Assembly (NCBI GenBank): GCA_040143965.1
Contig: JASJQH010000032.1
Coordinates: 1 to 43,381, forward strand
Source of the DNA: Basidiobolus ranarum
Lineage: Eukaryota
DNA length: 43,381 bases
Direction of reading: 5' to 3'
The notes beneath the pieces are model-generated. The model had not been told where the DNA came from, did not search any database, and saw only the letters and a program-made list of their open reading frames with translations. A program made the position numbers and the translations under genes. Positions 1 through 43,381 of this stretch are shown here, piece after piece. The stretch's first letter is position 1; each line of letters opens with the position of its first letter.

Positions 1-998
1 GCTTAGATGACGGGCTACTGATATTTCTAATGGAGTAACTTGCCTCTAAGTCCATGCCGACAATTACTTTGTCTACATCATACATAAGCAATTCGGAACT
101 TCCATAAATAGCATGAATAAACTCCTTGTTATGTTTTTCAAGATACACCAGCTATATGATGTTGATGTGAGCCCATTTGCGAAATATCCAAACCACAGTT
201 CTACTTTACTTACCTGAGCCCAAGCAGAGTAAGGTGCTCTGATAAATTCGATTTTGTGAGAATGCAAAATCTCAAAAACCAGATTCAATAAATCCGGCTG
301 GTAGATAGAGCCTGAGCTAATCCAACCACTCATTGCTTGATCCATCTTTCCCTTTTCATATGCATCCCATGCGTTGGCACGCTTCTGTGGTCGAGTGTCC
401 TCACTTGAAAACGGTTTATCTTTACGAATTAGAGACAACCCGTTAAATACGAAAAATGGCTGGATATCGTGTGATCTGATTATAATGAGATCAAGTTAGT
501 ATAGGATGGACATCATAAGCTATTCTATTTAATAAGCCTCGTTGGCGCTACAGGAGACTGGAATATGGCAGAACAAATACAAGAGTCACTTTGTAAACGC
601 CCGCTACTATACGAATCGAAATACAATTTGTATTTACTTACTTAAATAATTCCAATTCTCGTTCGATGGCAGCCTTTAAACCGAAAGGAGCACCACCCAT
701 TGCCGCAGGAGTTGCTTCGCGGACTGTAGCCTGTAGTAGCTTACGTAACCAATAGGCTCCATCAATGCCTAAACGGATGTTCTTTAGTAGTATCAAGGAG
801 GAATGTTGTAGAAGGCGACGCTCCGCAGTGAAAACTAAAAATATTTTCCAAAATATTTATTAGTATTTGCAAGAATGCAGGATAGAAATTTTACAACTAT
901 ATTGAAAAGTGAAGTAACCAAAACATCCGGCCATTCCTTTCATCATTTCAAACTTGAGTACAAGTAAAATACTTACTATCAAAATGTCGAACAGGCAT
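1..998 (-). CDS. MKT1: Mkt1-like PIN/XPG-family post-transcriptional regulator, 5' part (runs off the window)
   Basis: Exons 998-977, 834-642, 475-214 and 151-44 splice to MPVRHFDIFTAERRLL...RLGIDGAYWLRKL...AAMGGAPFGLKAAIERELELFK SHDIQPFFVFNGL...EFIRAPYSAWAQLVYL...HAIYGSSELLMYDVDKVI. These are the typical Mkt1 N-terminal (XPG-N/I-like) motifs. Confidence 0.85.
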
Positions 999-1731
999 AA
1001 TAATTATTGTCTCCACTAGGGTTTAGCCTTTTCTTTGAAGTACTTTAAACTAAGGAAAGCGGGGGTATAGAACGAGCTTTCTGTATCTAATAAAATAACT
1101 GAAAATGAGCACTAAGGGAATTCCTTGCTGCTCTTGAAATGTATGGTAAAGTTGAGTAGAAAATGGCAGAATATGCTTGGATAATTGTATTCGGGTGAAA
1201 GTGAACTATGCTAGCGATTATATCAAGTATCTAATCAGTTTATACGATTATGAAGGTCACTAACATACGTATCACCTCAAATCCGTTGACAGGAACTAGC
1301 GACATTCTATACCATTTTTGGAGATAGTGATTTTACGTACATAGTATCGCAATCAACTTATGACTTGGATTAAGATTTCTTCATGAGGTGCACTCAGAAT
1401 CTGACCAAGAAAAGGGGTGATGGGTACAATTGCTGAAATACGTAAACTTCGGTTGCAAAAAGGAATCAATCACTCTTGGACGATTAACTCATTCCCTTTT
1501 TTGTACGAGCTGTGATATCTAAACTTAGCACCAATAATTCACCATGCATTATTCCTTTCCGAGATTTGGGTAGAATTTAGGGATAGAATGTGATTGATGA
1601 CTATAAAGATTAATCGATGTAATCTTGATGTACATTTGCCCTTGTCCAGATCAGATGGGTTTCATAGGAATTTAAACAGGGGTTCACAGCCTCAGCAAGC
1701 TCGAGGGTCAATTGCTCTCGGTCAGTATTAA

Positions 1732-2497
<766 letters not shown>

Positions 2498-3555
2498 AGT
2501 TCAATTGGTTTACTTTTATTACCTCACTATTTTGTGTTGTGTTTATTTATATTCAGCACAATTTCGTCACTCCTTTGTTTAACCTTTCCTCCTCACGAAT
2601 TTGTTCAAACTTATGAATAGATGTTTTTTTCGAAAGAAAGTCTGACTTATCATTGTTTATATTGCTTTTACTTTACCAATAATCTTCCTGGATTTTGACT
2701 TGATATCGATCGAACATCTAGTATAATGAAGTAATGAACATCTTCAAACATATCACACACAATAATGGCTTGGTTTAGATTACGTCTACCTCAACGTCAT
2801 AAATCTTGGGATATTCTGGCAATTTTCACCAACAATTTCCCCTCTTTTTCGCCAGGGGATAAGTGATGAAATGGAATTTCTTTGTATCAATTGTATTTGT
2901 GTATTGTAGGTGTGATTCAATGGTATTTTACTATATTTCTGATCCAATATAGATTAGTGAGAAAATTTCAATCGATTCATAACACATTTGTATTCCATTA
3001 AGGTCCTTTTTGGTATCATTTCTCCTGATACCACGTAAACCCTTATGGCTGGAAGAAAGGCAGCCTTTCCCCCTTAATCATCATACTAAGAACAAGGCTA
3101 GAGTGATTTTTTTTGACACATGATAACTTCATAGGATATCCAATCAGGCTGTTGGAACTAGTATAGAATGTTACACTCTCAAGATAATATGGTAAAGTAC
3201 GTTTGTTGGAACTATTTGAGGACCGCATGTTAATACTAACAACTAAGAATTAACTATGGCTCAAAAAAAAGGAAATATATGGTAGAGAAGTGAGCAAGGG
3301 ATGAAATAGTTGTGTGGGGATGAGACAAGCCTTGAAGCTTAAGTATATATGAATGGCGAGGTAGTATGGGTGCTCAAGGAAACGCTTAATAGGAACGTTG
3401 ACTAAAGTCATGTTAAGAAATGCACCAACGATATAGAATTACATAAAATAAAGGGTGTATAAGGTTGGTTTTAGACTGAAATGTATATAGAATAGAATGA
3501 AATAAACGGGAGTAATACGGTATAACATCATGGCAATATAACACGAGCTGGAGTC

Positions 3556-6511
3556 TTAGGCGGTAACCTTAGTTTTGATTTCCTTGTGAAGTTGAATATC
3601 GTCATAACTAGCATCTAGGATAATTATATCATTTGTGGGGCCTACGGAGACGGAGGGTGGTGGATGATAAGTAATGGTTGAAAGTAACTGATTAATTTCT
3701 GCCCGATTGGCATTGTGAATATCAACAGTATTCGATGACCATTTTGGAAGCCCTGGGCCCCATGAGAGTTTTCCGAAATTAGCAGAAACCTTCAGGGTGA
3801 ATTTGGTCACATCGGCGGACCCACCACGTACGAAAACTACATTCAATCCATGGAGAGTTTCGCCTTCCTTGGGTGGTGCTTTTATGGTAATATCACTGGC
3901 CCCCATCAATTCGACGCGAGGCAAATTATCCATAGTCTTCAGAGTGAAGTTTTGGAAGATGACATCGACCACACTGCCATGCTTAATCTCGATAGAATTG
4001 GTCATTTTACCGAACAAATGAAGCGACCATGTTTTCTCTGACCAAGATTGAACCTGTGTATCAGCATCGCGGTTAGCCCGGAACATGGCATCCACCGCGA
4101 GGTAACCGACCGGATAAAGGACTTCAGAATCCAAAATATTCAATCCATACTTCTCCAAATAACGATTGTTGCGCACATAAGAGGTGAGAACCTTCGGGCC
4201 AAGACAGTTGTAGCAGTCAGCTGGGATTTCATTTCTAAACAAACTCTCCATCATCTCCCTAAACATGATACGACCACGGCGGAACCTCATCACACCATTG
4301 GCGAGGTACTTGCCAGTATCATCGAGGGTCCATTCTTTATCACTCTCCACCTTCGAGGTATCAGATCCAACAAATTCCATTTGAGTATCTTGAGGAAATT
4401 GAAGCCAAAGGGCGTCCATATCCATATACAACCCACCGTATTTGTACAGACATACAGCTCTTAAATAATCCGATTGACGTACAGGCATGATAGATGACTG
4501 CTTCTGTTCGTTCCAGGTTTTTACCCAACCTTCGCTGTTAGGTCCGAAATACCATCCACGAGACAAGACAAGATCCTTGTCAAACTTAACTACGTGAACT
4601 TGGTATCCGCTTCGCTTAAATTTGTCAAAGAAATTGTCAGGTAAAGTGTTGGAGAGAACCAATACAACTGCTCGGGGATTGTGAACAAAGACCAACTCTA
4701 TGCACTTGAAATGCCTGTCTAGGAACGTAGATTGCCCTGTGGTCCAAATAACCCAATGTAGTAAACTCCAATCGGCGGTTTCAGAGTAGATTGAAGTTTT
4801 GGTGCTTAGCAAATCTGAAATGATCCAATCATCGGCAACATCAGGGTTGATCAAGTTAGGGTCCTCGAATAACTCTCTCTTGCTCTCTTCAATCGTCAAA
4901 GGATCGGGCTTTGTGGTTAAAGTAATACCCTTGACACGATCACAAGAGAATCCCCAATCGTGCCAAGAGGTACCACGACCTGTGCAAGGGTAACACATAG
5001 CACAAAAGAATTGTCTGAAACCATTACATAACCTACGGCCATTAACGACATTATCGTACATGGCATACATGTCTGGAGTAACTTTGAAGGCGTCACTGAA
5101 ATGTTTGGCAATCATGTCATCTTCACAAACATCATTTTGTTGAATGCGGCGATCGTGCTTTGGCTTGATGTTGTAGGGATATAGCCATAGGCCCAAGTTT
5201 TGATCCTCGTTCTTCGTATAAAGTCTAGGGCCATCACTTACAATACGAGAGACAACATCTTTGGATAGAATGTATAGAGCACCAGCAACGTAAGGTGGGA
5301 AGTAGCCCAGGTCATAGTCAAAGGCAGAGTTTTTGTTCGAGCTATCTCTGATAGGTGGGATATCATAGTAAGCTAAGCCTCTCCAATACCATTGTTGAGG
5401 AGGCATCTGTAGCATTTCGTCCCAAACAGTGTCAAATCGAACAAAAATATCATCATCTGTTTTAACGAGGTAATCAAAATCGACGCCATTGGCCCACTCG
5501 AGTGATTTATATGACTTTTTACTCAAGTCCTCATATAAATCAGATGAAGATAACATCAGTATATCTTTATACTGCTCTGTCTCTTGTTCAATTAGTTCCG
5601 ACATTTGTTGCTGTAAACCACCATTCGGTGGCTCTCCAAGAATAAATCTATAAACTGTGGAAATTTGGTCCGAGTTCTTGGGGACTAGTTTGAGAGTAGT
5701 TTCGCGGAAAACTTGACGTTTTTCGTAACTTCTTCGACTCCATGAGGATATGATAACGACCACCATCTTCACCTTAGAATGAGAAATAAGCTCGGTGGAA
5801 CTCACGTTTCGGTTGCCATAAAACACCGGATCTTTGGAATTTTCCGGTACAGTGTATCGAATGTTAGAATTAACATGGAGTAATAATACTAAACTAAGCA
5901 TGGACAATAGAGCAATCGTTGGTAGTACAGCCCATAACAAAGAGCTTAAAGAGACTGGCGGCTGATTAAATATCTGTGATTTAGCGCGAGAGCTAATATA
6001 CCACTCAACAACTAAGCCAAAAGCAGACAAAAAAGAAATCAACACCCAAGTCCAAATTGGCTCCGTGGCTGCATATCTGGAGGCCAAATAGCCAGTAGTG
6101 CCCCATAGAATAAGGTATAAGACTATAGTCTTCCGAACGATTGCAGGCATTACATCCTTATATAACCATCTACCCATAACTGCTTCAACTAAGCGGAAAT
6201 TTAACGCGGCAGTGAGCAGACACTATAGCATCAATAGAAACGTGTATTTAGTACGAGTTGTAGAAGAATGATAAATAAGAAATTCAAAATACCCATAGTC
6301 CAGCGACAATGTATTCCACAGCGCTAATCTTATATGTTAACATTCCAGTGCGAAAGATACATATTAAGTTATATAATACGCCGAATAAACCAGGTACTAA
6401 GCTGGCAGCTCTAAGCAACTTTAAGGGGAGATAATGCTTTCGGAGTAAAGTAGAACCAACAGGATTTCTCCATACAGTTGGCAGAATTGAAGGAGAGCTC
6501 GGATGATGCAT
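3556..6511 (-). CDS. Multidomain membrane glycosyltransferase (~961 aa): EOS1-like multi-TM N-terminus + GT31 (beta-1,3-galactosyltransferase-like) + GT32 (alpha-1,4-Gal/GlcNAc-transferase-like, DxD) + C-terminal Ig/cadherin-like domain
   Basis: Exon 6511-6293 (73 codons) joins in frame through a 70-nt GT-AG intron to exon 6222-3556. GT31 motifs: YLVKTDDDIFV, PPYVAGALYILSKD, NEDQNLGLWL. GT32 motifs: SDYLRAVCLYKYGGLYMDMD, LANGVMRF, GPKVLT, SLHLFGK. Confidence 0.88.
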
Positions 6512-7080
6512 CCTGTCTCAAATTAATACAGTACAACTAGATGAGAGGTTGCAAGGTTTATAAACGAAGTATTAGATATATATTACTGTAATTATGGAAT
6601 AAATAACAAGATCACTATACGAAGATGCAAGCTCAGAATAAGAGAAGGAGAGAAGATACCGAAATAAACCCACTTTTTCTAAACAGAAAAATTTGGCGCA
6701 AGGTATGAAGCCGGAAACAAAAGCCAGAGGGAAGAAATGCACCCCTTCAAAATTGAGGTTATCGATTCGAGGTTAGGGAGAGCAAATTAATAGCCAATGG
6801 GAATTACTTTCGATAATTGGTTCAAGTAATCTCCAACTATTTTTACTCGAGAGGTAGAATTGGAACAGAAGCTACAAATCGATGCCAAGAGCCGTATCTC
6901 ACTAAGCTTACTTTGCTTTTGGTTGGAGACACCCCAGAGTTAGGGCGCCATTGGTAATCTGTGTGCAAATAATAATATCTTTCAATCATTGGATAAGTAA
7001 ATGCCCACAAGTTACTCAAAGTAAACAGTAATGTTGATTAAACAGTGCACCGAGAGGTTATAAGGAGATCCATCTAGATC

Positions 7081-7158
7081 GTAGGTACATAGGGAATTGT
7101 AGGTATATAGGGAACTATATAGGGAATTATAGATATATAGGGAGTTATATGGGGAATA
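7081..7158. repeat. Degenerate minisatellite with a TATAGGGAA core, about 5 copies
   Basis: gtaggtacatagggaattgtaggtatatagggaactatatagggaattatagatatatagggagttatatggggaata. Confidence 0.8.
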
Positions 7159-7309
7159 GTGATAAGATTTGACTTGATTAAGGAAACCCATTTTATTTGT
7201 CTACAATTTGGTTTATCTCATCCATTTTTCACACAACTCGCTTATCACCAATCAGCAACAGCAGCATGTCAGGAGCGTGGAAGGGCTAGAGTTTGGCTAT
7301 AGTAAAGAA

Positions 7310-7339
7310 CAGTGATATTCTGCAGTGATATTCTGCAGT
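7310..7339. repeat. Perfect 13-bp tandem duplication (CAGTGATATTCTG) x2.3
   Basis: cagtgatattctg cagtgatattctg cagt. Confidence 0.85.
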
Positions 7340-7819
7340 TGGTGGATGCTACATGCATAGTATCATCTCAAAGATACCAGAAATCTCCCTTAAAAATGCA
7401 CAACCCTATATTTTACAGCGTTGATTATGTGAACTAAGACTAGCCACATGCGCCTCATTTTCCTCTGTTGCTGCTCTCTTGGTACAAGTGATAGTTGATC
7501 ACAATTGTAGAATCGCGTTCCTTATATTGGCACCTTTGATGCTCAGCATGGATGTGTTTCTTCATCTATGCTACGTCAACTTGATGCATCCCTGATTCAA
7601 TCGCCATAGGTAGGGTGATGCCGAAAAGATCTTACTAACTACAGTAGGGAGATGCTGGGAAGTTGTGCTTCCTTATAAAGAAATTATATAATCATAATTA
7701 CCACTAACGCGAGATTCATTTTACGTCTTGAGTGACTGTTATTGATCTGTCTTGTCTGTTCGCCTAGCCATCATCCAGCACTACTCTTTATCTACTGATC
7801 AATACCTCCAAATCCTGTT

Positions 7820-8362
7820 ATGCTCATATTCACCGTAGTCCTCGCTTTGTTTTCTTTGATTTCGGGCACCCTAGGTCAGCTTGTTTCATCTAGTACTACT
7901 GGTATCGCCCCAGTAGGGTCTACAAAATCATCATGTGGTGCCCACAATGTTATGGTTTTATGTGTTCAAACCAACACTGAGAAACAAGCTGGTTGTGTAG
8001 CTTTCCCTGATCCTCGTCTCTGTCAGTGTCAATATCAGCATGCTGTAGTGACATGTTACGACCTTTGCAAGGGTGATGTAGGAGCTACCGCAGAGCGACC
8101 ACGGGCTGAAGGAGACACGGTAACCTTGTGTCAAGGCTACAATAACTCCCAGATATTTCCTCCCCAACGAGGAAACCCAGCAACTCAGCCCTCTGCTTCT
8201 TCCCTTTCACCTTCCAAAGCTATACCTGGGCAAGGAGCCTCCGCTGGTGTTCCTAACACTCCTTCCAAATCTTCGTCTCTACAGACAAATTCACAGACTC
8301 AATACCTAATTGTCGCTCTCATGGCTCTTACTATGTCGTTTGTGGTAGAGCACTTTTCCTGA
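7820..8362 (+). CDS. Secreted, probably GPI-anchored 8-Cys (CFEM-like spacing) Ser/Thr-rich cell-surface protein, 180 aa
   Basis: Hydrophobic signal peptide MLIFTVVLALFSLISGTLG, an 8-cysteine domain (C..C..C..CQC..CYDLC..C), an S/P/T-rich stalk and a hydrophobic C-terminus YLIVALMALTMSFVV. Confidence 0.8.
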   Translation: MLIFTVVLALFSLISGTLGQLVSSSTTGIAPVGSTKSSCGAHNVMVLCVQTNTEKQAGCVAFPDPRLCQCQYQHAVVTCYDLCKGDVGATAERPRAEGDTVTLCQGYNNSQIFPPQRGNPATQPSASSLSPSKAIPGQGASAGVPNTPSKSSSLQTNSQTQYLIVALMALTMSFVVEHFS

Positions 8363-9215
8363 TCCATCTTTCTAGTTATAATCAATGACCCATTTCCCAC
8401 GCTGTGCCTTCAACTTTGGTCTGACAATTTAACATTTTATTTGATTTCTTCAATACACTCTTTTTATTCTTTGGCACAACTCAATCTACATATACTGAAC
8501 CTCATTAGTACTGTCCACCTTATACTGGCTTCTGTAATCTTCCATGGTAAACAAACAATAACAAATATGATTGGTTGCGTCTGGTCAATATCTTGTATTA
8601 ACATAGTACTAGCATAAGTAGCATATTAAATATACATTCCCATCATTATCCTCAAATATGTATAAATATCTACTCACATAGAGTGTCTTGGCGATTGTTA
8701 ACGCGTAAGAATTTGCATTGCGTACCACGTAACGTACTATTTATATGCATTAGAGCGGAGGTGTCCTTGACTGCGCAATTGACACAGTTGTTTTTAATGT
8801 ACTTCACACCGTCTTGGACATTGGATGAGTGGAGTTAAAGTTGGTATGAGCTACCAGGTCACCATTGGCGGAAGTGAAATGTTCCCAAATTATCACATAA
8901 ATTAAAGACTGAGTGGGTGGGTGGGGCGGATGAATCTGAACCTAATTACTAGTTGAATCATCGCCTATTTCATGCTTGGTAATGATCCATTCTTTGCGTA
9001 GATAGACAAATCATGGATCGGATATCCGTTCTGGATTTAGAAAAAGATCACTTACACCATGGATGACTAGAAATCCCGTTCATCATGGGGATTCTCCGAT
9101 AATTGGTGGATTTTTGTTGTTACCAGGATAAGAACAATTTGTTTACTAAAGAACCGCGTTTACTATTCTTGGCGTCATAGGTGATTCAATCAAGAAAACG
9201 AATAGAAAAATCCCA

Positions 9216-9236
9216 GACGTCATTGATATATATAAG
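9216..9236 (+). promoter_or_regulatory. CRE-like GACGTCA plus TATA box (TATATATAAG) upstream of SCP1
   Basis: gacgtcattgatatatataag lies ~75-90 nt before the ATG at 9309. Confidence 0.45.
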
Positions 9237-9308
9237 CCTGAGTTGGAAGTAAATCTTCACCATCTATTCCTATATTTCTTTTTCATTTACTTTTCTTTTC
9301 AACAAACA

Positions 9309-9890
9309 ATGTCTTTGCCTTTATATGGAATTGATAGAGACCTCGCTCGTAAAATCGCCGGGAAATACGACCCTGAGCGTGAACGTCAAGCTCGTGCCTG
9401 GATCGAGACAGTCCTTGGCGAATCATTACCCTATGACAACTTCTTCGATTCCTTACATGACGGTATTATCTTGTGCAAGCTAGTTGACAAAGTATTCCCT
9501 GGTCAAGGGAGATATAACACCTCCAAGTTAGCCTTCAAACAAATGGAAAATATCAACAAATTCCTAACTGCAGCCGGTCAACTTGGATGTCCATCAGTGG
9601 ATTTGTTTCAAACGGTGGACTTGTATGAGAAGAAAAGCCCTGGTCAAGTGGTGGACGCAATCTTTTCGTTCGCTAGATATGCTATAAAGAATGGTTTAGA
9701 TGCTCCCCCACTAGGCCCCAAAGTTGCCGATAAACACGAGGTACACTTTACGCCAGAACAGCTGAATCGATGCAAAAGCGTGATTAATACCCACCAAATG
9801 GGTTACACCAAAGGTGCCAATCAGTCAGGGATGAGTTTTGGTTCGAGATTAGAAATTAGCGGATACGACACTTCCAGAAGAGGCAAATGA
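9309..9890 (+). CDS. SCP1: Transgelin/calponin-like actin-binding protein (CH domain + calponin repeat), 193 aa, intronless
   Basis: MSLPLYGIDRDL...SLHDGIILCKL...FKQMENINKFL...DLFQTVDLYEKK, followed by the calponin repeat QMGYTKGANQSGMSFG. The ATG at 9309 is preferred over the ORF-track TTG at 9243. Confidence 0.92.
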   Translation: MSLPLYGIDRDLARKIAGKYDPERERQARAWIETVLGESLPYDNFFDSLHDGIILCKLVDKVFPGQGRYNTSKLAFKQMENINKFLTAAGQLGCPSVDLFQTVDLYEKKSPGQVVDAIFSFARYAIKNGLDAPPLGPKVADKHEVHFTPEQLNRCKSVINTHQMGYTKGANQSGMSFGSRLEISGYDTSRRGK

Positions 9891-10453
9891 GAGACGTCAA
9901 TCTTAATTGAACTCACCTTGACCACGTACCACTGTTTTACTCTTGCATTGACATTTTAGCATTACCTTGTATGTTTCTTCACGAATGGATTTACTTTAGA
10001 GAAGAAAATCCGATATCAAATGTCGTATTGTATCATATATATATATTCCAATAAAAAGTTGATATTATCTTAGTTTTTTCTTATTTAATGTAGACAGTCT
10101 GGTACAAAAGTTTCGAGTAGTTCTACGACTAGCTCTACATCTTGAAGTATATAAGTTTCATTTCACGATAGTATACCAAAGTATCATATAGAAAACACAT
10201 GGCGCCAAAAAATTTACGAAAGTATGTGTAGAAGAAGGAAATAACCAGGGAAGACAACAAATAGACGATAAAATTGACATTTTCCAAAGGCCATCTACAA
10301 ATCATAACTTGTCCTCAACTACATGTTGACTTGTATTGTTGAATAAATTATGGCAAAGACATGAGGAAGAGGAACTGAACGGAATAAAATAAAACAATTA
10401 AAGAAATCACATAGCTTCTTTGGAAAATAATACTAAAAAGGTTCCGTATTGTT

Positions 10454-13400
10454 TCATGGATATTGAGAGGCACGGAATGCAGCGGGTGGAATTGTGTGGT
10501 TAGGTGGGAAATCGTTGGATGAAGGAGGCATCTGCTGATGAAACGCAGCAAATTGCTGATGTGGAGGATGTGATGGTTGGGCTACAAAGATAATCGAAAA
10601 GTAATTAGTAAACGATGTCGTCAAAGCGGTCGTACGTAGCCTTCGATAGTTCTCTTACCGAAATTTACAGAGTTCATCGAAGATTGTGGGCCATTTTGGA
10701 AGGCAGATAGAAGGTTCACATTAGGATTTTGGGTTCGCATATTTCTGAGCGAATTTTGACCAGGGTGATTGTTGTACGCCGATGCATTTTGTTCCGAAAT
10801 ACGAGCGGTCATGATGGCAGGGTCTTCAAAGGGTAAGGCAGTGCCTTCAAATATGTTATTATATTTCAATTAAAAAGTTATAAACCTATAGATTATAGTA
10901 CCTCTTGATTGTTCGCTTTGTGAATCGCTTAATCGTTTTTCGGCAGCAGCTTTCAGGAAGTCGCTAAAGAAATCTGATGCTGTGGCTGAGGTCCTATGTG
11001 CTTGTGGACTTGCTTGCGTCATATTGAAATGATGTGCATCGTGTCGACGCATATGCTCATGGTTGTTCATGTCGTTGTTCTGTCGTCGTGGAGGGTCATT
11101 CCAGGATGGTACATTGTTCGGGTAAGAGTATTGAGGTGGAGAGCGTACATCTCTTTGCCCTCCTTGACCATAATGCATTCCCATGTCAGGTCTATTCATG
11201 TCCGGATACTGATTATCCATTCCAAATGAGGACATGTGTCCTGGAGGTCGATGTCCAACTCCATAACCAGGAGGAGCCATTCCGCCAGGTATGTTTCGCA
11301 TAGGAGATTGAGAATGTTGCTGTCCTTGTCCCATAAACGACGAGTAGTGTTGTTCGTGAGAGGGCAAGTACGAGTTTGATCTCCAATCTTCACCTGTAGG
11401 TGGTCTATGATCGTTTAGATTCATTCTTGGTCCTATACCATAGGTAGGTTCCCCAGTCTTTTCGTTGAAACTGACATTGACATTAGGGAACAAAGCACGG
11501 AAGCCTTCTTGCATGGCAACGACATTAGTTCCGCCTTGGTTTCTCATAAACTGATTCATCGAGTAGGGTGAGTAATTACCAGGATTGTTGGTATTACCAA
11601 GTGAATTAGGCGACATTGGGTGACCTAGAGGATGATTAAATCCACTTGATGAAGCTGCTGATTCATCATCACTGAGGGCAAATCCAAATTTAGAATATTG
11701 CTTAGGTTTGGCCATTTGTTCAGAAGAACGCGCTAAGCTCTGTTCATAAGCAATATTCCTTTGTGCTTGCGTGGGAGTAAGGCCTTGACTGAATACCTCA
11801 GTTTTTGTAGAACCAGACGAATTTCTGGTAGGTTCAGAAGGTACAGGATGATCATTAGATCCATTCATTCGACCACCACGTAGAACAGAAAGCAAATCTT
11901 GAGTCACAGGATTTTCAGGAGGCTTCATGCTAAAGGATTCAACTTGGCGTGAGTGGACAAATTGATCATGTCGTTGATGCGACATTGGTCCAGAGAATAC
12001 ATCGGAGAAACCAGGAGGTAAGGATGCTCCTGGTTGATTTCTTTGATGCATTAGTTGCTCTGATCTCATTTGACTAAACATATCCTGAAGGTATTTTTCC
12101 TCCAACTCGGAAGGTGAGTGATGTGGAACAGATTGATTTCCTTCGGTAATAGCACCCAAAAGTGATTGCTTGATATCCATTTGACGGGTGTCGGCAAAGC
12201 CTGCCCCTTGAGTAAAAGATGGCTGTATAATTGGTATTAGAGGAGTTTTGTCATTTCTTGGAAGTTGGGTCATTTCGCTAGGAGGTTTTGTATCGATTTC
12301 ACTGGCGGCGGATGCTTCATGATTGACTGGAATACGCAACGAGTCTGAAGCTTCCTCCAACTCTTTCTCAGCCGTGACGCTAGATACATTCACAGGGGCC
12401 GGTTTATCAAGCAAACTAGGATCATTAACATGTTCAACTCGGGTATCTTTCGTCTCGACATTGTTGGATGTTTTTTCGAATGAATGACCTTCCGTTGGAA
12501 TAGTTACCTCCTTAACGGGGAGAGATTCTTCAGTTGCATCTACTTGAACATTCATTGGGGGATCTAATAATTGAGCCTCGGGCTCAACTGGTGTTGAAGG
12601 TTTCACTAATTCAGCTGCGGGTACAATGATGGTAGGAAGAGCAACATACTCCTTGTTCACACTTTCACTGCTTTGCTCAACTTGAGTATCAAGGGGAGAA
12701 ATCTCACTCTTACTTTCAATTGCCACTTCAATGCCAACTGGTGAAGGCTGGTTGTTGTCCTTAGTACCTTCCTTTTCAAGTTTGGTATCTTCCTTCAGCA
12801 GGACGTCAGTCGATGTGGGAACTTCGACTTCGTCCTTGAGATCAGTTGTAGAAGTAATATCACTTTCAGTCTTGGGTTCGGAATGGGTAATATGCTTTCC
12901 TTTCGTCTTGACTTTGTCGGTACTCTCATGTACTTCTTCCGATTTTCTTTCAACTGATGAGCTGGATGTATTCTTATTCTTCACTGCACTACTCTTGGAG
13001 TCTGTTGGTACTTCATTCTTATCATTTGGTATAACCTTCTTGTTAGAGTCATTACTCTTTTTAACTTTAGAAGTGACAGTGGATACAGTAGGTATCTCTT
13101 CTACATCGGATTCTGGTTTTGTTTTTGAGGCTTGCTTGACGCTATGTTCAGTACTCAACATGTCAACACTCTTGTCAGGTTGGGGAGCATCATTTCGTTT
13201 ACTAGTATCTAGTTTCTTTTCTTTCGTCTTAATCTCCGCCTCCACTTGTCGCTTGGACTTGGCTTTTTCATCCAAGGGTACGGCCTTATTATCAGGTTTA
13301 GCTTCAGCCTTGGATGATTCTTTAGATCCTGTTTTGGTTGAAGATTTAGCAAGATCTTTAGAGTCGACCACCATCTCTGATTTGACTTTCGACTTAGAGT

Positions 13401-15285
13401 CTGCTTTAGTGGATTGTTTGGTCTTTTCATTCGAAGCAGCTGTTTTTATCTCAGGTCTAACTTCAGATTCCGAATTAGTTAAAGCCTTGAATATATCTTT
13501 TGAATCGGTCGTGACTTTGGTTTTTGGCTCCGCTTTATTAGGTTGCTTATTCTCTTCTTTAATCTCGTTATTTGGCTTGCTCTCAGATTTGGCAGGTTGC
13601 TTGAGATCCTCTTTCGCCTTTGACTTTACGTTAACCTTCTCGACAGGTTGCGCCTCGACCTTAGTGTCACGTTTAGCCGATGGTTTAGTTTCTGGCTTAG
13701 TTTCAGGCGTGACTTTTTGTTTAGTGGCATTCTTTTGATCTTCTTTGGCTTCGACTTTAGTCTCTTCAGATTTCACAGGTTTCTTAGCAGGAATAGTGAT
13801 CACTTTAGATTTAGGTTTGATGTGAGAAGCAGAAAGTGGAGGAGGGAAATGATCTAAACTCAAAGTTGATGCTTTGGGAACAACTGGCTTTGGTTTGTTA
13901 GCTAATTTGGCCCAAGATGCAGTTGGTGGTAAAGCAGAGCCTTAAGTTATCAAAGAAAAAGTTAACAATAGATAACATTAGCAAATAAATGTAAACGGTC
14001 CAACCTCCATCATTATCACTTGACTTGCTTTCAGAGCGATGAATAGCGACAGGAGCTTCGGTTCTCCGTGGAGATGGGTATCCATTTGTATGTACTGATG
14101 GTGAGTGCGAATGAACATTCAGAGTGGGTGGCTTGGGGGATTGCTCCAACTGTTGATGTTGGTCATCAAATGTATGATTTCTAGATAATAAATATTAAAT
14201 AACTATTAAATATCAAATATCGATAAAGTTTTTGCGTACCCAGAGGTGAGATCTTCTTTAGTAAATGTATCAGCCTCTTCACCAGGCTCGTGTAAGTACA
14301 TACAATTTGGATTTTGACAAGGTAAATTACGTAAGTAGTAGGTGCAGTATTTGGTAGTTCCGTAAGCAGCCCTATTTTTACAAGTAAAATGAATTAGAAA
14401 ACATTGAATATAAGGATATATGTGTTGAGTTGAACTATGTTCAATCGATTTTTACCTTAGCATTCTACCATTATACATACTTCCATCAACAGCGCTAATA
14501 GCCTTGGCAGCATCCTCTCGTCGAGCGTATGTAATATAAACGCCGACGGTAGGACTCTGCCCAGGGTGGGTACTAGTTGAATTTTGAGCATGACGGCGGT
14601 TGATTACAATCTTGGTTATTTTTCCATACTGTCCAAAGAAATCGTTTGAACGAAGCATCTGTTTCACGAATATATAAACGGAAGTCAGTATGGACTAGAA
14701 AAGATGACATAAAATGATTATAGTGCACGAATCAGTTAAGAGTCCTACCTCATCAGTAATCTTAGCAGTAAGGCCAATCACATAAATAAGACTCTTTTGA
14801 ACAACCCGCACATTGGCCAGGTGTTTACGGCTCATACCCTCAATCTCTTTCTTTTCGCGATCCTTTGCCTTACTAGCTGCCTTTATGCGATTCAGTCTAA
14901 TAAAGAATAAATATTTTTACCATCTAACAAAATTGGGCCAGGTTATACTTGAAAGAACAAAACTTACTCAGATGGCGTCATGGGAATAAATTGTACGTTC
15001 TCATCGGAATAGGCTCGACGACAGGCAGGACATTTACCGTTTAGTTCTTCTTTTATGTGGTGCCAACAAAAACGGCAAATCTGAAATTACACGGAGATTA
15101 TTAGATGTGGTGAACAGAAAAGTATTTGATATAAAACAAATCAACTGGTTCTAGAGCTTATTTCAAGTATTTAAACAAGTAAGAGTTCTCACCTGGTATC
15201 CACAAGGGCAGGGTTTGAAATTACGCTCAGTAATATCCAACTCCTCCATGCATAAAGGGCAATCCCAGTCTTCCTGATCAGACAT
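10454..15285 (-). CDS. NOT4: CCR4-NOT E3 ubiquitin ligase Not4/Mot2 (C4C4 RING, RRM, CCCH finger, long low-complexity tail), ~1405 aa
   Basis: Exons 15285-15193, 15080-14968, 14896-14749, 14658-14456, 14371-14240, 14180-14005, 13940-10902, 10844-10659 and 10581-10454 stay in frame (4218 nt). Motifs: CPLCMEE...KPCPCGYQICRFCW...CPACRRAY, RVVQKSLIYVIGL, FFGQYGKI, AYGTTKYC, SALPPTASWA, FEDPAIM. Confidence 0.92.
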
Positions 15286-16263
15286 ACTTGAGTTTGACCT
15301 TTTTTTTACCGCTATGAAAATACAGTTCTATTGTTATTTAAGAGACAAAGTGATTGGAAAAGTCTATCGAAAAAGACTGTACATTAAGCGATTGCAAGCG
15401 TAAAATAGGCCAATCGAAGGGCAAATAAGCAAACAAAAGGTAGGTGTATTTATAAGATGAATAGATGCGCTTTGGTGCTTGTTCTTAGATGTCTATGTCA
15501 CTTTTCGCCAAGATTAACGCGCTATTATCAATTCAAGTAGAAAGTTCACGAGTGGTTACGGGTAAAAAGCTATATAACCAAATATCTCATTGCTTGCATA
15601 GTGTCTCGTATTTCTTAGCTTCAGATTTTTCCTGAATCCAATCCCAGATCAACCACTTGTAGGAAATTTTTCTAACTGAAAATCCAAAGATTGGCATATT
15701 TACCAGGACTGTGCCTAAATTAAGCTCATGAATCTGGATAAGGAGACGAACAACATCAAGAGTTTAATTCTATGTTGATGCAGCCACAACAATAAACTAG
15801 TAATTGGAGTATTGATCAATTCAATTTGCGGATGCGTCATTGCCTCATTCCAGGAAGAAACAAATATCCACTTTGGGAAAATTATCACCTTCTTCAGAGA
15901 TAATATATGAATGTTCCAAAATCGACTATTTCGCTTCAAAAAGTATGGATAATGCCTCTTAGTCAACACAGGTTATATTAGAGCTAACTTAAGCAAACTC
16001 CAAGGATCATTTCCACATATGACTTCAGTTTAACTCTGGATGTATGTGACTGACTCGAAAAAAACATTTTTTTTTCAACAAGATCGACTATGCTAGTGAA
16101 TTTCCAAGTGAGCCAAAGTGTTGGAAATTTTCAAATTTTTTTTTCAAAGGGAAAACGATATTATAGTCTAAAGAATCTTTAGCATATTGTTTACGAGTTA
16201 TCGAAAGCCCAAAATTTTCTTATCACCTCTCCAATATACGTAATATCTATTTGTTAGTTTAGT

Positions 16264-18897
16264 ATGTTGAAAAAACAAAAGAAAAACCTAGAGGACAAAT
16301 CCCGAGTAGTAAGTATACAAAAGAAGCCGAATACGTCGTAGCAGTTCATTGTTGACCTTTCCACCACTTTTATTTAGATTATCAAACCAGCTAGCCGATG
16401 GTTTGAGATAGAACTCCCTGTCTTGGATAGAAATGTAAATCCATTATCTGAGAGCGCAGTGGAGAAGAAGAAAGAACAAGCAAGAGAGTTATTCGAACGT
16501 GAAAATGTTAATTACGAGACCAAAAAGCAAATGTCGGGTTCCGACAAAACTTTCTTGTCGACTGTTATCAACACTGGTACTTTGAATGATAAAGTTTCTG
16601 CATTGACCTTGTTAGTGGGTGAGTCACCTATACACTCGCATAAAACTTTAACTTCTTTATTGGCTATGGCCAAGAAGAAGAATCGTCGTGAAGCCTTGAT
16701 GACTGTAGCTAGTTTGAAAGATCTTATGCTCAACAATTTGCTGCCTGATAGAAAACTTAAGCATTTCCAAGATCAACCTGTTGGACATCCCAAAATCACT
16801 CCAGCCCACTTGATTGTTTGGTATTTCGAAGACTTTCTCAAGCAATATTATTTCGAGATTATTCAACTGATTGAGGTTTGTGTTTATATGAAGTAACGTA
16901 TGTGATTTATTATGTGCTAAATTATTCTCTAGGTATTGTCCACTGATCCCGTTGGTAACGTGAAGACCAACATGGCCGTGTATATTTCGGAACTTTTGTC
17001 TGAAAAGCCCGAACAGGAGCAGAATTTGTTGAAGCTCTTAATTAATAAGCTTGTGAGTCTAAATTTTATTTGACTCGATTACTTTCCGTAGATACTAATC
17101 CTTTCATAGGGAGATACTGATAGAAAACTCGCGTCAAAAGTTTCCTTTTTGATTCTTCAATTGTTGATTAAGCATCCAAACATGAAGCTTATAGTGTCCA
17201 AAGAAATCGAGACATTAATCTTCCGCTCAAACATCCACAGACGCGCTCAATACTCTGGTATTATCACATTAAACCAAATGATTTTGACTAGTGTCGATGT
17301 TGCTGCCGCCAACAAATTGGTTGATATTTATTTCACTTTCTTCAAGAAGCTACTCAACGACCAAAAATATGTAAAAGGTGGAAAGCCCGCTGAGGTTGAA
17401 GTGAAGAAGAAGAAGGCTAAAGGAAAGAAGAAGAAGAATGACAAGAGCCCAATGGATTTAGCCACTGAGGACTCGGAGATTTCTAAAATCATAGCTGCCA
17501 TTTTGACTGGTGTTAACAGAGCATTCCCATTCGCTCGAGTTGAGGATGAAGTTTTCGATGCCAATCTCGATACTCTGTTCAAAATTACCCACACAAGTAC
17601 CTTCAATGTAGTAGTCCAGGCGCTTTCTCTTATCTACCAAGTGTCCTCTTCCAAGCAAGCGGTTTCTGATCGATTCTATCGTACTCTGTATGATTCCTTG
17701 TTGGATCAGCGCCTAGCTAACTCTTCGAAGCAAGCTATGTATTTGAATCTCATCTTCAAATCTCTTAAAGCAGACGTTTCTTTACCAAGAGTCATGAGTT
17801 TCGTAAAACGTATCGTGCAAATTTGTGGCCACCATCAGCCACCTTTCATCTGTGGTGCTTTGTTCCTTATATCCGAACTCACACAATCTAACAAAGGCAT
17901 TCGTGCACTTGTGTTTCAACCCGAAAATGAAGACGATGAGGAGCATTTCGAAGATGTTAAGGATGACGATGATGAGGAAGAGCATTTCGTAGATGTCAAG
18001 GAAGATGGAGAGGAAGAGCAAAAGACTTCACGAATCAGTTATGATGGCCGTAAGAGAGATCCACGTTTCACTAATGCCGAGAAAAGTTGTCTATGGGAGT
18101 TGGTTCCATTTGTGGGTCACTTCCATCCAACGGTTGCCATGTTTGCTAACCAATTGTTGCAAGGTGAAAAGATTCAAAGCCAGCCCGACCTTCATCTTCA
18201 TACTATCATGCACTTCCTTGATCGTTTCGTATACCGTAATCCCAAGAAGAAGTCTTCTACTGTACGTGGTTCATCTATCCATCAACCTATGGATGCTAAT
18301 ACTGCTGGTGGTGTTATCTGGAAGAGAGGTGCCGGCACTGGCGATGTGACCGTCAATTCCGAAGCATTCTGGAGAAAGAAGGCAGTTGAAATTCCTGCCG
18401 ATGAAGTATTCTTCCATAAATTCTTCTCTGAAAAGTCTCGTATTCAAGATACTATCAATAATAAGAAAAAGAAGAGAAAGCATAGCGAGGACTCTGATGA
18501 GGAAGGTGAACCTCTTGGTGAATCTGATGAGGAGGAGATCTGGCAGGCAATGACTGCTGGAATGCCCAATGTTGAGGACGACGAGGACTCTGATGAATCT
18601 GATATTGATGATCTCAGTGTTAGTGAATCGGAATCAGAGGCCGGAGATGCCGAGTCTGAGGAAGAACTTGATGTTGCAGAGAATGAGGAAAGCGCTGAAG
18701 ATGTTGATGATGACGACGACTTTGACGACGAAGAAATGCCTTTCGGGGATGATGAAGATGATCTTATTGCCAGTGATGAGGAAGTTCCAGTGGCTGAGCC
18801 TGAAGAAGACCAGTCAAGTAAAGGTCGCAAGAAGAGAAGAAAGGCAGATCTACCTACTTTCGCTTCTTACGAAGATTACGCCAATATGCTCGATTAA
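16264..18897 (+). CDS. MAK21: Ribosome biogenesis factor Mak21/Noc1 (CEBPZ, CBF domain), ~816 aa
   Basis: Exons 16264-16308, 16378-16875, 16933-17052 and 17110-18897. Motifs: GTLNDKVSALTLL, LLPDRKLK, KPEQEQNLLKLLINKLGD, ILTGVNRAFPF, YDGRKRDP, HFHPTV, FLDRFVYRNPK, and an acidic tail ending PTFASYEDYANML. The start codon is uncertain. Confidence 0.92.
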
Positions 18898-19388
18898 ACA
18901 GTTTACCAAGCAAACATCATTTTTCGCATCTGTTTCTGCTCTGTTGCTTTATGATTTTCCAAACCGCTCTCCTTGCCTTTTGATTAAGTTTGGTTTACTC
19001 GCATCTCTCTTAATCTTGTTTGATAACTTCATGCGTGCGACTAGACTAATAATCGAGTAACTATAGGCACTGCTTTCCTCCTATTTCTTTTAACTTACAA
19101 CCCATGTACACCCGTCTCTGTTGTTATAGATAGTGTAATAGACATTATTTTTCTTTGTGCTTATTTTATGATTTAATAAATACGCTATAGATGCATTGCA
19201 CAAGGATCAATCACTGAGAAATTATTGAGATGATGGCTGCGATTAATTGATCGTTGAAACTACTCGAGTTTACTTGGCTGCAGTTCATTAATTAACAGCT
19301 CCCGTTCACCACCTCAGATATCCTACACTTATTGCATACCATCAAAAAAGTGAGAAAAGCCTTTGCAAATAAACAGGTCGACGTTACA

Positions 19389-22300
19389 ATGACCAGCACA
19401 AAACGAAACCCTGCCTTTCGTAATACTATCGCTGACACATCAGGTCTTCGTCATTCTATATCTGCCAACTTGAATGCCAACCAGCGATTGTCAACTCCAT
19501 TGAATTTGTCAGATGAATCTTCGGACTGTAAAGAAGCACAGCGTTTGGTTCTAAATAAGTTTACCTTATACGAAACAAAAACGGTACGAAGTTTCAATGG
19601 AAACCTTACCTTGAAAATAATTAACTTTCTTATATCGACAGCGATTTTATATAGTAGGCTCTAACCAGAGTGATAATAGATTTAGAATATTAAAAATTGA
19701 TCGTACATGCACGGAGGAACTAAGTATAGTAGAGGACGAAGTAGTCTATTCACGAGAGGAAATTGTGGATTTACTAGCCATGATAGAAGATGGTAACAAA
19801 GCCACTGGAGGTTTAAGCAAAGTTGTTTCTGCCTATGGAATTGTTGGTTAGTGGTTATTCTAGAGAATTGGTTTTTATCTCCAAGCTCAGCAATATCCAC
19901 TCACTCTCATTCAGGCTTCATTAGATTCTTGGAGGGATACTATGTTGTACTTATAACAAAGCGTAGTGCCGTTGCGTTAATTGGTGGTCATTATATTTAT
20001 CACATAGACGACACTTTACTACTTCCTATTACAAATGGGGGTAAATCCGATCGAAAGGCGGATGAGTCCCGGTAGAGATTTGCTAATACTACCATCTACA
20101 TTTCCAACTAAATTAACTTGAAATTCTTTCATACTCCGTAGATACATTAATATCTTCCAAAATGTGGATCTTAGTCGAAACTTTTATTTCAGTTACACAT
20201 ACGATATAACTCATTCATTGCAGCATAACATGACAAGGCCTCCAAACTGGAGAAATTTCTCTTACAATGAGATGTTTGTATGGAATCACTCTCTTTTGGA
20301 AACGGGCTTCCGAAGTTTGAGAAGCAATTCTGATTGGATTTTACCGATCATTTATGGGTTCGTCGACCAAGCTAGTAGGTGATGAGTTTGGTCATGTTGC
20401 ACATCAAAAAGTACTAAGCATTAGAAACTAGGTATAAATGTATTTGGACGTAACATATATGTTACTTTGATTGCTCGTCGATCCCGATTCTTTGCTGGTG
20501 CTCGGTTTTTAAAGCGTGGTGTGAATGATCAAGTACGACTGATATTTTATGTTTATTGAAAACCCCACTGACAAGATGTATAGGGGTATGTAGCAAATGA
20601 CGTTGAGACCGAGCAAATCGTCCACGATATGAACACAACCTCATTTCATTGTCCTGGCGGTCGGTTGTTCAACAACCCTGGATATACTTCATATACACAG
20701 CATCGTGGGTCGATCCCACTTTTCTGGACTCAAGATACCAACTCCATGGCACCTAAGCCACCCATTGAAGGTACATCTAACCTGTTGAATAATCCTACAA
20801 GTATTCCCAATTTTACTGAGCATGTCTGCTTTCAGTCAAATATCGAGACCCATTCTTTTCTGCTGCTGCCTTGCATTTCGACAATATGCACAAACGCTAT
20901 GGAGCTCCAGTGATTGTCCTGAATCTGATAAAGGTAACTTCCTAGTGCTATTATTACGTCTCCACACATGGTTATTAAGCCTTCTCTTTCAATGAGGCTA
21001 AAGAGAAGACCAAACGAGAGTCCAAATTATTAGACGAGTATTCACAAAGTATTGCTTACCTGAATCAATTTTTACCTGAAGAAAAGAAGATTCAATACAT
21101 TGCTTGGGATATGTCCAGGGCATCGAAAAGGTGAACCAGGCTATATTGAGCTGTTCTATGTACGATTCTAATTTTACTTTTCTTTCAAGTCCCGATCAAG
21201 ATGTTATTGGAACTTTGGAGAAGATAGGGGAGGATGCCCTTAGAGATACGGATTTCTTTCATAGCGGACCTGAGCCGTACAATAATTTCATGACGAGACA
21301 GCAAGAGTATGGCTCTTTTTCTTAAAAAATATATAGTTACTTTGCATTAAGGCGATTCTCTTAATCCTAGGAATCCAGATGAGGAGATTACTCGAATTAT
21401 GAGTCGTAGACAAAATGGTGTTGTACGTACTAACTGTATAGATTGTGTGGATCGAACCAACGCTGCTCAATTCGTGATCGGTAGGTGTGCGTTAGCGCAT
21501 CAGGTAAGAATCTCATGAATGATTTCGTCTTATTTCTTGCTGCTTATTTATTTTCATGCAGTTGTACGCCTTGGGTGTTATACCGGAACCCTTTATACCA
21601 TTCGATTGTGACGCAGTCAATATGTTAACTGAGATGTATCATGATCATGGAAACACTATTGCTCTCCAATACGGTGGCTCACATCTTGTAAACACGATGG
21701 AGACCTATCGAAAAATCAAGCAATGGTCAAGTCATTCGCGAGATATGATCGAAGCGTTAAAGCGATACTACAACAATTCATTCATCGGTAAGTATCATCC
21801 GTTCTCTCGTGTGTATCATCTACTTTAACTCATCAATGTGACGGCAGATGCGGAGAAACAAGACTCCATCAATCTATTCCTGGGAAATTTCATTCCCGAA
21901 AGAGATGGATCGATGTTGTGGGAGCTACAATCTGATTTCTACTTACATAACGAAGATCCACGGTACCGGGGCTCTAGAAGGAAGTAAGAATTACAAATGC
22001 ATCTGGTCTCATTGCTGGATCAAATATCTAACAAATATACTTTTTTCATTAGCTATATTCAATGGTGGAGCCCAGATGCTCTTCAGAGGACAGAAGACAA
22101 AGAACCGGATATGTCCATGTATCAGTTAATAAGACGTCCGCAACAGTACGATGATGACGGCGACGATCCATTTAGAGGTTACTGGATTGAATATTACCGA
22201 CCTAGGCTGTTTACTTCATTCGCGAATTTGTTTGCTTACAATATGAATTCCACTTTAAAGTAATTTGTTTGGATCATATCGAAGATAGTTGACCTTTTTC

Positions 22301-23070
22301 TAATCTCTCTCTTCACCACAGGATGTCTTTCAAGGATCAAATACAAAAAGAGACAATAAATGAAAGCGACTACAGTCCCTTTACTGTGCGTGCTAGCTCT
22401 CAAAGTACCAGGTACGTTGCTTCAATGGTAACTCTATAGGATGATACACTAAATTCCCTTTCTAGTTTGGACAGGTTAAATATCGGAGGATTCAGACGTT
22501 GGTTAGCCTTAAAGAACCCAAACACCAGTCCAACCCAATCTAAGAAAGAGTCGAATGACTCGGAAAATACAAATACCACGAATAAGAAATCGAATTCTGG
22601 TAAAAGTACCACCGAACTGGTTTCTCGTCTATTACATCCAGAAGTGACCAACAATGAAACACGTGAATATCGACGGTAAATTCCTCTGAATCCTTATAAC
22701 TTTACGCAAACTAATGTTCCATTTACCATTTTCCAGTTACATAAATCAATTCAAGACAAATTCTGCATTCATGGCACCTACTCCAACTGCTGTAGAGGAT
22801 GAACATTTATTAACCAATCATTCAGATTATCATTTGTACGCGTCATATGTTGGTAAAAGCAAAGTACATCCTATTGAACCTCATACTTCCAACTCCGACC
22901 TTCAACTCTACACAACATACGTAGAGATGCCTCAGGAAATGATGAAATCTGGAGGAGTGAAATATTCCAACACCAACATTGAAAAGCAAAGATATGAAGC
23001 CTATAATACCTGGTTAACCGTTGGTAAATTTAAAGGCAAGAAAAAGCCAATTTGGGAAAGTCGAAGTTAA
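19389..23070 (+). CDS. FIG4: SAC-domain phosphoinositide phosphatase Fig4 (Sac3), about 16 exons
   Basis: [94 protein letters not shown], catalytic [12 protein letters not shown] (CX5RT), [33 protein letters not shown]. Confidence 0.93.
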
Positions 23071-23399
23071 ATCCCACCCCCATCCCTTTCCCTCAAGCCA
23101 TTAATATATATTATACCATTTGTAATCTCCTATTGACTTGGACTACAATAATAATTCCAAAGCAAGCTCAATAAAATCTACTTCAATAACAAACTAAGCA
23201 CTAATGTTGACTATCTTTAGTCAAGCAATTCATTGTACAATTGGCCAAAAGACAGGTGAAAACAGTAGGGCGTATCAAGAAGAATGATGATAAGCATGTA
23301 ACACGGAGAAGGGTTGCTCTACAAACATGGAGGGTAATATACATGAAACAAAAATAGAAACAGATATAGTATGTAGGTTAGACGCCATCATTATAACCA

Positions 23400-24712
23400 T
23401 TAATGCGTGATATGGCTATTTGTAAGGGCGGTCAGACGGAGAAATTCTTCGTATACAACCCATGTAATAGCAGAGCCGAGAGGTTTTCGCATTAAACGAA
23501 CAAGCAAACCTTTGAAGAGGCCAGAAAATCTCTCTTCCTGTAAAGATAATTCAAGTAGAATAAGAGTTAATGGGGTTTGAGTGTTATAAAGAGAGCAAAT
23601 AAAGGAGCCATTACTCGAAGTATTTTAATGGATGCTTGGAAAGAGTTACTATACTCTGAGGGCTGAAGTTGCATTCGAGTTTTCAGCACATCGAATGGGT
23701 GGGTTATAGCGGTAGCAGTAACTCCCGCGAGAATACCAGCCACACCATTGATCAACTGAATGGGGATTTCAGTGCGGTTTTTAGAGTTTAATGCTAGAAA
23801 ACAGAGCCATTTAAAAAGATTACTATCGTAGATTATATCAAAGAGGTATACCAATCAAGGAACTCTTGAACTGTTCATATGACGCGACGTAGATTCCGGC
23901 AAGAGGAGCATCTCTCATAGCAGTAGCCCCATAACCAGCAAAGAATCCTAAATCACAAGCAATCTGAGATTTCGTGAAAAACATGGATTTTCCGATTAAA
24001 CCACGAAAATACCTCTAAAACCGTGAGTCTTGTTGGTGGAAACGATTGCTTCACGGATGCTTTTGTATTGATAAATATCGCTCTGAACGAGGTTTCGGGT
24101 AAATCGTTAATAAATAAACACTGATTCGGTTCAATGGAAAAATACATGCATACCTCATATCTAACTTTGATTAAAGTGATGGGCATGGCTATGAATCCAG
24201 TGAGGGCTCTGGCAGAAGCCCCTGATAATAAATTAACAGTACTTTTTAAAGAGCCCTCCGAATTTCCCGTTAATTTTGGTAGTGCTTTGTTATAAAACTC
24301 GCGCCAATGGCTTAACATCATAAAATAAAGACCGTTCCCGGGCACATTTCTACTTGTTCAAAATCAGTAAAGAAAGTGTGGTGTATATTCTGAAAAAAAC
24401 TATTTGCCTGAAAATGGTAGGAACCGTTCCTCTCCAGAGACCAGTCGGTCCGTCCTTTAATATAATTTGCTTGACTGTACCGAATAGTGAACTAATGTGT
24501 TGTTACATAGGTAAGGCTAAGATTTAAAAGAATTACTACGAATGAGAGTATGTTTGTGCTTACCTGCTATGCACGGTACCAGAGGTTCGCGATATTTTCT
24601 GCTGTTGCTGCATTCTAGTTTTGAGTAGGTCTAATGGTTGGAGTAGAACGCACGAGAAAAGACCGGAGGTAGCCCCAGCGGCGAGGTGCACAGTTGAAGA
24701 GGGTTTAGACAT
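23400..24712 (-). CDS. HEM25: Mitochondrial carrier, glycine/IPP transporter Hem25/SLC25A38 type
   Basis: Three carrier signatures: [25 protein letters not shown] and [13 protein letters not shown]. Also [36 protein letters not shown] and [14 protein letters not shown]. Multi-exon, with one GC-AG intron. Confidence 0.88.
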
Positions 24713-25413
24713 GAATGTATACTGACCAATGTGTCTTCGTTAAACAAGTCAGTGATAGTGTATCGAATGATAATGGTTAAGAATTTCTCTGGTTTTGAGA
24801 AATAACAGCAATAGAGGTGAAGAAGTCAAGGTTACAATGATAGCCTGAAGAATAGCACACAGCGGATATCAAAATTTTAGGGTTTACTTATTCGACTGTG
24901 CCATACTCTACAAATGCTCACTGTGGATAGATATTTCACAAATTAGGTGCTCCAGAGTTTATGAGTACATTTTAATTGTAAAGTTGATATTAATTTCCAT
25001 TCTAATAATTGATTGACTTAGAGGTTACCCGATTAGTAGTGAGTTTGACCCGAAACTTCCGACCCGGTAAGAATATGTAAGGTTAGCAGAAGGTGACACC
25101 AAGACCTTTGAAGATCGCAGTCTGATCTTCGTTGAATGGGGTTTAAAAATATGCTGGAGTGCGAATTGTGGGGCTCTGCTTATTTCAATTGAGTCTTGAT
25201 TAAATCCTCGTTAATTTATTTGCTATCTGATCAGTGTTAACTAAAAATCTACACACCAATAGCAACCTCAATGATTGGTTCACTGATCAATTGTTTGTTT
25301 ACCTCGGTTTGGTAAATCATAGCCTCAGAGCATGATAGCAAGGAATTATCATCAACCAACCTGCTACTAAAGTCTTCACCTTGATAATCACTTGTTGTAT
25401 ATATCTATGGGAT

Positions 25414-27593
25414 ATGAATAAATCCGCTTCGAATACCTTTACAAAGACGGAGGTACATATATGCATTGATTTTCCTTGCTGATCACTCTGTGCGTTAATT
25501 CATTTCAATAATAAACTTTCCTTTTGTAGGTCATCTCCCAGAGTGATGAAGAGACTGGAACCACAACGAACACTACTAGCACTAGTCTGTTAAACAGTAC
25601 TCCCTTGAGAAGAAGTGCCAGAAATGCCGCTCGAGACGAACAAAACACCACTGTGAATATTGCTGTAACTCCAAAAACTCGAGGCCGTGCTACCCAGAAT
25701 CCAGTACGATCCTCAAGAGCCTCAGCAAAAACCCCTACTACAAGTATTGAAGCCTCTACTGAGGAAACTGCATCCAAGGAAGAAATCGAAGAGCCAATTG
25801 TTCAAAAGGCTAAAGGAGGGAGACCGAAAAAAGTTGTAATTAAAGCCGAAACAGTTTCCGATGAACAGGACGTTGAAGCAACTGACAATATCAGCCAAAC
25901 TGTTCCAAGCATTGCCCCGCCCGAAACGCCCTCTAGAAGAGGCCGGCCAAGAAAAATCGTATCAGAGATAAAAGATGAGATTGCCTTACCACAAACACCT
26001 AGACCTAGAGGTCGTCCTAGAAAACAATCTACGGATGTTAAGAAGGAACCTCTTCAGGCTGTTAGGAGAACCTCTCGACGACTTAAAATTGAAAATAATA
26101 ACCAGAGTACTGATGTTCCAATTAAGAGTAACAGAAGCTCAACTGTTGGTAAGAAAACTCGAAAGAAGAAGGAAGATAGCTCTAGTGAAGAGTTTGATGC
26201 GAATGCTGAAATCGACACAGAAGAGGTTGCGTTACCCACTCCACCTAATGATGACAGTACGACTGATGATAGTGTTGATGAATTTCAAAATATTTCCACA
26301 CCACGTAGTAAAAAGCCTAAAGGCAGAGCAACGCCCAAGTCCGTTTTGGGTAGAAGAAAACTAAAAACCCTAGCTCCCATAACTCCACTTCGACGCCGAC
26401 AAATTAAAGAATCTAATTCTGACGACCACTTTGAGCAAGCTAGACAAAACCTCCATGTTTCCGCTGTCCCACTCACTCTTCCCTGTCGAGAGGATGAGTT
26501 CTCCGAGATTCTGGCACATGTTGAGAGCTCCCTTGAAGATGATACTGGCAGTTGTATTTATATATCCGGTGTACCCGGTACCGGGAAAACAGCAACCGTG
26601 CATGAAGTAATCCGTAATCTTCAAGGAAAAGCTGAGGAAGGAGATATTGCCGAATTTCAATTCGTTGAGATTAATGGCATGAAATTGACAGAGCCATCAT
26701 ATGCCTATACTTTGCTCTATGAGGCTCTTACAGGTGAGCGAGTTACGGCCAAACATGCCTCCGATCTGTTAGAGAAGATGTTTACTTCATCACCGAATAA
26801 TCGGAAACCTTGTCTCGTTTTGATGGACGAACTGGATCTTTTAGTCACACGTAAACAAACTGTCATGTATAACTTTTTCGAATGGCCAAACCGTCCAAAT
26901 TCTCGATTAATTGTCATTGCAGTTGCTAACACTATGGATCTTCCAGAAAGAATCCTTTCAAATAAGATTTCCAGTCGTCTGGGCTTGACGCGAATCAATT
27001 TCCAGCCTTATTCACACCAGCAATTGTATAGTATTATACAGTCGCGTCTAGTAGGCAACAATGCCTTTGATAGCGATGCCATGGAATTTTGCGCGCGTAA
27101 AGTCAGTGCAGTCTCGGGCGATGCGCGCAGAGCGTTAGATATTTGTAGACGTGCGGTTGAATTAGTTGAAACAGCCCACAAAGGAGACCAAGCCAAGACG
27201 AACGGGCAACCTATAGCCCAAGTCACCATGAGTATGGTTGACAAAGCGATCAAGGAGATGTACGCCTCAAGTAATGTGAAATTCATTCAAAATGCCTCTC
27301 TGCATCAAAAGATGTTCCTAGTTTCCTTAAATTACCAGCTTCGAAAGGGTGGCTTACCTGAGGTGGAGTTCGGGGAAGTGGCCAATTATCATATTCAGAT
27401 ATGTCGATTGAATAATTTGGAACCACCTAATACCTCCGATTTAGCTGCGATATGTGCGAGTCTCGGGGCCGCTCGTTGTCTGCTAGTAGAGGCTGGAAGG
27501 CTAGATCTTCATCAGCGTATTCGCTTGAATGTCGCTGAAGAAGATGTCACCATGGCTTTACGAGCAGATCCTTTTTTCCGCAAAATGGTATAG
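25414..27593 (+). CDS. ORC1: Origin recognition complex subunit 1 (AAA+ and winged helix), ~700 aa, with AT-hooks and no recognisable BAH domain
   Basis: Exon 25414-25452 (MNKSASNTFTKTE) plus exon 25530-27593. Motifs: LHVSAVPLTLPCREDEF, Walker A YISGVPGTGKT, VEINGMKLT, Walker B LMDELD, ANTMDLPER, SSRLG, SGDARRALDICRRA. Confidence 0.92.
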
Positions 27594-27917
27594 CCAAATG
27601 TGGGACTCTGATACTCTCTTACTACTTGTACTTTATTAGCTCTTTCATCAATGTATATGAGTCTTTAATCCTTCCAGGTTATAGCTAGATTGGCATATTA
27701 TTCAATCATCCATGATTACTAGACATAATTTTACCAGACAATCAATTTAATTAAAATAAATCTTGAACAACTATTTTTTTCTTTGATGTTTATATTTATC
27801 TGCTTAAATTCCTTTTTTTTCTTGATTTTTTTTTCTTTTTTGATCGTAGTGTACTATTAGGTATACAAGTGGTCAAAATATCCACGAACAAACTAGCAAC
27901 TGAAAGGTTTACTAAAG

Positions 27918-29028
27918 ATGCCTGCCGAAGTGAAAGTGAAAAAGTCGAGTAAGGCTAACAAAGAGAAGTTAGTCAAGAAGTCTAAGGTGGCAAAAAAAGA
28001 AGAGGCGCTTCCTTTGGATGAGATTTCTGGTTTCAAAATATTACCGGTAGAAATGCCTGCTAGCAGTGTTAGTCCTTCAGTCACGCATTATTTCTACTTT
28101 AAGAAACACAATGTTCGCCAAGACAATCCTTTAACTCCAGAGGATAGAACCCTTTTCTTATTGAATTTACCCACTGACACTACAGAAAGCCACATCAAAC
28201 ATTTGTTTCGTCATATTGGAAAGGTGGAGCGTGTATCGTTTAATATGACTGAACGTCAAATGGAAGAAAAACTTATGGAACTTCAACAAAACGAATCTAC
28301 TGAACCCGTTTCCAAAAAGAAGGGAAAGAAGAATAGCAAGGAAGCACCTTCCAAAGAGGTTGAACCTATCTGTACTTTGTTACCCCTTGGTTCTTTCGCA
28401 CACGTTGTATTCTTGGAAGAGTTGGGTGTTACTAAAGCCATGAATATGTCAAAGAAGAAGCGTGTTTGGGACTTACCTGAGACTCCAAAAGAGAAACTAT
28501 TAGTAGGACTTGAAAGTAATTCCTCTTCAATTTTTCTCACTTGTTATTGTTATATTAACTCTTGATTTAATAGAATACGAATATATGTATCAACGGACCC
28601 GCATGGACCCTGAAGCTCTTCAAGCTCAGATTGATGACTTCATGAAGAAATTCAGCGAAGCTCAACACGAAGCCGCACAAGCTGAGGCAGCTCTGTATAA
28701 TGTTCCTGATGAGGATGGATTCATTACTGTCACCAGAAAGGGACGTAGAAATAACAACACCGATGGAAAGATCTCGGTTACTGCCATCAAGGCTGAAGAG
28801 GCACAAAACCTCAAGCCAAAGAAGAAAGAACTTGTTGATTTCTATCGATTCCAAATGCGTGAAGCTAAGAGAGACAGTAAGATCAATATATATATATACA
28901 TTCATTCATGGATCGGATGATTAACGTTATTTTGAACTTTAGAATTGGTTGAATTACGTAAGAAATTCGAAGACGATAAGAAGAAGATTCAACAACTCAA
29001 AACTGCACGTCGTTTCCTCCCTTATTAG
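27918..29028 (+). CDS. RRP7: Ribosomal RNA-processing protein Rrp7
   Basis: Exons 27918-28515, 28574-28876 and 28943-29028. Motifs: RTLFLLNLP (RRM-like), PDEDGFITVTRKGR, DFYRFQMRE, LRKKFEDDKKKIQQLKTARRFLPY. Confidence 0.93.
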
Positions 29029-29356
29029 AATTTTCATTTCAATGACCTTTAAACTCCTCATGTAGATCTAGTTATTTTATTTTATTTGTTCAGATCATGA
29101 TGAACACTGTCATATCCCTCACCCTGGGGCCATCAAAGCACATCTTATGTATAATAAACTGCTTTGTAGATTAATTGTTATGTGACTGTCACGACGTCAA
29201 TGGAAGCCCTCCAAAAATACATTACTTGTGGGATGTTTTATTTAACGAGAACAATAATGAGAGATACGAAAGGGTTGAATGTAGATGCATTGTTGTATGG
29301 TGAGAAGTATATAGAGGGGTAGCCATTTTAAGCCACTTTCAAATGGAAAACATCGC

Positions 29357-30403
29357 TTAGTAAGCGACTTGCGCTTTCACAGTATAACCAGTGTTGTTGT
29401 ACTTGAGAGAGGTATTGTGAAGTTGACGAACTACTCGGTGTGCTTCGGCCTCATTAGCCATCTTGACAAAGATCATTCCACTTAAGCCATTTCTAGGCAC
29501 ACTATATATAACCTATTAACTTTCATTGAAATGTTATAAGAAAACCAAAAATCCACCTACGGAATGCTTTCAATTGGACGCTCGGTGGAATCAAGGGCGA
29601 TCTTAAATCCACGAAGAAGCTCTTTAACTTCAGGAACTGGGAAGAGCACTGGAAGCCCAGTGAAACAGACTACACGACCAGAGGCAGATCCAATAAAACG
29701 AGATCTATATGGCATTTTATCAGTCTAAAGGATTTCAATACCATTAATATCCGATCTTTCAAGCAATCTGCCACACTATGATTCTACGTACAAACTCCAC
29801 AGCGATAGTTCTGCCATCTAGGATACGTTTCTTGTGAGCCATTGCTATGACTTGGGCATCTGATTCATTCGAAAGTTCAACAAAGCAAGCGCCGTTGAAA
29901 ACACCACTACTGGAACGGTAAAAGATCACTGAAATTTAGGTTCGACTATGAGCTATCACGTATTTCAAAAGATACAGCAGGTTACTTAAAAGTACTTACT
30001 ATCTTTAATGGAATCGACGTCAACGTGTTGAGCACTAGTAATGAAATTCAAAACATCGCCCTTGGTAGTATAAGGTGGAAGATTCTTGATGGTGATGATT
30101 TTAGAAGGTTTTCCACGAACGTTTGCTATTTTCGAAACAAAATGTTTGGTAAGTTTCCTTGATAAAAAAGGAGTGTCATAGAGAGTTAGAAAAAGTCAAC
30201 TCACCTTTTCTAAACTCTTCAGGAGATATCTTGATTTCAAGTTTGTCTTCTGACTTGCTCCAATCTTTTTTGACCTGAGCAGGCTCAAGAGACTCTCCAT
30301 TGAAGAGAGAAGACTGAAATCCTCTGACGAACATAGCTTGAGCACTTGGTCTGACCAAGTTAGCCTTAGTAGATAATCTAGCAAAAGTACGAATAGCTTG
30401 CAT
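29357..30403 (-). CDS. Uncharacterised putative mitochondrial protein with two RRM-like domains (5 exons)
   Basis: Arg/Ser-rich presequence MQAIRTFARLSTKANLVRPSAQAMFVRGFQSS. RRM1: IITIKNLPPYTTKGDV...FNGACFVELSNESDA. RRM2: GRVVCFTGLP...MIFVKMANEAEAHRVVRQLHN...VKAQVAY*. All junctions are GT-AG and in frame. Confidence 0.75.
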
Positions 30404-30980
30404 TATTGGGGAAGGCTGTATTTCTACTTAGAATAAAAACGTCTAAAAGGTGGTAAAGCTCTAAGGTGCACAACCTCGAGGAATAGATGTTTACTTTCAT
30501 CTAGTCGTCTATTGAAAAAGATCAATTTTTTACTGGATCATTTGCTTCTCAAAAAACTTCTAAATTAGTGTTCCCCACTCTGACTGGCATTGTAATAGTT
30601 TCGAAAGATTAATTGATTGGCTATGCTGTTGCCCCTTCAAAATTAGGGTAATTTTTATTCAGAAATTACTTAGAATATTTTCATTTCTAATCTCTTTTTG
30701 TATTTATTTCGAGAAGTAGCTTATTGGTTAGAGTAATGAAGTGGAGTAACTAGAGCAAAGTTAAACGAGATTTCAGAGTTGGTAGGATTATAATGTATTG
30801 ATATCTGATGCCACAGAATAAACTATCCTGAGATTAGCGAAAATAAACTGGCGCATATATTAGTTTCTAATGGGTTAATAAGAATAGATAAATCAGTAAA
30901 AGTGGAAGTATATAAGCTGCAAGTTAAGAACACAGTGTTCAGAAGCTTCTCATCCAATAATTTCTATAGTCCGTTAACAA

Positions 30981-32671
30981 ATGACCATAGGTGAAGAAAT
31001 AGTAGTCGCTGCCCCTGGAAAGGTTATCTTGTTTGGTGAGCATGCAGTAGTGTATGGTAAAACCGCTGTTGCAGCCAGCGTGGGCCTCAGATGTTATCTG
31101 GTTGGAAAAAAAACATCAGATGACACAATTACATTATGTCTTCCAGACCTAAATGTCAATTATGAATGGAAGATACATGATATTCCCACAGAAGCTTTCG
31201 GTATGAAAAATATGTGATTTGATTCAGATATTCATCCTTTGTATTAATCTTTCTTCGTTAGAATTGGTGAAAAAGCAGGCAAGCATAGATGAAGTACTTG
31301 TTGTTTTGGAACCTTTAGCTACTGAATACACTAGTTCCCAAAAGACAGCTATATTATCATTCTTTTATTTATATGTTAGTTTGGTGGATAAAACCGCGAG
31401 GTATGTATCATTCTTTCCTCGTTCATTCTTTACATTCTATTGACAGATATTTCAGCCCTTACGGTTTAGCTTTATGTGTAAGATCAACTCTTCCAGTTGG
31501 TGCAGGACTTGGCTCTTCTGCCTCATATAGTGTCTGTATTGCTACCTGTTTGCTTCAATTCAATGGTCATATTTCGACTTTGGGTGGAAATCCTAAACTA
31601 GACACTAAAACCGCTGAAACCATCAACAAATGGGCTTTCCAGGCTGAGAAAGTTATTCATGGGAACCCTTCTGGAATCGACAATACAGTGAGCACCTTTG
31701 GTAAGTGAAGTAATACTTTTTATTAATGAGAACTGTAACTCATGTAATGTTTGTCAGGTGGAGCTCAGATGTACACTAAAGGAGATATAGAAACATTACA
31801 CAAGTTAGTAGTATTTATTCATCTAAGCAGTTCAGCTTCCTAACCTTTAGAAATGCGGAAAATAGATTCAAGTCTCTCAAGTTCCTTTTAACAAACACAA
31901 AAGTTCCACGTGATACCCGAACTCTCGTCGCTAACGTCCGTAGTATGCGGGATCAGGTATTAAATATTTAAGAGTATCGTTAAGTAATATCCATGGCACT
32001 CACATAGTATCTATTTAGTACCCTCTGGTTGTGGACCACTTAATGGAAGCTATTCACGGAATTAGTAAAAGTTGTCAAGTAGTCTTTGATAGCTCGGGTA
32101 TGCTACACTCTTTTTATGACAATTAACCATGCTCTACATCTAACGCTATATTTCCCTAGCTTCTAACGAAGAGATTATGCGGTCAATTGAGGTATAATAC
32201 GATTCAATTAGCTAAAGTGTAGCCATCGTACTAACATAGTCTTGACATTAGGAACTAATCGACTTGAATCATCAATTAATTGCCGCTACTGGTGTTAGTC
32301 ATCCGTCACTGGAGCGCATCAGAGAAATTACAGGTGCTAAAGGGCTACATTCCAAATTAACTGGAGCTGGTGGTGGGGGATGTGCACTAACCCTTCTTCG
32401 TGATGGTACTGTGAATGGTGCTGCTATTTACATCAGAATATTGGTACTAATTATTTCTATAGATACACCTAAATACGTGCTCGAGGCTGTGGAAAAAGAG
32501 CTGGTCGATGCTGGCTTTGAATGCTATGAAACATCGATTGGAGTAGAGGGAGTAAAGGCCATGCCTTTGCATAGACCTGAAGAGTCGCTTCAACATGACT
32601 TAATTAATTATTTCATGGATATTCCCAAAGAACGTTTAGATCAATTACTTACTATTCCATACAAATTATAA
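30981..32671 (+). CDS. ERG12: Mevalonate kinase (GHMP kinase), about 9 exons
   Basis: [79 protein letters not shown] lies at 30909-30916. Confidence 0.95.
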
Positions 32672-32822
32672 GTCTCATTAAATAATACTTAGTAATAATA
32701 AATCAATGATATTTAAAGGTTAAGGTTATGACTGCGACAATGATTAACCAACACAATAATGTAACTTTTCTGAATCAATTTATTAAGCAGTTATTAGACA
32801 AACTCGGGTTACGAATATAAAT

Positions 32823-33320
32823 TTATAATTGGCCAGAAGCATCGACGGTGATTTTCTTGGAAGTTTTACCAGTTGAGGATCCGAATTTCTCGACTTGTCT
32901 GATGATATCTAAGCCTTCAACAACGGAACCAAAGACAACATGCTTTCCGTCTAACCAACCGGTTTTCTCAGTGCAAATGAAGAATTGAGATCCATTGGTA
33001 TTGGGACCAGCGTTAGCCATAGATAAAATGCCTGGACCAGTGTGCTTCAAAGTGAAGTTTTCGTCAGCGAACTTCTCTCCGTAAATAGATTTACCGCCAG
33101 TTCCGTTGTGACGAGTGAAATCTCCACCTTGGCACATGAATTCTGGAATAACTCTGTGGAAAATACTACCAGCATAGCCATATCCATTTTCACCAGTGCA
33201 TAGAGCACGGAAATTCTCTGCTGTCTTTGGGACAACATCAGCACGAAGCTCCATAACAACTCTACCAAGAGGTTGGCTGTCAGCAGAAAGGTCGAAGTAT
33301 ACACGAGGATTAGAGGCCAT
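32823..33320 (-). CDS. CPR1: Cyclophilin A-type peptidyl-prolyl isomerase, 165 aa, intronless
   Basis: [10 protein letters not shown]...[15 protein letters not shown]...[16 protein letters not shown]...[16 protein letters not shown]...[17 protein letters not shown] lies at 33367-33361, ~40 nt upstream. Confidence 0.96.
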
Positions 33321-35156
33321 GGTAGGAGTAGTATAATAATACAAGCCTCAATTTCTACCCTTATATACTAGAATGAAAAATGTCTTGATGACGCGTATCA
33401 CACCGAGTGACGTACGTAGAGAGTCTAAAATCCAGTGTCCATATAGATATTATCCAAGGTTCAAATAGCACCATTGACGGTCTTCGAAACTGGGAGAAGC
33501 CATCAGTCACTGAAGCTACTGGCAGTGAATTGGCCGTAATCTCCAATCTAGCATACACTCTCTTGGCATTATTGGTTGGGGGAAACCATGGTATTCGTGA
33601 ACGGGGTTGTTTACGCTGACCCTAACCCTAAGCGTATGAATCACCATCAAGTACTACGTAATTATACGCTTATCACCTAAATGGGTACATCACGTTAATG
33701 GTGTTACACGTTTCAAATTCATTGGCTTACAATATCCTATAAACTAATAGTATTGTATATAGTATAAATACAAATTCAATGGTCACAGAATGAATGCCAT
33801 TATGACGTTACAGGAATGTTTTAACAACAAATGGACGTTCTATGGGACCCTGATGCATCCGTCAAATATCGCTACCTGGACACGCCATTCCTAGCACTGT
33901 TTTAATGCAGGATCATTTAACGTTATCCAATCTCTTCCCCCATCAGAGTCGATCTTATCATAGGGTTGCACCATGCGGTCAAGCAATCTCACACTCCAAA
34001 TCTAGTAGTCCGGGCACAAGTGGCCCAAGTGGCAAGTCAGATTGACATATGTGTACTTCGATGAGTACCACGTTATGTAGGTAGTTTAGTTTCACCGCCC
34101 AAGGATATCTGTAAAGAGGGTTGAGAAGTTCGTCGCGAAGCACAGCTCAAGTAAACCACGTTTTCTAGCTGGGGAGTTGCGAATAGCCTTGCACAATGTT
34201 CTTACGTATATATCTGATTTGCTGCGACAAGTAGCTGTTGATTGGGCTGGAAGCTTACTGATAAGCTTTAATTCCTATTTGCGACTGGAGATCCATATTT
34301 AGGTGTGGGTCTACATGATGGCCAATCACTTCAACTGTGGTGCAACTCAAATAAGAGGAGCTCCTATTCAAAGCTACATTGATAGACCCAAAATTGACAT
34401 TTGTAAGGTTTACTTGTATCGCACTGTTGCGTACTCGCACAAGTGGTTGCTGAATTGGTACATCGAGCGATACCAGGTATTGAGTTTATGTAATCTTTGA
34501 AGTAATCCATCAAGTGATCAATGTTCACGAACCACCTATGTGTGTCGTACCTTTGCAGCCCCGGATCCGATCAGACTGTGGCGCCCAAGATGCGAGTTGA
34601 TCAGATCTTGCATGAGTTCCAGCAATAGCACCAATAATTGACCTGCAGTATAGCTTCTTTCTAACTCCTCACTTCGACGAAGTCAAAGGACTTCTTGTCC
34701 AGCAGAGGGTCGGTGTAGCGCAGGTGACACTAGAAGGGTCCATCAACGTTACTCAACTGAAATAGTCTGCATCGAAACTTCTTATCGACAGAAGTATGAT
34801 CTCTATCAGGATATCTGGATCCGTCGGTGTGGTACTTTAATAGTAATCGCCGATATAATAATAAATCAATATAATGCGATATCCCATATTGGTTATGATC
34901 AAGACTTGTTCTGCCAGAATATCTCTAAGCTCTAGCATGGTGATTCGCTCTCTTGATTGACTATTTATTCCTATTTCGCTATTCTATGCTTCTTTGGGGA
35001 ACCACTTCGATAGAGCTACCAATCCCCGAGAGTTTCTCAGCTGACCAATTAACTTCCTATATCAGTCGCCATAAATCCTATAAATACAGATTGCCAGTGT
35101 GATCATCAGAATATCTGAGCTTTATTCAGTTACGTGCGAACTATATCCTCAGCATC

Positions 35157-36178
35157 ATGCCCGCTCCAATTGATTACTCCACTCAGGCCTCCCAGTCTAT
35201 CTACAAGGTTCACAAAATCGACCAAGCGGATTCCAAGATATCTGCCTTCGAGTAAGTTAAAGCAATAAAGAAAATCTCCAAGAGCCATGTTCTAACAAAT
35301 ACTTCAGTTTTGACTTTCAGTTTCCTAATGCCTGTGAAGCTCCTGTATCTGTCGAAGAGGATTTTCTCCAATCTCGGGATCTTGAAGGATCATTCTGCAG
35401 AGATTTCTCATGCTGTGGGTTGGTACTTGAAGATCTTCATGACCTTCTTCAACACTTCGAAGAATGCCATGTTCGATTTGAAAATGATGATCTTACTCAA
35501 AACCTTTGCTATGATGAGAATTGGTCTGGTTCCAGTGATTCTGGTGTCACAACTCCATCATCCCCTGAAGTAGATTACAACTCTGCTACTAGTCTTCAAC
35601 AGGATATCATTTCATTGTCAGATATCTATGCCGAGGAATTGGCATACCAAAACAATCCTTTCACTTCTGCATTTGATGATTCAATCTTGAGGGAATGCCC
35701 ATCTTCCAAAAAGCGCCTCGCTTCAGAGCCTTTATCTGCACCTGCTAAGAGAATCGTTCCATTTAACTTTGATCTCACCGAGACACTTGGTCATACTTAC
35801 TCCGAGGAGGAATTATTCACCGGGATCCCCTCCGTTTACTCTCCCGACTTTGTCACTGGTGTGGATGATATCCTACAAGCTAGCACTGGTATTCTTCAAC
35901 TTGAGCAACCAGCCTCTGATAAAGCTCCTGTTGAGAAGCCTTACAAGTGCCCAGTTCCAGGATGTGAGAAATCATACAAGAACGCCAATGGATTGAAGTA
36001 CCACAAACTTCACGGACATTGCTCCAATGCTGATGGCACCAAGCCTACCATCAAGCCATACAAGTGTTCATACCCCGATTGTGGCAAGAGCTACAAAAAC
36101 TTGAATGGTCTCAAGTATCACATCGAGCATACTCATGTTCTTACTTTGGCTCAGACTGCTACCTCAGTAGCTATTTAG
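35157..36178 (+). CDS. SFP1: Sfp1/JAZF1-like C2H2 zinc-finger transcription factor, ~321 aa
   Basis: Exons 35157-35251 and 35308-36178. N-terminal FCRDFSCCGLVLEDLHDLLQHFEECHV motif, plus KPYKCPVPGCEKSYKNANGLKYHKLHGH and KPYKCSYPDCGKSYKNLNGLKYHIEH. TATAAATA lies at 35079-35086. Confidence 0.85.
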
Positions 36179-36578
36179 AAATAGGTATTTCTGACCGATT
36201 TGCCATTACGGTTGAACCGTAGACAGAGATACTGGTATATAGAGCCCCTGTGTATTATCTTCCGCTTGACCCACCACCAAATCATTCCATATATATATTT
36301 CCTTGTGAGGACTTATATTCTTCACTAGTAATTTATTAGTGCCACCAGTCTTGTTTACCTTTAATTAATAACCAGACTTATGTATATATATACTGTGATC
36401 ACTTTTCATTAAAAACCATTACACTAGAACCATAATAGTTGACTCATTTGGTTGATTTCTAATCAAGTCTATTAATAGTATATCGATCATTTGATTTTTG
36501 GGGGAAAGAGCAGAATGTGATATAAAGGGTAATAAAGGGAAAAGGTTATAGGTAATAATAACATAGAGAAGCTATAGG

Positions 36579-36635
36579 TATTTAATGGATTTAGTATTTC
36601 AATTTTAATATTTAATGGATTAGTATTTCAATTTT
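36579..36635. repeat. ~30-bp tandem duplication in the convergent SFP1/dynactin 3' region
   Basis: tatttaatggatttagtatttcaatttt aa tatttaatggattagtatttcaatttt (one 1-nt indel). Confidence 0.85.
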
Positions 36636-36814
36636 CACTCCACAAATCATTGGTCACAAGAACGTAGTTTATTCCATACAATGGTATGTTTATACAGATA
36701 AAAGTGGATTAGATTAGCACCGGATAATTTGTGAAAGAGGGGGTATACTTTGCTAGATGAAAGACGAATTGAATTGAGTTGAATTGAATATTGAAATCTG
36801 GATCTGGAATTTGC

Positions 36815-39800
36815 TTAGCGTGCATAAATCAAGTTGCAACTATTGGATTGAGTCTGAAGCTGATTCACATGGAGTTTCTTGAGCTGTTCTTTGAGTTCAT
36901 CACTACGATAATGAAGTGTATGAAGCACGGACTTTTGTATTTGTAGACGATATTGTGGTACTGTCTTTAATGATGTCCATTTTTTGACAGGTTTTGTACC
37001 ACTGATATCAATGATTCTGGCGGTAGAGTAGACGGTGTGAACGTCCTGTATAAATAAGTGTTAGTATGGAATTTAGTTAGAAGTTCCCATTTCCCTATTT
37101 GCTTACCTTCACCAATTTTTTGGTCTCTATCGTAATGGACTTGAGTTTTTCATTGGTTTTGACCTTTCCACTCATGGGGTTTGTTACCGCCATTCTAGAC
37201 TGAAGATCAAATCCAAGGCTATCAAGTGTTTTCTGGCTCTTGAGGTGAGCATTCTCAGAACGTAAGTACCGGAGAGCTTCCTTCAAAGATTCCATCTTAA
37301 GTCAAAGTAGGTTAAGTAATGTTGGATGGACAAACAATCATGGTTTAGCTTTACCTGTTGTGAATAATGATGATGTGACTGTGATAAATGTTCAACTATA
37401 GAACGAGGATGTGATGGCTCTGAGGTTGATTCGGGTACATTGTCCGAAGTAGGATCTAACAAAAATAGCGACTCAATCAAATAATCCAATGTATCAAGGA
37501 ATACCGAGACCGAGTTTCCATACCTTGTTTACGTGTTTCCATGGCACGTTCGAAACTTTGATTCGTGGCATCAAGTTCACTTTGCAGACTTTCAATGGCT
37601 TCCTCATAGATCTTCTCATGCTCTTTGGCCCTTGAGAGTTCTTTCTCGAGTTCTCCAATACGATCAAGCTATAAAAAATGTTAAAGCAAGCATTGGAATG
37701 GCTATGGGTGTCTAATTCTCTTACATGTTTCTTGACTTGGTTCATTCGTTTCTCTAAAAGCTCAATTTTGACTGCAGTTTCTTCCAATGATTGATCCTGT
37801 GGATTCTACTTGTTATCCTCTATTTTACTAAGATTCAAATAGCCAAACTCACAAACCTTAATTTTGCCCTCTCTAATTAGGGCGATGATTTCTTCATTAA
37901 GTGCAGCAACCTTGCGATCCATTTCCGAGCTCAGGACGATCTCGGATTTGAATACTTGTGATCTTTTAACCCAAGGTGCAGGGTTGATTTCAACTATTTC
38001 GTAATAAAAGATGAGAGATGATTCGTTATTGTGTATCTTGTAATAATATTACCTTTTTGGAGGTTGACCGTATCATGCACCAAGTCAAAGTATCTATTTA
38101 GTTCTTGTGAAATTCCTTCCATAATCTTATTGGCCGAGTCCCAAGGTGTGACTTCCCCAACTTTGAGAACTTCTTCGGTCGTTTTGAATAGGATTGATTG
38201 CAATGAAGAAAGTTGAGCAAGGGTCTTGGAGTCCTTTTTATCCAACGCATAAGTGTACATTCTTTTCCAAGCTTCACTGGAGAACTGTACTAGAAGACGG
38301 ATATCCCGCCAGGTCTTTCGGTACTGTTCGATGAGTTCCGGCTTTAAGCTCATGCTTTGTTCAGATAATCCATTGAAATAGCGGAGTAGCTTCTTAGCAA
38401 CAACCTTAACTGTCTTGGCCTTTTGAACTAAGCTGGAGAGTGGACTCAATAGTTCTTTGAGAACCGTTTCTTTGTCCACACCGTCGAATCCACCGAAATC
38501 ATCATAGAATTCTGGCGACTGGAAGAAGGCTTCTGTGTGTCCGAGAATAGATATGACATGATCCGCACTGTATTCTACAGAGCGAACGAGTGAATGAAAC
38601 ATCTCAAAGTTGAATGCTTTGGGATTTGACAAATGGCTCTCGGAAAGATGCTCAAGTTGAGAGACAGCCCGATGTAAGTCAGCAAGACACTGAGATTCAT
38701 TCAAATCTTCTTTCTTAAGTAGCTCAGTGAAGTTGTTTAGTCTTCTCTCAGCTCCTACAAGTTCATGGTAGATGGGTCCCAGTTTGAGGAATTCCTGTGG
38801 AGCACAATTGGACATATGTACAACAAATCTAGATGCTAAATCAGAGAACCAAGCAAGTCTTTCACGCATCTCACACACAGATATTAGCTCCTCGGATGTT
38901 TCTGCAGGAAGTGCATCAACTACTTGGTGATTTTGACTGATATGCTTGTTGATAAGGTCCGTTTTGAAAGAAAGTCTCTTCATCAAGAAAAGACAACGCA
39001 GAGAATCGTATTCGTTGATGAAGAATGACTCGGGCATGTAGGATTTGATATAAGAGAGGAGCTCGGTAGCTTGGTCAGCTTCAAGTTTTCTTAAATCCAA
39101 GTCGATTTGTTTGGCTTGAGCCTTCATTGCGGTCGATTGAAGCTGTAAATTCAAATTCAACATAGCCTGTGAGTGGATATTGAGATCCTTCGATTCGTTG
39201 GTTTGGATTGCTTCTTTCTGCTTCAGTTGTTCTAAATCACCTTGAAGGTTGTTTACCAGTTGTCGGAATTGGTTGATTGTATTCTCGTAGTCTCCAATCG
39301 TCTCTTCGGTGGATTCAAAGCTCTTTTTTAGCTCACGAATACTAGTGTCTTTGATGTCGATTTCGGCTAGTAGTTGTTTTTCAGTTTCACAGTGGTTTTC
39401 CTCAAGCTCGTCATTAAGCTCTTTGAGTGCTTCCAAGTCGTCAATGACTAGCTTCATCTCTTCGATCTTTTCATTAAGAGCAAGGTTCTTCTCTGAAAGT
39501 TGTTCGATAATCTCTTCTGACCCAATGGCATCATCCAAACGCAGTTTCAAGTCTTCAACTTGATTGTCAGATTGGTCTAGTTGCTCTCGAAGTTTTTTGT
39601 TCGTGCTCTCAAGATCTTGGAATGAGTACACCTCCTTTTCAAGCGATTTGATTTTTCTATTAAGCTCAGTTTCTTGTTCTACAGTAACGTCACGAAGACG
39701 AACTAGAGCTTCTTTCAAACGTTCGTTCTGACGCTCAATCTGAACTATCTCGATTTCAGATCTTCCTTCACCATCGAAATTGGATTCTCCAGCTTTTTTA

Positions 39801-40903
39801 AAGACGTCCAGTTCAATAGCCATTTCCTCGATTCTTTCCCTAAGAAGGGCCACCTCTTGGGTAAGATTCTCGATCTTTTCTTCCGCCATCTCCTTATCTA
39901 AGGTCATCAATTCCAAGGATTCGGAGACGTCATTGTGCTTATTTTCAAAGTTCTCTCTATCCAGAATCGCTTGCTTTAATGATTTCCTATTTTCTCGTAG
40001 CTCTTGTTGTAATTCACTTAATTTGACGACCAGTTTGGATCTTATGGTCATAAATTGTTCAGCTTCATTACGAACTTTTTCGAATTCTTTCCATTTCTCT
40101 CTATCTTCCAATCTTTTGTTCTCCAATACCTTCAATTTGAGACGAAGTTCTTCGTAATCCTTTATAGGGACAACTTGTCCTGGTTTTCCGGTCCGTTCGT
40201 GAGTTGGTGTTTGAGGTGTTTCATCACTCTCAGTACTGTTATGCTCGTCGTCTACTGTGGGATTGGAAGATTGTTCATCTTCGGTTTCCACCTCTTCAGG
40301 AGGGAGAACTAAAGAAGCATTTTCTAAAGTTGGTGAAGCTGACTCAGAATTTGCCTCAAAACTAGGAATGTTTCGACGTGGTCGGGGTGTGGTAAATCTT
40401 CCACTTCCACTGGCAGACCTTTGAGACATGGACCTCGAAGGGGTTGGAGTGGTCCCCATTTTTGATGGGTGAGGAAGTCTACTTGGAGTTCCTTGAATAC
40501 TTGGTTGTCCATTATGAGTATTAGAACGAGAAAAACGAGTAACGGGAGTAGCAGAATTACGAGAGGTTTCAGGGGTAGCGGAGTCGTTAAAAAGTCTTTT
40601 AGCGGGAGTCCCATGAAGGGATTTTAATTGAGAAGCACGAACAAACATTCCATGCTTTGGTCGACACTTAAAATATACTTTTCCACCTACTATACCGTCA
40701 TTTTTACCAAGTGGTTCATCCAGTTCTACACCTATCCATCTACCTTTAGCAAAGGCGGTATTACCAATGAAACGGATTACACCCGGTTTATTTTGAACCA
40801 AAACCTTATTGCCTAATTGGTGGGAACCTGGTGTAGATGGAGTTGTAGGTGAAGATGGAATAGTAGGTGAGAAAGGACTGGAACCATATAACTTGTCCGT
40901 CAT
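36815..40903 (-). CDS. NIP100: Dynactin subunit p150Glued (CAP-Gly, basic linker, coiled coils, dynein-associated domain), about 7 exons
   Basis: CAP-Gly GVIRFIGNTAFAKGRWIGVELDEPLGKNDG...YFKC...HGMFVR. Also ELMTLDKEMAEE, QNERLKEALVRLRD, LKELNDELEENH, IDLDLRKLEA, APWVKRS and SLKEALRYLRSENAHLK. Stop at 36817-36815. Confidence 0.93.
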
Positions 40904-41780
40904 CTTCACTACTTTCTCTTTCAAGTGAAAGCTGTAAGTTTAATTATAGCAAATAGGAGTTAGTGAATTTAGCCTCAACCCTAATAATAATAAGTTCACC
41001 TTTAATTTCAAGTATGCATTTAGTGGTGAATTTCAATACCCTCCTTTATAAACTACGCCCCCCAAAAAAACTTACTACGTACGAAATTTCATTCATGTGT
41101 GACTAGTATATTTCTTTTCATCATCTATATATGCATTATCTTAAATTAGTATGAATTTAATCCCTATTCATTGGTGAATTAAGCAGTTTGGAGTCGATTG
41201 TCTTTCCATATATAACACATGCTTTTACTTCCACACCAAGTGGAATTTGATCATTCATTTAATCTCCAAGTAGTGTTGGAGATTTGATTATAGGCTACGG
41301 TGTAGTTTCTGAACAAGTAATATTGATATTTTGGAGATAAATGCTCCGCTATCAAATTTAAATATTTGTTGGTTGATGTTATGGTTATTTTGGATGGTTT
41401 GCATGGGTTGCGCGTATATGCTTTCCGCTTACTGTAGTATTTGTTGATATGCTGGAAACAAAGCTAATATACCCCCAGGATTGGCTTACCACTTTGGCTT
41501 AATAGAATACTAAAGAAGCCGCGAAGAACATACGGATAACTATACAGGAGTTTGAATTCTATCATTTTCTATATATCTAACATCTGCAACATTTAATACA
41601 ATGATGTTGGGTTTGGTAAACGTGGAATGTAAGTACCTAGAATATCTGCTTACTCTTTCAGCACTATACCTTACCTAACTTTCTCTACATCATAATCCTA
41701 TAATATTTGTAAGTTTATCTTTGACAAATATCTCTTTAAGCTTATTGACAACCATTTCCTCCTTTGCACAGCAGTGTTAA

Positions 41781-42030
41781 AGTATTTTGAGAGCCTGTTG
41801 GAAGTGGTTTGGGGAAATAGAGAAATTGGTGGTTTTCACTTATTGATTTATTGGGTTTAAGTTGACATTTATAGTAATATCAAGATGGGATTCATTAACA
41901 CATTCTACACATTAGCCTGTTCCCATCTTGACAAAACTATAAATGTCAACTTTCTACTCAATACATCAATAAGTGAAAACCATCTATTTCTCTAATTCTC
42001 CAAGCCACTTCCAACAGGCTCCCAGATACT
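41781..42030. repeat. Fold-back/MITE-like imperfect palindrome with ~100-110 bp arms and a 30-bp spacer
   Basis: 41791-41890 (gagcctgttggaagtggtttggggaaatagagaaattggtggttttcacttattg...caagatggga) is the near reverse complement of 41921-42021 (tcccatcttg...caataagtgaaaacc...ccacttccaacaggctc). Confidence 0.9.
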
Positions 42031-42036
42031 ATATCA

Positions 42037-42885
42037 GATGATGAGCCCCAGGCTTGCACTCTCTGTAATGCCTACTGCTTAGATTTTGGAACTTTTCCCT
42101 CTTCTGAAAGATTGGATGGAGCCTGTTGTCAAGTTTCAATTGTTAAAATGAAAATGTAGCTGCAAGAACAAAGACTTTGGGACACTTTTGTAGAAGAAGA
42201 AAACAATACAAAACTATCTGAAACCAATGTTTTACTCCAGGTTGAAAAAGAACCAAGTGCCTTTTATTCAATATGTTTCCATGTGAAAGACAAATTGCAA
42301 ATTCAATGTTCAAGAGCCAAAACTGGCAAGAAGTTATGGACAGCCTAGGAAGATACTTACCAACCATAGTCTGCTGCTGGCAAGATGTTTCTAAGAGGAC
42401 AATTCTTCAATACAAAGATAAAGAAGGAGTCAACATTAAATCACTAGTTAATAGAGTCACTATTTTAGCAGATGAAATGCAATGCATTGGAGTATCTATA
42501 ACTGATCAGGATATCATAGTTACAGCCCTGAATAGCCTACCACATGATTTTTACAGCCTAGTAATGGCTCTAGAATCAATAACAGAAAATTTGACCTTAA
42601 ATTATGTATTTAGCAGACTTTTGGATGAAGATTTATGTTGATTAGAATCCAACCAAAAGAATGAAAAATATGCTTTAATAGGCTTTATGAAGACTATCTA
42701 TAAAGGTCAAGAGCACTCCAAGAAAAAAGTAATGCATTCAATGATCACTGTAAAAAACTGGCTATTCAAAGTGAAGATTGCTTTAAGGAATTGCAAAGAA
42801 GAGAAACATACTGAATCTGGAACTGTGGTTAGAGCAGAAGATCACTTGCTCATATCTGCTCTACCTATGACTACTAACTATTAGT
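42037..42885 (+). mobile_element. Degenerate Ty1/copia retrotransposon gag (UBN2/Retrotran_gag_2-like) with stops and frameshifts, and a putative PBS at its 5' end
   Basis: Across frames: KMKM*LQEQRLWDTF, AKTGKKLWTA*EDTY, SAAGKMFLRGQFF, LADEMQCIGVSITDQDIIVTALNSLPHDFYSLVMALES...LTLNYVFSRLLDE, and a decayed Zn knuckle HCKKLAIQSEDCF. CA followed by GATGATGAGCCC at 42037-42048 resembles the copia PBS GGTTATGAGCCC. Confidence 0.85.
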
Positions 42886-43023
42886 GTATTTGGAGCTTGT
42901 TGGAAGTGGTTTGGCAAATCAGATAAATTGGTGGTTTTCACTTATTGATTTATTGAGTAGAAAGTTGATATCTAAAGATTTGTCACAATGTAAGAAAACT
43001 AACTTATAGAATGTGTCAAGGAA
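42886..43023 (+). repeat. Third copy of the ~135-bp repeat (inverted relative to 41891-42030, direct relative to 41781-41890)
   Basis: gtatttggagcttgttggaagtggtttgg...ggtggttttcacttattgatttattgagtagaaagttga...ctaacttatagaatgtgtcaaggaa. Confidence 0.85.
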
Positions 43024-43100
43024 GGTACCAGGAATATGTGCACCAGATTAGGGGCTTCTAGCACAAGTCTGAAAAATCTATATATCTGCAAACTTCAAAG

Positions 43101-43155
43101 TTGGTAAAAGTACTCTAAGTTCCAACTGAGAATAATGGCTGATATCTTAGTGAAA
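43101..43155 (+). pseudogene. Possible copia RNase H C-terminal remnant
   Basis: LVKVL*VPTE followed, after a frameshift, by MADILVK resembles the copia 'YVPTExMxADILTK' motif. Confidence 0.4.
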
Positions 43156-43381
43156 TATAAGCTAACTAAATACTAAGCTATAAAAGACTATATAGGTGCA
43201 TAGGCAATGCTAATTTCTATTGGGAAAATATGGGCTGTTTGGAGGAACTTTAGAAAAGTGGAGTTGTGAGTAGCTTTGTGAGATAATTATTTATTGACCA
43301 GAAATTAAGCATTTATACATTTTGGTGGAAATACAAAAAACTAACACTGGGGTTGTGTTCAGAACATCTGTGGGAGTAAAA

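Follow-up and report, generated by a model that had tools for sequence, protein, structure and literature searches.

The gene on the minus strand at positions 3,556 to 6,511 of the window, the 43,381-nucleotide stretch of Basidiobolus ranarum DNA that we analyzed (contig JASJQH010000032.1), encodes a protein in which an EOS1 membrane domain is fused to tandem GT31 and GT32 glycosyltransferase domains. On the best reading, to which we give a probability of about 45%, the protein would act in the lumen, adding first beta- and then alpha-linked galactose to glycosphingolipids, and would be a candidate for making the Gal-alpha1-6Gal-beta1-6Gal-beta lipids of Mucorales, with donor, acceptor, and linkage as we infer them below.

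Gene structure

Exon 1 (6293..6511, minus strand; 219 nt, 73 codons) encodes residues 1-73, comprising the N-terminus and helices 1-2a of the EOS1 domain, and exon 2 (3556..6222, minus strand) encodes residues 74-961 and the stop codon. Between them lies a 70-nt GT-AG intron (6223..6292, minus strand), in phase 0 after Trp73 and of a length that is not a multiple of three. The sequence-only reading had used this intron to join the open reading frame at 6511 in frame, giving ~961 residues; our spliced translation is 961 residues long and identical to the NCBI model K7432_001437, which uses the same intron. The junction is further supported indirectly, because the 75% identical B. meristosporus ortholog has the same starting residues and is colinear across it, and because three stand-alone EOS1 predictions contain an insertion of 18-20 residues directly after the same Trp, which suggests the product of a read-through intron in those predictions.

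A gene-model artifact is ruled out, as a single exon encodes GT31, GT32, and the tail, and the fusion is seen again, with all modules present, in 55 of 89 homologs. The 17 neighboring ORFs that were scanned, 14 of which have a Pfam match, include none with a match to a glycosyltransferase, ruling out a glycan gene cluster among them.

The membrane domain

The EOS1 domain occupies residues about 24-195 (5857..6442, minus strand, spanning the intron), as delineated from the Pfam match, AlphaFold helices, hydropathy, and loop charges. The N-terminus had been likened to EOS1 by eye, and the Pfam profile (PF12326) indeed matches residues 65-211 across the splice junction with 46.3 bits (E 5.8e-12, cut-off 23), exon 2 alone reaching 29 bits. 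This match covers positions 2-96 of the 163 in the profile, and Pucciniomycotina relatives cover positions 2-163 with 132-153 bits. The gene is the sole EOS1 match found in the B. ranarum genome.

The AlphaFold model shows five membrane helices in this domain, four of which are recovered by hydropathy at a threshold of 1.5. From the charges of the loops, the N-terminus would be cytosolic and the C-terminus lumenal. The helices correspond between the models of fused and stand-alone EOS1, and positions of Trp, Pro, and Arg residues align, with several conserved residues replaced in Basidiobolus. Yeast Eos1 (YNL080C), compared here via the Pfam profile and the basidiomycete stand-alone members, has a homologous five-helix membrane domain; the stand-alone members have no lumenal enzyme after helix 5, whereas the B. 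ranarum protein continues for about 770 further residues. Because the GT31 and GT32 families normally have a single membrane span, a five-span anchor on such enzymes is unusual.

Outside the genus, identity to the B. ranarum protein is 14-31% for EOS1 and 48-63% for intact GT31 domains. The near-invariant EOS1 residues are Trp, Pro, Leu, Tyr, and Arg, none of them acidic. Both this absence of acidic residues and the much faster divergence of EOS1 than of the GT domains favor the best reading, in which EOS1 would be noncatalytic. When EOS1 was modeled alone, fold searches turned up no clear relative: the top Z was 8.8, and Foldseek returned no match that reached E 0.001. CDP-alcohol phosphotransferases were rejected as fold relatives given their weak scores (Z 6.0-7.3).

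The putative lumenal domains

The GT31 domain, a B3GALT6-like GT-A domain (residues 221-447; 5101..5781, minus strand), contains the motif KTDDD (residues 327-331, with the DxD at 329-331), GALYILS, ED 412-413, and His447, so that the DxD, GxxYxxS, and (E/D)DxxxGxW motifs as defined in PMC8022947 are all present. The GT32 domain, a GT-A domain of the A4GALT/Gb3-synthase type (residues 553-836; 3934..4785, minus strand), contains DYLR 658-661, MDMD 673-676 (DxD at 674-676), and His808. The tandem arrangement first read from the sequence is borne out by Pfam matches to Galactosyl_T (residues 241-430, 92.7 bits), Gly_transf_sug (residues 576-681, 39.4 bits, cut-off 23), and Gb3_synth (residues 720-836, 28.7 bits, cut-off 22.3). 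So is the claim that both DxD motifs are intact: they are kept in 55 of 60 (GT31) and 58 of 59 (GT32) rows of the family alignment, as are the GT31 ED and KH motifs in 54 and 57 of 60.

GT31 enzymes are inverting and GT32 enzymes retaining. By sequence (E 4.5e-23) and by structure (Z 27.2, rmsd 3.1 over 254 residues aligned to PDB 9SP7), the GT31 domain lies nearest to human B3GALT6, whose product is Gal-beta1,3-Gal. B3GALT6, which works on the glycosaminoglycan linker, has a single domain, in contrast to the multi-spanning B. ranarum protein with its second transferase. The GT32 domain is likened by sequence to A4GALT, the alpha1,4-galactosyltransferase known as Gb3 synthase, whose acceptor is a glycolipid beta-Gal. 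Like A4GALT, it passes the Gly_transf_sug and Gb3_synth cut-offs and has a DxD and a GT-A fold resembling that of retaining enzymes, but it sits downstream of GT31 in the same chain, with a cadherin-like domain after it. No A4GALT structure was among the fold-search matches, and those to toxin glucosyltransferases reflect the shared GT-A fold only. The earlier proposal that one polypeptide could add a beta- and then an alpha-linked sugar fits these nearest characterized relatives.

A Cys-rich cap follows the GT31 domain (residues 455-510; 4912..5079, minus strand). Its cysteines C472, C480, C483, C486, and C500, together with C439, are each kept in every one of the 59-60 aligned rows, and the cap is probably disulfide bonded. 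At the C-terminus, predicted structure and linked profile matches point to a cadherin-like beta-sandwich (residues 843-961; 3559..3915, minus strand). Its predicted structure resembles the noncatalytic domain of B4GALNT1 (TM 0.73) and bacterial Cadherin_4 repeats (TM 0.77), the latter with a feature score of 0.82 that is under the Atlas bar for family naming. A profile of the family's tails matches all 16 Cadherin_4 repeats of one protein, and a chytrid protein links the tail to the B4GALNT1 domain through profile matches. This chytrid relative keeps the GT12 catalytic domain of B4GALNT1, whereas the B. ranarum tail ends the protein without one. The Pfam scan of the B. ranarum protein gave no direct match for the tail (Cadherin_4 or Big_9). 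A PDB search with a profile of C-terminal fragments gave no meaningful match, and whole-model searches barely probe this region. Cap and cadherin-like domain were both absent from the earlier description of the protein.

Distribution and probable origin of Eos1

The fused family is old: homologs with all modules occur in Zoopagomycota, Mucoromycota, and Pucciniomycotina, and the intact fusion is kept in Glomeromycotina. The supplement of PMC8022947 (Petit et al. 2020), in which fungal clade 7b is this family, tabulates the architecture for Syncephalastrum, and one GenBank entry carries the name "Glycosyltransferase Family 31/32 protein." In the literature searched we found no functional characterization of it. 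New here are the apparent origin of Eos1 from a fused anchor and the division of the Mucorales family into two complementary paralogs.

Stand-alone EOS1 proteins were searched for with the Mixia domain, which yielded none of 3533 candidates, and with the Phenoliferia domain, which yielded 58 of 1934. In quick trees with SH-aLRT support only, the basidiomycete stand-alone proteins group with the fused EOS1 of Pucciniomycotina (SH-aLRT 99). They end a few residues past helix 5, and their genes appear to have an intron position in common with the fused gene. Because of this grouping, the apparently shared intron, and the stop after helix 5, Eos1 appears to be an anchor whose enzyme has been lost, one that Agaricomycotina and Ustilaginomycotina kept after loss of the GT domains.

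Mucorales have two paralogs, one with GT31 intact and the other with GT32 intact and GT31 eroded, and EOS1 is retained in both. Reciprocal erosion is also seen in Piptocephalis. The long, GT32-bearing paralog was found in Gilbertella, Phycomyces, Cokeromyces, Blakeslea, and Syncephalastrum, with none among the matches for Mucor or Rhizopus. The idea that the fusion is a Rosetta-stone clue to EOS1 function is strengthened by the retention of EOS1 in both paralogs, by the stand-alone/fused grouping, and by the single EOS1 match found in the genome. Amoebae have type II GT31-GT32 proteins that lack EOS1, which means that the pair can in some cases do without this domain.

Discussion

In the preferred reading, the protein would be a secretory-pathway enzyme of the Golgi or ER, whose five-helix EOS1 anchor would leave the two GT-A domains facing the lumen. 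The first of these, the inverting GT31, would add beta-Gal from UDP-Gal to the glycosyl headgroup of a membrane lipid, either hexosylceramide or, in lineages that have one, an inositol-ceramide glycan. The retaining GT32 domain would then add alpha-Gal once or a few times to give Gal-alpha-Gal-beta-hexose-lipid. Two paralogs would divide these steps in Mucorales, yielding the Gal-alpha1-6Gal-beta1-6Gal-beta core. EOS1 would anchor and localize the enzyme, perhaps also holding the lipid acceptor, and the stand-alone Eos1 of Dikarya would be the same anchor after loss of the ectodomain.

In favor of this reading are the closeness of GT31 to B3GALT6 in both sequence and fold, the Gb3_synth match of GT32, the conservation of the catalytic motifs across the family, and the relationship of the tail to a domain of B4GALNT1, a ganglioside enzyme. 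Cryptococcus Ggt1 is a fungal GT31 that attaches galactose by a beta1,6 link to a sphingolipid glycan; by their descriptions, Ggt1, Ggt2, and S. pombe Pvg3 are likewise fungal GT31 beta-galactosyltransferases but are predicted to cross the membrane once and lack a GT32 domain. The core itself is named for zygomycetes in the title of Aoki 2004, and the B. ranarum genome encodes GalE, PF04142 nucleotide-sugar transporters, and two GT21 ceramide glycosyltransferases. Against it, the nearest characterized relatives form beta1,3 and alpha1,4 rather than 1,6 links, the plant GT31 precedent for beta1,6 (GALT31A) is disputed, and B3GALT6 acts on a protein-linked glycan rather than a lipid. The lack of a long paralog among the matches for Mucor or Rhizopus, the EOS1-free amoebal proteins, and the stress grouping of the yeast eos1 deletion described below also count against it. 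UDP-Gal is missing from the sugars that Schwerdt 2021 lists as predicted for Glomeromycota, a group that keeps the intact fusion, and the literature searched yielded nothing on the glycolipid chemistry of Basidiobolus, Glomeromycotina, or Pucciniomycotina. The B. ranarum acceptor may also differ from that in Mucorales, because B. ranarum has three Aur1-like genes, whereas Mucorales with the zygomycete lipids lack inositol ceramides and other inositol sphingolipids.

A less probable alternative, though the strongest of the rivals, is that the same two-step enzyme caps N-, O-, or GPI-linked protein glycans with Gal-beta and then Gal-alpha, EOS1 anchoring it near the N-glycosylation machinery. 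B3GALT6 and related plant GT31s work on protein-linked galactans, and Pvg3 acts on N-glycans within a complex. PMC3172275 and PMC6582843 describe an N-glycosylation and oxidant phenotype for yeast EOS1, whose deletion stresses the ER via unfolded proteins, and the Ire1 test of PMC3172275 groups the deletion with protein-folding and N-glycosylation stress and not with lipid stress. Yet yeast Eos1 is reportedly stand-alone, so its phenotype need not mirror the ancestral enzyme. Moreover, the GT32 domain is of the Gb3-synthase type, with no more than a weak sequence match to Och1 (E 0.024), and the tail relates to a glycolipid enzyme.

We regard as unlikely a LARGE/EXT-like alternating co-polymerase that would make (beta-Gal, alpha-Gal)n as a component of the wall or of the extracellular matrix, the product of either domain serving the other as acceptor. 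A chain that carries an inverting and a retaining GT-A domain, both intact, would suit such an activity, as would the acceptance of alpha-Gal by the GT31 enzymes Pvg3 and Ggt2 and a carbohydrate-binding module (CBM_4_9, just below cut-off) in a related GT31-GT32 protein. Labor is divided between paralogs in both EXT and CHSY/CHPF, and the two Mucorales paralogs would form a pair like EXT1 and EXT2; the reciprocal erosion in Mucorales and Piptocephalis speaks for this reading. However, the closest solved relative, B3GALT6, uses a beta-Gal acceptor, and such a polymer was not found described for these fungi in the parts of the literature consulted. LARGE1, EXT1/EXT2, CHSY/CHPF, and WbbM also have two catalytic domains per chain, but from other domain families: the Pfam scan of the B. 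ranarum protein gave no LARGE or exostosin match at E up to 0.05, and whole-model matches to LARGE1 and CHSY3-CHPF (rmsd >20 A) indicate that only the GT-A fold is shared.

Equally unlikely, in our estimate, is that at least one of the two domains uses a donor sugar other than galactose (for instance GlcNAc, GalNAc, Glc, or Man) or that EOS1 has an unrelated activity of its own, the fusion merely co-localizing the two. Characterized enzymes are only 21-26% identical, and GT31 includes GlcNAc and GalNAc transferases, but B3GALT6 and B3GALT5 rank above B3GNT2 in both sequence and fold searches with the GT31 domain. At the putative cytosolic helix ends of EOS1 there is a cluster of three Arg and several polar residues, and the survival of the domain without GT domains in Agaricomycotina and Ustilaginomycotina points to a role of its own; against this, its attachment in both types of Mucorales paralog suggests a functional tie. 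Least probable of all is that EOS1 captures or flips glycolipid precursors from the cytosolic face for the lumenal transferases, with the fused family supplying the missing synthase for the neogala-type glycosphingolipids that Mucorales have in place of inositol sphingolipids. In Mucorales the half-active paralogs would then work as a heterodimer, and yeast Eos1 would keep the lipid handling and serve separate enzymes in trans.

For Eos1, a membrane protein that is widespread in fungi and has no assigned activity, these results offer a concrete evolutionary origin; they also name candidate genes for the galactose-rich glycosphingolipids of Mucorales reported in 2004. No enzyme for these lipids was found in the literature searched. 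Mucorales are resistant to inhibitors of inositol-ceramide synthesis, and the enzyme that makes the substitute lipids would therefore be an interesting drug target. In arbuscular mycorrhizal fungi the same gene is intact, and what its enzyme makes could play a part where fungus and plant meet.

Gene model, domains and predicted structure

The fusion gene occupies 6511-3556 on the minus strand, with a first exon of 219 nt, a 70-nt GT-AG intron (6292-6223) and a second exon that runs as a single open frame through to the stop. The spliced product (P0003) has 961 aa and is identical to the NCBI model K7432_001437 of Basidiobolus ranarum, in agreement with the sequence-only reading, which had used this intron to join the 6511 ORF into a protein of about that length. 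Support for the splice junction is indirect: the orthologue in B. meristosporus aligns colinearly through it, and in an alignment of 80 rows (A2) three stand-alone EOS1 models (P0287, P0289, P0279) carry 18-20 additional residues directly after the junction Trp, a pattern such as an unspliced intron would leave. A fused model, P0018, has an insertion of 28 residues at the same Trp.

Pfam places EOS1 at residues 65-211 of P0003 (46.3 bits, cut-off 23), Galactosyl_T (GT31) at 241-430 (92.7 bits) and Gly_transf_sug (GT32) at 576-681 (39.4 bits), bearing out the earlier assignments, of which that of EOS1 was made by eye, and adds Gb3_synth at 720-836 (28.7 bits, cut-off 22.3). Residues 843-960 form a putative cadherin-like domain that was absent from the earlier description. 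This tail reaches a TM score of 0.77 to a cadherin-like Atlas cluster and 0.73 to a B4GALNT2-like one, both below the Atlas naming bar; its profile matches all 16 Cadherin_4 repeats in one 2848-aa protein. The same profile also matches, with 18 bits, part of a chytrid protein, and this part aligns with the B4GALNT1 non-catalytic domain.

The AlphaFold model of P0003 (alignment of 60 sequences, mean pLDDT 86.9) has N-terminal helices at 20-36, 39-55, 64-95, 98-123, 128-152 and 165-193, followed by two GT-A domains and lastly a beta-sandwich; because its pTM is 0.53, the packing of these domains is uncertain. Hydropathy alone detects four segments, the predicted model of a stand-alone EOS1 has five long helices, and fold searches with the predicted EOS1 model gave no clear solved relative. 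Charges across the family in loops 2, 3 and 4 are consistent with an inside N terminus and a lumenal C terminus, those of loop 1 being less clear (mean K+R 2.7, D+E 1.8). Eight ectodomain cysteines are kept in every aligned row of A1, an alignment of 60 homologues (59-60 of 59-60), as expected if the ectodomain is lumenal. The closest relative of the GT31 domain is human B3GALT6, both by sequence (E 4.5e-23, above B3GALT5 and B3GNT2) and by fold (Z 27.2, rmsd 3.1, 254 aligned), while the GT32 domain resembles retaining-type GT-A folds (Z 13-16).

Distribution and catalytic conservation

A survey of the architecture, with modules scored by family-built profiles in 89 homologues including the query's own, shows that the fusion recurs: all five modules (EOS1, GT31, Cys-rich cap, GT32 and cadherin-like tail) are present in 55, EOS1-GT31-Cys stands alone in 21, and one or two modules are missing from 13, several of which are fragments. 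Full forms occur in Basidiobolus, Glomeromycotina, Mortierellomycotina, Calcarisporiella, Endogonales, Mucorales and Pucciniomycotina (Mixia, Rhodotorula, Microbotryum). Phlyctema and Coleophoma (P0098, P0108), both Leotiomycetes, have divergent versions whose membrane part lacks a Pfam EOS1 match; the Coleophoma model has no GT31, and these may be relics or transfers. In P0080, P0088, P0092 and P0007 the family protein is fused to a YEATS, VanZ or RNase H domain, each time in a single lineage; these are probably gene-model mergers.

The DxD motifs noted as intact in both GT domains are widely kept in A1, which holds mostly near-full-length homologues with short forms excluded: the GT31 DxD in 55/60 and the GT32 DxD in 58/59, alongside the GT31 ED (54/60) and KH (57/60) motifs. 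Exon-by-exon searches of B. ranarum, whose counts are lower bounds, find the studied gene as the sole EOS1 and sole Galactosyl_T match. A stretch of about 117 bases at the end of a contig (L004:1501-1618) matches fusion-gene residues 728-766 at 92% protein identity and adjoins AT-rich unrelated DNA; it may be an assembly fragment or a captured piece.

The neighbouring genes are housekeeping genes. The window also holds, at 7820-8362 (+), a 180-aa ORF with a hydrophobic N terminus, Cys-rich core, Ser/Pro-rich stalk and hydrophobic tail, which resembles a GPI-anchored surface protein and has no match in a Pfam scan, and, at 42246-42641 (+), a copia-type gag fragment (Retrotran_gag_2).

In Mucorales the family is split. 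The short form, EOS1-GT31 of about 530 aa, keeps KTDDD, NEDQ and KHF in 14/14, and the long form has an intact GT32 and an eroded GT31 in which the His and NEDQ are missing in 4/4 and ExD replaces DxD in 3/4. Identity to the Jimgerdemannia GT31 domain is 37-45% for the long form and 58-65% for the short. That the long-form domain still has DD at motif V in 3/4 counts against its being dead, so its specificity may have changed. A third form, short and eroded (four proteins, two nearly identical), clusters with the long form in a quick tree. All three forms are found in Gilbertella and two in Phycomyces; no long form was seen among the homologue matches from Mucor and Rhizopus. EOS1 is kept in every Mucorales form. 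In Piptocephalis the reverse is seen: one of its two copies has an eroded GT32.

Wider kin

We ran a profile search of 1.84 billion representatives and looked up 30 of the best 150 matches by name. Among the matches listed are GT31-GT32 proteins that have no EOS1, from the amoebae Ceratiomyxa and Clastostelium and from further records (P0127, P0131, P0111 and P0119, the last with a CBM_4_9-like domain), and GT32-cadherin-GT2/GT12 proteins (P0153, P0125, P0139, P0141), including one from a chytrid. The GT32 domains of the fungi cluster together with good support, in a group that also takes in one long-branched row of another record. Given these combinations, the fungal protein appears to be one of the arrangements drawn from a modular set of glycan enzymes. 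The chytrid protein, from Quaeritorhiza, matches human B4GALNT1 (E 1.4e-20) and contains fibronectin III repeats. Also among the matches listed, P0115 (from the hemichordate Ptychodera flava), P0134 and P0149 have five to seven tandem GT31 domains.

EOS1 as a possible relic anchor

Searching with the EOS1 domain of Phenoliferia, we found stand-alone EOS1 proteins in Agaricomycetes, Dacrymycetes and Ustilaginomycetes. Eleven of 14 examined rows stop 5-7 residues past the helix-5 column; the others are partial models from Serpula and Acaromyces, and a Sporisorium protein with a long insertion that by eye likewise stops just past the last helix. In a quick domain tree (39 rows, 199 columns; long-branch warning from the tool; root assumed from the species tree), the stand-alone proteins cluster with fused Pucciniomycotina and are separated from Mucoromycota and Basidiobolus (SH-aLRT 99). 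Since fused forms flank them on either side, stand-alone EOS1 would arise more simply by losing the ectodomain. Ascomycete EOS1 is represented here by Atlas clusters of 100-340 aa alone.

Outside the genus, EOS1 identity to P0003 is 14-31%, compared with 48-63% for intact GT31, and the near-invariant EOS1 residues are Trp, Pro, Leu, Tyr and Arg, with no acidic ones. An anchoring or binding role, rather than catalysis, would better fit this fast change and the non-acidic invariant residues. The stand-alone EOS1 of Sporisorium graminicola (P0271, homologous to window 5857-6442) carries the UniRef name Myp1. Ustilago myp1 mutants have defects in growth and virulence; our literature search on myp1 in Ustilago found no paper.

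Discussion

Judging from the nearest characterised relatives, the GT31 and GT32 domains may each transfer a galactose, with opposite stereochemistry. B3GALT6 forms Gal-beta1,3-Gal, and A4GALT, a GT32 relative, is the Gb3 alpha1,4-galactosyltransferase, whose acceptor is a glycolipid beta-Gal. Cryptococcus Ggt1 shows that beta1,6 linkage to a sphingolipid glycan is within the reach of a fungal GT31, and Aoki 2004 is cited as reporting Gal-alpha1-6Gal-beta1-6Gal-beta lipids in zygomycetes without inositol ceramides. B. ranarum has supply genes, with GalE above cut-off at four loci, PF04142 transporters and two GT21 genes. On these grounds we favour, at a probability of roughly 45%, a reading in which the fusion enzyme would extend a glycolipid by galactose transfer. 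Across several contigs, five full-length PF04142 nucleotide-sugar transporters and the four GalE loci amount to an expanded set of galactose supply genes.

Several points count against glycolipid extension. The relatives' linkages differ, the beta1,6 precedent from plants is under dispute, and B. ranarum has three genes with PAP2_3 matches, which we read, together with their motifs, as Aur1-like. These lie at L009:1273-2391, L010:1135-2235 and L011:1354-2472 (stretches of B. ranarum DNA); zygomycetes are described as without inositol sphingolipids. No clear Sur1-type GT32 is present among the four PF04488 matches in B. ranarum. Yeast eos1 deletion acts as a protein-folding stress (PMC3172275, in part), which also counts against glycolipid extension, and capping of protein glycans by the fusion enzyme is a weaker, though still sizeable, contender. 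A further point against is that PMC8092308, in its available part, does not include UDP-Gal among the sugars predicted for Glomeromycota; use of other donors, or an EOS1 role independent of the GT domains, is improbable, as is an alternating polymerase built on the same two transfers.

The combination has been catalogued before. In the parts available, PMC8022947 mentions EOS1 as a domain that partners Galactosyl_T, and its supplement (clade 7b) gives 'EOS1 GALT B1/4GlycosylT GB3_synth' for Syncephalastrum ORZ03950, without interpretation in those passages. PMC13161914, in its available parts, places a 'B3GALT6-like' subfamily in the sphingolipid glycosylation section of its catalogue, with no mention of EOS1; its text calls the subfamily absent from Zoopagomycota and Dikarya, whereas its supplement 1 table, by column position, gives Basidiobolus 1, Piptocephalis 2 and Mixia 1, in agreement with our analysis. 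Other papers cited, each from available parts, are PMC11150766, PMC8341767, PMC4174763, PMC11595932, PMC12217166, PMC6582843, PMC12942302, PMC8186459, PMC10481521 and PMC8778642. We found no functional study of the EOS1-GT31-GT32 family in the open-access literature, subscription papers lying mostly outside the search.

The EOS1-GT31-GT32 fusion is a real, conserved and uncharacterised candidate enzyme family, catalogued and not explained. New here are the cadherin-like tail, the division of labour between Mucorales paralogues, the probable origin of Eos1 and a candidate substrate that is specific and testable.
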